From Vicinamibacteria bacterium (lineage in GTDB: Bacteria > Acidobacteriota > Vicinamibacteria > Marinacidobacterales > Marinacidobacteraceae): a stretch of DNA of 64,000 nt. The DNA is taken from positions 928,001-992,000 of the forward strand of contig OY821641.1 in NCBI GenBank assembly GCA_963555995.3, in the 5' to 3' direction. Positions 1-64,000 of the stretch are shown here, piece after piece. Each line of letters starts with the position of its first letter. Within the stretch, counting starts at the first letter, position 1. Below the pieces are notes generated by a model. That model had not been told where the DNA came from. It searched no databases and saw only the letters and a program-made list of their open reading frames with translations. A program made the position numbers and the translations under genes.

Positions 1-846
1 ACCGGCAATCTCGACGCCCCGGTGGCGGAGGCGCTCGACGGTTTCGGGGATCCGGGCGCCCGGTACCTCGACGAGGTCGTCCGGGTGCTCGGGGACCTCG
101 CCCGGCGGGTCCGCGACCTGCGCCGCCGCGGGCGGCTGCCGCTCGTGCTCGGCGGCGACCATTCGATGGCGGCCGGGACGGTCTCGGGGATGACGGGGTG
201 TGGGGACCCCGCCGCCGGCGCCGGTGGCCGGACCGAGGAGCTGGGACTCCTCTGGGTGGACGCCCACGCCGACGCCAACACCCCGGACACCTCTCCGAGC
301 GGCAACCTGCACGGGATGCCGGTCGCGGTCCTCTTCGGGCGCGGCCCGGAGGCGCTCGTCCGGGTCGGCGGATTCGCTCCCGGGGCGCGCCGGCTGGATC
401 CGCGGAACGCCGTGCTCATCGGGGTCCGCAGCGTGGACGAGGCGGAGGCGGGGGTGGTCGCCGATCTGGGGGTGCGCGTGTACACCATGGAGGAGGTGGA
501 TCGCCGGGGTTTCGCGACCGTTGTGGACGAGGCGGTCGCCCGCGTGCTCGACGGGACCGACGGGATGCACCTCAGCCTCGACATGGACGGACTCGATCCG
601 GAGATCGCCCCTGGGGTCGGGACCCCCGTCCGGGGCGGACTCAGCTACCGGGAGGCGCACACCCTGATGGAGGCGGTGGCGGAGAGCGGCGGACTCCGGT
701 CGCTCGAGGTGGCGGAGGTGAACCCGATCCGCGACGTCCGCAACCAGACCGCCGAGCTCGCGGTCGAGCTGGTGGCGTCGGCGCTCGGCAAGCGGACGCT
801 GCCGGGGATTGACGGATCCCGGAACCGTTCGGCAGACCCGCGGTGA
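1..846 (+). CDS. rocF: Arginase (ureohydrolase family), 5'-truncated by window edge
   Basis: GGDHS, DAHAD-x-NTP..SPSGNLHGMP, SLDMDGLDP and EVNP motifs; frame open from base 1. Confidence 0.92.
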   Translation, partial: TGNLDAPVAEALDGFGDPGARYLDEVVRVLGDLARRVRDLRRRGRLPLVLGGDHSMAAGTVSGMTGCGDPAAGAGGRTEELGLLWVDAHADANTPDTSPSGNLHGMPVAVLFGRGPEALVRVGGFAPGARRLDPRNAVLIGVRSVDEAEAGVVADLGVRVYTMEEVDRRGFATVVDEAVARVLDGTDGMHLSLDMDGLDPEIAPGVGTPVRGGLSYREAHTLMEAVAESGGLRSLEVAEVNPIRDVRNQTAELAVELVASALGKRTLPGIDGSRNRSADPR

Positions 847-1556
847 TCCTCCACCTGCCGGACGGTGGCTCGGGGACCGTCAGCGCGGCCCTTCACGATC
901 CTGCCACCGCCGCCGGCGCCACCCCGCTGCTCATGCTCACCCACGGCGCCGGCGGGAACCGGGACACGCCCGGGCTCGTCTCGCTGGCCGAGTCGCTGGC
1001 GGCGCGAAACATCCGGATCCTCCGCTTCAATCTGCCGGCGGCGGAAGCCGGACGGCGACGCCCCGACCGGGCGGACCGCGCGATCGCCTGCGTCGCCGCG
1101 GTCGTGGACCGGGCGGCGCGGGAACTGGGCGGCCCTCTCTTCCTCGGCGGCCGCTCCTTCGGCGGGAGGATGGCGTCCCTCCTGCTCGCGGACGAGGGCG
1201 CGTCGGGGCGTCGTCCGGTGGCGGGTCTGGTGCTCCTCGCCTATCCGCTGAAACCGCCGGGCAAGGCCGAGGTTCCACCGGAGCGGATGGGGCACCTCTC
1301 CCGGATCGGCGTCCCCACGCTCTTCGTGAGCGGTGACCGGGATCCCTTCGCGCCGCCGGCCCTGCTGAACCCGGTGGCCGCCGCCGCGGGCGCCGAGGTG
1401 CGCTGGATCGCGGGGGGCGACCACGGGTTCCGGGTGTCGAAAGCGATCCTCACGGAGACCGGACGCACCGCGGCCGCTGTCCGCGACGAGATCGCCGGGA
1501 CGGTGGCGGCGTTCATCGCCGCCACCGCCGCTCCCGGCCCGACCGGCGTCGGGTAG
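843..1556 (+). CDS. Alpha/beta-fold hydrolase (KANL3/Tex30-like)
   Basis: HGAGG, GRSFGGR nucleophile elbow, GDRD and GGDH catalytic motifs; GTGA overlap with arginase stop. Confidence 0.85.
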   Translation: MILHLPDGGSGTVSAALHDPATAAGATPLLMLTHGAGGNRDTPGLVSLAESLAARNIRILRFNLPAAEAGRRRPDRADRAIACVAAVVDRAARELGGPLFLGGRSFGGRMASLLLADEGASGRRPVAGLVLLAYPLKPPGKAEVPPERMGHLSRIGVPTLFVSGDRDPFAPPALLNPVAAAAGAEVRWIAGGDHGFRVSKAILTETGRTAAAVRDEIAGTVAAFIAATAAPGPTGVG

Positions 1557-1568
1557 GGTTTCGCGCCT

Positions 1569-2936
1569 CTACTTCGGTCCGAAAACCCAGGACATCCCGA
1601 TGGTGAAGGTGTTCTGGCTCTTCGAGAGGCCCTCGCCGCAGCCGGAGCAACTGAAGAAGTCGGCGTCCGACCAGTCCCGCCGGTACTCGAGGCGGGCGAG
1701 GAAGCGCGGGTCGTCCACGACCGGCTGGAACTCCAGCGTCAGCGTGTTCTCCATGAGCATCTGCTCCAGCCCGGTGGAGCGCGCCTCGCGGTCGTTCATG
1801 AACTCGTAGCGCTCGGCGATCCGCACCCGGTCGTTCACGTGGAAGCGGAGGTAGCCGCCGAGTCCCCACGAGGTCGCGCTGGTCCCCATCTCGTCCGTCG
1901 CGGAGATGTAGTCCATGTTCACCATGGCCTCCACCCGGTCGGAGAGGCCGGCGTAGGCGTTCCAGCTCAGGTCCCGGAGCCAGCCGTCGTTGGTGCCGGC
2001 GTTCTCGGGTCCGTTGATCCAGGTCAGCGTGGTGTTGAACTGGTCGCTGGGAGCGAGCGACCCCTGGACGCCGTAGGACTTTCCGGTGTTCTGGTCCCAG
2101 GCGTTGTCGAAGCCGTTCACGAGCATCAGGGTCCCGGTGAAGGTATCCGTCAGCGGGATGCCGAGCCGCGCCCCGACGTGCGAGAACGGCTCGTTCCAGG
2201 CCCACAGGATGCCGCGGGTGTAGTTCCAGTTCAGGTGCGATTCGGCGACCTCGAGTCCGGCGATCGTCCCGAAGGCGCCCATGTCGAACTGGGCGCCGTT
2301 CCCGAACCGGTAGTAGCCGTAGGCCTGCTGGACGTACAGGAGGTCCGCCAGCGGTCCGGGCTCGAGGCCGTCGCGGAAGAGGCGCGCCCCGGAACCGAAC
2401 CAGATGTCGGAACGGAACCCGAAGGGGCCGTCGCCGGTGGTCTCGATCTCCAGCTTCAACTGGTTCAGGCCGAATCCCCGGGCGTTCGGGTTCGTGTAGT
2501 AGAGCGTGTTGTTCCCGTCGGCGGGGTCGTTCGTGTTGTGGGTGAAGTAGGTGTCCACCAGGCCGGTGATGGCGAGCGGCTGCCCGCCGGTGCTCGCGAG
2601 GCCCTCGGGCATTGCCCCGGCATCGTCCTGGGCCGCCGGGGCGGGCAGGTCGGACACGGAGGAGGCGCCGGCATCGGCGGCCGCGAGGGCCAGGCCGGGC
2701 GCCGCGTCCGCCGGCGGGACCTCGGCGCCGCGGGACGCCACCAGGGTTGCCAGCAGGACCTCGAGGTCCTCGATCCGCTCGCGCAGGGAATCCAGTTCGC
2801 CGCGGATCTCCGCTTCCAATTCGGCGGTGGTCACCGCGGCGGGTGGCGGAGATTCGCCGGCGAGCAGCGCCGCCGGCGCAGCGAGTCCGCCCACGAGGAT
2901 CGCGACGAAAGCCGCAAGTGTGATTCGCGTCTTCAT
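1569..2936 (-). CDS. Outer-membrane beta-barrel porin (BBP2/OmpL-like) with N-terminal coiled coil
   Basis: Signal peptide MKTRITLAAFVAIL; coiled coil; QQAYG, NWNYTRG, RLEYRRDWSD motifs; terminal beta-strand. Confidence 0.75.
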   Translation of the reverse strand: MKTRITLAAFVAILVGGLAAPAALLAGESPPPAAVTTAELEAEIRGELDSLRERIEDLEVLLATLVASRGAEVPPADAAPGLALAAADAGASSVSDLPAPAAQDDAGAMPEGLASTGGQPLAITGLVDTYFTHNTNDPADGNNTLYYTNPNARGFGLNQLKLEIETTGDGPFGFRSDIWFGSGARLFRDGLEPGPLADLLYVQQAYGYYRFGNGAQFDMGAFGTIAGLEVAESHLNWNYTRGILWAWNEPFSHVGARLGIPLTDTFTGTLMLVNGFDNAWDQNTGKSYGVQGSLAPSDQFNTTLTWINGPENAGTNDGWLRDLSWNAYAGLSDRVEAMVNMDYISATDEMGTSATSWGLGGYLRFHVNDRVRIAERYEFMNDREARSTGLEQMLMENTLTLEFQPVVDDPRFLARLEYRRDWSDADFFSCSGCGEGLSKSQNTFTIGMSWVFGPK

Positions 2937-3009
2937 GATGTTTCCTCCGCCCATCCCGGGCTGCACAAGCGAAAAGTGAGTTGTCCCATCCCCCCGTAGC
3001 CAGACTCGG

Positions 3010-3990
3010 TTAATCCGGGCCTCCGGGGTTTTCGAGGGCGTAGCGGGCCACCGCTTCGTGGGTGGCGTACCAGACGCCGCCGGCCGCGCCCATGTGCTCG
3101 ATCAGCCGTTCCAGCATGGCGATGCGGGAGCGGTGGCCGATGACGTGGGGATGCATGGTGAGCAGGAACATGCCGCCCTCGGCGTGCGCCATGTCGAACT
3201 CGGCCTTCCAGATGGACAGCACGTCGTCGGGCGTGCTGTGCGGACGCAGCGCCGAGTAGCGGCTGAAGCCGAAGTAGGGGGCGTCGTCCAGGATCCACTC
3301 CACCGGGAGCTCCACGACCCCGGTGGGCTCGCCGTTCGCGACGATCTCGTAGGGCCAGTCGTCCGCCATCAGGCTGGAGTCGTAGAGGAAGCCGAGGTCG
3401 CGGACGATCTGCAGCGTGTTCGGGCTGTAGTCCCACGACGGCGTGCGCAGTCCGACCGGGCGCGTTCCGGTCAGTTCGGTGAGGGTCTCGACCGCGCGTT
3501 CGATGAGTTCGCGCTCCACGTCACCGGGGATGAGCGAGTTGCGTTCGTGGATCCAGCCGTGGACGCCGATCTCGTGCCCGTCAGCGACGATTTCGGCCAC
3601 GTCCTCCCGGTAGATCAGCGCGCTCACCGCGGGGATGAAGAACGAAGCGGGGATCTCGTGCCGCCGCAGCAGGTCGAGGACCCGGGGCAGGCCGGCTCTC
3701 GATCCGTACTGCCCCCGGGAGAGAACGGACGCCGAGGTGTTGTTGTCCCGGAGCGACACCGTTTCGTTGTCGAAGTCGAAGGACAGGGCGACCGCGACGC
3801 GGTTCCCGCCCGGCCACTCCGAGGGCGCGAGGCGCCGGCCGGCGCGGACCGCCTCGATCGGCGCCCGCCACTCCGCTTCGGTCCACTCCCAGGGCCGGAC
3901 CTCGGGTTCCTCGACCGCCGGCTGCGGGTTGCAGGCGCCGACCGACACCGGTACGGCGAACAGGAGCCAAGGGAGCACCGAACCACGCAT
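3010..3990 (-). CDS. Polysaccharide deacetylase (CE4, PuuE/PgdA-like) lipoprotein
   Basis: SFDFD, HEIGVHGWIHE, RTPSW, YDSSL, TMHPH motifs; start re-called at ATG 3990 with lipobox VGAC. Confidence 0.85.
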   Translation of the reverse strand: MRGSVLPWLLFAVPVSVGACNPQPAVEEPEVRPWEWTEAEWRAPIEAVRAGRRLAPSEWPGGNRVAVALSFDFDNETVSLRDNNTSASVLSRGQYGSRAGLPRVLDLLRRHEIPASFFIPAVSALIYREDVAEIVADGHEIGVHGWIHERNSLIPGDVERELIERAVETLTELTGTRPVGLRTPSWDYSPNTLQIVRDLGFLYDSSLMADDWPYEIVANGEPTGVVELPVEWILDDAPYFGFSRYSALRPHSTPDDVLSIWKAEFDMAHAEGGMFLLTMHPHVIGHRSRIAMLERLIEHMGAAGGVWYATHEAVARYALENPGGPD

Positions 3991-3998
3991 GGCCCGCG

Positions 3999-4004
3999 AT
4001 TCTA
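3999..4004 (-). promoter_or_regulatory. -10 box TAGAAT 8 nt before ATG (leaderless-type)
   Basis: Sequence seen directly; no SD between box and start. Confidence 0.5.
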
Positions 4005-4086
4005 CGCGGTGCGGTGCGCGCGCGGCCCCCGGTGCGTCCCACGCGCGCCGCCTCCGGCACGGCCCGGCCGGGAGCCTCCCAAACGG

Positions 4087-4092
4087 TAGAAT
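4087..4092 (+). promoter_or_regulatory. -10 box TAGAAT 9 nt before yceD GTG (leaderless-type)
   Basis: Sequence seen directly; divergent from the box at 3999-4004. Confidence 0.5.
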
Positions 4093-4101
4093 GCGGCGCC
4101 C

Positions 4102-4686
4102 GTGGCCGCCCCGCACGATCCCTCCGCCCTGAGCGTCAACCTGGCCGCGGTGCCTTCGCACGGCGCCCGCGTCGCCGTCTCCGCCGCGCGGGAGGCCTTC
4201 GGGTTCCCGGAAGCGGAGTTCGAGATCGTGGGCGGTCTCCGGTTGCGCGGCCGTATTGACCGCCTCGAGCGGGACGGCTTTCGACTGCGGGCGCGGCTCG
4301 GAGGGGAGTTGCGGCTCGAGTGCGTCCGCTGCCTCGGTCCCGTTCCGCTTCCCGTGGACGAGGAGCTCGATCTGGTGTACCTGCCCCGGGTCGCCGAGTC
4401 GGGTGCGCCGGGAAGCGGCGAGCGGGCCCTCGAAGCCTCCGACATGAACGTGTCCTTCTACGACGAGGACCGCCTCGAACTGGCCGAGACGGTCTGGGAG
4501 CAGCTTCACCTGGCCCTGCCGGTCAAACCGCTGTGTTCCTCCGGCTGTCTCGGGCTTTGCAGTTCCTGCGGAGCGGACCGCAACCGGCGCCCCCGGTGCG
4601 GTTGCGACGACAATACCGGCCGTTCCGACCGGAGCGGACTCGGCGCCCTCCGCGATCTGGCGGGCTTCGCGCAGACTCCCGGATAG
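4102..4686 (+). CDS. yceD: DUF177/YceD family protein
   Basis: ECVRCL and KPLCSSGCLGLCSSCG motifs; directly upstream of rpmF. Confidence 0.9.
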   Translation: MAAPHDPSALSVNLAAVPSHGARVAVSAAREAFGFPEAEFEIVGGLRLRGRIDRLERDGFRLRARLGGELRLECVRCLGPVPLPVDEELDLVYLPRVAESGAPGSGERALEASDMNVSFYDEDRLELAETVWEQLHLALPVKPLCSSGCLGLCSSCGADRNRRPRCGCDDNTGRSDRSGLGALRDLAGFAQTPG

Positions 4687-4765
4687 GCACGCGAACAGAA
4701 GCTCCGCGCCGGCCGGCGGCCGGCCGACAACACCATTCCTCCCGTGAACGGACAGGAGAACCGAA

Positions 4766-4948
4766 ATGCCACAACCCAAGAGGCGGCACTCCCGCGGCCG
4801 CCGGAACAACCGGCGTTCCCACGACGGCCTGAAGGCTCCGGGCCTCTCGGTGTGCACCGAGTGCAATCGCCGGATCCGGCCGCATGTGGTCTGCCCGCAT
4901 TGCGGCCACTACAAGGGCAAGAAAGTCATCGAAGTCGGGGACGCGTAA
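4766..4948 (+). CDS. rpmF: 50S ribosomal protein L32
   Basis: PKRRHS..R..RRSH, CxxC..CxxCG.YKG; SD AGGAG upstream. Confidence 0.97.
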   Translation: MPQPKRRHSRGRRNNRRSHDGLKAPGLSVCTECNRRIRPHVVCPHCGHYKGKKVIEVGDA

Positions 4949-4949
4949 G

Positions 4950-5921
4950 TTGAGCCGGACGGCCTTTCTCTTCCCCGGCCAGGGGTCGCAGCGACCGGGC
5001 ATGGGCCGGGCGCTGCGCGACGCCTTCCCGGAGTCGCGGGCGATCTTCGAGGAGGCGGACGACGTTCTCGGGGAACCGCTCTCGACGCTCTGCTTCGAGG
5101 GGCCGGCGGAGGATCTCCGGCGCACCCGGAACACCCAGCCCGCCATGCTCACGGTGAGCGTGGCCGCCTGGCGCGCTGCGGAAGCGCGCGGGGCGGCCCC
5201 CGACATGGCGGCGGGCCACAGCCTCGGCGAGTACTCGGCGCTGGTCGCGCTCGGCGGTCTGGCGTTCGCGGACGCCCTCCGCCTGACCCGACGCCGCGCC
5301 GAGCTCATGCAGCAGGCGGTGCCCGAGGGCGAGGGCGCCATGTCGGCGGTGCTGGGCCTTCCCGCCACCACGGTGACGGCGGTGACGCGCGAGGTCAGCG
5401 CTCGCGGGGGCGGGCTGGTGGCGCCCGCCAACTTCAACGGCCGTTCCCAGACGGTGATCGGGGGCAACGCCGCCGCGGTCGCCGCCGCCGGCCGGGCGCT
5501 CGAGGCGCGCGGCGCGACGCGGGTGATCCCCCTGCCGGTGAGCGCCCCCTTCCACACCCGCCTCATGGAGCCCGCCGCGCGGCGGTTTGCGCCGGAACTC
5601 GACGCCGCGCCCTTCTCCGACCTGTCGGCGCCCCTCTGGACCAACGTGGACGCTGCTCCGGTCCGTACGGGCGCCGAGGCTCGGGAGGCGCTGAAGCGCC
5701 AGGTGGCGTCCCCGGTACGCTGGGAGGAGACCCTGCGGGGGATGGCGGCGGCGGGCGCTTCCGTCTTCCCCGAGATCGGCGAGGGCCGGGTGCTGACCGG
5801 GCTGGTGCGGATGAACCTGCCGGGCGTGGAGGCTTTCGGGGTTTCCGATCGGGATGGGATTGCCCGGCTCCAGGGATTCGCCCACGGCCAGCGCCCCCCG
5901 GTCCGCGGGAGGACGTGGTGA
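4950..5921 (+). CDS. fabD: Malonyl-CoA:ACP transacylase
   Basis: FPGQGSQ, TQPA, GHSLGEY, SAPFHT motifs; TTG start right after rpmF. Confidence 0.95.
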   Translation: MSRTAFLFPGQGSQRPGMGRALRDAFPESRAIFEEADDVLGEPLSTLCFEGPAEDLRRTRNTQPAMLTVSVAAWRAAEARGAAPDMAAGHSLGEYSALVALGGLAFADALRLTRRRAELMQQAVPEGEGAMSAVLGLPATTVTAVTREVSARGGGLVAPANFNGRSQTVIGGNAAAVAAAGRALEARGATRVIPLPVSAPFHTRLMEPAARRFAPELDAAPFSDLSAPLWTNVDAAPVRTGAEAREALKRQVASPVRWEETLRGMAAAGASVFPEIGEGRVLTGLVRMNLPGVEAFGVSDRDGIARLQGFAHGQRPPVRGRTW

Positions 5922-5952
5922 AGGCCCGGGTCCCGGCGGTCGGGGCCGACTG

Positions 5953-6720
5953 ATGGTCTCCGCGGCGCAGGACCCCCGGGCCATGCGGTTCGAGGAACAG
6001 ACCGCGCTGGTCACCGGCGGGACGCGCGGCATCGGCCACGCCATCGCCGCCCGGCTGGCCGACGAGGGAGCGACGGTGTTCCTCACCGGGACCGACGCCG
6101 CCCGCGCGGAGGCCGCGGCCGCCGAACTGGATGCGGGTCGGGGGCGCGTGCACGGCCTGGAGCTGGACCTCACCGATCACGAATCCGTCCGGAGCTGCGT
6201 GGCGACCGCCGGCGCGAACGGCGGGCTGCAGGTCCTGGTCAACAACGCCGGCGTTTCCCGGGACGGGCTGCTCGTGCGCCACTCGGCGGACGCCTGGCGC
6301 GCGATCATGGCCACCAACCTGGACGGCCTCTTCGTTTGCTGCCAGGCGGCGGTCCGCCCTATGATGCGCGCCCGCTACGGTCGGATCGTCAACCTGAGTT
6401 CCATCGTGGGGCTCCGCGGCAATCCGGGCCAGGCCGCCTACGCGACGTCGAAGGCGGGCATCGTCGGCTTCACGAAGTCGCTCGCGAAGGAACTGGCGCG
6501 CCGGAACGTCACCGTGAACGCGGTGGCCCCGGGGCTGGTGGAGACGGACATGACCCGGGAAATGCCCGAGGCGGCCCGGTCCCAGTTCGGGAGCGCCGTC
6601 GCCATGGGTCGTCCCGGATCGCCGGAAGAAGTGGCCGCCGCGGTCGCTTTCCTCGCTTCGGCCGAGGCGAGTTACATCACCGGCGCGGTCCTCGAAGTAA
6701 CCGGAGGACTCGCGCTTTAG
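5953..6720 (+). CDS. fabG: 3-oxoacyl-ACP reductase
   Basis: TGGTRGIG, NNAG, YATSK; fab cluster context; start 5953 or 5983. Confidence 0.93.
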   Translation: MVSAAQDPRAMRFEEQTALVTGGTRGIGHAIAARLADEGATVFLTGTDAARAEAAAAELDAGRGRVHGLELDLTDHESVRSCVATAGANGGLQVLVNNAGVSRDGLLVRHSADAWRAIMATNLDGLFVCCQAAVRPMMRARYGRIVNLSSIVGLRGNPGQAAYATSKAGIVGFTKSLAKELARRNVTVNAVAPGLVETDMTREMPEAARSQFGSAVAMGRPGSPEEVAAAVAFLASAEASYITGAVLEVTGGLAL

Positions 6721-6777
6721 CCCCGCGCCGGCGGATCACCCGGCAGGCGCGGAAGAGCATGGACAGGAGTAAGACCA

Positions 6778-7059
6778 ATGCCCGACAAAGCCAAGGAAGC
6801 GGAAGGCGCTCCGGAGCCGGAAGAGCTCCCGGTGGACGAGCGCGTCCGGGAACTCATCTGCGAACAGCTTTCCGTAGCCCCCGACGAGGTCACGCCGGAG
6901 GCCACCTTCGTGGGCGACCTGAGCGCCGACTCGCTGGATATGGTCGAGCTGATGATGGCGCTCGAGGAGCAGTTCGGGATTGACATCTCGGAGGACCAGG
7001 CGGAACGGATCCAGACCGTCGGCGACGCGGTGGCCTTCATCGAGGCGCGCATGGACTGA
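6778..7059 (+). CDS. acpP: Acyl carrier protein
   Basis: [12 protein letters not shown] phosphopantetheine motif. Confidence 0.96.
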
Positions 7060-7158
7060 GGGAGGGCGAGTCCTGCCCCTCGAACACCGGTCCGTCCTGC
7101 CGCGAACCGCCAGACCGCCAGTGCCGCCCGCGATTCCGCCGCGCGCGTTTCCGCTCCG

Positions 7159-8406
7159 ATGACGACGCGTCGGGTCGTGGTCACGGGGGTGGGCCTCGTG
7201 TCGCCCCTCGGCATCGGAACCCGCGAGACGTGGGACGGTCTGGTCGCGGGCCGTTCCGGCGCCGGCCGCATCACGCGTTTCGACGCCGCCGACTTCTCCT
7301 CGCGGATCGCGTGCGAGGTCAAGGGCTTCGATCCGCTCGACTACGCCGACCGGCGCGACGCGCGCAAGATGGACACCTTCATCCAGTACGCGCTCGCCGC
7401 CTCGCTGTTCGCGGCCGAAGACGCCGGGCTGGAAACCCCGCTCGCGGACCCCGATCGGGTCGGGGTGGTCATCTCCTCGGGAATCGGCGGTTTCGAGACG
7501 ATCGAGCGGGAGCACCGCAAGCTGCTCGAGAAGGGGCCGCGCCGGATCTCTCCCTTCTTCGTCCCGGCGATGGTGGTGAACCTGGCGGCCGGCTGGGTGT
7601 CCATCCGGCTGGGCGCCAGGGGACCCAACTCGGCGATGGCGACGGCGTGTTCCGCCGGCGCCCACGCGGTGGGAGAGGCCTTCCGCCTCGTCCGCCACGG
7701 CCACGCCGACGTCATGGTCGCCGGGGGGGCGGAAGCGACCATCACCCCGATGTGCATCGGCGGCTTCGCCTCGATGAAGGCGCTCTCCACCCGCAACGAC
7801 GAGCCCGAACTCGCATCGCGCCCCTTCGACCGCGACCGGGACGGCTTCGTGGTCGGCGAGGGAGCGGGCATCCTCGTCCTCGAGGAGCGCGAGCAGGCGC
7901 TGGCGCGGGGCGCCTCGCTCTACGCGGAAGTGCTCGGCTACGGCATGAGCGGCGACGCCTTCCACATCACGGCGCCGGCGGAGGATGGGAGCGGTGCGGT
8001 GCGGGTGATGCGGGCGGCGCTCGCCGAAGCGGGAGCCGCCCCGGAAGACGTGGACGCGGTGAACGCGCACGGCACCTCCACGCCCCTGAACGACCGCATC
8101 GAAACGGCCGCCATCCGGCGGGTGTTCGGCGGGCACGCCGACCGGCTCGCGGTCAGTTCCACGAAGTCCATGACCGGGCACCTGCTCGGCGGCGCCGGCG
8201 GACTCGAGGCCGGGATTTCCTGCCTGACGCTGCGCCACCAGACGCTGCCGCCGACGATCAACCACGAGACCCCGGACCCCGACTGCGACCTGGACATCGT
8301 CCCCAACACCGCCCGGCCCGCGACGGTGCGGAGCGTGCTCTCCAACTCCTTCGGGTTCGGTGGCACGAACGTATCCCTGCTGTTCCGGCATCCGGACGAT
8401 TCCTGA
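7159..8406 (+). CDS. fabF: 3-oxoacyl-ACP synthase II
   Basis: RRVVVTG, TACSAG, HGTST, GHLLG, NSFGFGG motifs. Confidence 0.96.
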
Positions 8407-8413
8407 GCCCGCC

Positions 8414-9427
8414 ATGGACGATCTCTTCCGATACCTGCGGGAGATCGTGGACATCCCGTCGGTGACCGGCGATGAGGAAGCCGTCGCCCGGCGCGTCGCC
8501 GCGGACCTCGAAGCCGTCGGACTCGACGTCGAGTTCGACGAGGCCGCCCCGGGCCGGCCGAACCTGATCGCGCGCGCCGGGGCCGGCCCGACGCGGCTCT
8601 GGTACTGCACCCATCTGGACACGGTGCCCCCCTTCTTCCCGTCGAGCGAGACCGAAACGCACATCGCCGGGCGGGGTTCCTGCGACGCCAAGGGCATCCT
8701 GGCGGCGATGCTCTTCGCGGCCCGCCGGCTCCGGGAGGACGGCGTCTCCGGGTTCGGAATGGCCTTCACCGTCGGGGAGGAGGTGGACAGCGCCGGCGCC
8801 ATCCACCTCGAGGCGCGCGGCCCCGGCGGCCCGGCGGAAGGTGTCCACCTGGTGTGCGGCGAGCCCACCGAGGGGTTCATGGCGAGCGGCCACAAGGGCA
8901 CGCTCCGGGTCCGGATCCGGGCGCGCGGGAAGGCGGCCCATTCGGCCTATCCCGAGGCGGGCGACTCCGCGATCCACCGCCTGCTCGCGATGATCGCCCA
9001 TCTCCAGTCGCTCGACTGGGGAACGAGCGACGTGCTCGGCCCGGCGACCCTGAACGTGGGAATCATCGCGGGCGGGGTCGCGGGGAACGTGCTCGCCCCT
9101 GCCGCCGAGGCCACCCTCTACTGGCGGCTCGTCGGGGAGGCGGAACCGGTCCGGCGCCGCCTCGAAGGCATCCTCGCCGCCGACGCCGACCTCAGCTACG
9201 AGCACGTCGGCCAGAACGACGCCGTCTTCTGCCGGACGCTCCCCGGCTTCCAGGTGGCTCCGATGTCCTATTCGACCGACATCCCCTTCATGCCCTCCTG
9301 GGGAACCCCGTTGCTCATCGGCCCGGGCAGCATCCACGACGCCCACACCGCCCACGAGCACGTGCTGAAGAGCGACCTGGTGGACGCCGTCGGCTACTAC
9401 CAGAAGATCGCCCACGAACTCCTCTAG
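8414..9427 (+). CDS. M20/ArgE-like metallopeptidase/deacylase
   Basis: HLDTVP, GRGSCDAKG, GEE, GEPT, AH..HE motifs. Confidence 0.85.
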   Translation: MDDLFRYLREIVDIPSVTGDEEAVARRVAADLEAVGLDVEFDEAAPGRPNLIARAGAGPTRLWYCTHLDTVPPFFPSSETETHIAGRGSCDAKGILAAMLFAARRLREDGVSGFGMAFTVGEEVDSAGAIHLEARGPGGPAEGVHLVCGEPTEGFMASGHKGTLRVRIRARGKAAHSAYPEAGDSAIHRLLAMIAHLQSLDWGTSDVLGPATLNVGIIAGGVAGNVLAPAAEATLYWRLVGEAEPVRRRLEGILAADADLSYEHVGQNDAVFCRTLPGFQVAPMSYSTDIPFMPSWGTPLLIGPGSIHDAHTAHEHVLKSDLVDAVGYYQKIAHELL

Positions 9428-9510
9428 CTGGAGCGCCGGGAGCGCCGGCCAGTTGCTGCGAAAATGCGGTCTCGCCGGGACGTCCGTGAGCGCAGGTTGC
9501 GCCGCCGGCT

Positions 9511-9673
9511 GGGAGCGCCGGTCTTCAGACCGGCACGCGCTGCGCCAGAGCGCAGCGCACCGCACGACGCCGACCTGCGCGGTGGCGTTCTGCTTTCGAT
9601 TCATCAACGCGAACGGTGACACGACATCCGCGGGCCTTCGGCCCGCGGTGCCGGTCTGAAGACCGGCGCTCCC
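9511..9673. repeat. REPIN-like element: inverted pair of 26-bp REP hairpin units
   Basis: GGGAGCGCCGGTCTTCAGACCGGCAC (9511-9536) and its exact reverse complement (9648-9673); homologous to 27443-27604. Confidence 0.85.
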
Positions 9674-9685
9674 GCTCCGCCCCCA

Positions 9686-10768
9686 ATGTCCGACCTTCCC
9701 CCCGCCTCGCCGTTCCGTCTGCTGCGGCGGACCCTGCTCGCCTGGTTCCGGGAGAACCAGCGTCCGCTCCCGTTTCGCGAGTCCCCCGACGCCTGGCGCG
9801 TCTGGGTTTCGGAGGTGATGCTCCAGCAGACGCGGGTGGAAGCCATGTTGCCGCGCTACCGGGAGTTCGTGGCGCGCTTTCCGAGTCCGGCGGCGCTGGC
9901 CGACGCCCCCGAGGACGAGGTGCTGGGGGCCTGGGCGGGCCTCGGCTACTACGGCCGCGCCCGCGCGCTCCACCGGGCGGCGCGGCAACTGGCCGCGGCG
10001 GACCGGGGCATTCCCGAGACCGCCGAGGCGCTCCGGCGGCTCCCCGGGATCGGCGACTACACGGCGGCGGCGATCGCCTCGATCGCCTTCGGCGCACCGG
10101 TCGCTGCGGTGGACGGAAACGTGCGCCGGGTGCTGTCCCGGCTGTTCGCGGTCGAGGGGTTCCGGGGGCGGGCGCCGTTCGAGGGGCGGGTCCGGGAGCT
10201 GGCCGACCGGCTGATGGAAGCGGACGGCGCCCGGGACCCGGGCGACTGGAACCAGGCGGTGATGGAACTCGGCGCCACGGTCTGCACCCCGTCCGCTCCC
10301 CGCTGCGGGAGCTGTCCGGTCCGCGAGTTCTGCTGGGCGCGGATAGCCGGGAGGCAGGAAGAGCTTCCCGAGCGCCCGCCGCGCCCCCGGACCGTGTCCG
10401 TCCGGCTCGCCGCGGCCGTCGTTCGGGACCCGGAGGGGCGGATTCTCCTGTTCCGCCGCCGGGAGAGCCCGATGCGGGGCCTCTACGAGCTTCCCGGCGG
10501 CGAGTGCCGCGAGGGCGAAGCGCCCGAGGCGGCGCTGGTCCGGGAGACCACCGCGCGCTACGGGATCCGGCTGCGTCCCGGCCGTCCGCTGGCCGGATTC
10601 CGGCACACCGTCATGAACCGGAGGATCGCGGTCCTTCCCTACGAGGCCGCGTTCGAGGGGCCGCCACCGACGGCCCCGCCGGGCGCCCGCTTCGTCCACC
10701 CGCGTGACCTCGACCGGATCCCGTCGGGCTCGATGCTGTCGAAGGCCCTGCGCGGCCTCGCCGACTAG
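9686..10768 (+). CDS. mutY: A/G-specific adenine glycosylase
   Basis: SEVMLQQT, GLGYY, LPGIG.YTA, VDGNVRRV, C-x6-CxxC-x5-C Fe-S motif, NUDIX-like tail. Confidence 0.95.
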   Translation: MSDLPPASPFRLLRRTLLAWFRENQRPLPFRESPDAWRVWVSEVMLQQTRVEAMLPRYREFVARFPSPAALADAPEDEVLGAWAGLGYYGRARALHRAARQLAAADRGIPETAEALRRLPGIGDYTAAAIASIAFGAPVAAVDGNVRRVLSRLFAVEGFRGRAPFEGRVRELADRLMEADGARDPGDWNQAVMELGATVCTPSAPRCGSCPVREFCWARIAGRQEELPERPPRPRTVSVRLAAAVVRDPEGRILLFRRRESPMRGLYELPGGECREGEAPEAALVRETTARYGIRLRPGRPLAGFRHTVMNRRIAVLPYEAAFEGPPPTAPPGARFVHPRDLDRIPSGSMLSKALRGLAD

Positions 10769-10787
10769 ACTCCGCGCCCGGCGACCG

Positions 10788-13268
10788 ATGAGCACTTTCC
10801 ACGAACGCGTCGAGACGAAGTGGCAGGAGCGCTGGGAGCGGGAGGGCTCCTTCCGGACGCCGGACCTGCCGGAGGGGCCGCGCTTCTACTGCCTCGAGAT
10901 GCTGCCGTATCCGTCCGGGCGCATTCACATGGGCCACGTGCGGAACTACTCCATCGGCGACGTGGTCGCCCGCTTCTACCGGCGGCGCGGGTTCACCGTG
11001 ATGCATCCCATCGGCTGGGACGCGCTCGGCCTGCCGGCGGAGAACGCGGCGCTCCAGCGCGGGGCGCACCCGGCCGACTGGACCACGCAGAACATCGCCC
11101 ACATGCGGCGGCAGCTCCGCCGGCTCGGGTTCAGCTACGACTGGGACCGCGAGTTCGCCACCTGCGATTCGTCCTACTACCGCTGGAACCAGTGGTTCTT
11201 CGTGAAGATGTGGGAGCGCGGGCTCGCCTACCGGAAGAACGGCGCCGTCAACTGGTGCCCGGGTTGCGAGACCGTGCTCGCCAACGAGCAGGTCGAGGCC
11301 GGGGCGTGCTGGCGCTGCGAGTCGGTGGTCGAGGACCGGGAGCTCCCCCAGTGGTTCCTGCGCATCACCGACTACGCCGACGAACTGCTCGACGCGATGG
11401 AGCGGATGCCCGGCTGGCCCCACAAGGTGCTGGTGCTGCAGCGCAACTGGATCGGGCGCTCGGAAGGCGCGGAGGTCCGCTTCCGGATCCCGGCGCTGGG
11501 CGACCGGGGCGACGTCCCGGTGTTCACCACCCGGGTGGACACCATCTACGGCGCGACCGCGCTGGTGCTCGCCCCCCGCCACGCCGCGGCCCAGGCCATC
11601 GCGGCCCAGAACCCCGAAGTGGCCGACTACGTCCGCGCCGCCGCGCACGCCGGCGAGAGCCACCCGACCGGCGAGACCGGCAAGACCGGGGTGGACACCG
11701 GTTTCCGGGCGCTGAACCCCTTCTCGGGAGAGGAGATTCCGGTCTTCGTCGCCGACTACGTGCTCATGGAGTACGGGACCGGCGCCGTCATGGCGGTCCC
11801 GGCGCACGACGAGCGGGACCACGAGTTCGCGAAGACCTACGGGCTCGAGATCCGGACCGTCGTCATCCCGAACGACCCGGACGGCGCGCCGCCGCCGGCG
11901 GACGGCGCCTTCGTGGACTACGGGACGGTGGTGGATTCCGGCCCGTTCAGCGGCCTGCCGACGGAGGAGGCGAAGACCGCGATGGCGGAGCACGCCCGCG
12001 AGGGCGGCTACGGCGAGCCCCGGATCGCCTGGCGGTTCCGCGACTGGGGAATCTCCCGGCAGCGGTACTGGGGCACGCCGATTCCGATGATCCACTGCGG
12101 GGCATGCGGCGAGGTCCCGGTGCCCGAGGACGACCTCCCGGTCGAGTTGCCGCGGGACGTCGAGATCACGGGCATGGGAGGGTCGGTGCTCTCGAAGGTC
12201 GAGTCCTGGCTGCGGGTGGACTGCCCGCGCTGCGGGGCCGCCGCCCGGCGGGAGACCGACACCATGGACACCTTCGTGGATTCGTCGTGGTACTTCTACC
12301 GCTACCTCGATCCGCGAAACGCCGGGGCGCCCTTCGACCCCGAGAAGGCGCGCGCCTGGTTCCCCATTGACCTCTACATCGGCGGCGTCGAGCACGCCAT
12401 CCTGCACCTCATCTACTGCCGGTTCTGGACCAGGATGATGCGCGACCTCGGGCTCGCCGGCAGCGATGAACCGGTGGTCCGCCAGTTGAGCCAGGGGATG
12501 GTCATCAAGGACGGCGCCAAGATGTCCAAGAGCAAGGGCAACATCGTGGACCCCGACGCCGTGGTCGAGAAGCACGGGGCCGATGCGATCCGCCTCTACG
12601 TCCTCTTCGAGTCGCCGCCGGAAAAGGAGATGGACTGGACCGATGCCCGTCTCTCCGGGCCGGCGCGCTACCTCAGGCGGCTCGAACGCATGATCCCCGG
12701 GGATACGGAATGGCTGGCCTCCACCCCGCTGCCGGCCGGGGACGAGGACTTCGCGCCCGCGGACGTGGCGCTCCGCCGCAAGACCCACCAGACGATTCGG
12801 CGGGTCACCCGCGACCTCGAAGAACGCATCCATCCCAATACCGCGATCGCCGCCATCATGGAACTGACCTCCGCCTTCTCGCGCCGCCTGCCGGAGGCCG
12901 CCGGCGAAGCCTCGCGGCGGGCCGTCCGCGAGGCGGCGGAAACGGTGATCTCGCTCCTGAACCCGATGGCGCCGCATCTCACCGAGGAACTCTGGGAGCG
13001 GCTGGGAGGCGGGACGATGCTGGTGGAGACCCCGTGGCCCGAGTGCGACGAGGACCTCGCCCGCGAGGAGCAGGTGCTCGTGGTGCTGCAGGTGAACGGA
13101 AAACTCCGGGGCCGTCTCGAGGTGCCGGCCGGACTCGAACCCGAGGCGCTCGTCGGCCAGGCGCGGGAGAACGCCGGGGTCCGCCGTCACCTGGCGGGGC
13201 TGGAAGTGCGCCGGGTGGTCACGGTTCCCGACCGGCTCGTGAACTTCGTGGCCGCCCCTCCGGCGTGA
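10788..13268 (+). CDS. leuS: Leucine--tRNA ligase
   Basis: MLPYPSG, HMGH, GTGAVMAVPAHDERD, SRQRYWG, KMSKS. Confidence 0.97.
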   Translation: MSTFHERVETKWQERWEREGSFRTPDLPEGPRFYCLEMLPYPSGRIHMGHVRNYSIGDVVARFYRRRGFTVMHPIGWDALGLPAENAALQRGAHPADWTTQNIAHMRRQLRRLGFSYDWDREFATCDSSYYRWNQWFFVKMWERGLAYRKNGAVNWCPGCETVLANEQVEAGACWRCESVVEDRELPQWFLRITDYADELLDAMERMPGWPHKVLVLQRNWIGRSEGAEVRFRIPALGDRGDVPVFTTRVDTIYGATALVLAPRHAAAQAIAAQNPEVADYVRAAAHAGESHPTGETGKTGVDTGFRALNPFSGEEIPVFVADYVLMEYGTGAVMAVPAHDERDHEFAKTYGLEIRTVVIPNDPDGAPPPADGAFVDYGTVVDSGPFSGLPTEEAKTAMAEHAREGGYGEPRIAWRFRDWGISRQRYWGTPIPMIHCGACGEVPVPEDDLPVELPRDVEITGMGGSVLSKVESWLRVDCPRCGAAARRETDTMDTFVDSSWYFYRYLDPRNAGAPFDPEKARAWFPIDLYIGGVEHAILHLIYCRFWTRMMRDLGLAGSDEPVVRQLSQGMVIKDGAKMSKSKGNIVDPDAVVEKHGADAIRLYVLFESPPEKEMDWTDARLSGPARYLRRLERMIPGDTEWLASTPLPAGDEDFAPADVALRRKTHQTIRRVTRDLEERIHPNTAIAAIMELTSAFSRRLPEAAGEASRRAVREAAETVISLLNPMAPHLTEELWERLGGGTMLVETPWPECDEDLAREEQVLVVLQVNGKLRGRLEVPAGLEPEALVGQARENAGVRRHLAGLEVRRVVTVPDRLVNFVAAPPA

Positions 13269-13840
13269 TTCCCGCCGCCCGCTCCGCCGGCAGGGACGGG
13301 GGCGGGAGCTCCCGCCGGCGGTGGAGCGGGATGCTGCTGTCCGGGGCGTTGTTCCTCGGCGTCCTCGCGGGGTGCGGCTACCGGCTCGCCGGCCTCGGCG
13401 GCGGATTGCCGGGTCACGTCGAGGTCGTGGCCATCCTCCCCTTCGACAACGAGAGCGCCTTCCCCGAGGTCGAGGAGGGGATGACGGAACAGATCATCGA
13501 GGGGTTCAACCGGCGGGGCCGCTACCAGGTGCAGGAGACCGAGGAGGGCGCCCACGCGGTGATGCGCGGCACGGTGCTGAGCGTGGACTTCTCGCCGGCG
13601 CAGCTCGATCCGGCGACGGGAGCGGCCTCCACCTATCTCATCATCGTGCGCGCCACCGTGGAGTTCACCGACGTCGTCAACGACGTGGTGCTCTTCGAGT
13701 CGGACGAGTTCACGCTGCGCGACGAGTTCTCGATCGGCGACGACCCCGATGCCGCCTTCGACCGGGAGGGGCTCGCGTTCTCCCGGATCGCCAGCGCGTT
13801 CGCGGACTCCCTGCTGGTGGCGATCCTCGAGGGGTTCTGA
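13265..13840 (+). CDS. lptE: LPS assembly lipoprotein LptE
   Basis: Lipobox LAGCGY; leuS-lptE-holA synteny; start 13265 or 13331. Confidence 0.8.
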   Translation: MIPAARSAGRDGGGSSRRRWSGMLLSGALFLGVLAGCGYRLAGLGGGLPGHVEVVAILPFDNESAFPEVEEGMTEQIIEGFNRRGRYQVQETEEGAHAVMRGTVLSVDFSPAQLDPATGAASTYLIIVRATVEFTDVVNDVVLFESDEFTLRDEFSIGDDPDAAFDREGLAFSRIASAFADSLLVAILEGF

Positions 13841-14949
13841 TGGCCTTCGCCGAGGCCGGGTTCGGCAAGACCTTCGCCGCGCTCCAGCCCGTTCCGGCGG
13901 AGAAGCTGGCCGACCGGCTGCCGGTCCCCGGGGCGGGCGCCTTCTACGTCGTCGGGGGCGCCGACGGTTGGCTCCGCCAGCAGACCCTGCGAAAGCTGGC
14001 GGACCACCATCTCGGGGAGCCCCCCGCGCCGTTCCGCCTGCGCCGCTTCGACGGCCGGGCCGCCGGCGCGGACCAGGTGGTCAGCGCGACCCGCACGGTC
14101 TCGTTCAGCGGGGCGCCCGTCGTCGTCATCGAGAACGGCCTGCGGATCGCCCAGCCGCCCGCCGCCGTCCCGGCGCTCGCGGGAGTCGTGCTGGAGCTGC
14201 TCGAGCGTCCGCCGGGACGGGCGGTCATCGCGCTCGAATGGGAGCGGAACCCCGACCGGCGGCGGAAGGACTGGAAGGCGCTGGCCTCGGCGCTGGGCGG
14301 CGCCGTCGCCGCCGGAGGGGGGCTGGTGCTCGATTGCGACGCGCCGCCGCCGGCCCGGATGACCCACTGGATCCGCCGCACCGCGCGCGAGCGCGGCCTC
14401 AACCTGCCCGAGCAGGGGGCGGAGCTGCTCTTCGAACGGTTCGGCCGGGAACTGCGCCAGCAGGTGAACGAGATCGAGAAGCTCGCGGTCTATGCCGCCT
14501 GGGACCAGGGCGGGGAGGTCACGCTCGGGGACATGGAGCAGGTGCTCGGCGGCGGCAGCGTGCAGGACCGCTTCCGTTTCACGGATGCGTTGCAGGCGGG
14601 CCGCACCGAGACCGCGCTTTCTTCGCTCGAGTCGCTGCTGCGGGACGGGGAGTCGCCGCAGGCGCTCATGGCTCTCCTCTACCGGCTCGTCACCCAGATC
14701 CAGTTGGCCCAGGCCCACCGCGGGGAGGAACCGCTCGCCGAGGCGCTGCGGGTGCCGCGCCGGGTCGCCGACGACCTCCAGCGCGCGGCACGCCGCTTCC
14801 GTCCCGCGGAACTCCGGGCCATGCTCCGGCAGCTCGCCGAGATGGACCTGCGGATGAAGACCACCCGCGTCCCGGACCGCGCCGCGCTCGCCTCGCTGGC
14901 GCTGCTCCTCGGCCGGGGCTCGTCGGGCGCACGGCAGCGCCCGGGATAG
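13840..14949 (+). CDS. holA: DNA polymerase III subunit delta
   Basis: Synteny after lptE; EIEKL..Y motif, terminal D..MKT; TGATG coupling. Confidence 0.85.
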   Translation: MAFAEAGFGKTFAALQPVPAEKLADRLPVPGAGAFYVVGGADGWLRQQTLRKLADHHLGEPPAPFRLRRFDGRAAGADQVVSATRTVSFSGAPVVVIENGLRIAQPPAAVPALAGVVLELLERPPGRAVIALEWERNPDRRRKDWKALASALGGAVAAGGGLVLDCDAPPPARMTHWIRRTARERGLNLPEQGAELLFERFGRELRQQVNEIEKLAVYAAWDQGGEVTLGDMEQVLGGGSVQDRFRFTDALQAGRTETALSSLESLLRDGESPQALMALLYRLVTQIQLAQAHRGEEPLAEALRVPRRVADDLQRAARRFRPAELRAMLRQLAEMDLRMKTTRVPDRAALASLALLLGRGSSGARQRPG

Positions 14950-15005
14950 GCGCGTCCGGCCGGAACGATGCCGGCAAAACGGGCTCGACCCGTAGAATTC
15001 GCACC

Positions 15006-15497
15006 GTGACCCCGACCGTACTCCGGGCGCCCGGAATCGACCGGCTATCGGCGCATCACCTGCACGCCCTGGCCGTCGCCGCGCTCATTGACCGTTATCT
15101 CAAGGTGGATCCGACGCCCGGGAGGCTGGCGGAAATCGCGGGCAAGGTGGCCGGGTTTGCGGAGAAGGAACTGTTCCCCCACTTCGAGGTGGAGGAGAGC
15201 GCTCTCTTTCCCGCGCTGCGGGCGGTGCTCGACTCCGATCCGTTGATTGACGAGTTGATTGCCCATCACCGGAACATGGAGGGGCTGGTCGGGCGGCTCG
15301 CGGATTCCTCCGCCTGGGAGCGCGCCTCGCTGCTGCGGGAATTCGGGGTATCGCTTCGCCGCCACATCCGCATGGAGGAGGTGGAACTCTTCCGGCAGAT
15401 CGATGGCGGACTCGACGAGGCCGGACGCGAAGAGCTCGGCCGGAAAGTGGACGAGGCCGCCAAGGCGATGGGCCTCACGGTCCACAAGCTCTGGTAG
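15006..15497 (+). CDS. Hemerythrin/HHE cation-binding domain protein
   Basis: Two H-x3-EE-x2-LF repeats (HFEVEESALFP, HIRMEEVELF); TAGAAT 7 nt upstream. Confidence 0.75.
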   Translation: MTPTVLRAPGIDRLSAHHLHALAVAALIDRYLKVDPTPGRLAEIAGKVAGFAEKELFPHFEVEESALFPALRAVLDSDPLIDELIAHHRNMEGLVGRLADSSAWERASLLREFGVSLRRHIRMEEVELFRQIDGGLDEAGREELGRKVDEAAKAMGLTVHKLW

Positions 15498-15525
15498 AGC
15501 CCACTCTCCACCCCCCCCACGACGC

Positions 15526-15586
15526 GCCGGCTTGGAACGCCGGTCTCCAGCCCGGCACCGCGGCGCTCCGCGCCGCGCCCGTCGCA
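15526..15586 (+). repeat. REP-family two-hairpin unit
   Basis: GGAACGCCGGTCTCCAGCCCGGCAC + CGCGGCGC-TCC-GCGCCGCG; near-identical to copy at 39520. Confidence 0.75.
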
Positions 15587-15724
15587 GGGCCGGGAAGCGC
15601 GGACGCCCGGCGTGGATGCTGCGTGGTACCCTCCGGCCCCTGATGCAACTCGACGAATCCGCCAAACCTCCGGAACCCAGCCGGAGAACCGTCCCCGTCG
15701 AGGTGCGCCCTTCCGGTACCCGCC

Positions 15725-17083
15725 ATGGTTCTCACCAAGACCCCGCTGCTCGCGGAGACGGTGCGCAAACTGGTGTCCCGGGGGGCCTTCGCTAACGCGC
15801 ACCGCATCCTCGAGAAGCTGCATCCGGCGGATGTGGCGCAGGTTCTCGCCGACCTGCCGGAGGCCTACCGGCTGAAGACGTTCCGGGTCGTCTTCCAGCG
15901 CGACCTGAATCTCGCCGCGGCGGCGCTCGGCGAGTTCGGGGTCGAGCGCGCCGCCGACCTGATGCCGCGGCTCGAGCCCGCCGAGATCTCCCAGCTCCTC
16001 CAGGAACTCGACCCCGACGACGCCGCCGAGTTCCTGAGCGAACTCCCGGAGGAGCTCCGCGAGCGGGTGCTCCGGGGGATGCGGACGCGCGAGGCCTCCG
16101 ACGTCGAGGATCTCCTCCAGTACCCGGAGGAGACCGCCGGCCGGATCATGAGCCCGAAGGTGTTCTCGGTGCCCGAGGACGCCAGCATCGGCGAGACCAT
16201 CGCCCGCCTCCAGGAATCTCCCGATGTGGAGATGGTGTTCTACATCTACGTGGTGGACGGCCACGGGACCCTGGTGGGGGTGCTCTCGCTGCGCCAGCTC
16301 CTCCAGCGGCGCCCGGAGGCGCTGCTCTCCGAGGTCATGGTGACCGACGTGCTGCGGGTGCGCACCGAGATGGACCAGGAGGAGGTCGCCCAGTTGGTGG
16401 CCAGCTACAACATCCTCGCGGTCCCGGTGGTGAACCAGCAGGGGAAGCTGGTCGGGGTCATCACGGTGGACGACATCATTGATGTCATCAAGGAAGAGGC
16501 CACCGAGGACATGTACCGGATGGCCGGGCTCGGGGTGTCCGAGAGCGTCTTCACCAAGGCGTCCCGTTCCATCCGGATGCGCATCCCCTGGCTCGCCGTC
16601 AACCTCGCGACCGCGTTCCTCGCCGCCTGGGTGGTCAGCCTCTTCGAGGAAGACATCGCCCGCTTCGCGATCCTCGCGGTGTTCATGCCCATGGTGCCGT
16701 TGCTCGGCGGCAACGCCGGCAACCAGACGCTGACCGTGATGGTGCGCGGGATCGCGCTCGGCGAGCTGAGCTGGAAGAACAGCCGCGAGGCGCTCCTCAA
16801 GGAGCTCGCGGTGGGCACCGCCAACGGCCTGATGATCGGCCTCCTCATCGCCGGGGTCTCCTGGGTCTGGAAGGGCGATCCCCGGATCGGGCTGGCGCTC
16901 GCGCTCGCCATGGTCGGCACCATGGTGGTGGCCGCGGTGGTGGGCACGCTGATGCCGCTGACCCTCCGCTGGCTCAAGGTGGACCCCGCGCTCGCGTCCT
17001 CGGTGTTCGTCACCACCGCCACCGACGTCTCCGGGTTCCTGCTGTTCCTGAGCATCGGGGTGACCGCGCTCACGCACCTCTGA
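15725..17083 (+). CDS. mgtE: Magnesium transporter MgtE
   Basis: N-domain, CBS pair, EEATED, GGNAG.Q, DPALAS..FVTT..D motifs. Confidence 0.95.
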   Translation: MVLTKTPLLAETVRKLVSRGAFANAHRILEKLHPADVAQVLADLPEAYRLKTFRVVFQRDLNLAAAALGEFGVERAADLMPRLEPAEISQLLQELDPDDAAEFLSELPEELRERVLRGMRTREASDVEDLLQYPEETAGRIMSPKVFSVPEDASIGETIARLQESPDVEMVFYIYVVDGHGTLVGVLSLRQLLQRRPEALLSEVMVTDVLRVRTEMDQEEVAQLVASYNILAVPVVNQQGKLVGVITVDDIIDVIKEEATEDMYRMAGLGVSESVFTKASRSIRMRIPWLAVNLATAFLAAWVVSLFEEDIARFAILAVFMPMVPLLGGNAGNQTLTVMVRGIALGELSWKNSREALLKELAVGTANGLMIGLLIAGVSWVWKGDPRIGLALALAMVGTMVVAAVVGTLMPLTLRWLKVDPALASSVFVTTATDVSGFLLFLSIGVTALTHL

Positions 17084-17164
17084 GCGGGTCCCCGGCGAGA
17101 CGCGATCCGGCAAATCGGGCAGGATTCCCCGGGGGCTCCGCGCGCCCCCTCCACATTCGTTCCC

Positions 17165-17941
17165 ATGCCGCTCAAACAGTCCCGCGCGTTCGTCCTCCGC
17201 ACCTACGCGGTCGCCGAGGCGGACCGGGTCTGCGTGCTGTTCAGCGGGGACGAGGGGAAGGTCCGGGCGTGGGCGCGCGGGGCCCGGAAGCCCCGGTCGC
17301 GCTACGGCGGCGCCCTCGACATCGGGAACGAGGTGGAGGCGGGCTGGTACGAGCGGGAGGGCAGGGAACTCGTGCATCTCGACCGCTGCGAACTCGTCAC
17401 GTCGGCGCTGCCGCTCGCCCGGGACCCGGTCCGGGCCGCCGCACTGGGCTACCTTTCCCGGCTCGTGGACACCTTCGCCCCCGACCGGGAAGCCGACCCC
17501 AGGCTCTACCGGCTGATCGCCGCCTGCCGGGACGCGCTCCTCGACGAGCGGCCCGCGGAACTCGTGGTGGCCTATTTCGAGGCGTGGCTGCTTCGCTTGT
17601 CCGGGCTCTACCCGCGTCCCGGGCGCTGCGCCTGCGGCGCGGGCTTCGAGCGGGACGGGGCGGTGTTCTTCGCCGCCGGTCCGGTCTATGCCTGCAACCG
17701 CTGCGCTCCCGGGCACGGCGAACCGACCGACCGCCTCTCCGCCGGGGCGCTCGGCCTGCTGGAGACCTTCTGGGTCGCGCCGCCCTCGGCCTCGGTACCG
17801 GAAGCCTCAACCGCGCGGGAGCTCTTCCGGTTCCACGGCCGGCTCACTGCCGGTTTCGCGGAACGGGCGCTGCCGGCCCGCCACGCCCTGGAAGGGCTCC
17901 TCGAACCCCGCGTCGGCCCCGCCGGAGGTCCCGCGCGGTGA
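17165..17941 (+). CDS. recO: DNA repair protein RecO
   Basis: EADR...GK...ARGARK..SR OB fold and CxC..CxxC zinc site; precedes glyQ. Confidence 0.88.
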   Translation: MPLKQSRAFVLRTYAVAEADRVCVLFSGDEGKVRAWARGARKPRSRYGGALDIGNEVEAGWYEREGRELVHLDRCELVTSALPLARDPVRAAALGYLSRLVDTFAPDREADPRLYRLIAACRDALLDERPAELVVAYFEAWLLRLSGLYPRPGRCACGAGFERDGAVFFAAGPVYACNRCAPGHGEPTDRLSAGALGLLETFWVAPPSASVPEASTARELFRFHGRLTAGFAERALPARHALEGLLEPRVGPAGGPAR

Positions 17942-18783
17942 CCTTTCAGGAACTGATCGCGAAGCTGACCGGCTACTGGGCCGACCAGGGCGCCGTCGTG
18001 GTGCAGCCGTACGACATGGAGATGGGTGCCGGGACGATGCACCCGGAGACGTTCTTCCGGGTGCTGGGTCCGGCGCCGTGGAAGGTGGTGTATGTGCAGC
18101 CCTCGCGCCGGCCCGCCGACGGGCGCTACGGCGAGAACCCGAACCGGCTCTACAAGCACCACCAGCTCCAGCTCATCCTGAAGCCGTCCCCGCAGGACAT
18201 TCAGGATCGCTACCTCGAGAGCCTGGCGGCCTGCGGGGTGGACGCCTCCCGGCACGACCTCCGTTTCGAGGAGGACAACTGGGCCGCGCCCACCCTCGGC
18301 GCCTGGGGCGTCGGCTGGCAGGTCGTGCTCGACGGGCTGGAGATCAGCCAGTTCACCTACTTCCAGCAGGCGGGGGGTATCGAACTCGCTCCGATCTCGG
18401 TGGAGATCACCTACGGGCTGGAGCGGCTCGCGATGTACCTGCAGGACGTGGACGACGTGTACGACCTCGCGTGGACCGCCGGGGTGGACTACCGCACGGT
18501 GCGGCTCGCCGACGAGCGGCAGTCCTCGCGCTACGCGTTCGAGGAGGCGCCGATCGAGGAGTTGCGGAGCGGGTTCGAGGAGGCGGTCCGGGAGGGACGC
18601 CGGCTGATCGAGGCGGGACTCGTGATTCCCGGCTACGAGCAGTGCCTGCGTGCGTCCCATCTGTTCAACCTGCTGGACGCGCGGGGCGCGGTCTCGGTGA
18701 GCGACCGTCCGGGACGCATCCTGGCGGTGCGCGGGATCGCGATGGCGGCGGCGAAGCGGCTCCAGCAGGACGGCGACGCATGA
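17938..18783 (+). CDS. glyQ: Glycine--tRNA ligase alpha subunit
   Basis: TFQELI, GAGTMHP, RRPADGRYGENPNRL, QFTYFQQ, EITYGLERL. Confidence 0.97.
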   Translation: MTFQELIAKLTGYWADQGAVVVQPYDMEMGAGTMHPETFFRVLGPAPWKVVYVQPSRRPADGRYGENPNRLYKHHQLQLILKPSPQDIQDRYLESLAACGVDASRHDLRFEEDNWAAPTLGAWGVGWQVVLDGLEISQFTYFQQAGGIELAPISVEITYGLERLAMYLQDVDDVYDLAWTAGVDYRTVRLADERQSSRYAFEEAPIEELRSGFEEAVREGRRLIEAGLVIPGYEQCLRASHLFNLLDARGAVSVSDRPGRILAVRGIAMAAAKRLQQDGDA

Positions 18784-20924
18784 GTTCGGGGGAATTCCTG
18801 GTCGAGATCGGCTGCGAGGAACTGCCGGCCGCGTGGCTCGATCCCCTGATCGCCGAGTTCGGGACGCTGGTCGCCGGGGGGATCGAGACCGCCGGCCTCG
18901 GGAGCGCCGCGGTGCGCGCCTTCGGGACCCCGCGGCGGCTGGTGGCGGCGGCGGAAGGGGTGCGGGCGCGGCAGCCGGACCGGGTCGAGCGGAAGCTGGG
19001 GCCCCCGGCGCGGGTGGGACGCACCGAGCACGGCGAGTGGACCCGCGCCGCGCTCGGGTTCGCCCGCCGGCAGGGGCTGGAGGGTCCGGACGCGGAGGAC
19101 GCGCTCGCCGTCTTCGAGACGGACCGCGGTCCCTACGTCGGGGTCGAGACGGAGATTCCCGGTCGCGCGGCGGCGCAACTCCTCCCCGGCGTCATCGAGA
19201 GCGCGTTGCGGGGACTTGCGTTCCCGAAGGCGATGCACTGGGACGCGACCGTCAGCGGAGCCCCGTTCCCCTTCGGGCGGCCGATCCGCTGGATCGTGGC
19301 GCTGCTCGACGGCGCGGTGGTGCCGTTCCGGATCGAGGTGGTTGGCGGCGAGCCGGTGGTGGCGGGGAACGAGAGCCGGGGGCACCGGTTCCGGTCCTCG
19401 GCGGGGACACCGGGGAAGCCCTTCGCGGTGGACTCCTTCGCCGCGTTGCGCGACGGGCTGCGGGACCGGCACGTGGTGCTCGATCCGGAGGAGCGGAAGC
19501 GGCTGCTGCTGACGGCGCTCGGCAAAGCGGCGGAGGAACTGGGCGAGTCCTCGTTCGAGAAGCCCGGCCTCCACCACCATCTCGTCGAGTGGCCGGGGGC
19601 GGTCGCGGGCCGTTACGACGAAGGGTTCCGGGTACTGCCCGAGGAGGTCCGGCGCGCGGTTCTGGTGCACCACCAGAAATACCTGCCGGTAGCGGGTGTG
19701 AATGGCTTCCTGGCCGTGGTGAACGTGCCGGACGACCCGAAAGGGACGATCCGCAAGGGCGCCGAACGCGTCGTGCGGGCGCGGCTGCGGGACGCCCGGT
19801 TCTTCTGGGACGAGGCGCTGGCACGCCCCCTCGGCGACCGGCAGGCGAACCTGGAGCGCGTCGCGTTCCACCGGCGGCTCGGGAGTCTCCGTGAGCACAG
19901 CGCCCGGGTGGCGCGGCTCGCACGGTGGGTGGCCGAGCGGGTGGGGGCCGATGCGGACGTCGCCGGGGAGGCGGCTGCGCTCGCGAAGTGCGACCTGACC
20001 ACCACCCTCGTCGGCGAGTTCCCGTCACTCCAGGGCGAGGCGGGGGGACGGATCCTGGAGGCGCAGGGGGTGCACGCCGAGGTGTGGATGGCGGTGTACG
20101 ACCAGTACCGCCCGCTCGGCCTCTTCAGCGGCCTGCCCGAGACGGTGGAAGGTGCGGCGGTGGCGCTCGCGGACCGCGCCGCGACCCTCGCCGGGCTCTT
20201 CGCGGCCGGGGAAGCGTCCTCCGGGTCCGGCGACCCCTTCGGACTGCGGCGGGCGGCGCTCGCCACGCTCTCGATCCTCCGGGAGGCGCCGGGCGCGTAC
20301 CCGGACCACGCGGGCGGCTGGCCCACCCCGGCGGAACTGCTGCAGGAGGCGCTCGCCGACCCGGCGTACCGGGAGGGCGCGCAGGTCGTTGAGACCGACC
20401 TTGCGGAACGGCTGCGGGCGTTCGTGGCCGACCGGCTCCCCCACGCGTTGACCTTGCCGCGCTTCCGGCCGGGTGTGGTGCGCGCCGTTCTGGCCGGGCG
20501 CGGAGTCGAGCACCCGGTCGCCGACTCGTGGCGGCGGATCAACGCGCTCAACGAGGCGGCGGCAGGCGGCGAGTACGTCACGCTCGCGACCGCCCACAAG
20601 CGGGCGCGGCGCATCCTGACCCCGGAAGCGCGCGATGTGGAGCTGAGGCCGGACCTGTTGACGGAGGATGCGGAGCGGGACCTCTTCGGAGCGCTCGTGG
20701 AGGTGGAGGACGAGGTTGCGCGACTCGCGGGTCGGGGCCGCTACTCCGAGGCGTTCTCAGCCATCGCCGGTCTGGCTCCCAAGGTGGACGCCTTCTTCGA
20801 CGACGTGCTGGTGATGGCGGAGGACCCCGCGGTCCGCGCCAACCGGCTGGCGCTGCTGGCCCGGCTGGATGCGCTGTTCGGCGAGGTTGGCGATCTGAGT
20901 CAGATAGAAGCCTCGGCGTCGTGA
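18780..20924 (+). CDS. glyS: Glycine--tRNA ligase beta subunit
   Basis: EIGCEELP, TPRRL, RPIRW, EFP.LQG, SGSGDPFGLRR, FFDDVLVM..D..VR.NRL. Confidence 0.96.
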   Translation: MSSGEFLVEIGCEELPAAWLDPLIAEFGTLVAGGIETAGLGSAAVRAFGTPRRLVAAAEGVRARQPDRVERKLGPPARVGRTEHGEWTRAALGFARRQGLEGPDAEDALAVFETDRGPYVGVETEIPGRAAAQLLPGVIESALRGLAFPKAMHWDATVSGAPFPFGRPIRWIVALLDGAVVPFRIEVVGGEPVVAGNESRGHRFRSSAGTPGKPFAVDSFAALRDGLRDRHVVLDPEERKRLLLTALGKAAEELGESSFEKPGLHHHLVEWPGAVAGRYDEGFRVLPEEVRRAVLVHHQKYLPVAGVNGFLAVVNVPDDPKGTIRKGAERVVRARLRDARFFWDEALARPLGDRQANLERVAFHRRLGSLREHSARVARLARWVAERVGADADVAGEAAALAKCDLTTTLVGEFPSLQGEAGGRILEAQGVHAEVWMAVYDQYRPLGLFSGLPETVEGAAVALADRAATLAGLFAAGEASSGSGDPFGLRRAALATLSILREAPGAYPDHAGGWPTPAELLQEALADPAYREGAQVVETDLAERLRAFVADRLPHALTLPRFRPGVVRAVLAGRGVEHPVADSWRRINALNEAAAGGEYVTLATAHKRARRILTPEARDVELRPDLLTEDAERDLFGALVEVEDEVARLAGRGRYSEAFSAIAGLAPKVDAFFDDVLVMAEDPAVRANRLALLARLDALFGEVGDLSQIEASAS

Positions 20925-21020
20925 GGAGTGATGTCGCGCGCATTTGGTCTGTGCGGGCCTCCCGTGCCGGGCGCTGATGCGAATCGGTGGGAGGTGGTGA
21001 AGATCCAGTTGTGCCCGGAC

Positions 21021-21113
21021 GCGGCGCAAAGCGCCGCGGGGGTGGGGTGCGGGGAGGGGTTTCCCCTCCCTGCGAAAAACGATGGCGCGGATCGCGCAGC
21101 GATGCGCGCCATC
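21021..21113. other. Three consecutive GC-rich hairpins (REP/mobile-element end or structured RNA)
   Basis: Stems at 21021-21037, 21049-21073 and 21081-21113 in the glyS-mutL spacer. Confidence 0.5.
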
Positions 21114-21211
21114 ATCTCGTGGAGAGAGCGTCCTGCGTTCTGGACTAGCCCCCGATTTGCCGCCCATGCCGTCCCCGACGCCGTGCAGGACGCTTTCTCC
21201 ACGAGTTAGCG

Positions 21212-22981
21212 ATGGGGCGGATCCACCGGCTGCCGGCGGCGGTGGCCAACCAGATCGCGGCGGGGGAGGTGGTCGAACGGCCGGCCGCGGTGGTTCGTGA
21301 ACTCGTGGAGAACTCGATTGACGCCGGGGCGTCCGCCGTCTCGGTGCGGGTCCGGGGCGCGGGGAAGACCGAGATCCGGGTGAGCGACGACGGGGTCGGG
21401 ATGAGCACGGAGGACGCCCGCCTGGCGCTGGAGCGCCATGCGACCAGCAAGATCGAGTCGGTGGACGACCTCACCGGCATCGGCTCGCTCGGGTTCCGGG
21501 GCGAAGCGCTGCCCTCGATTGCCTCGGTGTCCCGCTTCCGCCTCCGCACCCGGGAGAAGGACGCCGACGCCGGCTGGGAGATCGCCGTGGAGGGCGGCGC
21601 GACGGTGGCCGACCGGCCCGCCGGGATGCCGCCCGGGACGGTGGTGGAGGTGCGCGACCTCTTCTTCAACACCCCCGCGCGGCGGAAGTTCCTGCGCGGG
21701 GAGAAGACGGAGGCGGCCCACATCGTCCAGGCGGTCTCGAACCTCGCGTTCTGCTGGCCGCAGGTCCGCTTCGACCTGGAGAGCGGCGACCGGCAGGTTC
21801 TGGCGCTGGAGCCGGGTGACGCCGCCGCCGGACGCCTGGAGCAGCTCGAGCCCCGCTGGGGCCGCGACGCCATCCCCGTCGAGGCGCGCGCGGGCGACCT
21901 CGCGGTGCGCGCCTTTCTGTCGCCGCCGATGGCGTCGCGCGGCGCTTCCTCGAGACTCCTGCTCTTCGTGAACGGCCGGCCGGTCAGGGACCGGCGCCTG
22001 TTCCACGCGGTCACCGAGGCGTACCGGCGGCTCTCGAGCCTCAGCGGCACGCCGAAGGCGTACGTGTTCCTCGAAGCGCCGCCGGACGCGGTGGACGTGA
22101 ACGTGCATCCGGCGAAGGCCGAGGTCCGGTTCAGCGATCCCGACGAGGCCTGGCGCGCCGTCTTCCGCAGCGTGCGCGCCGCGCTGGAGGGCGGGCCGAA
22201 GCGGGTGGACCTCGGGCCGGCGGCGCCCGGCCGCCGGGTGATTCCCTCCCCGGGGCGCGCCCTGGCCGGCCCTTCGGGGGGCCGAGCCGCCGAACCCGCC
22301 ACCTCCGTCCCGCCGCACCCCGGCTGGGACGGGAAGGCGGCCGCCGACCTGCTCTACGGCGCGGACCGGGTCGAGGACGCGCCGCGGGCCGGGTACCTGG
22401 ACTTCGGCGATGTCCCGCCGGTGGTCCTCGGCCAGTTCCGGCGCACCTACATCCTCGCGGAGCAACGCAACGAACTCGTCATCGTGGACCAGCACGCCGC
22501 CGACGAGCGGGTGATCTACAACCGCCTCATGGAACGGTCCGGCGACCCGCGGACGCATCCGCTGCTGCAGCCGGTCCCGCTCGAACTCTCGCCGGTCGAG
22601 CGCACGGCGCTCGTCGCCGAGCGGGAACGGCTGGCCGCCGCCGGTTTCGACCTGGAGCCGTTCGGGGGCGATTCCTGGATCCTGCGCGGAGTACCCGAAG
22701 TGCTCGGGGTAGGCCGCGGGCTGGACGTCCTCATGCGCTCGCTGGCTTCCGAGGAGAGCGAGTGCGCGGCCAGCGCCGCCCACGACGCCCGCGCCCGGAT
22801 CATGGCGCGGGTGGCGTGTCACGCCGCGGTCACCGCCGGGGTGACGCTCACTGGCGAGAGGATGGAAGAGGTGCTGCGTTCGCTCTGGGCGACGGCGAAC
22901 CCCTCCACCTGTCCGCACGGGCGTCCCACCGTCCTCCGCCTCGACCTGCCCTTCATCGAGCGGCGTTTCGGCCGGAGTTGA
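21212..22981 (+). CDS. mutL: DNA mismatch repair endonuclease MutL
   Basis: NQIAAGEVVERP, GFRGEAL, DVNVHP.K, DQHAA.ER, ACH, CPHGRP. Confidence 0.97.
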   Translation: MGRIHRLPAAVANQIAAGEVVERPAAVVRELVENSIDAGASAVSVRVRGAGKTEIRVSDDGVGMSTEDARLALERHATSKIESVDDLTGIGSLGFRGEALPSIASVSRFRLRTREKDADAGWEIAVEGGATVADRPAGMPPGTVVEVRDLFFNTPARRKFLRGEKTEAAHIVQAVSNLAFCWPQVRFDLESGDRQVLALEPGDAAAGRLEQLEPRWGRDAIPVEARAGDLAVRAFLSPPMASRGASSRLLLFVNGRPVRDRRLFHAVTEAYRRLSSLSGTPKAYVFLEAPPDAVDVNVHPAKAEVRFSDPDEAWRAVFRSVRAALEGGPKRVDLGPAAPGRRVIPSPGRALAGPSGGRAAEPATSVPPHPGWDGKAAADLLYGADRVEDAPRAGYLDFGDVPPVVLGQFRRTYILAEQRNELVIVDQHAADERVIYNRLMERSGDPRTHPLLQPVPLELSPVERTALVAERERLAAAGFDLEPFGGDSWILRGVPEVLGVGRGLDVLMRSLASEESECAASAAHDARARIMARVACHAAVTAGVTLTGERMEEVLRSLWATANPSTCPHGRPTVLRLDLPFIERRFGRS

Positions 22982-23047
22982 GATGGCGAAGCGGAAACCA
23001 CGCAAGGAGCCGCCGCCCGCGGCAGCTTCCTTCTCCGCACCAAGTCG

Positions 23048-23076
23048 TTGACAATCGGCACATAATGGGCGACAAT
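23048..23076 (+). promoter_or_regulatory. Sigma70-type promoter TTGACA-N17-GACAAT for brnTA
   Basis: Perfect -35 box with canonical 17-nt spacing, 14 nt before toxin ATG. Confidence 0.6.
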
Positions 23077-23090
23077 CGTCGCTTAGTGGC

Positions 23091-23375
23091 ATGGCCCGTT
23101 GTCTCTGGGATCCTGCGAAGAACAGACGCCTCATCGCCGAGCGCGGAGTCAGCTTCGAGGAGGTTGCAACCTTGATCGAATCGGGTTTGCTGACGGATGT
23201 CTTCGACCACCCGGACCCGGAACGGTCGCATCAACGGATTGCGGTTCTCGAAATCGGTGAGTACGCCTACTTGGTGCCCTACGTCGAGACGGAAGCGGGC
23301 GACTTCTTCCTCAAGACGATCATCCCGAGTCGGAAGGCGACCAGGAAATATCTGAGAGAGGGTGGCGCACGATGA
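23091..23375 (+). CDS. BrnT-family toxin
   Basis: WD..KN......RG.SFEE and FLKTIIPSRKAT motifs; ATGA overlap with partner. Confidence 0.85.
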   Translation: MARCLWDPAKNRRLIAERGVSFEEVATLIESGLLTDVFDHPDPERSHQRIAVLEIGEYAYLVPYVETEAGDFFLKTIIPSRKATRKYLREGGAR

Positions 23376-23662
23376 CCCAACGCACGCCGAATCTCGATTC
23401 GGGAGCACTCGATCCCGAGGAGCGGGAGATCCTGCGAGCCTACGAGGAAGGACGTCTTCGAAGAGCCTCGAGCCCGTCCGGGGAAGCCGGCCGGCTGGAG
23501 TCCGCAGCCCGTGAGACGCTTCGCAAGGACAGGCGAATCAACATTCGCCTGCCGAACCACGACCTGGCCGAGATCAAACGGTTAGCGGCCCGGGAAGGAA
23601 TTCCGTACCAGACGCTCATCTCCAGCATCCTTCACAAATACGCCACCGGCGTACTTCGCTGA
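23372..23662 (+). CDS. BrnA/CopG-like antitoxin
   Basis: K..RINIRL...DL..IK..A..EGIPYQTLISSILHKY RHH motif. Confidence 0.85.
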   Translation: MTQRTPNLDSGALDPEEREILRAYEEGRLRRASSPSGEAGRLESAARETLRKDRRINIRLPNHDLAEIKRLAAREGIPYQTLISSILHKYATGVLR

Positions 23663-23709
23663 ACCAGGCCGGCTCCCTCGCGCCGGTTCCACCACGGACC
23701 GTGACCACG

Positions 23710-23943
23710 ATGACGAAGAAACGCCCCCGGGAGCCGCTGCCCACCGCGGTGACGCTTGCGTGGTTGCGCTACTTCGCGGGCCGGACGCTGATGATGGTGG
23801 GGATGCTGGTGGTGACCGCCGCCGCCGCGCTCTTCTTCGGCGCGGACGCCGAGCGCCGGATGCTCGTCTTCACCGGGACGGGGGCGCTCCTGTTCGTCGC
23901 CGGCTGGCTGCTGTCCAAAAAACGCCCGCCGGAAGCGCGGTGA
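23710..23943 (+). CDS. Small two-TM membrane protein
   Basis: Two hydrophobic segments with basic termini; host-like codon usage. Confidence 0.6.
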   Translation: MTKKRPREPLPTAVTLAWLRYFAGRTLMMVGMLVVTAAAALFFGADAERRMLVFTGTGALLFVAGWLLSKKRPPEAR

Positions 23944-23963
23944 GCTGACCGGCGTCCGCGCTC

Positions 23964-24401
23964 CTATCCCCCGATGCCGTCGGCGGTGAAGAAGCTGACC
24001 ACCGACTCGAGCTCTTCCTTGCCCTCGTCGAGCTTGTGCTTGAGGACGTTCCGCACGCTGGCCATGGCGAGCACCTTGTCGCCGTCCATGATGGGCAGGT
24101 GCCGGAAGTGGTTCGTCACCATGATCTCGAGCGCCTTCTCGAGCGGCGTCTCCTGGGTCACCGTCACCGGATTGCGCGTCATCGCCTCGCCCACGGTGGT
24201 GGTCTCGGGATCGCGGTGCAGCGCCACCACCCGGGTCATCAGGTCGCGTTCGGAGAACATGCCGAGGAGCGTCCCGTCGGGATTCACGACGGCGGCGGCG
24301 CCGACCCGGTCGCGGACCATCAACTTGACGGCGTCGCAGATGGTCTCCTCGGGGGGGACGCAGGTGGCGGGCCGGTCACTGATCTTGAGCAGCGGGTCCA
24401 T
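23964..24401 (-). CDS. CBS-pair domain protein
   Basis: GMFSERDL, AMTRNPVTV, FRHLPI; SD AAGGA upstream; start re-called. Confidence 0.88.
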   Translation of the reverse strand: MDPLLKISDRPATCVPPEETICDAVKLMVRDRVGAAAVVNPDGTLLGMFSERDLMTRVVALHRDPETTTVGEAMTRNPVTVTQETPLEKALEIMVTNHFRHLPIMDGDKVLAMASVRNVLKHKLDEGKEELESVVSFFTADGIGG

Positions 24402-24536
24402 GGCATCTTCCTTCGTTGATCGCGGTGTCGGGGTCGGAAGTTTCGCAAAAGGCGGGCGCGATGGCAATTTCGGCGCCCGGATCGCCCCCGGGGGAACAGA
24501 ATTCCGGTCTCCGACGTCCCAACGTTCCCAGGACCC

Positions 24537-25670
24537 ATGAAGCTCGCCATCGTCTGCTACCCCACCCACGGCGGGAGCGGCGCGGTCGCTTCCGAACTGG
24601 CGATCGGGATGGCGGACGGCGGCCACGACGTCCACGTGGTGAGCTACGCGGTGCCCTTCCGGCTGCGGCGTTTCCATCCGGGAGTCCGGCTTCACGAGGT
24701 GGAGATCGCGTCGTATCCGCTGTTCCGCTACCCGCCGTACACCCTGGGACTCGCGACGAAGCTCGCCGAGGTGGCGAGCGACGAGGGCGCTTTCGACGTC
24801 ATCCACGCCCACTACGCGGTCCCGAACGCGGTCAGCGCCTTCCTCGCCCGCGAGATCATCGGGAACGGCCGCACCCGCGTGGTGACCACCCTCCACGGCA
24901 CCGACATCACCCTGGTCGGCGCGGACAAGTCCTTCCACCGGGTGATCCGGTTCGCGCTGGAGCGGTCGGACGCGGTGACGGCGGTCTCGGCGTACCTCGC
25001 CGACCGCACCCAGCGCGACTTCGCCCCGCACGTCCCGGTGGAGGTGATCCCGAACTTCGTGGACACCGCGCTGCCGCCCCCCGGACCGGAGCGGGGCGCC
25101 CGTGACGCCTGGGCCCCGAACGGCGAGCGGATCCTCATGCATATCTCGAACTTCCGGCCGGTGAAGCGCATCAGCGACGTGGTGCGGATCTTCGCCGAGG
25201 TCCGCCGGGAGCTCCCGGCGAAACTGGTGCTGGTCGGGGAGGGGCCGGAGCGGCTCTTCGCCCAGCAGCTCGTGCGCGAGCTCGAACTCACCGGCGACGT
25301 GATCTTCCTGGGGCAGCAGGACGACATCCAGGGACCGCTCGCCGGCGCCGACCTCCTGCTGCTGCCGAGCGAGCAGGAGAGCTTCGGCCTGACGGCGCTC
25401 GAGGCGATGGTGAGCCGCGTCCCGGTGATCGCGACGACCATCGGCGGGCTTCCGGAGGTCGTCGCCGACGGCGAGACCGGGCGGCTGTTCCCGGTCGGCG
25501 AGGTACGCGGGATGGCGGCGGAGGCGGTGCGGCTGCTGCGCGACGAGCCGGCGCGCCGGGCGATGGGCGACGCGGGCCGGGCGCGGGCCATCGAACACTT
25601 CGCCCGCGAGATCGTGATGCCCCGCTACGAGGACCTCTACCGGCGGGTGACGGTTGGCGTTCCGGGTTGA
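24537..25670 (+). CDS. bshA: N-acetyl-alpha-D-glucosaminyl L-malate synthase (GT4)
   Basis: CYPT.GGSG, HAHYAVP, TTLHGTDITLVG, HISNFRPVKR, ESFGL.ALEAM. Confidence 0.9.
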   Translation: MKLAIVCYPTHGGSGAVASELAIGMADGGHDVHVVSYAVPFRLRRFHPGVRLHEVEIASYPLFRYPPYTLGLATKLAEVASDEGAFDVIHAHYAVPNAVSAFLAREIIGNGRTRVVTTLHGTDITLVGADKSFHRVIRFALERSDAVTAVSAYLADRTQRDFAPHVPVEVIPNFVDTALPPPGPERGARDAWAPNGERILMHISNFRPVKRISDVVRIFAEVRRELPAKLVLVGEGPERLFAQQLVRELELTGDVIFLGQQDDIQGPLAGADLLLLPSEQESFGLTALEAMVSRVPVIATTIGGLPEVVADGETGRLFPVGEVRGMAAEAVRLLRDEPARRAMGDAGRARAIEHFAREIVMPRYEDLYRRVTVGVPG

Positions 25671-25696
25671 GGTCGTCGGGGAAGGGGAGAGGGTCT

Positions 25697-25744
25697 GGAG
25701 TTTCGCCCGCTGCGCGGGCGATGCCGGCCGGAGGCCGGCGCTCC
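25697..25744 (-). repeat. REP-family two-hairpin unit (variant)
   Basis: Minus strand GGAGCGCCGGCCTCCGGCCGGCATCGCCCGCGCAGCGGGCGAAACTCC. Confidence 0.7.
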
Positions 25745-25773
25745 GGTGCGGCGCTCCGGGCGGAGCGCCGGGG

Positions 25774-26730
25774 TTATTCGGGGTAGATCGCTTCGCGGTA
25801 GGCGAGGGGTTGCGGGCGCTCGGCGAGGTAGGCCTGACCGACAAGGCTCTGAACCCCCCGTCGGGCCGCCCAGGTTGCGAGGGAACGGACCGGCGCCGCC
25901 AGGGGGGCCTCCCGCGCCCGGAAGGCGGCGATCTCGCCGCCGAGGCGCGCCCGCGCCGCCGGATCGAGCCGTTTCCTGAGGTGTCCGGCGAGGTGGAGGA
26001 GGACGTTGTGGTGCGTCCCCACGGAGGCCGGTTCGGCGAGCCCGGCGAGGAACCCGTCCCGGTAGCGCGGCAGCGCGCCCCGGGCGTCCCGGGTGGCGGC
26101 GAGCGAGCGGCCGAGCCGGCGGGCGGTCGTTTCCGAGTGCGCCATCAGGACCATTTTCCAGCGGGCGTGGAAGTCGTAGAGCCGTCGGGCGTCCGGCGGG
26201 CGCGAAGCGAGTTCCCGGATCTCGGCGAGCGCGAAGACCCGGGTCAGCCAGTGGTCGCGGCGCGCGGGGTGCTCGAGGTCCGTTTCGGAGATCCGCGGCG
26301 CCTCGGGAAGCGCCGCCGCGAGGCGGCTCGCGAAGATTCCGGTCCCGTCCTCCGAGATCACGGCACCGCCCTCGTGGAGCTTCACGTCCCCCATGCCGCA
26401 GCTCGGTGAACGCGACTTGAGCACGATCCCGGCGACGCGGGCCTCGTCGAACGCGGCGGCGGCCCGCCGCGCGTAGTCGTCCATGAGCCGGGTCAGGTCT
26501 TCGTCCCGCGCGCCGAGGAGGCTGGTGGCGGTTCCCCTGCGTTCAAGCCGGATCTTCGGCCGCGGTACACCGAGCCCGATGCCGACTTCGGGGCACTCGG
26601 AGACCAGTTCGAACGCGCCGCCGAGCGCGCCGGTCACGGTGCGGCTCCGGCGGTGCCCGCCGTCGTAGCGCACTTCCTCGCCGAGGAGGCAGCCCGAAAC
26701 CGCGATCCGTATGGGAGGCTGACGCTCCAT
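25774..26730 (-). CDS. DUF523 (thiouracil desulfidase-like) + DUF1722 (YbgA) protein
   Basis: S.CLLG..VRYDG.H, CPEV..GLGVPR, KS.SPSCG, FH..K..LMAH motifs. Confidence 0.88.
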   Translation of the reverse strand: MERQPPIRIAVSGCLLGEEVRYDGGHRRSRTVTGALGGAFELVSECPEVGIGLGVPRPKIRLERRGTATSLLGARDEDLTRLMDDYARRAAAAFDEARVAGIVLKSRSPSCGMGDVKLHEGGAVISEDGTGIFASRLAAALPEAPRISETDLEHPARRDHWLTRVFALAEIRELASRPPDARRLYDFHARWKMVLMAHSETTARRLGRSLAATRDARGALPRYRDGFLAGLAEPASVGTHHNVLLHLAGHLRKRLDPAARARLGGEIAAFRAREAPLAAPVRSLATWAARRGVQSLVGQAYLAERPQPLAYREAIYPE

Positions 26731-26732
26731 GG

Positions 26733-27416
26733 TCACTCCCCGCAGAGTTCGCGCGCCGTCGCGAAGACCTCGTGGAACATGGGCCGGGTGAGCCGGCCGG
26801 TGAACGTGTTCTGCTGGCTCGGGTGGTAGCTCGCCAGCAACTCGACGGTCGGCGCGATGGAGAACCGGGCGCCGTGCCCGAACGCGGGGGCCGGCGCCGG
26901 GACCTCACGGCCGAGCTCCTTCCAGACCCGGAGGAAGGTGCGGAAGGCGATGCCCCCCAGCGCCAGTACGACGCGGAGCCGGGTCGCCCCGAGGATCTCC
27001 TCCTCGAGGAAGGGCTGGCAGGCGGCGAGTTCCTCGGTGGTCGGGCGATTCGCCGGGGGGGCGCAGTGGACCGCCGCGGTGATCCGGGCGCCCAGCAGCC
27101 GCAACCCGTCGTCCGGATCGGGCGAGTGGGGCGCCGACGAGAACCCGAACCGGTGGAGCGCCTCGTAGAGCCACTCGCCCGAGCGGTCCCCGGTGAACAT
27201 CCGTCCGGTGCGGTTCGCGCCGTGAGCGGCGGGGGCGAGGCCCACGATCAATAACCGGAAACCCTCGTCGCCGAACGAGGGCACCGGACGCGCCCAGTAG
27301 TCGTGTCCGCGGTAGCGGCGCGGGGGCTCGGCGGCGACCGCCTCGCGGTGCTCCACGAGGCGCGGACAGGCCCGGCACGCGGCAACGCGCGCGTGGAAGT
27401 CGTCGGAGAGCGGCAC
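26733..27416 (-). CDS. Uracil-DNA glycosylase family 5 (UdgB-like)
   Basis: C.ACPRL, GLAPAAHGANRTGRMFTGD, CAPP.N.P, YHPSQQN. Confidence 0.9.
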   Translation of the reverse strand: MPLSDDFHARVAACRACPRLVEHREAVAAEPPRRYRGHDYWARPVPSFGDEGFRLLIVGLAPAAHGANRTGRMFTGDRSGEWLYEALHRFGFSSAPHSPDPDDGLRLLGARITAAVHCAPPANRPTTEELAACQPFLEEEILGATRLRVVLALGGIAFRTFLRVWKELGREVPAPAPAFGHGARFSIAPTVELLASYHPSQQNTFTGRLTRPMFHEVFATARELCGE

Positions 27417-27442
27417 GGGCGCCCCAATTGTCGCAGCCCGCC

Positions 27443-27604
27443 GGGAGCGCCGGTCTTCAGACCGGCACGCGCCGCGCGACAGCGCGGGGCACGGCACGAC
27501 GCTGAGCGGCCCGGTGGTGCTCTCACTCGGTTCATCACCGCACACAGCCACACGACAGCCGCGGGCCTGCGGCCCGCTGTGCCGCTCTGAAGAGCGGCGC
27601 TCCC
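27443..27604. repeat. REPIN-like element (second copy)
   Basis: Inverted REP pair 27443-27468 / 27579-27604; internal part similar to 9537-9647. Confidence 0.85.
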
Positions 27605-27663
27605 AGTCGTTCCGCCGTTTTTCATGAGTTGACGGGGCGGTATCCGTCAGAATGTGCGGTCGG

Positions 27664-28434
27664 ATGACCGCCCGGGAGCAGTTCCTCGAACCCGACGATC
27701 CGGGGCGCGCCCGGCTGGCGCTGAGCTGGTCGCCGGGAACCGCCGCCGCGGCGCCGGTGTGGGTCTTCCTGCACGGGTTGGGTTCCGACCGCCAGGGGGA
27801 CAAGGCCCGGCGGTTCCGCGACCACCTCGCCGGACGTGGACCCGGGTTCCTGGCGCTCGACTTCACCGGGCACGGCGCATCGGGGGGCGACTGCCGGGGC
27901 CTCTCGCTGACCCGCAACCTCGAGGACATCGGCCGCGCCGGTTCGTTCCTGAGGGAGGAGGCTCCGGCATCCCCGGTCGTCCTGGTCGGCTCCTCGATGG
28001 GGGGGATCGCCGCCCTCTGGTACGCGGCCCTCCATCCCGGTGACGTGCAGCGCGTCTTCGCCATCGCTCCCGCCTTCCTGATGGCGGCGCGCTTTGCGGC
28101 CAGCCTGTCCGCCGCCGCGCGGCGGGACTGGGGCGAGCGCGGGTTCCTCTCCGTGCCGGTGGGCGACCGGGATCTCGAAATCGGCTGGGGCGTCGTCGCG
28201 GACGAGGACCGCTACCCGATGGAGCGGCTGGCGGAGACGCTGCGCACGCCCTCGCTGCTGGTCCACGGGGCCGAAGACGCCGTGGTGCCCCCGGAGCTGT
28301 CGCGTGACTTCGCCGAGCTCTGTCCCGTGGCGGAACTCACGGAGATCGAGGACGGGGACCACCGGCTGAGCGAGCACAAGGACCTGCTCTTCGAACTCAT
28401 GTGGACCGCCGCCGCGGGCGTCCCGGGGACCTGA
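27664..28434 (+). CDS. Alpha/beta hydrolase
   Basis: FLHG, DF.GHG.S, GSSMGG, HG.ED..VP, DGDH. Confidence 0.88.
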   Translation: MTAREQFLEPDDPGRARLALSWSPGTAAAAPVWVFLHGLGSDRQGDKARRFRDHLAGRGPGFLALDFTGHGASGGDCRGLSLTRNLEDIGRAGSFLREEAPASPVVLVGSSMGGIAALWYAALHPGDVQRVFAIAPAFLMAARFAASLSAAARRDWGERGFLSVPVGDRDLEIGWGVVADEDRYPMERLAETLRTPSLLVHGAEDAVVPPELSRDFAELCPVAELTEIEDGDHRLSEHKDLLFELMWTAAAGVPGT

Positions 28435-29507
28435 TGTCCTCCCTGTTCATCGCCCTGAGCGTTTACGCAGCGGTCCTGGTGACCGCCTTCGGCGCCGGGC
28501 TCGTGATCGAGCGCGCGGCGCGCGCCTTCTTCCGCAGGAAGGCGGCGAAGACGCGCACCGATTGGGACGACTGGCTCGCTGCGGAGGGGTTCCACCTGGT
28601 GCCGTCCCTGCTGCTGGCGGTGTTCGCCACCCGGGTCCTGATGGTCGTGCGTCCCCCGGCGGACGCGGTGGAACCCATGGTGACCACCGGCCTGCAGGTC
28701 GTGCTGGTGTTCGCCGCGATGCGGGTGGCGGCGGACCTCGGGCTGGCCAGCCTCCGCATCCGCCAGCAGCGGCTCGGCGAACAGGGCGTCTCCATCCTCC
28801 GCAACACGCTGGTCGGGGTGGCCCTGACGGTCGGGGTCGTCATCGTCCTGGACCAGTTCGGGATCTCGGTGGCGCCGCTGCTCGCGACCCTCGGGGTCGG
28901 AGCGCTCGCCTTCGCGCTGGCGCTCCAGCCGACGCTCGGCAACATCTTCGCCGGAATCCAGTTGGTCGCCGCCGCGCAGTTCAAGGTGGGCGACTTCCTG
29001 CGGGTGAACGACGCGGGGGTCGAGGGGTACGTCACCGACATCGGCTGGCGCACCACCACCCTGCGGACCCTGCTCGACAACCACGTGATCATCCCGAACT
29101 CGCAGCTCGCGGACTCGGTGCTGACGAACCTCTACACCCCCGACCCGCGGGTGCGGCTGAGCATCGCGGTGGGCGTCCACTACGACACCGACCTGGAGGA
29201 GGCCGAGCGGATCGCGCGGGAGGTGATCCGCGAAGTCCAGGACGGGACCGAGGCGGGCGTCTCCGGTTTCGCGGGCGACATCCGCTGGACGGCGTTCGGG
29301 GACTCGGCGATCACCTACGACGCGATCCTGCAGGCGAAGAAGCCGCTCGACCGGTTCGATCTGGCGAGCGCCTTCATCAAGCGGCTCCACCGGCGGTACG
29401 ACGAGGCGGACATCGAGATCCCCTATCCCATCCGCAACCTCTACCTGCGCACCGGGCTGGAAGTGACGGAGTCGCGCCGGCAGGCGTCCGCTCCCTCCCG
29501 CGACTGA
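28434..29507 (+). CDS. Small-conductance mechanosensitive channel (MscS family)
   Basis: ALQ.TL.N.FAG, G.V..IGWR.T, IPNS, IEIPYP. Confidence 0.92.
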   Translation: MSSLFIALSVYAAVLVTAFGAGLVIERAARAFFRRKAAKTRTDWDDWLAAEGFHLVPSLLLAVFATRVLMVVRPPADAVEPMVTTGLQVVLVFAAMRVAADLGLASLRIRQQRLGEQGVSILRNTLVGVALTVGVVIVLDQFGISVAPLLATLGVGALAFALALQPTLGNIFAGIQLVAAAQFKVGDFLRVNDAGVEGYVTDIGWRTTTLRTLLDNHVIIPNSQLADSVLTNLYTPDPRVRLSIAVGVHYDTDLEEAERIAREVIREVQDGTEAGVSGFAGDIRWTAFGDSAITYDAILQAKKPLDRFDLASAFIKRLHRRYDEADIEIPYPIRNLYLRTGLEVTESRRQASAPSRD

Positions 29508-29559
29508 GCCGAAACGGACATACTCCGTCCGGCGGCCCCGCCGCGAAGGAGGTTCCCAG

Positions 29560-31311
29560 GTGACATCAGAAAGCCCCACCGGCTCCGGCTCGGGCGCCGA
29601 GAGTTCCGTCCGCTACCAGCCGAACGAGAGGCCCCCCGAGGCGCTCGCCTTCGGGATGGGCCTCCAGATGGCGATCCTCCAGATCACCGGCGTCGTCCTC
29701 ACCCCGGCCCTCGTGATCCGTTCCGCCGGACTCGGCGAGCCGTACCTCTCCTGGGCGATCTTCGCGGCACTCGCGGTGAGCGGGGCCTCCACCATGCTCC
29801 AGTCGCAGCGGATCGGCCGCTTCGGCGCGGGCCACGTGCTGCTGATGGGGACCTCCGGCGCGTTCATCGCGATCTCGGTGGCGGCGCTCGCGCAGGGCGG
29901 GCCGGCGCTCCTCGCCGTGCTGGTGCTCGCGTCGAGCCTCTTCCAGTTCGGGCTCGCCTACCGGCTCGCCTGGCTCCGCCGCGTCGTCACCCCGACGGTG
30001 GCGGGGATCGTGATCATGCTCATCGCGGCGACCATCATGCCGATCGCCTTCCCGCTGCTCGGCGAGGTCCCCGCAGGCGCTTCGCCGCTCTCGGGCCCGC
30101 TGTGTGCGGGAGTGGCGCTCGGGGTGTTCGCGGTCCTCGCGCTCCGCGGCCAGGGGATGTTCCGGCTATGGGCGCCGCTGATCGGCGTGGTCAGCGGTTC
30201 GGTCGTCGGCGTTCTCTTCGGCATCTTCGACTTCGCGACCGTCGGCGCCGCCGGCTGGTTCGGGATTCCGTCCGGCTGGCCGGGGTTCGATCTGAGCTTC
30301 GGCGCCTCCTTCTGGGCGCTGCTGCCGGCCTTCATCTTCGTGACCCTGATCGGCGCGATCGAGACCATCGGCGATTCCATCGCCATCCAGCGGGCCTCGT
30401 GGCGGAAGCCGCGGGCCCCGGACTACCGGGTGGTGGCGGGGGCGGTCTATGCCGACGGGGTCGGCAACCTGCTCTCCGGAATCGCCGGGACGGTGCCGAA
30501 CACCACCTACTCCAACAGCGTCTCGATCACCGAGCTCACCGGCGTGGCCTCGCGCCGGGTCGGGGTCTGGATCGGGGTCTGTTTCGTCGGGCTGGCGCTC
30601 TCGCCGAAGGTGGCGGCGCTCTTCCTGGCGGTTCCCGCCCCGGTGGTGGGCGCCTTCATCATCGGCCTGATCGGGATCCTGTTCAGTCTCGGCCTGCACA
30701 TGGTGGCCAAGGACGGCATGGACATCCAGAAGGCGGTCGTCGTAGGGCTCTCCTTCTGGATCGGGAGCGGCTTCCAGCACGGCGCGATCTTCCCGGACTT
30801 CCAGGGAGGCTTCGCCGGCGCGCTGCTGGACAACGGCATGACCGCCGGTGGCCTGGTGGCGATCCTGCTGATGGTCTTCCTCAACCTGACCGGCGCGCGG
30901 CCGCGGCGGCTCGCCACCAGCCTCGACCTCGCCGCGGGAGCGAAGATTGAGGAGTTCCTGACCGGTCAGGCCGAACGGCGCGGCTGGGACCGGGGCGCCA
31001 TCATGCGGCTGGCTTCCGCTGCCGAAGAGGCCCTGCTCACCCTGCTCGAGACCGGGGATCCGACCGCCGCGGACGCCCGCCAGCTCCGGTTGACCGCCCG
31101 TACCGGCCGGCACTCGGCCGAACTGGAGTTCGTGGCCGCCGCCGGCGACGTCAACATCGAGGACCGCCTGGCGATGATGCGCGACCGGCGCGAGCTCGAC
31201 GACGAGCGGGAGATCTCGCTGCGCCTGCTGCGGCACTACGCGAGTTCGGTGCGCCACCAGAAGTACTACGACGTGGACATCGTGACGGTGGAGGTCGCCG
31301 GGCACTCCTGA
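29560..31311 (+). CDS. NCS2 xanthine/uracil permease with C-terminal HATPase-like extension
   Basis: Multi-TM core with ETIGD and PNTTYSNSV..TGVASR NCS2 signature; about 140-aa soluble tail. Confidence 0.85.
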   Translation: MTSESPTGSGSGAESSVRYQPNERPPEALAFGMGLQMAILQITGVVLTPALVIRSAGLGEPYLSWAIFAALAVSGASTMLQSQRIGRFGAGHVLLMGTSGAFIAISVAALAQGGPALLAVLVLASSLFQFGLAYRLAWLRRVVTPTVAGIVIMLIAATIMPIAFPLLGEVPAGASPLSGPLCAGVALGVFAVLALRGQGMFRLWAPLIGVVSGSVVGVLFGIFDFATVGAAGWFGIPSGWPGFDLSFGASFWALLPAFIFVTLIGAIETIGDSIAIQRASWRKPRAPDYRVVAGAVYADGVGNLLSGIAGTVPNTTYSNSVSITELTGVASRRVGVWIGVCFVGLALSPKVAALFLAVPAPVVGAFIIGLIGILFSLGLHMVAKDGMDIQKAVVVGLSFWIGSGFQHGAIFPDFQGGFAGALLDNGMTAGGLVAILLMVFLNLTGARPRRLATSLDLAAGAKIEEFLTGQAERRGWDRGAIMRLASAAEEALLTLLETGDPTAADARQLRLTARTGRHSAELEFVAAAGDVNIEDRLAMMRDRRELDDEREISLRLLRHYASSVRHQKYYDVDIVTVEVAGHS

Positions 31312-31324
31312 GCCGACCCGGCAA

Positions 31325-31511
31325 TTAACAGCCTGTGGCAAAACCCACGCGGCGTTCGAGCGGCGATGCATCCCGCCTGAACCGCGCCTCTACGAGGCGC
31401 TCTGCGTTGCGTTTCGGTCGGAATACACCCGGTATTCCTCCCTCACGCGCCTTGTCAGCCGGGCGCCTCGCCGCTCTCGGCGCTCACGTGGGTTTCACCA
31501 CAGGCTGTTAA
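31325..31511. mobile_element. MITE-like element with 25-bp terminal inverted repeats
   Basis: TTAACAGCCTGTGGCAAAACCCACG ... CGTGGGTTTCACCACAGGCTGTTAA (23/25 match); no transposase. Confidence 0.7.
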
Positions 31512-31518
31512 CACCGGC

Positions 31519-32130
31519 ATGATCGCCCTCCGTCGTCGCGCCGTCACGGCGGCGGTCGCGTTCGGGGCGCTCGCCCTGGCGGCGGCGGCGGGGGCGGAGT
31601 CGTGGACGCTGACGGCCGGCGAGGTGCGGGTCCGGTGCCGGCTCACCGTGGGGGGAAGCTTCGACGCGGTCACCTCCGCCATCTCCGGCGTCCTCCGGCT
31701 GGAGAACGCCGGAGCCCCCGAGGAGGCGGGCCGGGTCCGGGTGGGACTGGACTCCCTGGACACCGGCATCGGACTCCGGAACACCCACCTTCGCGAGACC
31801 TACCTGGAAGTGGACCGCGGCGAGGCGTTCCGCGAGGCGGTGCTGACCGGGGTGGAGCTGGCCGAACCGATGCCTTCCGGAGGTCGGGACCACGAGACGA
31901 CGTTTGCGGGACTGCTGTCGCTCCACGGGACGGAGCGGCGGGTTGCGGGAGAGGCGCGGCTGGTGCGGCGGGCGGGAGGTGTCCGGGTCGAGGCCGAGTT
32001 CCCGCTGAGCCTCGCGGAATTCGGCATCCCGCCGCCCCGCTACCTCGGGGTGGGGGTGCGTGACGAAGTCCGGATCGCGGTCACCTTCGACGCCGAGATC
32101 GCCGCCTCTCCTCCGGGAGCGTCGCCGTGA
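31519..32130 (+). CDS. YceI-family periplasmic lipid/polyisoprenoid-binding protein
   Basis: Signal peptide; LDTG..LRN.HL...YL, LSLHG, EFGIPPP motifs. Confidence 0.85.
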   Translation: MIALRRRAVTAAVAFGALALAAAAGAESWTLTAGEVRVRCRLTVGGSFDAVTSAISGVLRLENAGAPEEAGRVRVGLDSLDTGIGLRNTHLRETYLEVDRGEAFREAVLTGVELAEPMPSGGRDHETTFAGLLSLHGTERRVAGEARLVRRAGGVRVEAEFPLSLAEFGIPPPRYLGVGVRDEVRIAVTFDAEIAASPPGASP

Positions 32131-33275
32131 CCGCGCCGGGAGGGGGTCGCGGGCGCTGCCCCGGCGTCCTCCTGGGCGCGCTGCTGTCGGTGAGCGGGTG
32201 GAGCGCCGCGCCGGCCGCCGCCGAGCCCATGTTCCTCTCGAAGCAGTACCCGCGGTGCACCGCCTGCCACTTCTCCCCCTCGGGCGGAGGACTCCTGACG
32301 CCCTACGGCCGTTCGCTCTCGCGGGAGGAGATCTCGACGTTCGGCCGCCGGGACCCGGGGGCGGAGGCGGGCGCGCGGGCCGAGGAGGAGTTCCTCTTCG
32401 GCGCCGTGGGCAGCGACAGCCCGCTCCAGCTCGGACTGGACTCCCGGCCCTCGCAGTTGCGGATCGAGGTCGCCGGCCGCGACCTCCCCCACCGGAATCT
32501 CCTCATGAACCTGGATCTGCAGGCGGCCTGGCGGCTCGGCGACTGGACCGCCTACGGGACCGTGGGGCGGCGGCCCGGCGGCGGCGTGGTGTCGTACGAG
32601 CACTGGGTCGCTGGGCGGATCTCGGACCGGGTGAGCCTGCGCGGCGGACGGTTCCTGCCGGCCTACGGAGTGCGCTTCGCGGACCACACCGCACTCTCCC
32701 GCGAGCGTCTCGGGCTCGCCGAGGACGACCAGATCTACGGGGTGGAACTGGACCTGTCCTCGGATCGCTGGCTGCTCCAGGCGGCGGCCGGGCCGGGCCG
32801 GGCCGAGTCGTTCGCGAACGACGACGGGAGGGCTGCCCTCACCGTGAGTGGGCGGCTGCAACGCGACCTGGGCTCCCGTACGGTGCTGGTGGGATCGGTG
32901 CTCCATCGCGGCGCCTCGGAGCGGGAGGGGCGCAGCACCGCGGCGGGCGTCTCGTTCGGGCACGCCCCGGTTGCCTGGCTGGTGACCTGGGTCCAGGCGG
33001 ATGTCCGCCGCCAGGAACAGTCGCGAGGCGATCACGCCGTGATCCTCACCAACCAGACGTCGGTGGAGGCGTGGCGCGGCATCTGGCTCCGCGTCTCGCC
33101 GCAGTGGTACCGGGTCTCCGGGGAGCCGCGGGCCGAGGTCCGCAGGATGGTGTACGGGCTCGATTTCTACCCCCGCACCCATTGGCACGTGAACCTGTCC
33201 TGGTACCGGGACCGGTTCGTGTTCTCCGACCGGCTCGACACGCGACTGCTGGCGCAGTTGCACCTCTACTTGTAG
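32127..33275 (+). CDS. Monoheme cytochrome c-porin fusion (Cyc2-like)
   Basis: Signal peptide, PMF-x7-CTACH...LTPYGR, then alternating beta-strands ending QLHLYL. Confidence 0.7.
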   Translation: MTAPGGGRGRCPGVLLGALLSVSGWSAAPAAAEPMFLSKQYPRCTACHFSPSGGGLLTPYGRSLSREEISTFGRRDPGAEAGARAEEEFLFGAVGSDSPLQLGLDSRPSQLRIEVAGRDLPHRNLLMNLDLQAAWRLGDWTAYGTVGRRPGGGVVSYEHWVAGRISDRVSLRGGRFLPAYGVRFADHTALSRERLGLAEDDQIYGVELDLSSDRWLLQAAAGPGRAESFANDDGRAALTVSGRLQRDLGSRTVLVGSVLHRGASEREGRSTAAGVSFGHAPVAWLVTWVQADVRRQEQSRGDHAVILTNQTSVEAWRGIWLRVSPQWYRVSGEPRAEVRRMVYGLDFYPRTHWHVNLSWYRDRFVFSDRLDTRLLAQLHLYL

Positions 33276-33299
33276 GGACGCTCTGCTAATTTCGCCGTC

Positions 33300-33782
33300 A
33301 TGGCTGGCAACCGAAGGCTCCGGGTTCTGCTCCCCCTGCTCGCCGGCGTCCTCGCCGGGTGCGGTTCGTCGGATTCTCCGGCGCCCGTAGCCCCGACCAC
33401 CCCGGCGCCCGCCCCGACGCCCCCGGCCCCCGCGCCGGCTCCTCCCGCCCCCGCGCCGGAGCCCCTGACGCCCACGCTGTCGAGCATCCAGGCGCTGGTA
33501 TTCGATCCCCGCTGCGTGGACCACCACGGCGGCCACGCCGTGCAGGCCGGGCTCGACCTCAGCGAGGGGAGCTCGCACGAGGCGCTGGTGAACGTGCCCA
33601 GCACCCAGACGGCGCTGGACCTGGTCGAGCCGGGAGACGCCGAGAACAGCTACCTGCTCCACAAGATCGAAGGCCGCCCCGGCATCGTCCGGGACCCGAT
33701 GCCCCCCGGCGGGGATCCGCTCACCGAGGAAGAGATCGCGGCGATCCGGGACTGGATCAACGCGGGCGCGCTGAACGAGTGA
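33300..33782 (+). CDS. Lipoprotein with Pro-Ala linker and cytochrome c-like domain (variant CVDHH motif)
   Basis: Lipobox LAGC; PG..E.SYL..KI, MPP....L...EI..I..WI..GA. Confidence 0.75.
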   Translation: MAGNRRLRVLLPLLAGVLAGCGSSDSPAPVAPTTPAPAPTPPAPAPAPPAPAPEPLTPTLSSIQALVFDPRCVDHHGGHAVQAGLDLSEGSSHEALVNVPSTQTALDLVEPGDAENSYLLHKIEGRPGIVRDPMPPGGDPLTEEEIAAIRDWINAGALNE

Positions 33783-33806
33783 ACTCGGGCGGCGCCTGGC
33801 CGCGCC

Positions 33807-34211
33807 TCAGTCGGCCGCGCGGCTTCCGAGTCGGCGGATCGGGCCCGGGTAACGCGCCACGGTGCGATCAGCGGTCAGCAGGGTGATCCCCTCGACCTGC
33901 GCCTGCGCGATCAGGAGGCGGTCGAAGGGGTCCCGGTGGATCGGCGGGAGGTGCGCGACGGCGGCAGCGTGGGCGCTGGTCACGGGGAGTTCGGTGTAGT
34001 CGTGCGCCGCGAGTCCCTGGCGCAGCTCCCGGGGATCCGGAACCGGGTCGCCGCGGCCCAGCGGAAACTTGATGGCGATCTCCCAGATGGACGCTGCGCT
34101 GAAGAACGGCTGGTTCGCCGGGTCGTCAATCAGGGCCCTGACCTGCACGGACCGCCGATCGGGCACCCCGGCGGCCCAGAGCAGGATGTGGGTATCGAGG
34201 AGGAGTCTCAC
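33807..34211 (-). CDS. vapC: VapC/PIN-domain toxin
   Basis: LLLDTH.LLW, S.ASIWEI.IK, H.DPFDR.L.AQA..E. Confidence 0.92.
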   Translation of the reverse strand: MRLLLDTHILLWAAGVPDRRSVQVRALIDDPANQPFFSAASIWEIAIKFPLGRGDPVPDPRELRQGLAAHDYTELPVTSAHAAAVAHLPPIHRDPFDRLLIAQAQVEGITLLTADRTVARYPGPIRRLGSRAAD

Positions 34212-34489
34212 TCCTCCTTTCCCTCCTCGTACTCCTCGTCGAGGACGCCCTTGTACTTGCCCTCGAACATCGCCTGGATCTCGTCGGCCATCATCGTGTC
34301 GAAATCGTCGGGAACCTCGAACCGGCCGTCCAGGAACCCGAGTCGACTCTTCCTTGGTGTGGGCTCCAGCGCCGTCACCCGCACCAGCGGCTTTCCGGCG
34401 CGGGCGATGACGAAGGGTTCCCCGTTCGCGGCGTCTCGCACGAGGCGGGAGAGGTGGGTCTTGGCTTCGTGCATGTTCACGGTGCGCAT
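34208..34489 (-). CDS. Phd/YefM-family antitoxin
   Basis: VN.HEAKTHLSRL..GE...IA..GKP; 4-nt overlap with toxin. Confidence 0.92.
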   Translation of the reverse strand: MRTVNMHEAKTHLSRLVRDAANGEPFVIARAGKPLVRVTALEPTPRKSRLGFLDGRFEVPDDFDTMMADEIQAMFEGKYKGVLDEEYEEGKEE

Positions 34490-34631
34490 CGGCGGGCCTC
34501 CTCGGTTAGTCCACTCCACTTAGTCTAGCAGTCGAAACCCGGACGGATCTCCCCCGGAAGTCGTGGTGTACTCTCGCTCGTTCGCCGGTCGGCGGCCGCC
34601 TGCGGGCCGCGCGGCGAGGGAGGCGAGACCC

Positions 34632-37600
34632 ATGTTTCATCCACGCTCATCGTTCCGGGCCGGCTGCCTGCGGCTCCTGATCGCCTGCTTGGCGGCGCCG
34701 CTGTTCGCCGCCGCGCCGGCCGCTTCCCAGACCGCCGAACAGGTCGAGTCCATCCTGAACCGGATCGAGTGGCGGAACATCGGCCCGGCCATCATGGGGG
34801 GGCGCATTGACGACATCGCGGTCGTCGAGTCCGACCCCAAGGTGTTCTGGGTGGGCACCGCCTCGGCGGGGGTCTGGAAGACCGAGAACCACGGGGTCAC
34901 CTGGATTCCGCAGTTCCAGGACGAGGAGGTGTCCTCGATCGGCTCCATCGCGGTGGCGGCGTCCGACCCGTCCGTGGTCTGGGTGGGCACCGGGGAACCC
35001 GCGAACCGGCAGAGCAGTTCGTGGGGGAACGGGGTGTACGTATCCACCGACGGCGGGACCACCTGGACCCACAAGGGGCTCGAGGACACGCACCACATCG
35101 GCCGCGTCCTCGTGCATCCGACCGATCCCGGCACGGTGTACGTCGCGGCGCTCGGCCATCTGTGGGGTCCGAACGAGGAGCGCGGCGTCTTCCGCACCCG
35201 CGACGGCGGGGAGACCTGGGAGCGGGTGCTCTACGGCGACGAGAACACCGGCGCGGTGGAACTCGCCATGGACCCGGAGAGTCCGGACACCCTCTACGCC
35301 GCGCTCTACCAGCGCCGGCGGCGGGCCTACGGGTTCGCGGGCGGTGGTCCGGGCAGCGGCATCCACCGCACCACCGACGGCGGGGACACCTGGACGAAGC
35401 TCGGCGGCGGCCTGCCCGAGGGGGACACCGGACGGATCGGCCTGAACGTCTATCGCCGGGATCCGCGGGTGGTCTATGCCATCGTCGAGAACGCCGAAGG
35501 CGGGGTGTTCCGGTCCGAGGACAAGGGACTCACCTGGGAGCGGATGAGCGACACGAACCCGCGCCCCATGTACTACAGCCAGATCCGCATTGACCCCAAC
35601 AACGACCAGCGCATCTGGGTGCTGGGGACCCAGATGTACTACTCCCAGGACGGCGGGCGGACGTTCGCCACCGACTGGGTGCAGCGCATCCACGTGGACC
35701 ACCACGCACTGTGGATTGATCCCGCCGACTCGAACCACATGGTGCTCGGGAACGACGGCGGCATCCACATCTCGTGGGACCGGGGCCGGAGCTGGGACTT
35801 CGTGAACACCATCGCGCTGGGCCAGTTCTACGAGATCGGCCACGACATGGGCACGCCCTACATGGTCTATGGCGGCCTCCAGGACAACGGGAGCTGGGGC
35901 GCGCCGTCGCGCACCTTCTTCCGGCAGGGGATCAGCAACGAGGACTGGTTCCGGATCGGGGGCGGGGACGGCTTCTACACCGAGGCGATCCCCGGCGACC
36001 CGGACACCGTGTACGTGGAGTCCCAGAACGGCAACCTGCGGCGGCTGAACCGCCGGACGTCCGAGACCAAGCTGATCCGCCCGCAGCCCGAGAACGGGAG
36101 CGAGCGCTACCGCTTCGACTGGAACAGCCCCATCGTGATCTCGCCGCACGACCCGGACACCGTCTATTACGGCGGGAACCGGCTCTTCATCTCGGAGAAC
36201 CGGGGCGACGCCTGGACCCGCACCGACGACCTGACGAAGCGCCTCGACCGCGACGAGCTGCCCATCATGGACGTCCCGGTGACCGAGGACACGCTCTCGC
36301 GCCACGACGGGATCTCGAGTTTCGGCCAGATCGTGACCATCGCCGTCTCCTCGCTGGAGGAGGGCGTCCTCTACGTCGGGGCCGACGACGGCAACCTGCA
36401 GCGGAGCCGGGACGGCGGCGCAACCTGGGACGACCTGACCGGGAACCTGCCGGGGGTGCCGGACCAGACCTACGTGACCCGGCTGATCGCCTCGGCGCAT
36501 TCGGCGTCGCGGGTGTACGTCACGCTGGACGGCCACCGGAACGACGACTACGCCACCTACGTCTTCCGGAGCGACGACTACGGAGACAGCTTCGACTCCC
36601 TGGCGGCGACGCTCCCGCCGGAGGCCGCGCTGAACGTGATCCGGGAGCACCACGCGAACGAGGACTTCCTGGTGGCCGGCGGCGAGTTCGGGGTGTACGT
36701 GACCCTCGACCGGGGGGAGAACTGGTACCGGATCGGGGGCCAGATCCCGACGGTGCCGGTGGACGACCTCGCGATCCATCCGCGCGAGAACGACCTGATC
36801 CTCGGCACCCACGGCCGGAGCATCTGGATCGCCGACGACATCGCGCCGCTGACTACCCTCGACGCGTCCGTCTTCGAGAAGGACCTCCACCTCTTCCCGG
36901 TGCGGGACGCTGTCGCCTGGCGCATCTATACCCACAAGGGGAACACCGGCCACAAGTTCTTCATCGCCGAGAACCCGCCCGAGGGCGCGCTGCTCCACAT
37001 CTACGCGAAGGCGGCGGGGGAGGCCGAGATCACGGTCGGCGCGGCGGGCGGCGACGCGGTCCGCACCCTGAAGGCGGAGCTTGAACCGGGGCTCAACCGG
37101 GTGAACTGGGACCTCCGCCACGACTCCCCGGTTCCCGACGGCGGCCAGGGCTTCGGCGGGCCGCCGCGCGGTCCGCGCGTGCTTCCCGGGGCGTACACGG
37201 TGCGGGTCGCCAGCGGGGAGGCCTCGGCGGAGGGATCGGTGCAGGTGTCGGAGGACCCCCGCATCCGGATTCCGGAGGCCGAGCGCCGCGCCAACCACGA
37301 CGCGCTGGTGCGCCTGACCGGGATGATCGCCGGGATGACGAAGGCCCACGCGGCGGCGGAGGCCACCGCCGAGGAGGCGGGGGAACTGGTCGAGGCGTTC
37401 GCGTCCGAACCGGACAGCGACCTGAAGACCCGGGTCGGGGAGTTCCACGAGGCCGCCGCCGAGGCGGCGAAGAACCTCTCGCGGAACGAGGGGCGCCGGG
37501 GATTCCGCGCCTGGCCGAGGCCGCTCTTCGCCCGCATCGGGGCCGAGGCCCGGAACCTCGACGCCTACACCGAGGCCCCGAACGCCGAGGTCGTCGCCCG

Positions 37601-37733
37601 GATTGATTCGTTCGCCGCCGAGTACGACGAGCGGATCGCCGCCTGGGAGGCGGTCCGGGGCCGGATCGCCGCCCTGAACGAGGCGCTCCGCGGCCAGGGT
37701 CCGCCGCGCCTGACGCCGCGTCCGGGCATGTGA
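34632..37733 (+). CDS. Secreted VPS10/BNR (Asp-box) beta-propeller protein, glycosyl hydrolase-like
   Basis: WR.IGP..MGGRI, many S.DGG.TW Asp boxes, GGLQDNG, GTHGRS. Confidence 0.85.
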   Translation: MFHPRSSFRAGCLRLLIACLAAPLFAAAPAASQTAEQVESILNRIEWRNIGPAIMGGRIDDIAVVESDPKVFWVGTASAGVWKTENHGVTWIPQFQDEEVSSIGSIAVAASDPSVVWVGTGEPANRQSSSWGNGVYVSTDGGTTWTHKGLEDTHHIGRVLVHPTDPGTVYVAALGHLWGPNEERGVFRTRDGGETWERVLYGDENTGAVELAMDPESPDTLYAALYQRRRRAYGFAGGGPGSGIHRTTDGGDTWTKLGGGLPEGDTGRIGLNVYRRDPRVVYAIVENAEGGVFRSEDKGLTWERMSDTNPRPMYYSQIRIDPNNDQRIWVLGTQMYYSQDGGRTFATDWVQRIHVDHHALWIDPADSNHMVLGNDGGIHISWDRGRSWDFVNTIALGQFYEIGHDMGTPYMVYGGLQDNGSWGAPSRTFFRQGISNEDWFRIGGGDGFYTEAIPGDPDTVYVESQNGNLRRLNRRTSETKLIRPQPENGSERYRFDWNSPIVISPHDPDTVYYGGNRLFISENRGDAWTRTDDLTKRLDRDELPIMDVPVTEDTLSRHDGISSFGQIVTIAVSSLEEGVLYVGADDGNLQRSRDGGATWDDLTGNLPGVPDQTYVTRLIASAHSASRVYVTLDGHRNDDYATYVFRSDDYGDSFDSLAATLPPEAALNVIREHHANEDFLVAGGEFGVYVTLDRGENWYRIGGQIPTVPVDDLAIHPRENDLILGTHGRSIWIADDIAPLTTLDASVFEKDLHLFPVRDAVAWRIYTHKGNTGHKFFIAENPPEGALLHIYAKAAGEAEITVGAAGGDAVRTLKAELEPGLNRVNWDLRHDSPVPDGGQGFGGPPRGPRVLPGAYTVRVASGEASAEGSVQVSEDPRIRIPEAERRANHDALVRLTGMIAGMTKAHAAAEATAEEAGELVEAFASEPDSDLKTRVGEFHEAAAEAAKNLSRNEGRRGFRAWPRPLFARIGAEARNLDAYTEAPNAEVVARIDSFAAEYDERIAAWEAVRGRIAALNEALRGQGPPRLTPRPGM

Positions 37734-37776
37734 GTTAATCGCCGGTCCGGACTTCCCTTCCAGGAGAACCCAGCCC

Positions 37777-39501
37777 ATGTCCCGTCTGCTCGACAAGAAC
37801 CTCAGCCGCGCCGAATTCCTGAAGCTCTCGGGCGCCGCCGCCGCTTCCGGTCTCGCGACCGCCTGCGGTGCGGGCGGGGGCTCGGCGAGCCCGCAGATGA
37901 TCGTCCACAACGCCCGGGTGTACACCTCGGAATACAGCGAGGGCCGCGAGACCATGGACCAGGCCCAGGCGCTCGCCGTGAACCACGGCAAGTTCGTGGC
38001 GGTGGGTTCGAACGAGGACGTGCTGAACCTCGCCGGACCGGGAACCGAGGTGGTGGACGCCGGCGGGATGACGGTCGTGCCGGGGTTCATTGACGCCCAC
38101 TGCCACCCCGGCGGGATGCGGGACCTCTTCGAGGTGAACCTCGACGTCCGCACCATCGAGGACATCAAGATGGCGATCCGCGCCGCCGCCGCCGACACCC
38201 GACCCGGCTACTGGGTGGACGGGTTCAAGTACGACGACACCAAGGTCACCGACGAGAACGGCCAGTACCGCCGGATCACCCGGCACGACCTGGACGAGGC
38301 GACGACCGACGTTCCCGTGCGCGTCTCGCACCGGGGCGGCCACATCTACTGGTACAACTCGAAGGCCTTCGAGATGGCGGGCATCACGAAGGACGTGGCC
38401 GATCCGCCGGGCGGCCGGTTCGAGAAGGACGCGGCCGGGGAACTGACCGGGCTCGTCGAGGAGAAGGCCGACGAGGTCTTCGACGGGATCGGGCAGCGCC
38501 GGGTGTACGGCCGCGCCGAGTTCCAGCAGGGCGTCGCCCACATGTCCATGCTGATGACCGCCGCCGGGATCACCAGCGTGCACCAGACCGGCGGCGACTC
38601 CGACGGCCTCCTCGCCCTCGAGGACGCCTATGCCGCCGGCGAACTCCGCTACCGGATGTACTACTTCGCCTCCGCGGACTCCGACCTGCACCGCGGACTG
38701 AAGGAAGCCAAGATCCACCGCGGCTTCGGCAACGAGTGGCTCCGGATCGGGGCGATCAAGTACGGCGCCGACGGCTCCGCCTCGGGCCGCACCATGTACA
38801 TGAGCACGCCGTACGAGGGCACCGACGACCACGGCATCCTCACCATGACCCCCGAGGAGATCATGGAGGCGGTCGAGGACTCCCACGCGCACGACTTCCA
38901 CATCGGGATCCACGCGAACGGCGACCTGACCATCGGCTACGTGCTCGACGCCTACGAGAAGGTGCTCGCCGAAGCGCCGCGGGACGCCCGGCACCGCATC
39001 GAGCACTGCTCGCTGGTGAACCCGGAGCTGCTCCAGCGGATCCACGACTCCGGTTCGATTCCCACCCCGTTCTGGACCTACGTCCACTACCACGGGAACA
39101 AGTGGGTGGAGTACGGCGAGGAGAAGATGCGGTGGATGTTCGCCCACAAGTCCTTCCTCGACTACGACATCAAGGTGGCGGGCGCCTCCGACTACGTGCC
39201 GGGCCCCTACGAGCCGATGATGGCGCTCCAGGCCATGGTGACCCGCAAGGACACCCAGGGCCGGATCTGGGGCGACAACCAGAAGGTCACGATGGACGAG
39301 GCGCTCCGCATCGGCACCATCAACGGCGCCTGGGCCTCCTTCGAGGAGGACATCAAGGGCAGCATCAGGATCGGCAAGCTCGCCGACTTCGTGATGCTCG
39401 AGCAGGACCCCCACGACGTCGCCACCGACGACCCGGACCAGCTCAAGCACATCCCCATCCACCGCACCGTAGTCGGCGGCAAGACCATGTTCCAGGCCTG
39501 A
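37777..39501 (+). CDS. YtcJ-like amidohydrolase (Amidohydro_3), probable Tat lipoprotein
   Basis: PGFIDAHCH, K..ADG, HANGD, RHRIEH, GKLADF; N-terminal SRAEFLK and LATAC. Confidence 0.9.
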   Translation: MSRLLDKNLSRAEFLKLSGAAAASGLATACGAGGGSASPQMIVHNARVYTSEYSEGRETMDQAQALAVNHGKFVAVGSNEDVLNLAGPGTEVVDAGGMTVVPGFIDAHCHPGGMRDLFEVNLDVRTIEDIKMAIRAAAADTRPGYWVDGFKYDDTKVTDENGQYRRITRHDLDEATTDVPVRVSHRGGHIYWYNSKAFEMAGITKDVADPPGGRFEKDAAGELTGLVEEKADEVFDGIGQRRVYGRAEFQQGVAHMSMLMTAAGITSVHQTGGDSDGLLALEDAYAAGELRYRMYYFASADSDLHRGLKEAKIHRGFGNEWLRIGAIKYGADGSASGRTMYMSTPYEGTDDHGILTMTPEEIMEAVEDSHAHDFHIGIHANGDLTIGYVLDAYEKVLAEAPRDARHRIEHCSLVNPELLQRIHDSGSIPTPFWTYVHYHGNKWVEYGEEKMRWMFAHKSFLDYDIKVAGASDYVPGPYEPMMALQAMVTRKDTQGRIWGDNQKVTMDEALRIGTINGAWASFEEDIKGSIRIGKLADFVMLEQDPHDVATDDPDQLKHIPIHRTVVGGKTMFQA

Positions 39502-39519
39502 CGCGCGCCCGCAGCGCCG

Positions 39520-39580
39520 CCGGCTTGGAACGCCGGTCTCCAGACCGGCACGCGCGGCGCTCCGCGCCGCGCACGTCGCA
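39520..39580 (+). repeat. REP-family two-hairpin unit
   Basis: GGAACGCCGGTCTCCAGACCGGCAC followed by CGCGGCGC-TCC-GCGCCGCG. Confidence 0.75.
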
Positions 39581-39688
39581 ATCCCCACCCAGCCGCACGG
39601 CGCACCCGGCCCGGAGCGCGGCTCCGCCCGACCCATCGGGGCCGGTAACGATTTGAGGCGTGCAATGGCGTGCATTACTGTGAAGTCA

Positions 39689-39940
39689 ATGACAGTGCCA
39701 AGGGTCGTCCCGTCGGTGCAGATCACGGCACGCCTCCCCACTCCGACTCTGGAACTGCTGGACCGCGCCGCCGCTGACCTGAAACGCAGCCGGGCGGAGA
39801 TCGTCCGCCAGGCGATCGAGTACTACCTTGAAGACTTCGACGACCTCACGGTCGCGGTGGAACGACTCCGCGATCCGGGAGACCCGGTGCTCGACTGGGA
39901 TGAGGTGAGGCGTGGTCTATTCGATTCGGATTCAACGTAG
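39689..39940 (+). CDS. RHH/CopG antitoxin (RelB-like)
   Basis: ITARLP...LD..A....RSRAEIVRQAIE; WDEV tail; start uncertain. Confidence 0.8.
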   Translation: MTVPRVVPSVQITARLPTPTLELLDRAAADLKRSRAEIVRQAIEYYLEDFDDLTVAVERLRDPGDPVLDWDEVRRGLFDSDST

Positions 39941-40202
39941 CGCCGCGGAGGAGCTGCAGCGAATCCCGGCCGCCGACGGGCAGAGGGTGGCGGCGGCCAT
40001 TGACGACCTGGCTCGCCGACCCTGGCAGGGGCGCGTCCTGAAGGGCGGGCTGCGTGGCCTCCGCCGGGTTCGCGTCGGGCGCTATCGAGTGATCTACGAA
40101 ATTCAGGACGAAACGCTGATCGTGCTCATCGTGCGGTTTGGAGCCCGGGACAGGGCTTATCGCGCAGCTGTTGACGCGAGCGAAACCGGCGGCGCGGGCT
40201 GA
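39912..40202 (+). CDS. relE: RelE/ParE-family toxin
   Basis: LKG...RR.RVG.YRVIY.I.D..L...V...G.R motif; overlaps antitoxin. Confidence 0.88.
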   Translation: MVYSIRIQRSAAEELQRIPAADGQRVAAAIDDLARRPWQGRVLKGGLRGLRRVRVGRYRVIYEIQDETLIVLIVRFGARDRAYRAAVDASETGGAG

Positions 40203-40230
40203 CTGCCGGATGCGGTATCCGGGGACCGCG

Positions 40231-40683
40231 CTACCCCTTCGCGCGGAGCTTCGCCGCGATGAACGCCGGGTGCTCCACGTGGAGCAGCGTCGCCACCTTG
40301 CGGATGACTTGTTCTTCCTCACCCGCGAGCCAGCCGTCCGCGAACGCGACCCGGAACAGCAGTTCGATGATGGTCGCCTTGTGCTCCCGGGAGAGACTCC
40401 GGTCCACGAGGCGGGTGAACTCGTAGAGCGAGACCGCCTCGGACGACCGCTGGCCGGCGATTTCAACGATCTCCGCCGTTTCGTCGGCGCTCAGCGCGAA
40501 CGCCGACTCGATGCTCCGGACGATCTCGCGGCTCTCCCGCTCGTCCACGTCATGATCGGCGGCCGAGACCTCGAGGAGAAGCACCGCCGTAGCGATCTGC
40601 ACGTCCCGCGGCGAGGGCGGCGGGGGAGGGGAGCTGTCGGGGCGGCGGCGCCCGCCGCTCACCAGATCGCTGATCCAGCCCAT
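40231..40683 (-). CDS. TerB-family protein
   Basis: A..LL.EV..AD...D..E and VA.ADG....EE..IR.VA.LL motifs. Confidence 0.85.
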   Translation of the reverse strand: MGWISDLVSGGRRRPDSSPPPPPSPRDVQIATAVLLLEVSAADHDVDERESREIVRSIESAFALSADETAEIVEIAGQRSSEAVSLYEFTRLVDRSLSREHKATIIELLFRVAFADGWLAGEEEQVIRKVATLLHVEHPAFIAAKLRAKG

Positions 40684-40757
40684 TCCTGACCTCCCGGCCC
40701 GCGCCTGCGGACTGTCGACTCCAAACGGGATTCCCCATGCTGACGGGGCGCTGGCCC

Positions 40758-40807
40758 GGGAACGCCGGTGTTCACACCGGCACCGCCCGCCGGAGGCGGG
40801 CGAAACG
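40758..40807 (+). repeat. REP-family two-hairpin unit (compensatory variant)
   Basis: GGGAACGCCGGTG-TTCA-CACCGGCAC then CGCCCGCCGGAGGCGGGCG-AAAC. Confidence 0.7.
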
Positions 40808-40924
40808 TGCGGTGATTCTCGCCTTCAAAGCCGGCTGCCGGAATTCGGCGGGGTCTCCGAGCATGAGAGTTGCCGGCTGACGGTGACGGTTGCCGCCCAC
40901 GCACCTCCGCGTCCAACGACTCAC
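40772..40924 (-). pseudogene. Possible internally deleted PIN toxin remnant
   Basis: GTGA-coupled to upstream antitoxin; ATLMLGDPAEF resembles PIN C-terminal ATL.T.N..DF; only 50 codons. Confidence 0.35.
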
Positions 40925-41160
40925 CCGACTCGTCTCGGGTCGGATCGGCGTCCCGCTCGGACCCACGCTGCTGGGTCCTCGTCCCATTCGTGTCCCGTGT
41001 CCGGAATGCTCCCCGCCGCCCGTCCGATGAGATTCCACCGGTGGTGGTGTTCGACGGCGGACTGCAAAGCCTGCCTGACGAACTCGCTGCGCCGACCGCG
41101 CCCGGCGATGGCGTCCACCCGGGCCACGAGCGCTTCGTCAAGGTGAAGGTGTATACGCAC
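40921..41160 (-). CDS. RHH/CopG (VapB-like) antitoxin
   Basis: RIHL.LDE.LV..VD..AG...RSEFV..A and P.W.....WVR..R motifs. Confidence 0.7.
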   Translation of the reverse strand: MRIHLHLDEALVARVDAIAGRGRRSEFVRQALQSAVEHHHRWNLIGRAAGSIPDTGHEWDEDPAAWVRAGRRSDPRRVG

Positions 41161-41197
41161 CGGCCGAAAGATACCCGAGGCGGACCAGCCCGACGCC

Positions 41198-42778
41198 CTA
41201 TGCGGCCACCGCCGTGCGGCGCGAGCGCCAGATCCAGAGCCCGAAGGCGCCGAGGCCGAAGAACATGACCAGGAGACCCACCACTCCCCCGATGTAGGGC
41301 ACTTCCACCGCCAGCACCAGGATCCCGAGGCCCAGCGCGATCCGCCCGAGCCGCTGCACATTGGTGGAAGCGAGACCGAGCAGCGCCTGGCCGATCACCA
41401 TCGCGGCGATCACCCGGGAGGCGTAGAGCAGGAAGAGGTAGAGCATGCCGATGGCGAAGGTGAGTGGCAGGCCGATGAAGGTGATGGCGAGGAGGATCGC
41501 CGTGAAGGGGAGCCCCACGAACAGCAGCATCCCGAGCAGGAGCGGGGCGATGGGCCGGCCGCCGATCGCGGCCAACGCTCCGAGCGGCCCCGAAGCGAGA
41601 AGCACGAGGACGAGTCCGAGCGTCATTCCCATCCCCCAGCGTGTTGCGACACTCATGACTTCGTCCCAGACGCTGGATTCCTCCGGTTCCGGCTCGGACC
41701 ACTCCACCTGCGGCGCGCCGGGCTCGCGCTCGGGTTCCGAGGGGCCGGTGTACTGGGCGTCGCCGGCGACCTCGGCCTCGGCCCCGAGTTCCAGGATCTC
41801 GCCATGGAACTTGAGGTCGCCCCCGACCCGCGCATCGAGTTCCAGGCTGCTGCCGGCCGCGAGCACAGAACCGCCGACCGGACCGGCGAGCGAAAGGTCA
41901 TCGCCGGCCATCATCACGCCGCCGCCCACGGAACCGCCCCGGAGCACGAAGATGCGTTCGCCGGCCGCCGCGAGCCCGCGCCCCACGTCGCCCGCGATGC
42001 GGACCGTCTGGGCCGCGCCGCGCAAGCTCAGCCCGACGCTGCCGTCCACGTTCAGTTCGTTTCCGAACCCGAAGACATCGCCATCCACCCGGCCGCTGAC
42101 GAGCAGCGAGCGGCCCGCGAAGTAGAGATCCCCGCGCACCGTTCCCTCGACGATGGATTCGTCACAGAGGAGCAGCAGATCGTCGTTCACCACCCGGTCG
42201 GCGGCGATGCGGCAACGCTCCGTGTCGCCGACGATGACTTCAAGGGCATCGGCGGGGGCGGCGACCGCACCCAGTCCGGGAACGAGCGCCGCCAGCAGGA
42301 GCGGCATGACGCCGGCGCGGGGCCGGCGGATGGCGTTCGACGCCAGGGCAATACCGATGAGGGTCATGATGACGATGCCTCCGTAGGCGATCTGTAGTCC
42401 GAGTTGCTGTACGTCCAGCAGGGAGAGAAGGCGGAAACCGAGATCCGAGAGCACGGGAAGGGCGTCGGGCATCGGTGCTTCCGCCGCCGCTTCGCCCACC
42501 CCGGCGAAGAAACGCCGCACGGCGACGAGGCCGAGCGAGAGAACGAGCCCGGCGGCCACCACCCAGCCGAGTTCCCGCGAAACCTCGCGTTCGCGGGTGG
42601 CCTCGGGGGCCGCCGCCGCGCGCAGGAGGTCGCTCTCCTGCCGAAGTCCCTCGTAGAGGCGGTGGCAGGGGAAACAGCGGGTCAGGTGGGAGCGGGCCGC
42701 AGACGCTTCCCCCCGGGGCAACTCGTCGTCCAACAGGGCGAGCAGTTCCAGTTCGGAGAGGTGCTGCACGTCGGCCAT
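41198..42778 (-). CDS. Zinc-finger (HxxxCxxC) anti-sigma fused to bactofilin-like beta-helix and multi-TM domain
   Basis: LLD.EL....HLTRCFPC; repeated V.G.V.GD motifs; about 5 C-terminal TMs; coupled to ECF sigma. Confidence 0.8.
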   Translation of the reverse strand: MADVQHLSELELLALLDDELPRGEASAARSHLTRCFPCHRLYEGLRQESDLLRAAAAPEATREREVSRELGWVVAAGLVLSLGLVAVRRFFAGVGEAAAEAPMPDALPVLSDLGFRLLSLLDVQQLGLQIAYGGIVIMTLIGIALASNAIRRPRAGVMPLLLAALVPGLGAVAAPADALEVIVGDTERCRIAADRVVNDDLLLLCDESIVEGTVRGDLYFAGRSLLVSGRVDGDVFGFGNELNVDGSVGLSLRGAAQTVRIAGDVGRGLAAAGERIFVLRGGSVGGGVMMAGDDLSLAGPVGGSVLAAGSSLELDARVGGDLKFHGEILELGAEAEVAGDAQYTGPSEPEREPGAPQVEWSEPEPEESSVWDEVMSVATRWGMGMTLGLVLVLLASGPLGALAAIGGRPIAPLLLGMLLFVGLPFTAILLAITFIGLPLTFAIGMLYLFLLYASRVIAAMVIGQALLGLASTNVQRLGRIALGLGILVLAVEVPYIGGVVGLLVMFFGLGAFGLWIWRSRRTAVAA

Positions 42779-43371
42779 CATTCGATTCCCTCCCCGGCGA
42801 GCCGGTCCCGCATCCGGCGCCGGCCGCGGAGGAGCAGCACCCCCACGTTCGTGCGCGTGACGCCCAGCGTGTCGGCGATCTCCTGGTAACTCAGGCCCGC
42901 GCCGTAGCGCAGGGTCAGAGCGAAGCGCTGCCGCAGCGGCAGTCCGGAGAGCGCCTCGCGGACCCGCTCCCGCCGCTCCTCGGTGATCAGCCGGTCGAGC
43001 GGGCTGGGGCCGTCGGCGGGCAGTTGGGCCGCGCCCTCGTCGTCGAGCGGTTCGGAACGGCGGTTCTTCCGCGCCTCGTCCCAGCAGCGGTTCGCGGCGA
43101 TCCGGAACAGCCAGGGCCCGAAGGGGCGCGACACGTCGAAGGAGTCCAGCCGGAAGCGGGTCTTCATCATGATTTCCGCGGCGAGGTCCTCGCCGGAGTC
43201 TCCGGGCAGCGTCCGGCGGCAGAAGGCGAGTACCTGCGGATGGAAGTGCCGATAGAGCGCCGCCCAGGCGTCCTGGGCGGCCTGCTCGGCCGCGTGACCG
43301 CTGTCCGCGCCCTGTTCGTCGGCCTCCTGGCAGATGCGGACGAGATCCGTGATTTCCTGATCGTGGAGCAT
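42778..43371 (-). CDS. ECF (sigma70 group 4) RNA polymerase sigma factor
   Basis: EDL..E, F.PWL.RIA.N.C.D..RK, GLSYQEIA..LG; start re-called at ATG 43371. Confidence 0.92.
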   Translation of the reverse strand: MLHDQEITDLVRICQEADEQGADSGHAAEQAAQDAWAALYRHFHPQVLAFCRRTLPGDSGEDLAAEIMMKTRFRLDSFDVSRPFGPWLFRIAANRCWDEARKNRRSEPLDDEGAAQLPADGPSPLDRLITEERRERVREALSGLPLRQRFALTLRYGAGLSYQEIADTLGVTRTNVGVLLLRGRRRMRDRLAGEGIE

Positions 43372-43383
43372 CCCTCCGGTTCC

Positions 43384-43411
43384 TATACGTCCCGGCACGG
43401 CGGAAGTTACA
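43384..43411 (-). promoter_or_regulatory. ECF-type promoter TGTAAC-N16-CGTATA (probable autoregulation)
   Basis: Matches AAC/CGT ECF consensus with 16-nt spacing, 12 nt upstream of sigma ATG. Confidence 0.7.
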
Positions 43412-43436
43412 GCGCGCGGCGCGGCCCGCGGTCGTC

Positions 43437-43813
43437 GGCGTTCCAAGGCGTCGTTTTGCCTGCGCTGTGGGGCGCCACGTTGAGGTGGGAGTCGCCTTTG
43501 GTGGGTGGGGTTGGGATGTGGGCCGTGCGGAGCACCGCGGTGCTGGTCTGGAGACCGGCGTTCCAAGGCGTTGTGTTGCCTGTGCTGTGGGGCGTCAGGT
43601 TGAGGTGGGAGTCGCCTTTGGTGGGTGGGGTTGGGACGTGCGCGGTGCGGAGCACCGCGGTGCCGGTCTGGAGACCGGCGTTCCAAGGCGTCGTGTTGTC
43701 TGTGCTGTGGGGCGTCAGGTTGAGGTGGGAGTCGCCTTTTGTGGGTGGGGTTGGGACGTGGGCGGTGCGGAGCAGCGCGGGTGGCGGTCTGGAGACCGGC
43801 GTTCCAGGGCGTC
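43437..43813. repeat. Tandem repeat, about 120-bp period, 3 units, each carrying a REP two-hairpin unit on the minus strand
   Basis: TTCCA(A/G)GGCG recurs at 43441, 43561, 43681, 43802; units highly similar. Confidence 0.92.
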
Positions 43814-43844
43814 GTGTCGCGCCCTGTCTCCTAGAATCCCGGCG

Positions 43845-45173
43845 ATGCGTGCCCTGCACCGGCGGCTGCTCGTCGTCTCCACGGTGGTCCTGGCGCTCGT
43901 TCCGGTGGCGTTCGGGGTCCGGCTGCTCGACCGGATGGCGCTCGCCTACACCACCGGGCTCCGGCGGAGCGCGGACAGCCCCGGGTTCGGCGGCGTCATG
44001 CCGCCCGCCGACGGGCCGCCGCCGGGGGTGGCGTTCCTCGGGTTCTCCGGACCCGCGGAGGGTGCCGAGGGGTTCGTGATGCGCCGGGTGACCGCCCAGG
44101 CGCGGGACGCCGGGTTGCGGGACGGGGACCGGGTTGCCGCGGTGGACGGGGTGGCCTACCCGGGTGCGCGGGAGGCGATGGGGGGACTCATCACTACCCG
44201 GATCGCGGGCGAAACGGTGGATCTGACGGTCACGCGGAACGGCGAGGAACTCACGCTGCCGCTCCGCCTCTCGCGCTACGTGCGGCATCCCGGAGACCTG
44301 GGACTTCCCTACGAGGAGGTCTCCCTGGCATCGGGAAGCGGACACACCTTGCGAGGATGGTGGATCCCGCCCCCCGAGGACAGCGACGGCCGGGCCGTGG
44401 TGTGGGTGCACGGCGCCCATTCCTCCCGGTACCAGGCGCTCGACCACGGCGCGGAGTTCCTGCACGCGCGGGGCTACGGGATCCTCACGATGGACCTCTC
44501 GGGCCGCGGTTCGAGCGACGGCGAGTACATCACCTACACGTGGAACGAACGCCACGACGTGCGCTCGATGGTGGGCTACCTGCGCTCGCGGCCGGACACC
44601 GACGCGTCGAGGGTGGTCGTCTTCGGAACCTCGAACGGCGCCGCGTCCGCGATCTACGCGGCCGCCGCGCTTGGCGACCTTCCCGCGCTCGCGCTCGACG
44701 CCCCCTATGCGGACCTCTGGCGGGCGGCCGGTTCCATGCTCGAAATGCGCGGCGGGATTCCGGCGCTCAGGGGGCCGCTCGCGCTCTTCGTCAGGGCCAG
44801 GACCGGCCTTCGCATCCGTGAGGTCCGGCCCATCGAGGTCATCGCGGACATACCGGGACCGGTCCTCTTCCTGCACGGCGACCGGGATCGGCAGGTTCCC
44901 CCCGAGCACAGCCTGGAACTCCACGAGGCCCGGATGGAGGCGGGGTTGCCCTCCCGCCGGTGGATCCTCCCGGGCGGGGAACACGGGTTCGACGCCTATC
45001 CGCTCCCCGGGGTCTTCTGGAACCGGATCGCGGACTTCTTCGACAATGCGCTCGGGGGACGTCCTGTGGGGCGGGAACTCGGCGGACCCGCTCCCGACAC
45101 CCTCGACGATCCGGCGTGGACGGGCGCGGGTTCCGCGCGGGAGGCCCCGAACGGGCCGGGAGAGCTCCGGTGA
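43845..45173 (+). CDS. Membrane-anchored PDZ + alpha/beta hydrolase
   Basis: N-terminal TM, AGLR.GD.V.AVDG (PDZ), GTSNG, HG..D..VP, GG.H; TAGAAT 7 nt upstream. Confidence 0.82.
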   Translation: MRALHRRLLVVSTVVLALVPVAFGVRLLDRMALAYTTGLRRSADSPGFGGVMPPADGPPPGVAFLGFSGPAEGAEGFVMRRVTAQARDAGLRDGDRVAAVDGVAYPGAREAMGGLITTRIAGETVDLTVTRNGEELTLPLRLSRYVRHPGDLGLPYEEVSLASGSGHTLRGWWIPPPEDSDGRAVVWVHGAHSSRYQALDHGAEFLHARGYGILTMDLSGRGSSDGEYITYTWNERHDVRSMVGYLRSRPDTDASRVVVFGTSNGAASAIYAAAALGDLPALALDAPYADLWRAAGSMLEMRGGIPALRGPLALFVRARTGLRIREVRPIEVIADIPGPVLFLHGDRDRQVPPEHSLELHEARMEAGLPSRRWILPGGEHGFDAYPLPGVFWNRIADFFDNALGGRPVGRELGGPAPDTLDDPAWTGAGSAREAPNGPGELR

Positions 45174-47593
45174 GGGGATCGCTCCGACCCCTCGGCGCCG
45201 TCGGCGCCGCGTTCGCCCTGCTGGCCGGCTGCGGGGGTTCCGAGGTCGCGCCGCCGGCCACCATCGGCCCAGCGCCCGGCTACGAGGAGTTGGCGGGGCG
45301 GCTCTCCGCCTTCGTCGAGGCCGAGATGGAGCACAAGCGGATCCCGGCGCTGGCGCTCGCCATCACCGACGGCGGCCGGATCGTCTGGGCGCGGGGCTTC
45401 GGCGAGGCGCGGCCCGGCGTTCCGGCCGACGCGGACACCCTCTTCCGGGTCGGGTCGGTTTCGAAGCTCTTCACCGACATCGCGGTGGTGGCGCGGCACG
45501 AAGCCGGTGAATTCGACCTCGATGCCGAGGTTTCGGACGTTCTTCCGGGATTTCAACCCGCGGGAGTTCCGGAAGTGGGCGGGGTCACACTGCGCCGGCT
45601 GATGGCGCACCGCGCCGGGCTCGTCCGCGAGCCGCCGGTGGGGCACTATTTCGACGACACCGACCCCTCGCTCGCCGCGACCGTCGAGAGTCTGAACGGC
45701 GTCCCGCTCGTCTTCCCGCCCGGGCTCCGGCAGAAGTACTCGAACGCCGGGATCGCGGTGGTCGGCCGGGTGCTGGAACACGTCGCCGGAAGGCCGTTCG
45801 CCGAAGCGGTGACCGCAGACGTGCTCATCCCGCTCGGGCTGGAGTCCAGTTCGTTCTCGCTGGCCTCCGCACCGGCGGAGCGGCTCGCGAACGCCTCGAT
45901 GTGGACCTACGACGGCCGCGAGTTCCCGGCTCCCGACTTCCCGCTCGGGATGGCGCCCGCCGGTTCGATGGTCACCTCGGTGCGCGACCTGGGCCGGTTC
46001 CTGACCGTGATGGCGGGAGGCGAACTCCCGGGCGTGCTGGGTTCGGATGCCCTCGCCGAGATGTGGCGCGTCCAGTTCCCGGAGGATCCCGACGACCCGC
46101 AACCCACCGGCTTCGGGCTCGGCTTCCACCGGGGCCGGCTGGAGACCCGAAACGCGGGCGGCGCGACGGTTTCACATCCGGTGGTCGGTCACGGAGGCGC
46201 GATCTACGGGTACTCCACCGAACTGGCGTTCCTGCCGGACGCGGGTCTCGGCGCCGTGGCGGTCAGCAACGTGGACTTCACGAACGCGGTGGTTTCCCGG
46301 ATCGTCCGGCTGGCCCTCGAGGCCGCGCTGGGCCTCCGCGAGGGGGTCGAGGCGCCGCTGCCCCGGTCCTCGCCGCTGCCCGAGGGACTGTCGAGCCGGC
46401 TTCACGGCGTGTACGCGTCCGAATCCGGCGACCGGCTACGGGTGCTGGCGCGCGGCGGACGCGCCGAGCTGGAGATCGGGAGCGCCACCCTGGAACTTCG
46501 CGCCTCGGAGACACGGGGGGTGCTCATCGCCGACTCGCGGCTTTCCTTCGGCCCCGAGATCGCCATCCGGGGCGAAGACGCGGGAGAGATCCGGTCCCTG
46601 ATCATCGGCGACCGGGAGTTCCGCCGGGTCCCCGAACCCCGCCCGCCCCCTCCGCCGGCGGAGTTCCTCCCCCTGATCGGCGAGTACGGCTGGGACCACA
46701 ACATCCTCTTCGTGTTCGAGCGAGACGGAGCGCTCACCGTGCTGATCGAATGGCTCGAGCGCTACCCGCTGACTGCCGACGCGAGTGACGCGGACCGCTT
46801 CCACTTCCCGGACCGGGGCCTGTACCCCGGCGAGTCCCTGGTGTTTCTGCGCGACGCGGAGGGCCGGGTGACCGGCGCCGACCTCTCGGGAATCGTCTTC
46901 GAGCGCCGTCCCGGACCGGCGGAAGGGACCTTCCGCATCGAGCCGCTGCATCCGGTCGACGAACTCCGCCGTCTCGCGGATGCCGGCTCTCCGCCCGTCG
47001 AGGAAGGGGACTTCCTCGATTCGGATCTCGTGCGGCTCACTGACCTCGACCCCACCATTCGCCTCGACGTCCGCTACGCCGGCGAGAACAACTTCATGGG
47101 GACGGCGTTCTACCAGGTGGCGGACGCCTTCCTGCAGCGACCCGCCGCCGAGGCGCTGGCCCGAGCGCACGCGGCGCTCGGGGACCGCGGCTACGGAGTC
47201 ATCGTCCACGACGGCTATCGGCCCTGGCGGGTCACGAAGATGTTCTTCGACGCGACCCCCGAACACCAGCGCATCTTCGTGGCTGATCCCGCGTCGGGGT
47301 CGCGGCACAACCGCGGCGCGGCGGTGGACATCGGCCTCTACGACCGGGCGACCGGCGAGGTCCAGGTCTTCGTCTCCGGCTACGACGAGTTCTCGGAACG
47401 CGCCTTCCCGCGTTACGTCGGGGGGACCTCGGAACAGCGCTGGCTCCGGGAACTGCTGCGGCAGGTCATGGAGCGCGAGGGGTTCGACGTGTACGAGCAC
47501 GAGTGGTGGCACTTCGACTACGGCGCCTGGGAGCGCTACGGCATCCAGAACGTGCCGCTCCACCGCATCGGGGAAGGGAACCCCCCGCCGTGA
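45170..47593 (+). CDS. Serine hydrolase (beta-lactamase class C/PBP-like) fused to D-Ala-D-Ala dipeptidase (VanX/M15), lipoprotein
   Basis: Lipobox LAGC; SVSK, YSN, HGG; C-terminal D.YRP, SRHNRGAAVD, EWWHF. Confidence 0.88.
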   Translation: MRGSLRPLGAVGAAFALLAGCGGSEVAPPATIGPAPGYEELAGRLSAFVEAEMEHKRIPALALAITDGGRIVWARGFGEARPGVPADADTLFRVGSVSKLFTDIAVVARHEAGEFDLDAEVSDVLPGFQPAGVPEVGGVTLRRLMAHRAGLVREPPVGHYFDDTDPSLAATVESLNGVPLVFPPGLRQKYSNAGIAVVGRVLEHVAGRPFAEAVTADVLIPLGLESSSFSLASAPAERLANASMWTYDGREFPAPDFPLGMAPAGSMVTSVRDLGRFLTVMAGGELPGVLGSDALAEMWRVQFPEDPDDPQPTGFGLGFHRGRLETRNAGGATVSHPVVGHGGAIYGYSTELAFLPDAGLGAVAVSNVDFTNAVVSRIVRLALEAALGLREGVEAPLPRSSPLPEGLSSRLHGVYASESGDRLRVLARGGRAELEIGSATLELRASETRGVLIADSRLSFGPEIAIRGEDAGEIRSLIIGDREFRRVPEPRPPPPPAEFLPLIGEYGWDHNILFVFERDGALTVLIEWLERYPLTADASDADRFHFPDRGLYPGESLVFLRDAEGRVTGADLSGIVFERRPGPAEGTFRIEPLHPVDELRRLADAGSPPVEEGDFLDSDLVRLTDLDPTIRLDVRYAGENNFMGTAFYQVADAFLQRPAAEALARAHAALGDRGYGVIVHDGYRPWRVTKMFFDATPEHQRIFVADPASGSRHNRGAAVDIGLYDRATGEVQVFVSGYDEFSERAFPRYVGGTSEQRWLRELLRQVMEREGFDVYEHEWWHFDYGAWERYGIQNVPLHRIGEGNPPP

Positions 47594-48315
47594 TCCTCGA
47601 ACTGCTCTCCCGCGAGGGGCGGGAGGCGGCCCGCATCCGGCGCGCCGCCAAGACGCTCACCGAGCGCTACGCGCAGCCCGAGCCGCGCATGGACGCCGCC
47701 GAGCGGCTGGTGCGCATCGGAACCCCCGAAGCGATCTACCAGCTCGCCCGGCGTTTCACCATCACCTCCGGGAACCTGGAACAGGATGACAAGGAGAAGC
47801 GCTGGGTCCGCGACCTCCTGGTCGAATTGGAAGGCCGCGCCTCCGAACCCGTGCGGCGCTACCTGAAGGGTCACGACGAGATCACCTGGGCGATGGACGC
47901 CCTCTCGAAGCTCCTGCCGGCGGAAGAGCTGGCAACGTTCCTCTTCCAGGTGCTCCAGGACGGGGATCCGGTGGCCATCCGGGGGTCCAAGGCGGTCCAG
48001 ATCCTCGACTTCCTCGCCGGGCTCGAAACGGAGGGGATCGCCGCCGGGGTCGCGCGCTGCCTCACGAGCAGCGACGACACGGTGCGGATCGCCGCGGTGG
48101 CCGCGCTCCGCGGCTATGGAGACCAGGAAACCCGGGAAGCGCTTCTCGAGGCCTTCGTCTCGGACGAAGAGGACTCCGTCCGGGTGCGGATCGCGATCGC
48201 GGAACTCTTCGCCGACCTGGAGTGGGAAATCCGCGGTCATCGCCCGGGCGTGGAACGCGTGCTTCCCGACGGCTTCCGGGTCAGCTCCCGCGGCCGGATC
48301 GTCCGGGCCGGGTAG
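47590..48315 (+). CDS. HEAT-repeat protein
   Basis: R..AA..L and D..VR.AAV.AL helical repeats; GTGA-coupled. Confidence 0.7.
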   Translation: MILELLSREGREAARIRRAAKTLTERYAQPEPRMDAAERLVRIGTPEAIYQLARRFTITSGNLEQDDKEKRWVRDLLVELEGRASEPVRRYLKGHDEITWAMDALSKLLPAEELATFLFQVLQDGDPVAIRGSKAVQILDFLAGLETEGIAAGVARCLTSSDDTVRIAAVAALRGYGDQETREALLEAFVSDEEDSVRVRIAIAELFADLEWEIRGHRPGVERVLPDGFRVSSRGRIVRAG

Positions 48316-48418
48316 TCGTCCGGTGGACAAAAGGAGTCACCCCGGAAGCCGCCCATCCACCCCGAGGCCGGAATCTGTGGCATCCTCAGCGCACCAGCCT
48401 CCGGAGCAACTTCGAATC

Positions 48419-49531
48419 GTGACGCGCGCGCCCCGCACCGACGCCGAGGCGGGACGGCGTGGGCGCGCGGGCGCCGGGAGCGCCACATCGCTCCTGTTCC
48501 GGGGCGATGTGCTCGACGCCTACCCGACGTGGCCCGCGCCCTCGACGATCGTTTCCGACGGCGCGTACGGCGTTGGGGGATTTCCGGGCGATCCGCGGAC
48601 CGCGGAGGGGCTCGAAGCCTGGTACGCGCCCCATGTCGCCGCCTGGGAGCGGTACGCAACGCCCTCGACGACCCTCTGGTTCTGGAACACCGAGTTGGGC
48701 TGGGCGCGGGTGCATCCGCTGTTGGAACGGCACGGCTTCGAATACGTGCAGACCGTCGTGTGGGACAAGGGCGTCGCCCACATCGCCGGCAACGTGAACG
48801 GCGGCACGATCCGGCGATTTCCGGTGGTTACGGAAGTCTGCGTGTTCTATCGGCGACGCCCCGAGTTCCGTACCGTGGAGGGGCCCATGGCGCCTCGGGA
48901 GTGGCTCCGCTACGAATGGCGCCGCGCCGGCCTGCGGTTCGCCCTGGCGAACGAGGCCTGTGGGGTCCGGAACGCCGCGACCCGTAAGTACCTGGCTTCG
49001 GACTGGCTCTGGTATTGGCCCCCTCCGGCGATGATGGAGCGGCTCGTGGGGTATGCCAATGAGCACGGCCAGCCGGCAGGTGCGCCGTATTTCTCGCTGG
49101 ACGGCGAGAGACCGGTGACCGCTCGCGAATGGGCATCCCTCCGGGATCGCTGGCACCACATCCACGGCGTTACCAACGTCTGGTCCGCACCTCCGTTGCA
49201 CGGCGGCGAGCGGTACAAGGGCAATGGCGTCCGGTCGGCGCCCCGCGTACATCGTCCCGGCGCGGGCGCGGCTGTCCATCTCAACCAGAAGCCGCTGGAG
49301 TTCATGCGCCGGATCCTGAACGCTTCGACGGACCCGGGCGACGTGGTGTGGGAGCCCTTCGGCGGCCTCTGCAGCGCATCGGTTGCCGCCATCGAACTGG
49401 GCCGGCGTCCATTCGCCGCGGAGGCCGTGGACCGGTTCGCCGAGCTGGCCGCCGACCGCCTGCGCCACGCTCTCGCAACCGTCGAACAGAGCCTGTTTCC
49501 GCCGTCCGCCGCCGGGACGGACCCAACATGA
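48419..49531 (+). CDS. N6A/N4C DNA methyltransferase (beta class)
   Basis: Motif IV variant SDGAY near N-terminus; H.NQKP; motif I EPFGGLCS near C-terminus. Confidence 0.85.
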   Translation: MTRAPRTDAEAGRRGRAGAGSATSLLFRGDVLDAYPTWPAPSTIVSDGAYGVGGFPGDPRTAEGLEAWYAPHVAAWERYATPSTTLWFWNTELGWARVHPLLERHGFEYVQTVVWDKGVAHIAGNVNGGTIRRFPVVTEVCVFYRRRPEFRTVEGPMAPREWLRYEWRRAGLRFALANEACGVRNAATRKYLASDWLWYWPPPAMMERLVGYANEHGQPAGAPYFSLDGERPVTAREWASLRDRWHHIHGVTNVWSAPPLHGGERYKGNGVRSAPRVHRPGAGAAVHLNQKPLEFMRRILNASTDPGDVVWEPFGGLCSASVAAIELGRRPFAAEAVDRFAELAADRLRHALATVEQSLFPPSAAGTDPT

Positions 49532-50439
49532 ACGTACCCGCCGCCCCCGCCCCCCCGCTGCTGGATGCCGACGATCCCCGGACCCGGTTGGCGGACCGGG
49601 TGAGGGAGGCCCTGAGGGCGTTGCCCGCCTACTTCGACTCCAAGACCAACATCGAGGGTTTGGGAGTCACCGACCTCTTCTCCCTGAACGCCCTGCTGGC
49701 GTCCACGATCGAGGTCCAAGTCGTGGAGACGCTGAATCGGATGCGTTCGGTGTGGGATCCCGGAAACGAATGGCCGCTCTATTCGTTCGAGCGGCAGGCA
49801 CAGACGTTTCCTGATGTCCTGCTCCGCCGGCGCGCGGGTGATGGCAGTTCCGCGGTGGCGCTCGGGATCGAGCTGAAGGGCTGGTACCTGCTTGCGAAAG
49901 AGGGGGTGCCGAGTTTCCGCTACACGGTGACGCCGGGGGCGTGTGCCGAGTGGGACCTGCTGGCCGTGGTGCCGTGGCACCTGGAGAACGTGCTGGCGGG
50001 CGCCCCGCGGGTGGGAATTCCGGGTGTCTGGTCGGCCAGACACGCGGCCGAATACCGGAACTGGTGGTGGCGCCACCAGCGCAGCGCCCAGTCGGACTCG
50101 ACCATCGAGATGCCGCCCGACGCCCGGCCGCATGACCGGCGCGACCACACCGCCGACCGTCCGGTGTCGGACAAGGGCGGCAACTTCGGACGAATTGCCC
50201 GAATCGGCATCATGCGGGACTGGATCGACCGGCAACAGGTGGCTCCGATTGCGGGGATTCCGGCGCGGAACTGGGTCGAGTTTCTCCGGCGGCACGCAGA
50301 CCAGAGCGATCCCCAACTGGTTTTTGACCAACTGGTCAAGGAGGTCGAAGCGGCAAGGGATTCGGCGGGAACGCCCGCTCTCGCACAAGCGATGGACGCG
50401 CTCCGGCACTTGATCCAGGCGCTTCCCCGAAACGACTGA
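49528..50439 (+). CDS. Probable Type II restriction endonuclease (PD-(D/E)xK)
   Basis: FPDVLL...GIELKGW catalytic motif; ATGA overlap with MTase. Confidence 0.7.
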   Translation: MNVPAAPAPPLLDADDPRTRLADRVREALRALPAYFDSKTNIEGLGVTDLFSLNALLASTIEVQVVETLNRMRSVWDPGNEWPLYSFERQAQTFPDVLLRRRAGDGSSAVALGIELKGWYLLAKEGVPSFRYTVTPGACAEWDLLAVVPWHLENVLAGAPRVGIPGVWSARHAAEYRNWWWRHQRSAQSDSTIEMPPDARPHDRRDHTADRPVSDKGGNFGRIARIGIMRDWIDRQQVAPIAGIPARNWVEFLRRHADQSDPQLVFDQLVKEVEAARDSAGTPALAQAMDALRHLIQALPRND

Positions 50440-50529
50440 CGAGACGCGGATGCGTTCGCCGGATCGCCCGTCTCCCGTGAACGGCGAGTCGGCGGCGCGA
50501 ACCGGGGTCGGAGTACGGGGAGGCTGACG

Positions 50530-51963
50530 GTGTCCCTTTCCACCGTTCTCGTCGTCCTCGGGTATCTCGCGGGGATCACCGCCTTCGGGATCTGGGTGGG
50601 CCGGCGCGACCGCTCGGTGACCGGGTTCTTCCTGGCCGGCCGCTCGGCGCCCTTCTGGGCGGTGGCGGCGTGCATCGTGGCCACCGAAACCAGCGTCCTG
50701 ACCTTCACCTCGATTCCGGGGTTCGCCTACGAGGGCAACTTCGGCTTCCTCCAGTTGGCCGTCGGGTTCCTGCTGGGCCGGGTGGGGATCGCGCTGGTGC
50801 TGCTGCCGGCGTATTTCCGCGGGGAGGTGGTGACGACCTACGAACTGCTGCTGAAGCGCTTCGGGACCCGGGTGCGGAGCGCGGCGGCGGCGATCTTCCT
50901 GGTGTACCGGAACCTCGCCGACGGGGTCCGGCTGCACGCGGCGGCGCTCATGGTGGCGATCGTGGCCGGAGTGCCCGAGTGGTGGTGCATCGTGGCGCTC
51001 GCCGCCGCGATGGTGGCGTTCTCGGAGGAGGGCGGGGTCAAGGCCACGATCTGGACCGACGTGATCCAGCTCGGGGTGTACCTGGTCGGGGCGGGGATCG
51101 TGGTGGCGGCGCTCTGGCAGGGGAGCGGTCCCGAACCGCTGGCGTGGATTCCCGCGGCGCGGGAGGCGGGCAAGTTCGCGGTCGCGCTTCCGGTCTTCGA
51201 CCTCACCATCCCCTACACGGTCTGGGCCGGGGTGATCGGTGGGTTCTTCCTCACCTTCGCGACCCACGGGGCGGACCAGTACCTGGCGCAGCGGCTGCTC
51301 GCGGCGCGTTCGCTCCGCCACGCGCAGGCCGGGCTGGTGCTCTCCGGGTTCGGGGCGCTCTTCCAGTTCGCGCTCTTCCTCGGCATCGGCGCCTGGCTCT
51401 GGCACTACTACGGCGGCCGGGAGTTCGCGCGCCCCGACGAGGTGCTGCCGACCTTCGTGGCCGAGAACATCTCCGGCGTGGCGGCCGGGGTCACCCTCGC
51501 AGCGGTGGTGGCGGCGGCGCTCTCGCCGTCGCTGGTGAGCCTCGCGTCCACCACGGTGCGGGACTTCTGGCTGCCCTGGAAGCGCCGCCGGGGGACGGTT
51601 GCGGCGGCTGCTGACGCCGACCGGCGACAGGTGCGGGTGGGGCGCCAGTTCGTCGTGGTGTGGGGGATCGTGCAGACGGCGGTGGCGCTCATCGCGCAGC
51701 GCGCCCCGTCGGCTCTCGAGGCCGGACTCTCCATCCTCTCCTACGCCTCGGGTCCGACGGTGGGCGCGTTCCTGCTGGCGATCTTCTTCCCGCGGGCGCA
51801 GTCCACCGCGGTCCTCGTCGGGATGGGGGGCGGGTTCGCCGCCCCGGCGCTGATCCGGCTGGCGGGGTTCCCGCTCGCCTGGACCTGGGACGTCATGGTC
51901 GGCTCGCTCGCCACCTTCTCGGTGGGGGTGGCCCTCAGCCGCCTCCGCAACCCGGAGCCGTGA
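50530..51963 (+). CDS. Sodium:solute symporter (SSS family)
   Basis: FFLAGR, ATETS, GG.KA.IWTD..Q, DQ...QR.LAA; many TMs. Confidence 0.92.
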   Translation: MSLSTVLVVLGYLAGITAFGIWVGRRDRSVTGFFLAGRSAPFWAVAACIVATETSVLTFTSIPGFAYEGNFGFLQLAVGFLLGRVGIALVLLPAYFRGEVVTTYELLLKRFGTRVRSAAAAIFLVYRNLADGVRLHAAALMVAIVAGVPEWWCIVALAAAMVAFSEEGGVKATIWTDVIQLGVYLVGAGIVVAALWQGSGPEPLAWIPAAREAGKFAVALPVFDLTIPYTVWAGVIGGFFLTFATHGADQYLAQRLLAARSLRHAQAGLVLSGFGALFQFALFLGIGAWLWHYYGGREFARPDEVLPTFVAENISGVAAGVTLAAVVAAALSPSLVSLASTTVRDFWLPWKRRRGTVAAAADADRRQVRVGRQFVVVWGIVQTAVALIAQRAPSALEAGLSILSYASGPTVGAFLLAIFFPRAQSTAVLVGMGGGFAAPALIRLAGFPLAWTWDVMVGSLATFSVGVALSRLRNPEP

Positions 51964-53495
51964 CCCACTACCGGACCATCCTCGCCGCCTTCCGTTCGTG
52001 GCGGACGCTCTCGGTCACGCTGCTCTCGTTTTCCTCGGGGATTCCGCTCGGCCTCGTCTGGATCGCCATTCCCGACTGGATGCGCGACATCGGGGTGGAC
52101 ATCCGCATCGTCGGGCTCTTCAACCTGGCGCAGATCCCCTGGGCGTTCAAGGTCCTCTGGTCGCCGTTCATGGACCGCTACGTCCCCGGTTTCTGGGGCC
52201 GGCGCCGGGGCTGGATGGCGGTCACCCAGGTCGCGCTGCTCGCGCTGTGCCTGCTGCTCGGGGGCGCCGGGGACCACCCGGACGCCATCTGGGTGGTGGC
52301 GGCGCTGGCGCTGGCGGTGGCGGTCGCCTCGGCTTCGCAGGACATCGTGGTGGACGCCTACGCGGTGGAGGTGCTGCGCCCCGAGGAGCACGGGGTGGCG
52401 GTGGGCGCCCGGGTGGCGCTCTACCGGGCGGCGATGGTGGTCGCGGGAGGCGGCGCGATCAGCGCCGCGGCGCTCCTCGGCTGGGGAGCGGTGAACGCGC
52501 TGCTCGGGCTGCTGTTCCTCCCCTTGATCTTCGTGACCTGGCGCGCCCCGGAGCCGGAAGAGCGCATCCAGCCCCCCCGCACCCTGCGCGACGCGGTCTG
52601 GAAGCCGTTCCTCGAGGCCCTCTCCCGGCCGCGCGCCTTCGAGATCCTGGCCTTCGTCTTCTTCTACAAGTTCGCCGACAACCTGGCCCAGTCGCTCACC
52701 CGGCCGTTCCTGATCGACATGGGCTACGGCGCCGGACACCGGGGGATCGCGCTCGCCACCGTGGGAGTGGTGGTGACCATCGCCGGCACGTTCGCCGGCG
52801 GCCTGTTCACCACGCTCGCCGGGCTGGGGCCGGCGCTGTGGATCTTCGGGGCGCTCCAGATCTTCTCCAACCTCGGCTACTTCTTCGTCGCCGGCGCCGA
52901 GGGGAGCCTCGCCTGGATGTACGGCGCTTCGGCCTTCGAACTGTTGACCGGCGGACTGGGGACCGGAGCGTTTTCGGTCCTCCTGCTGCGGATCACCGAG
53001 AAGCGCTTCTCCGCGACCCAGTACGCGCTCTTCTCCGGGCTCTTCGCCCTGCCGCGCCTGCTCGCGGGTCCGTTCAGCGGGTTCGCGGTGGACGCGCTCG
53101 GTTGGCGGACCTTCTTCCTCTCCACCATGGCGATGGGGATTCCCGGACTGATCCTCCTCCAGCGCTTCTCGCCGCTGGGGGTCCGCGACCCCCGGGTCCT
53201 GCTCGGAACCGGGGACGAGCCGGAGGCGCCCCGGCTGTCCACCGGGCTGGCGCGCCGCTTCGCCGGGTCGGCGCTCCTCGGCGGCGGGACGGTGTTCGTC
53301 TTCGCCGTCCTGCTGGGGGCCCTCAAGGCGATGCGGCTCGAACCCGGGGCCGGCTTCTCCCTGGCGGCGGGGCTCCGGCCGATCCTGGACCCGGCGACCT
53401 TCGCGGACTGGGTCCAGGTGGGAGGGATCCTGGTGCTGGGAGTGATCTCGGGCCTCTTCGGCGCCGCCTTCGCCGCCGCCCGGCGACGGACCTAG
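51960..53495 (+). CDS. ampG: AmpG-family muropeptide MFS transporter
   Basis: FSSG.P, K.LWSP..DR, GRRRGW, SASQDI.VDAY..E, ATQYAL. Confidence 0.88.
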   Translation: MTHYRTILAAFRSWRTLSVTLLSFSSGIPLGLVWIAIPDWMRDIGVDIRIVGLFNLAQIPWAFKVLWSPFMDRYVPGFWGRRRGWMAVTQVALLALCLLLGGAGDHPDAIWVVAALALAVAVASASQDIVVDAYAVEVLRPEEHGVAVGARVALYRAAMVVAGGGAISAAALLGWGAVNALLGLLFLPLIFVTWRAPEPEERIQPPRTLRDAVWKPFLEALSRPRAFEILAFVFFYKFADNLAQSLTRPFLIDMGYGAGHRGIALATVGVVVTIAGTFAGGLFTTLAGLGPALWIFGALQIFSNLGYFFVAGAEGSLAWMYGASAFELLTGGLGTGAFSVLLLRITEKRFSATQYALFSGLFALPRLLAGPFSGFAVDALGWRTFFLSTMAMGIPGLILLQRFSPLGVRDPRVLLGTGDEPEAPRLSTGLARRFAGSALLGGGTVFVFAVLLGALKAMRLEPGAGFSLAAGLRPILDPATFADWVQVGGILVLGVISGLFGAAFAAARRRT

Positions 53496-53544
53496 CCTCC
53501 CCGCCGCTCTGACACCCGTGGCACGCGGGCTAGGCTCCCGGCAG

Positions 53545-55728
53545 ATGTCCCGGGTGCGCGTGGCGGTCGCGGTTCTCGCAACCCTCGGCTGGGGCGTGCC
53601 GTCATGGGCCTTCTCCGGCCGGGTGCTCCTCGACAGCGGCGAGCCGGCGGCCGGCGCGATCGTCCAGATCCTGGGGCATCCCGGCTCGGTGGTGACCGAC
53701 GGCGAGGGCCGTTTCGAGTGGCTTCCGGACCCCGCGCCGCCGTTCCACGTGCTGGTGGTCCTTCCCGGAGATCGCTACACCTCCCCGGTCTTCGTCCAGT
53801 CCCTCGACGGATCGCCGGTGGAGATCGAGGTCGAAACCCTCGAGATCTCGGAGAGCGTGACGATCACGAGCGGAGCGGTCCCGCACACCGAGGCCACTCC
53901 CGGAAGCGCCCCGGCGGTCATCTCCGGCGAGGCGATCCGCACCCGCCAGGCCCCCCGGCTCATTGATGTGCTGGAGGCGGTCCCCGGCGGCGGCCGCAGC
54001 AGCGACCTCCATGCCGGCGTCCCCTCCATCCGCGGCATGTCAAGGGGCCGGACGGTGCTGCTCCTCGACGGCGCGCGGATCACGACGGAGCGCCGCGCCG
54101 GGGCGAGCGCCTCGTTCCTCGACCCGTTCTTCCTCGAGACGGTCGAGGTAGTGCGCGGCCCGTCCTCGGTGGCCTACGGCTCCGACGCCTTCGGCGGCGT
54201 CATCCACGCCCGCACCCGGCGCCCGGTCCCCGGGAGCCCCTTGGCGGCGCGCGGCCGGGCCACCCTGGGCGCCGGGCTGCCGGAGGCGAGCTTCGGGGCG
54301 GAGGTCACGGGGTCGGCGCTCGGGGCCGGCCTCCTTGCCCAGGTGCGGCGGCGCGTCTTCTCCGAGTACTCGAGCCCCGAGGGCAGGGTGGCGGGATCGG
54401 GCGCCCGGGATTTCGGTTTCCTGCTGCGCGGCGCGCGGGAGGTTGCGGGCGGCCTGCTCGGGGTGGGACTCCAGGTGGATGCGGCGCGGGACGTGGGCCG
54501 CCCGCGGCGTTCGCCGTCGTTCACGTCCTATCCGTTCGAGGACTCGGCCCGGGTGGTGGCCGACTACCAGCTCGCGCCGCGCTGGGGGTTCGCGCGGCTC
54601 GACGCCACGGGGTTCCTGGGGGCCCACCGTCTCCTGACCCGGCGCGAGGAGGGCGGCAGCGCGGCGGATTCCGAGGTGGCGGCGCATGACTTCATGCTGC
54701 GCACGCGCGGCGTCCGTCCCTTCGGCAACGGCCGTCTCGAACTCGGCGCCGAGGTCCTGAGCCGTTTCGGCCTCTATTCCGGTTCGGGGGTGGACGGCAG
54801 GACGTCGGCCCACCGGGAAGGCGAGGAGTTCGCCTCGGGCCTCGACGGCGCCCTCCGCCGCGAGGCATCGGTGTACGGCCACGCGGAACAGCCGTTCCAC
54901 GCGCGGCTCGCCGGGAGCGCCGGCGCGCGGCTTTCCGGGGTCAGCACCAGGGCGGGAGAGGATGCCCGCGCCGGTACGACCACCAGCCACGGAGCCCTGA
55001 GCGGTTTTGTCGCGTTGCGGGCCGACCTGGCGGACGGGCTCGCGCTGACCGGGCAGCTCTCGCGCGGTTTCCGCGACCCGACCCTGTCGGATCGCTACTA
55101 CGCGGGGATCACCGGCCGCGGGTTCGCCTACGGCAATCCCGACCTGACCCCGGAGCGTTCGCTCCAGGCGGACCTGTCGCTTCGCTACGACGGCGACGGC
55201 GTTCACGGCGGCCTCTACGCCTATCGCTACCGGATCACGGATCTCGTCGAGCGCTACGAGAACGGAGAAGACCTCTACTTCTTCCGGAATCGCGGCGAGG
55301 CCCGGCTCTCCGGCGTCGAGTTCGAGATCCAGGTCGGCGCCTCGGGGGACCCCTTCCTGCTGGATCTCGCCGGCGGTCTGACGCGGGGAAAGACGGAGGA
55401 CGGGGCGGCGCTCGACGGGGTGCCTCCGGCCAACTTCCGGGCGGGACTGCGCCGCCGCCTTCCTGCCCGGAGCTTCGCCGAGGTCGTGCTGCTGGCCTTC
55501 GCCGCCGACCGGGACCCGGGTCCCACCGAGTCGGTCCTGGATGCCTACGCCCGCCTCGACGCCGCCCTGGGCTTCCCGATCACCGGCGGCGCCGAACTGC
55601 GCCTCTCCGGCCGCAACCTCCTGAACGCCGCGTATCCCATCAGCGCCGACGCGCGTGCAGTGCTGGCTCCGGGCAGGAGTCTGGTCGGCACCATCGTCTG
55701 GAACCTCGGGGCGTCGTCGGGGCCCTAG
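53545..55728 (+). CDS. TonB-dependent receptor
   Basis: Carboxypeptidase-regulatory-like N-domain, plug (IRG, EVVRGPSS..YG..A.GGVI), GFR.P, GNPDL.PE, NLLN..Y, PGR. Confidence 0.9.
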   Translation: MSRVRVAVAVLATLGWGVPSWAFSGRVLLDSGEPAAGAIVQILGHPGSVVTDGEGRFEWLPDPAPPFHVLVVLPGDRYTSPVFVQSLDGSPVEIEVETLEISESVTITSGAVPHTEATPGSAPAVISGEAIRTRQAPRLIDVLEAVPGGGRSSDLHAGVPSIRGMSRGRTVLLLDGARITTERRAGASASFLDPFFLETVEVVRGPSSVAYGSDAFGGVIHARTRRPVPGSPLAARGRATLGAGLPEASFGAEVTGSALGAGLLAQVRRRVFSEYSSPEGRVAGSGARDFGFLLRGAREVAGGLLGVGLQVDAARDVGRPRRSPSFTSYPFEDSARVVADYQLAPRWGFARLDATGFLGAHRLLTRREEGGSAADSEVAAHDFMLRTRGVRPFGNGRLELGAEVLSRFGLYSGSGVDGRTSAHREGEEFASGLDGALRREASVYGHAEQPFHARLAGSAGARLSGVSTRAGEDARAGTTTSHGALSGFVALRADLADGLALTGQLSRGFRDPTLSDRYYAGITGRGFAYGNPDLTPERSLQADLSLRYDGDGVHGGLYAYRYRITDLVERYENGEDLYFFRNRGEARLSGVEFEIQVGASGDPFLLDLAGGLTRGKTEDGAALDGVPPANFRAGLRRRLPARSFAEVVLLAFAADRDPGPTESVLDAYARLDAALGFPITGGAELRLSGRNLLNAAYPISADARAVLAPGRSLVGTIVWNLGASSGP

Positions 55729-55756
55729 CAGCCGGTAGCAAGACCCGCGCGGCGTC

Positions 55757-55960
55757 TCGCCCGTCCTCCGGACGGGTGATTCCGCAGGAGCGCCGGTCTT
55801 CAGGCCGGCATCGTCCCCCGCGGGGGGACGAAACTCCGATGCTTCGTTCGCCGTATGGCAGGGCGTCACCGGAGACGGCGCTCCGCCATGCGGCAGGGTG
55901 ATCACGGGAGTTTCGCCCGTCCGCCGGACGGGCGATGCTGCTCCGAAGAACGGCGCTCCC
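55757..55960. repeat. REP cluster/REPIN: unit at 55787-55837 (+) and inverted unit at 55906-55960 (-), plus extra hairpins
   Basis: GGAGCGCCGGTCTTCAGGCCGGCATCGTCCCCC..GGGGGACGAAACTCC and reverse-oriented degenerate copy. Confidence 0.75.
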
Positions 55961-56361
55961 GGCGGTCTCCCTCGGTGGCTCGCACCATTTCCGGAACACC
56001 ACGCCAGTCCACAGTGACAGTTTTTGGGATATGCCGTGAACCACAAACGTAACGGCCAACGGACTTCCGACGCCAGTCTTTGACCAGGACCGCGACAACT
56101 CCCGATCGAATGGCTGTCGTAGCGCCACGGACGCTGCCGACCATCGTTCGTGACTGATTGTCCTTACATTCATTACAGCCTGTTTTCGTGGACAGTCAGA
56201 GTATTGGGACTGGTTCGGACGGGCGCCCCGCCGTGAAACAAAGCCAAGTACGTCGTACGAAACAGGGAATCACCCTTTGGTTCGCATGCGGAGTTCGGTT
56301 ACCGCCTGCGATATGTGACACATGAAACTGACACGTATTACGTTGAGATGAGGAATGGACG

Positions 56362-58059
56362 ATGAATCTCACGGTTTCCGAGTTGGCTCTTGCCGTAGGC
56401 AAACAGGAAAACTATGTGCGTCAACACATACATCGGCGTCATCTCACGGTTCGCCGACAGGGACGAACCGTCTGGGTTCCTCTTCACGAGGCCGTGAAGT
56501 GGGCGGCAACCCGGGGACTTTCGTTCGTGCCGCCCAAACGGATCGCCCTGACGTTACTCGACCAGGGGGAAAGGGTCGGGCGGCTCACGGTCCTCGCCTG
56601 GCATCCCGAAAGCGGTCTGGCGCGGAACCTGTTCACGTTTATGCGTCATCGAAAACGCGAGGCCGTGGGACCGTGGTCCGGCAAACCGGATGCAACGTGG
56701 ACCCTGGAGGAGCTCGATGGTGATCTGAGTCTGCTGTCTTTCAACGCTTCGTACGAGGAATGCCAGCAGCACGTCGAAGGCATCCTTCAGTCGGGAGTAC
56801 TTGAGGCGCACGAACTCGAGATTCACTACATCCTCGAAGACAATCCGAGGAACCACTGGGCCTACCGGGACTACCGGCGCCGGTCGGAGAGTTCGATACG
56901 GAGCCCGTTCTCGACGCACAGCGCCGCGATCACCGAGTACTGGAGTTTCGAAGACGAACCTCGCAAGCAGTGGTTGTCGGTGTCGGACCCCCTCGCCGGG
57001 CGATTGCGCGTGGCGCTTCGGCGTCTCGGCTTTCCGCTCGACAGATGTCCGGAACGAGTCGGCAACCTGCTGGTCGCCGGCGCCGAGGACGCGATCACGT
57101 GTCGCCTCACCGCGCATCACGACCGGACGCTTCGACTTCATGTCGAAGCCAGGGGGCTTCTCCCCCAGACCTATCGCGCGACCGTATGGGCAAGTCACAG
57201 CGGGGACGAGGTGCTTCGAAGGGAGGTGCCGGTCATTCCGGGGCAGACGACGATCGAACTCGTTTCCGAGGTGGACCGCGCCGGTTTCGCTGTCTGCCGC
57301 GATTTCGACGGGCAGTACGTGGATCTGGTGGAGAACCTGCCCGGGATGGAGCCGTCCCCTGCGGGGCGGCGGGGCGACCCGCCGCTCCAGCAGGTCCGGG
57401 ATCCGGTGGCGCGCCTTCCGCAGCGGGTCCGGCCGTCTGGTTCGGACGCTGCCGTTTCGGGGCGTCCCGGGCCGACCGTACGGCTCGACCGGGGGATCCG
57501 GCAGCAGTGGCTGCACCGCGTTGCGCATCAGAGGGAGGCCGGGGCTCGCCGCGACGCCAACCTGGTGCGCTTCGGCCCCGGCCGGTTCGCGGACGCGGCG
57601 CGGCATTTCCTCTACCTCGTTTCGCGCGACTCCGACCACCCGGGGCCGACCTACCTGGCCGATCCGTGTCTCGTCGGACACACGCTGGCGGACGAGGTGA
57701 CCCGGCTCTTCGGGGAGATGTGCCAGGCGATGCGGCGCGGGCCGCTGCGGATCCTGTGCGCGGAGCGCCAACCGAACGACGCTCCGACGTGGTGGGCCCG
57801 CTACCTGCGGCAGACCGACGCCGACGTGACCGTGCGGACCTTCGTGAATCGCTCCGATGAGCGGGGGTGCTTTCACGACCGATACCTGATCACTCCCGCG
57901 CGCGAAGTCCTGATCACGAATTCGTTCAACGGCTGGAATCGTTTCGGCGTGACCTTCGTGAGTCTTCCCTACGGGCTCTACCGCGCGGAAGCGGAGAAGC
58001 TGTGGGCTCTGGATCCGGACACCCCCGCCTCGGACGTCCTCGTCCGCGAGATTTCGTGA
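56362..58059 (+). CDS. Uncharacterised protein: N-terminal HTH (MerR/excisionase-like), C-terminal PLD-like HDR domain
   Basis: LTVSELA.AVG....YVR..I; YLADPC...FHDRYLI....ITNSFNG; SD-like GAGG upstream. Confidence 0.65.
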   Translation: MNLTVSELALAVGKQENYVRQHIHRRHLTVRRQGRTVWVPLHEAVKWAATRGLSFVPPKRIALTLLDQGERVGRLTVLAWHPESGLARNLFTFMRHRKREAVGPWSGKPDATWTLEELDGDLSLLSFNASYEECQQHVEGILQSGVLEAHELEIHYILEDNPRNHWAYRDYRRRSESSIRSPFSTHSAAITEYWSFEDEPRKQWLSVSDPLAGRLRVALRRLGFPLDRCPERVGNLLVAGAEDAITCRLTAHHDRTLRLHVEARGLLPQTYRATVWASHSGDEVLRREVPVIPGQTTIELVSEVDRAGFAVCRDFDGQYVDLVENLPGMEPSPAGRRGDPPLQQVRDPVARLPQRVRPSGSDAAVSGRPGPTVRLDRGIRQQWLHRVAHQREAGARRDANLVRFGPGRFADAARHFLYLVSRDSDHPGPTYLADPCLVGHTLADEVTRLFGEMCQAMRRGPLRILCAERQPNDAPTWWARYLRQTDADVTVRTFVNRSDERGCFHDRYLITPAREVLITNSFNGWNRFGVTFVSLPYGLYRAEAEKLWALDPDTPASDVLVREIS

Positions 58060-60200
58060 TGCCGGTCAAACCGGGCGGCGCTTCCTCCCTGTCAGCGGAA
58101 GCCCGCGAGACGGTCTGGCGGATCTTCGGGGCCGGAGCCCGGCCGGGGGGCAGGGGCTCGGTATTCGACAACATCGAACCCATGATCCGCGAGCATGTGC
58201 CGCCGGCCGACCGGGACCGCGCCATCGTGACGATCGGCGACTGGTTCGAATCGGGCGCCCACACCCGGTGGCTGAAACCGGACCACGCCGAGTTGGCCGC
58301 CGATCTGGTGATCCAGGGGGTCGGTCCGCGCCGCTCCGAAGATGCCGTTTGGGCGATCGGATCGATCGGAGTCGAACTGTCGGCCGCCATGATCAGGCAG
58401 CGCTGGGCCGGGGAAGAGATCCGAACCCTCGTGGACGCGGCCGTGAACGTGCTGAACCGGACCGAGGCGCACGTGCGGCCGGAGGATCGCTTGCCCGGGT
58501 TGGAGAACGAGGGGGCGGGCAGCTTCCCGGGAGCCGTATCCCGGGACGGGATCGTGGCCGCGTTTGCGCGGCTCGAGGAAGAGAGTCTGGAACTCGTGAA
58601 CCAGGGACTGCACCCGACGGTAGCCAATCTGATTGACCTGGCGGTCGAGCTCTTCCCGGAACAGGTTCCCGCGCTTGTCTCCCGGCTGGCGGCGCCGGCC
58701 ATGCAGGCCAGGGCGGCGCGACGCGCGGTGACCCGGACGCCTCCCGGCGATCCGGGGGCGATCGTCGGATGGATCACCGAACATGCCGCCGATACGGCCG
58801 TTGCGCTCGCCATCGTGCATGTCCTGGGCGCGGCGAGGAAACTGGACGACACCCGGGCGCCGCGAAGCGACCCTTCGCGGGCGCCCGCGGGGAAGGACAG
58901 TCCCGGGCAGGCGCCGGAACATCCCGCGGATGCCGCCGGAAACCTGGTTCTTCGACTCCTGGAGCGTCTGGCGAGCCTGGGCTCGCCGGATTGCCTGCGG
59001 TGGATCGGTGAGGTGCTGAACCAGGCTCCGCGGGCCCTGTCGGCGCCGGGCGCCGGAGAGAAGCCGGGGCTCCTGGCCCGCGTCGAGGACGAGTGCACGC
59101 GACTGGCGGTGAGACGCTTCCGCGAGTCGGGATCCGCGCCTTTGCTCTCGCACTTCCAGGTGGGGCTCCTGCCCGGTCGGGGGAGGCACTGGGTGCGCCA
59201 CCAGGCGGCGATTGCCCGGGCGATGCGCGAATCGGATCCGCGACGGGCCGAGGAGCTCGCGCGGGCGACCCTTGCCGAACACCGGCGACAGTTGGCGGAA
59301 CAGCCGGATGGCCACTACCTGGCCCCCGACTGGGACCGCTGGAGCGATCGGGAATGGCTTGAGGGCCTGGGAACGGCGCTCGCCCTGGGACAGAGGGATC
59401 TGGATCTCCGGGCCTGGGTCGCCAACGAATGCCGGGACCTCCCCCTGAGCGTCTGGGACGCCGAGGAGGATCCCGATGGATTCGCGACGGCGGAGCAGAT
59501 TGCGCAGCACTGGTTCCTGGTCGCGCTGCTCGCGATTCCGCAGCGGCGGGAGTTCGGCCGAGCTCTCGGGCCGCCCGTGGTGCGCGCCCTCGCCGAAGCG
59601 GTCTGGGCTCACTGCAGGTTCTGCCGGCCGTATCTCCCGACCCATCCGGAAGCGTCGGTCGCCGCCGAGTTGGCGGCCCGCTACGCAATGCAGAGCGGGC
59701 GGGACAACGACCAGTGGCTGCTCGACCAGGCGCGCGGCGAAGGCGTGGGTCCCGGAGCTCTCCGCGTCCTGCTGGAGGAGCGGCGATCCCGCCGCCATCC
59801 GCCGGTCGAAGACCTCTCGGACCCTGACGACCTGATCGTGGCGGAACTGGTGCGGATCGCGCTGGACCGATTCGACGATGGCGGCCAGTTCGACCTGGAG
59901 AGCCTTCGCGACTGGGGAAGGCTCTGGCTCCTGGTCGGCGCGGTGGACCCGGCGGAGAGGACGGCCATGGCCATCGTCAGTTTCCCCCTGCGCGCCGCGG
60001 ATCGGCACTCGCGGATCCTGGCGCTCAAGCTGCTCGGGCTGGTCGTTCGCCACCGCAAACCGCGTCCCGGCGTGGCCGAGTACGTGGTACCGCTCTACAA
60101 CCAGCTCTGGCCGGTGTTCGCCGTCACCCCGAACCAGGAAAGGGAAGACCGCGAGGAAATCGAGAAGGCTTTCCTGGGTTCGGACCTCATCGCCGGGTAG
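58059..60200 (+). CDS. Uncharacterised large, probably alpha-helical protein (about 713 aa), coupled to upstream gene
   Basis: TGATG stop/start overlap; long Trp/Leu/Ala-rich ORF; no recognised motif. Confidence 0.65.
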   Translation: MPVKPGGASSLSAEARETVWRIFGAGARPGGRGSVFDNIEPMIREHVPPADRDRAIVTIGDWFESGAHTRWLKPDHAELAADLVIQGVGPRRSEDAVWAIGSIGVELSAAMIRQRWAGEEIRTLVDAAVNVLNRTEAHVRPEDRLPGLENEGAGSFPGAVSRDGIVAAFARLEEESLELVNQGLHPTVANLIDLAVELFPEQVPALVSRLAAPAMQARAARRAVTRTPPGDPGAIVGWITEHAADTAVALAIVHVLGAARKLDDTRAPRSDPSRAPAGKDSPGQAPEHPADAAGNLVLRLLERLASLGSPDCLRWIGEVLNQAPRALSAPGAGEKPGLLARVEDECTRLAVRRFRESGSAPLLSHFQVGLLPGRGRHWVRHQAAIARAMRESDPRRAEELARATLAEHRRQLAEQPDGHYLAPDWDRWSDREWLEGLGTALALGQRDLDLRAWVANECRDLPLSVWDAEEDPDGFATAEQIAQHWFLVALLAIPQRREFGRALGPPVVRALAEAVWAHCRFCRPYLPTHPEASVAAELAARYAMQSGRDNDQWLLDQARGEGVGPGALRVLLEERRSRRHPPVEDLSDPDDLIVAELVRIALDRFDDGGQFDLESLRDWGRLWLLVGAVDPAERTAMAIVSFPLRAADRHSRILALKLLGLVVRHRKPRPGVAEYVVPLYNQLWPVFAVTPNQEREDREEIEKAFLGSDLIAG

Positions 60201-60291
60201 CGTCGGACCGCGGGTCCGTCCCTGCCGTGCCCCGGGGTCTGGGGATGCCCGCACTCCCGACCCCGTAACATGGCGCGGCGACCCGCGAACC

Positions 60292-60906
60292 ATGACGGAG
60301 CCCGTGGACGAAGCGACCACCCACCGGGAACGGATGCGGACGCTCCAGGCGGAGGTCCGGGAGAAGCGCGCGGCGGCGAGCGACCCGGACCGCGGGCTGG
60401 TGCTGGTCCACACCGGGGACGGGAAGGGGAAGTCCAGCTCCGCCTTCGGGGTCATCGCGCGGTCGCTCGGCTGGGGCCGGAAGGTCGGGGTGGTGCAGTT
60501 CATCAAGGGTAACTGGAAGACCGGCGAGCGGCAGTTCTTCGAGCGCTTTCCGGACCAGGTGGTCTGGCGCACTATGGGCGAAGGGTTCACCTGGGACACT
60601 CAGGACCGCGCCCGGGACATCGAAGTGGCCGCCGGCGCCCTCGCCGTCGCCCGGGAGATGCTGGCGTCCGGAGATTTCGACCTGGTCGTCCTCGACGAGA
60701 TCAACGTCGTGATGAGCTTCGACTACCTGGAAACGGATGCGGTCCTCAAGGCGCTCGGAGCTCGCGCGCCCAGGACCAGCGTGATCCTGACCGGCCGCGG
60801 CGTGCCTCCCGAGGTCACGGAATACGCCGACCTGGTCACCGAGATGCGCGAGGTGAAACACCCCTTCACCACCGGCATCAAGGCCCAGCCCGGCATTGAC
60901 TACTGA
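60292..60906 (+). CDS. cobO: Cob(I)yrinic acid a,c-diamide adenosyltransferase
   Basis: HTGDGKGKSS.AFG, VQFIKG, GEGFTW.TQ, LDEIN, TGR, KHPF..G.KAQ.GI.Y. Confidence 0.95.
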   Translation: MTEPVDEATTHRERMRTLQAEVREKRAAASDPDRGLVLVHTGDGKGKSSSAFGVIARSLGWGRKVGVVQFIKGNWKTGERQFFERFPDQVVWRTMGEGFTWDTQDRARDIEVAAGALAVAREMLASGDFDLVVLDEINVVMSFDYLETDAVLKALGARAPRTSVILTGRGVPPEVTEYADLVTEMREVKHPFTTGIKAQPGIDY

Positions 60907-60919
60907 GATCCGGCCGACT

Positions 60920-60972
60920 GGGACCGCCGGTCTCCAGACCGGCATCGTCCCCCGTCAGGGGGACGAAACTCC
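60920..60972 (+). repeat. REP-family two-hairpin unit
   Basis: GGGACCGCCGGTCTCCAGACCGGCATCGTCCCCC-GTCA-GGGGGACGAAACTCC; direct-repeat homolog of 55787-55837. Confidence 0.8.
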
Positions 60973-61083
60973 CGTCGCTGATCCGCGGTATGGCGCAACG
61001 TCGGGCGGCGTGGCGCGACATCACACGGAAGGCCGTTACGCCGTGCGGCGTACTGACTCACGCCACCTACTCGGTCCTCAATC

Positions 61084-62034
61084 CTAGGTCAAGCCTTCCG
61101 TACCCATTGCCGTCACATGCCGCGCAGTGTCGTCGGCGACAACAACTCGCATCGCTCTGTTTCCCCAGGTCACTTTCCCAGTCTTTCCGAAGAGATCACC
61201 CTCGGCTGACTTCCCAAGGCCGTAGCCGTCGCGAAAGTGGATCGAAACTACCCAGAGGTGACCAAACCGAGCCGGATACCAAAGTGGTCCGCCCCCGAGC
61301 CTCATTTCACCCCCCCTCTCAGCAAGGGACTCCACCCACTCGTAGAACGACGTGTCCCGACCTCTCGGAAGTAGCACGAGACGGCTTCCCATCTTGACTG
61401 CCCAACACGGCCTCTGTTCACAGTTCATCAGAATTCCGTTTACGTCCCCGAATTCAGGTGGAGCGTCACGAGAAAAATGGCGGATTATCTCCTGACTCGG
61501 TTCCACAATCTGCCTGCGGACATGTTTGATGGCCTCTCCCTTGGCGTACAGGTATCCATGTTTTCCCAGCAAGGAAAATACAGAAAGATATGCCGCCTTC
61601 AACCACGAAACACTTGTGTAGTGTGGCGCGGCGACTCTCCCCGTCAAAGTGATGGTCCTTGCGGAGCGAAGTGACCTGCTAAAGACCTCCTGTGGTACAC
61701 GTAGTTTTGACAGATGAGAGCTGATATTGCCTCGTTCGTCTACCGATATGCGCGCGGTGTGAATCGGAATACCTTGGATTTCCAGTTGTACCTTTTGTTC
61801 GCGTTGAGACTCTACGGTTGCCATTTCCATTCGGCTGGCGCTGTTGTTGCACTTGCTACAGGTGAGGCACATCGCGAACCCACCAGCGTTGAATGCCTTG
61901 GGAGGAACGTGTTCGAGCGTTACTCCTTGGCCCTTCTGAACAGCCGACTCTGTGAAACCATTCAGGCAGATGGGGCACCGATCATTGCCTGAAGCGAACA
62001 GGTCAAGCCGTATTTTTCGTGACGTTCGACTCAT
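61084..62034 (-). CDS. HNH endonuclease with C-terminal extension, low GC
   Basis: CPIC...T.EHVPP.A.......C..CNN zinc-HNH motif. Confidence 0.8.
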   Translation of the reverse strand: MSRTSRKIRLDLFASGNDRCPICLNGFTESAVQKGQGVTLEHVPPKAFNAGGFAMCLTCSKCNNSASRMEMATVESQREQKVQLEIQGIPIHTARISVDERGNISSHLSKLRVPQEVFSRSLRSARTITLTGRVAAPHYTSVSWLKAAYLSVFSLLGKHGYLYAKGEAIKHVRRQIVEPSQEIIRHFSRDAPPEFGDVNGILMNCEQRPCWAVKMGSRLVLLPRGRDTSFYEWVESLAERGGEMRLGGGPLWYPARFGHLWVVSIHFRDGYGLGKSAEGDLFGKTGKVTWGNRAMRVVVADDTARHVTAMGTEGLT

Positions 62035-62136
62035 CAGAAAATTCAGTTCCAGGACGGAGCGAAGCGGATACTACAGACCGACCCTAATCTGGACCGGGCG
62101 AAAGATGAAGTAGGCAGATGCCGCCCCGCCGAACGC

Positions 62137-64000
62137 TCAACTTCCGGAGACGCGAAGGGACCGGCGGCGTTTGCGTTTCTTCTTGGTAGCGGCGGCGGTC
62201 AGCGGGGCGCGGAGACGTTCGTACAGGGTGAAGAGATGTTCGACGCGCTCGCGCTCGGAGCGGAACGGGCGGGGGCGGTAGAGGCGGTCCACGGCGCGGT
62301 CGAGCGCTCGGTGGGCGCGGCGCAGTTCGACGGGCATCAACTCTGGATCGTAGAGGTCCGCGAGGGTCGCGCCGGGGTGTACGGCGCGGGCATCAAGGAC
62401 GGCTTGGGCGAGCGAGTCGAGGGGAGCCAGGTCCGCGTCCTTCGGGGGCAGTGGGAAAGCGTTGTAGACGAGACCGATTGAGTACCGATAGCGGCTCTCC
62501 AGTCGTCCGCCGATGTGACGCAGCCAAGCCATGTGCATGGTGGACGTCAGCAGGGCGAAGGTTGCCTTCTCGGCACCGAGCAATATCTTCAGGGCATTGC
62601 TGGGAACGACCGGGGGCTCCATCCAAGCCATCGGCGCATACTCGCGCCGCTCAGAGCTTGTTTCCGGGACTACGAGGAACGGTGCTGACGGTATGACGTT
62701 GACGTGATACAGCGTTGGGGTTTCAGCCAGATCCCGGGTTGACGCGGCCCGGCTTGCCAACCGGACAGCCTTGACAGCAGCGATCCGTCGGCGGACTTCC
62801 GGGAGCTGTCGCAGCGTCTGTGGCGGTGCATCGTGGAGCGCCAGAATCCAGCGATCCCCACCCTGCAGGAACTCCCGGCTTCCAACGTAGGGCCGGAGGA
62901 ACTGTGCAGCAGCGGGCTCGCTTGCGAGTAGGTCAACCCTCTCCTCCGCATTGAAGATGTAGTTCCCACCGTCAATCGGTTTGGACCCAATGACCAGCTT
63001 TGGGAGACCGTTGATCGGCCGGCTCTCCTCCCGCACCACCAGGTGCGGATCGGCCAGCCCACCCGCATCGAACAGGTACGGCGACAGCACCGCGTGGGCG
63101 CTCTCGTGCGGATCGCCCTTCACGTCGTCGTACGAAAACAGCCGCCGCGCCGCCGGAACCCCCTCCCGGTCGTCCAGCCCGATGATGACGACATGCACGT
63201 GCGCCATCCCCCGCGCGTCCGAGCCCCACGCGAACGTCCGGTGCGCGAAGGCGATCTCCAGCCCCGAGCGCCCGAACAGGATCGGCCACAACTGCGCCAC
63301 CTGCTCGCCCTGCGTGATCGAGTTCGTCGCCACGAAGCCGATCCGCGCCCGCCCGCCCGGCGGGCCGCTCTTCCCGACGTACTCCCCTGCCCGGAGGAAC
63401 CACGCCGTCACGTAGTCGAGCGTCCCCCCGGTCCCGCCGAGCGCCGCGATCCGCCGGACCTGCGCCCGCTGTTCCGGTGACTGGAACTTCGCGCCCCCGA
63501 ACGGCGGGTTCCCGAACACGAAGGAACAGTCCTCCGCCGGCAGCAGATCCTCCCAGTCCATCTCCAGCGCGTCCCCGCAGTGGATGTGCGGGGAGCGCTT
63601 GAGCGGAATGCGGGCGTAGGACTGGCCGAACTCGAGGCTGAGCTCGTTGTTCATCAGGTGGTCCATCATCCACAGCGCCACCTCGGCGATCCGGGCCGGG
63701 AACTCCCCGATCTCGATCCCGTAGAACCGGTCCACGTCGAGCCGGGACAGCGAACTCACGTCGAACTGGAGGACCTGCCGCTCCTCGCTCCCCAGCAGTT
63801 CGCGGAGCACTTCGAGTTCCAGCCGCCGCAGCTCGCGGTAGGCGATCACCAGGAAGTTGCCGCAGCCGCACGCCGGATCGAAGAACGTGAGCCGGCCGAG
63901 CTTCTCCTGGAACTCGCGCAGCCGCGGGAGCCGGCCGCGACGGAGCGCCTTGATCCGGGCGAACTCCCCCCACAGATCGTCGAGGAAGAGCGGCTCGATG
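62137..64000 (-). CDS. MmeI-family Type IIL restriction-modification enzyme (5' part outside window)
   Basis: FDPACGCGNFL, GNPPF, TNSITQGEQ, SSERR.Y, GRLESRYRYS, LADLYDP..MP. Confidence 0.92.
   Translation of the reverse strand, partial: IEPLFLDDLWGEFARIKALRRGRLPRLREFQEKLGRLTFFDPACGCGNFLVIAYRELRRLELEVLRELLGSEERQVLQFDVSSLSRLDVDRFYGIEIGEFPARIAEVALWMMDHLMNNELSLEFGQSYARIPLKRSPHIHCGDALEMDWEDLLPAEDCSFVFGNPPFGGAKFQSPEQRAQVRRIAALGGTGGTLDYVTAWFLRAGEYVGKSGPPGGRARIGFVATNSITQGEQVAQLWPILFGRSGLEIAFAHRTFAWGSDARGMAHVHVVIIGLDDREGVPAARRLFSYDDVKGDPHESAHAVLSPYLFDAGGLADPHLVVREESRPINGLPKLVIGSKPIDGGNYIFNAEERVDLLASEPAAAQFLRPYVGSREFLQGGDRWILALHDAPPQTLRQLPEVRRRIAAVKAVRLASRAASTRDLAETPTLYHVNVIPSAPFLVVPETSSERREYAPMAWMEPPVVPSNALKILLGAEKATFALLTSTMHMAWLRHIGGRLESRYRYSIGLVYNAFPLPPKDADLAPLDSLAQAVLDARAVHPGATLADLYDPELMPVELRRAHRALDRAVDRLYRPRPFRSERERVEHLFTLYERLRAPLTAAATKKKRKRRRSLRVSGS

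Follow-up and report, generated by a model that had tools for sequence, protein, structure and literature searches.

The characterized protein closest to the locus analyzed here is Juno, which corresponds to the VPA1262 family and was shown to be an anti-phage protein in a 2026 preprint, where protection exceeded 100-fold for 4 of 12 coliphages (bioRxiv 10.64898/2026.08.01.741415). Juno proteins are single chains of about 1000 to 1150 aa; membership in the preprint requires at least 70% coverage of the Juno profile, and its available text gives neither domains nor a mechanism, with 0 occurrences of "PLD" (bioRxiv 10.64898/2026.08.01.741415). Two HMMs cover this lineage, namely, NF040699 (Juno/VPA1262; 1026 positions, cut-off 325 bits, true members at 520 to 711 bits) and NF040700 (VPA1262_N_dom; 478 positions, cut-off 80 bits). 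Four of five sampled true NF040700 members are split, with the N-domain gene followed by a gene of 479 to 683 aa, and three of the five loci carry Lamassu, Gabija, Dsr1, or PDC genes. We found no name for such split pairs (L074, L075, L077, and L078).

Two further groups are relevant. MITD1, Menshen PB-PLD1, and the BrxL C terminus combine a PLD fold, an HDR motif, and an acidic residue that follows strand 2, which is the MIT_C-type PLD signature; in the accessible part of the source, catalysis by these HDR-type folds is undemonstrated and termed a hypothesis, and PB-PLD1 is classed as a potential nuclease (PMC12065111). Finally, MAD1 of MADS is described, in the part of the MADS preprint available, as resembling widespread regulators and as largely dispensable.

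The window, a stretch of 64,000 nucleotides from a Vicinamibacteria bacterium, contains a pair of overlapping genes (Table 1) that we consider likely to be a co-inherited operon encoding a split anti-phage system that belongs to the Juno/VPA1262 lineage, with a predicted PLD-fold effector and a putative gating solenoid. The gene lengths (565 and 713 aa), the TGATG overlap at 58057-58061, and the location between a TonB-dependent receptor gene upstream and cobO downstream, all reported in the first-pass annotation, were reproduced, the location by the annotation of the neighbors. Junctions that overlap or abut are found repeatedly among homologous pairs.

Table 1. Features of the two-gene locus (coordinates refer to the window; residues are those of gene 1)
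Feature	Position	Strand	Description
Cassette, approximate extent	55729..60289	.	Between the TonB-receptor gene and cobO; a cassette-less allele is known from a relative
Operator-like element	56316..56341	+	TGACA at 56316-56320 and 56329-56333 (13-bp period), TTAC at 56338-56341
Shine-Dalgarno-like GAGGA	56350..56354	+	Upstream of gene 1
Gene 1	56362..58059	+	565 aa; HTH plus a part remotely homologous to the VPA1262/Juno N-terminal domain
Residues 1-52	56362..56517	+	Predicted Xis/BldC-type winged HTH; dN/dS 0.08
Residues 68-240	56563..57081	+	Conserved alpha/beta domain
Residues 241-330	57082..57351	+	Predicted Ig-like beta-sandwich; dN/dS 0.07
Residues 329-375	57346..57486	+	Low-confidence segment, Pro/Gly/Arg-rich in this genus; pLDDT <50; dN/dS 0.67
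Residues 397-565	57550..58056	+	Predicted PLD-nuclease fold; NucT 6ehi Z 12.9, rmsd 3.0, 143 aligned
D434	57661-57663	+	Candidate catalytic residue; invariant 53/53
H505-D506-R507	57874-57882	+	Candidate catalytic residues; invariant 53/53
S521	57922-57924	+	Candidate catalytic residue; invariant 53/53
Gene 1/gene 2 junction	58057..58061	+	TGATG stop/start overlap; probable translational coupling
Gene 2	58059..60200	+	713 aa; predicted all-alpha solenoid, HEAT/ARM-like arrangement; pLDDT 84.5

The pair is not a chance product, given 438 homologues of the gene 1 protein and 196 of the gene 2 protein, dN/dS values of 0.19 and 0.24, respectively, that indicate purifying selection, and contigs from independent runs that span the cassette region. 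The low GC content noted earlier for the 5' part of gene 1 was also evident, with 0.54 to 0.62 across 56000-57000 against about 0.70 in the surroundings. The GC3 of gene 1 was 0.70 in the first 600 nt and 0.83 in the remainder, as compared with 0.90 to 0.91 in the flanking genes, and the low initial value is common to 12 congeners (0.68 to 0.75).

Sequence comparison showed gene 1 to be remotely homologous to the N-terminal half of Juno/VPA1262. Using HHalign, it matched four split VPA1262_N proteins at 98.3% (E 1.9e-14, 298 columns), its best profile match, and the N-terminal half of 38 fused VPA1262-family proteins at 91.8% (E 7e-7). The match to VPA1262_N survived the removal of a sequence that had been present in two of the alignments compared and reaches weakly past the PLD domain, with E values of 1e-4 to 1e-3 as compared with at least 0.07 in 10 shuffles. 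This remote homology is colinear, from about residue 120 or 215 to residue 540, and includes the DPY...HDR...SxN signature; DP[YC]...FHDR...SxN is found in both gene 1 and Juno. A large, probably helical second half and a defence-island context are further likenesses to Juno. Nevertheless, the pair differs from Juno in being two separate genes in all loci seen, in its added Xis-like HTH with an operator-like element, in its host range, in scoring below both HMM cut-offs, and in a gene 2 that has no detectable homology to the Juno C-terminal half. The window proteins matched neither NF040699 nor NF040700, and 29 of 39 gene 1-family proteins matched the latter at 12 to 52 bits, none reaching 80.

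The first-pass annotation had been unable to match the pair to a named system. This stands insofar as PADLOC, Pfam, and NCBIfam gave nothing above cut-off; in PADLOC 2.0, the sole match was mad1 for gene 1 (E 0.025), with none for gene 2, and the Menshen and BREX models did not match. It no longer holds for gene 1, whose remote homology to the Juno N-terminal half connects the pair to named systems. The two-gene form is not described in the literature searched, which comprised sources other than subscription papers and the supplements of the Juno preprint. The pair thus adds to the lineage a two-gene form missed by the PADLOC, Pfam, and NCBIfam cut-offs. The split VPA1262_N_dom pairs share its layout, but no HTH was matched in their N-domain genes, and the partner genes lack a match to gene 2, to the Juno C-terminal half, and to one another across subgroups.

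In gene 1, the winged-HTH-like segment proposed at the N terminus was supported by the predicted model, which superimposed on Xis (4j2n; Z 7.3, rmsd 1.7, 51 aligned) and BldC (6amk; Z 7.2). HMM matches to this segment were obtained in homologues only, with PF12728 (HTH_17) in 3 of 120 among the matches listed and TIGR01764 below threshold in 9 of 39 gene 1-family proteins (top score 23.9 bits, cut-off 28.8). The weak mad1 match and the fold match at residues 1-52 recall MAD1 and the Xis/BldC regulators; unlike MAD1, the HTH of gene 1 is fused to an effector, and the unit contains no other MADS gene. The predicted Ig-like domain matched glycosidase and other Ig-like domains with Z values up to 8.9 (101 aligned, rmsd 3.6). 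In other phyla, the counterpart of residues 329-375 has a beta-strand-like pattern in the alignment. Matches of gene 1 to NFAT were dismissed (rmsd >14, TM about 0.2), and searches by sequence against solved structures returned no match (best E values 0.46 and 3.1).

The C-terminal part of the gene 1 model has the PLD alpha/beta fold, and the motifs YLADPC, FHDRYLI, and NSFNG reported there are all present. D434, H505, D506, R507, S521, and W525 are invariant in 53/53 gene 1 homologues, and the conserved D after strand 2 together with the HDR motif was found in 53/53 and 97/97 sequences. The first-pass assignment to a MIT_C/VPA1262-type variant PLD agrees with these residues and with the predicted fold (NucT, Z 12.9; MITD1, Z 9.3). 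Whether DPC in place of DPY reflects variation or decay had been left open; DPC is a genus-level variant, present in 14/53 homologues, and does not reflect decay. NucT, Nuc, and Zucchini are the best structural matches (Z 10.8 to 12.9), at 10 to 14% identity. The canonical motif of these single-domain PLD nucleases is HxK, where gene 1 has HDR, and its PLD domain is fused to HTH and Ig-like domains. In contrast to the MIT_C-type systems, the pair has no ParB/ABC-ATPase or AAA+ partner. The D...HDR...S set, common to Juno, would provide the first candidate active site for the Juno family.

The enzyme predicted in gene 1 is thus a PLD-fold phosphodiesterase and probably a nuclease. It is quite improbable, in our judgment, that the pair is a defence system in which this fold targets or binds membrane lipids, or forms a noncatalytic oligomer scaffold as proposed for MITD1, without being a nuclease. 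Phospholipases, FAM83, TrmB, and MITD1 do differ from the nucleases by no more than a few Z units, HDR replaces HxK, and the title of the MITD1 paper, as given among the references of PMC12065111, names a membrane-binding PLD fold. However, the top fold matches are the single-domain nucleases NucT, Nuc, and Zucchini, the related PB-PLD1 is a potential nuclease according to the part of PMC12065111 available, and the gene 1 model, on which alone this point was judged, has no long membrane-spanning helix pattern.

The folds of both proteins are predictions. For gene 2, Foldseek and fold searches returned generic solenoids only and no specific homologue of known function, the best match combining a Z of 9.2 with an rmsd of 9.4. 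HHalign gave a probability below 1% against the Juno C-terminal half, in a comparison of shallow alignments and of helical solenoids, which diverge fast; the helical periodicity was nearly the same (0.68 in the second half of Juno, 0.69 in gene 2). Homology of gene 2 to the partners of split VPA1262_N genes was likewise undetectable. A match between the Juno C-terminal half and the partners of the split genes (97.5%) was dismissed as circular, because it disappeared without one sequence present in both alignments.

The TGACA repeats upstream of gene 1 are the genus form of a palindromic element that lies over the promoter in other phyla. The palindrome was present in 28/35 HTH-bearing loci and in 0/4 loci of an HTH-less clade, as compared with 1/493 control upstream regions; in the window's genus it was found in 0/14, and a sigma-70 scan of the window gave 0 consensus promoter sites. 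The fact that the palindrome tracks the HTH suggests that the HTH represses its own operon through this element, which would add a testable autoregulatory loop.

Gene 2 lies directly 3' of gene 1 in 55/55 loci free of contig-end truncation, across ten phyla, which answers positively whether the two are co-conserved. It adjoins even a remote gene 1 homologue of about 26% identity (E 6.5e-40), and among 61 genomes, 14 had both genes and 47 neither. The gene trees are largely congruent, with 27 splits in common of 32 and 36 supported, respectively; the gene 1 tree is a quick version, and 5 of 56 loci were excluded because one gene was not full-length. The 150 best of 167 profile matches included no fused form (longest, 577 aa). 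The distribution is patchy, and seven selected pairs of loci with different phylum labels have 63 to 76% gene 1 identity. No relatives were found in plasmids, with the PLD part as the query, and 0/51 candidates were confirmed in viral contigs. NF040699 gave no match in 401 Gammaproteobacteria-class genomes, but its controls stayed silent as well, so that this absence carries no weight. The hosts belong to lineages that we take to be typical of sponge microbiomes. Bacteria of the sponge-microbiome type are rich in defence genes, according to the part of the study available (PMC5649159).

Integrases, resolvases, IS elements, or a relaxase occur near 16/43 loci. Together with the coupled two-gene layout, the autoregulatory element, and the fact that the genes were never apart in the loci examined, this would also fit a toxin-antitoxin or addiction module, in which a constitutive PLD-fold toxin is neutralized by gene 2, the HTH is autoregulatory, and the pair is kept by post-segregational killing and not for phage sensing. 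We regard such a module as improbable: the closest characterized relative is a single-chain anti-phage protein, the HTH sits on the putative toxin, and one locus (L001) has a stop within gene 2, which may be an assembly error, next to a gene 1 frame that is intact.

The first-pass annotation had cast gene 2 as the sensor and gene 1 as the nuclease effector, and we retain these roles as the working interpretation of a split anti-phage system. The HTH would bind the promoter repeats and repress the operon. Proteins 1 and 2 may assemble into a complex that corresponds to single-chain Juno, in which the gene 2 solenoid would bind protein 1 and gate its activity upon infection. In Nuc and Zucchini, two single-motif PLD domains pair to form the active site; by analogy, a phage cue that the solenoid detects could cause two such domains to pair, and the enzyme would then cut nucleic acid and stop the infection or the infected cell. 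The natural split separates the effector half from the helical half, so that each can be tested alone. A broader scenario, which we offer tentatively as possible, is that the VPA1262 N-domain serves as a portable PLD effector core, either fused as in Juno or split, that is plugged into unrelated helical sensors, and that the present branch added autorepression, spread over ten phyla within a single host-associated community, and is being domesticated in the window's genus, with operator and linker changing together. If sensors are interchangeable, a solenoid swap would change which phage is detected.

Defence-island enrichment of the homologues, a check proposed at the outset, was observed: defence genes lay within 5.2 kb at 27/43 non-genus loci as compared with 4/16 control windows (p 0.018), and under the looser rule of any PADLOC hit the figures were 30/43 and 7/16 (p 0.078), for controls taken from only two genomes, partly hand-picked scanned neighbors, and non-independent loci. 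The immediate neighbors in the window are a different matter. An HNH nuclease and an MmeI-like enzyme had been placed about 1 kb away and viewed as defence context. The distance is right for the former, a 316-aa gene (61084-62034) that begins about 0.9 kb past gene 2, yet its resemblance to HNH nucleases is weak (HNH_5 at E 0.023, which does not reach the cut-off; PtuB E 0.0023); the MmeI-like match is strong, but at about 1.9 kb. Neither is conserved in congeners, where the pair lies amid housekeeping genes; they are therefore weak evidence of defence context, and neither is counted as belonging to the unit.

In the window's genus, several observations weigh against the defence interpretation: the pair is nearly core (13/15 other genomes), 0/13 genus loci have a scanned defence neighbor, residues 329-375 are relaxed, and the palindrome is absent. 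An alternative is domestication, i.e., that the genus cassette descends from a mobile defence operon whose role is by now altered or reduced, e.g., constitutive, low-level, or regulatory, which we consider rather unlikely. Consistent with it are the location next to the TonB receptor and the cobalamin genes, fixed in 13/13 congener loci within contig reach, a long stem branch (0.57), the degenerate residues 329-375 (dN/dS 0.67), changes at 7 otherwise conserved positions in gene 1 and 13 in gene 2 (including C319Y and P482L), and TGACA repeats in place of the palindrome. On the other hand, the catalytic candidates are intact, 102/109 (gene 1) and 85/98 (gene 2) of the positions conserved outside the genus are kept, and the HTH has a dN/dS of 0.08. 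Moreover, sister genera carry other genes at the cassette's site, and a relative has an empty allele, seen in a contig of run X6 where 61 letters of other sequence separate 55702 from 60290; a second contig of the same run contains 55730-60416.

Fairly probably, the pair is a Juno-like anti-phage system made of two subunits: the helical one, encoded by gene 2, would gate the PLD-fold enzyme encoded by gene 1, probably a nuclease, and the pair would repress its own expression. The two ORFs, their TGATG junction and their placement between the genes for a TonB-dependent receptor and cobO were as the first-pass annotation had described. PADLOC, a search that it had proposed, gave no component match above cut-off for either protein, and neither did Pfam or NCBIfam; the sole sub-threshold hint was mad1 (E 0.025, gene 1 residues 1-43). 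Comparison with 12 congeners yielded dN/dS values of 0.19 (gene 1) and 0.24 (gene 2), indicating purifying selection on both.

Features of the window and of the predicted gene 1 protein
Feature	Position	Strand	Description
Methylase and downstream gene	48116/48722-50436		N6/N4 DNA methylase, then 272-317 aa gene without Pfam hit
REP-like repeat	55807-55831		Palindromic
TGACA repeats	56316, 56329		Upstream of gene 1
Gene 1	56362-58059	+	565 aa ORF
Gene 1 domain	residues 1-52		Predicted winged HTH; phage Xis Z 7.3, rmsd 1.7, 51 aligned; BldC Z 7.2
Gene 1 domain	residues 68-240		Unassigned alpha/beta domain in predicted model
Gene 1 domain	residues 241-330		Ig-like sandwich in predicted model
Gene 1 segment	residues 329-375		Low confidence in predicted model
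Gene 1 domain	residues 397-565		PLD fold in predicted model; NucT Z 12.9, rmsd 3.0, 143 aligned
Gene 2	58059-60200	+	713 aa ORF
REP-like repeat	60941-60966		Palindromic
HNH and MmeI-type genes	61084-64000		Weakly HNH-like gene and MmeI-type type IIG enzyme

The predicted model of gene 1 (mean pLDDT 78) supports both the N-terminal winged-HTH-like segment and the C-terminal PLD fold proposed earlier; the latter also matched Nuc (Z 11.5), Zucchini (Z 10.8) and MITD1 (Z 9.3), and Foldseek agreed with this assignment. Among 53 near-full-length sequences, D434, H505, D506, R507, S521 and W525 are invariant, whereas at position 436 there are 32 sequences with Y, 14 with C and 7 with H, F or R. Since this position varies, the DPC motif is, judging from the alignment, a variant of the window's genus and not decay, the other option that had been offered. 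According to passages of PMC12065111, MIT_C, Menshen PB-PLD1 and BrxL share this signature of an acidic residue plus HDR, and enzymatic activity is put forward there as a hypothesis. That the PLD fold acts on lipids or is non-catalytic is a very unlikely alternative. The gene 2 model is an all-helical solenoid (pLDDT 84.5) with unspecific fold matches (best Z 9.2 at rmsd 9.4).

The genome scan retrieved 56 loci with record titles spanning ten phyla. In agreement with the co-conservation that had been expected, gene 2 directly follows gene 1 in all 55 loci extending past gene 1 (a contig edge ends the remaining locus at gene 1), mostly with overlapping or abutting junctions. Even a remote homologue, approximately 26% identical to gene 1, adjoins a gene 2 homologue (E 6.5e-40), and both genes were present in 14 of 61 genomes and neither in the other 47. 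For the 51 paired loci, the two trees, with 32 and 36 supported splits, agree on 27 and conflict on 3, and the distances correlate with an r of 0.97. That the pair is an addiction module is quite unlikely. Phyla, as labelled in submitters' record titles, are intermixed in a quick gene 1 tree, and seven selected pairs with different labels show 63-76% gene 1 identity, which fits horizontal spread of the pair. The carrier lineages are typical sponge symbionts, and one run holding the pair is labelled sponge metagenome; relatives at a greater distance come from bins of Endomicrobiaceae and Bacteriovoracia. Locus L018 is titled Gemmatimonadetes, yet has flanking genes and a short branch in common with L020, L023 and L028, which are Latescibacterota loci; its label may be wrong. 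Interrupted copies, with a gene 2 stop (L001, L043, L056), gene 1 frame breaks (L028, L056) or an insertion after residue ~120 of gene 1 (L037), may reflect decay or assembly errors.

Passages of a 2026 preprint (bioRxiv 10.64898/2026.08.01.741415) rename the VPA1262 family Juno and report that it protects >100-fold against 4 of 12 coliphages; they contain no domain analysis. The window's gene 1 protein matched neither NF040699 nor NF040700 in profile searches, but among 39 proteins of the gene 1 family, 29 had NF040700 scores of 12-52 bits, below the cut-off of 80. Members above the VPA1262_N_dom cut-off were found in 5 of 401 genomes, namely, four split pairs (517-604 aa gene plus 479-683 aa gene) and one fused protein (1027 aa). 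With HHalign, the gene 1 profile matched the N-proteins of the four split pairs with a probability of 98.3% (E 1.9e-14, 298 columns), close to the 96.9% of the fused Juno N against the same proteins, and matched the fused Juno N at 91.8%. The first-pass annotation could not match the pair to a named system; through gene 1 it is remotely related to this one. Without its PLD domain, the profile gave a weak match (E 1e-4 to 1e-3, versus at least 0.07 for shuffles). In profile comparisons, gene 2 matched neither Juno C nor the partners of the split N-proteins, which do not match one another across subgroups; crude helical periodicity (0.68 for Juno C, 0.69 for gene 2) suggests that Juno C is helical as well. 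Juno is one fused chain, whereas the split pairs have the two-gene layout of the window's pair with different partners. The window's pair probably functions in the manner of Juno, but by the family's own tests it is not a member. The split loci are L074, L075, L077 and L078, with unannotated, mutually unrelated partners; L074 sits between Lamassu and Gabija genes, and L075 adjoins a split Dsr1-like pair.

Upstream of gene 1, most homologues carry TTGACA followed by GTAA/TTAC half-sites that recur every 13 bp through the spacer and the -10 region. Outside the genus, 28 of 35 loci with the HTH contain a palindrome pattern that was picked after viewing these sequences, compared with 1 of 493 upstream regions used as controls and 166 of 7000 shuffled sequences. 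None of the four loci of an HTH-less clade has it; in a fifth locus without the HTH, the single match lies far upstream, within the neighbouring gene. None of 14 genus loci has the palindrome; they carry TGACA repeats of the same period at the same distance from the start codon. Because the upstream element tracks HTH presence, we infer that the HTH would autorepress its operon. The HTH-less clade (L041, L043, L045, L053), from which both HTH and palindrome have been lost, has a different conserved upstream sequence common to its members.

Outside the genus, neighbours include restriction-modification systems (types I, II, IIG, ISP and III), AbiE, CBASS cyclase, SIR2-HerA, Septu-like, Bunzi-like, HEC, PDC and toxin-antitoxin genes, as well as integrases and a relaxase; of ~450 neighbour families, the 148 nearest were scanned with Pfam and 106 selected neighbours with PADLOC. 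Defence-island enrichment, one of the checks proposed earlier, was seen under a strict rule, with generic or weak hits removed on both sides (27/43 loci versus 4/16 control windows, p 0.018), but less clearly under a loose rule that counted every PADLOC hit of E<=1e-12 up to 5.2 kb away (30/43 versus 7/16, p 0.078), the control windows being evenly spaced and drawn from two host genomes. This is moderate evidence because the loci are related to one another and the background is high, as would be expected of sponge symbionts (PMC5649159). One control window (L089, G063:C1:1800000-1810400) holds four consecutive large ankyrin-repeat genes.

The pair is present in 13 of 15 other genus genomes and in none of 45 further relatives. 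From the two genomes without it the flanking receptor is missing too, which points to assembly gaps. Genus loci keep the pair at one site amid housekeeping genes; in sister genera the receptor is followed by other genes. In a single run, one contig has the whole cassette and another passes straight from the receptor gene to cobO, so a close relative has an empty allele. In the genus, the beta-strand-like pattern of residues 329-375 is gone (dN/dS 0.67), and 7 (gene 1) and 13 (gene 2) otherwise conserved residues differ. The fixed site and these changes speak for domestication of the pair in this genus, which is nevertheless an unlikely reading. A congener bin has a second, mobile-type copy (L085, G002:C71), which has 40% identity to gene 1 of the window, DPY and an intact linker; next to it lies an MmeI-type gene with 80% identity to that of the window. 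The HNH and MmeI-type neighbours cited in the first-pass annotation are absent from this site in congeners, and contig depth over the HNH gene is lower than over the pair in two runs. The methylase and its downstream gene, possibly its restriction enzyme, have no counterpart at the syntenic position in either congeners or sister genera. The REP-like repeats, of which the strict pattern has 6 copies in the genome, flank the stretch from the end of the receptor gene to the end of cobO and show very high read depth.
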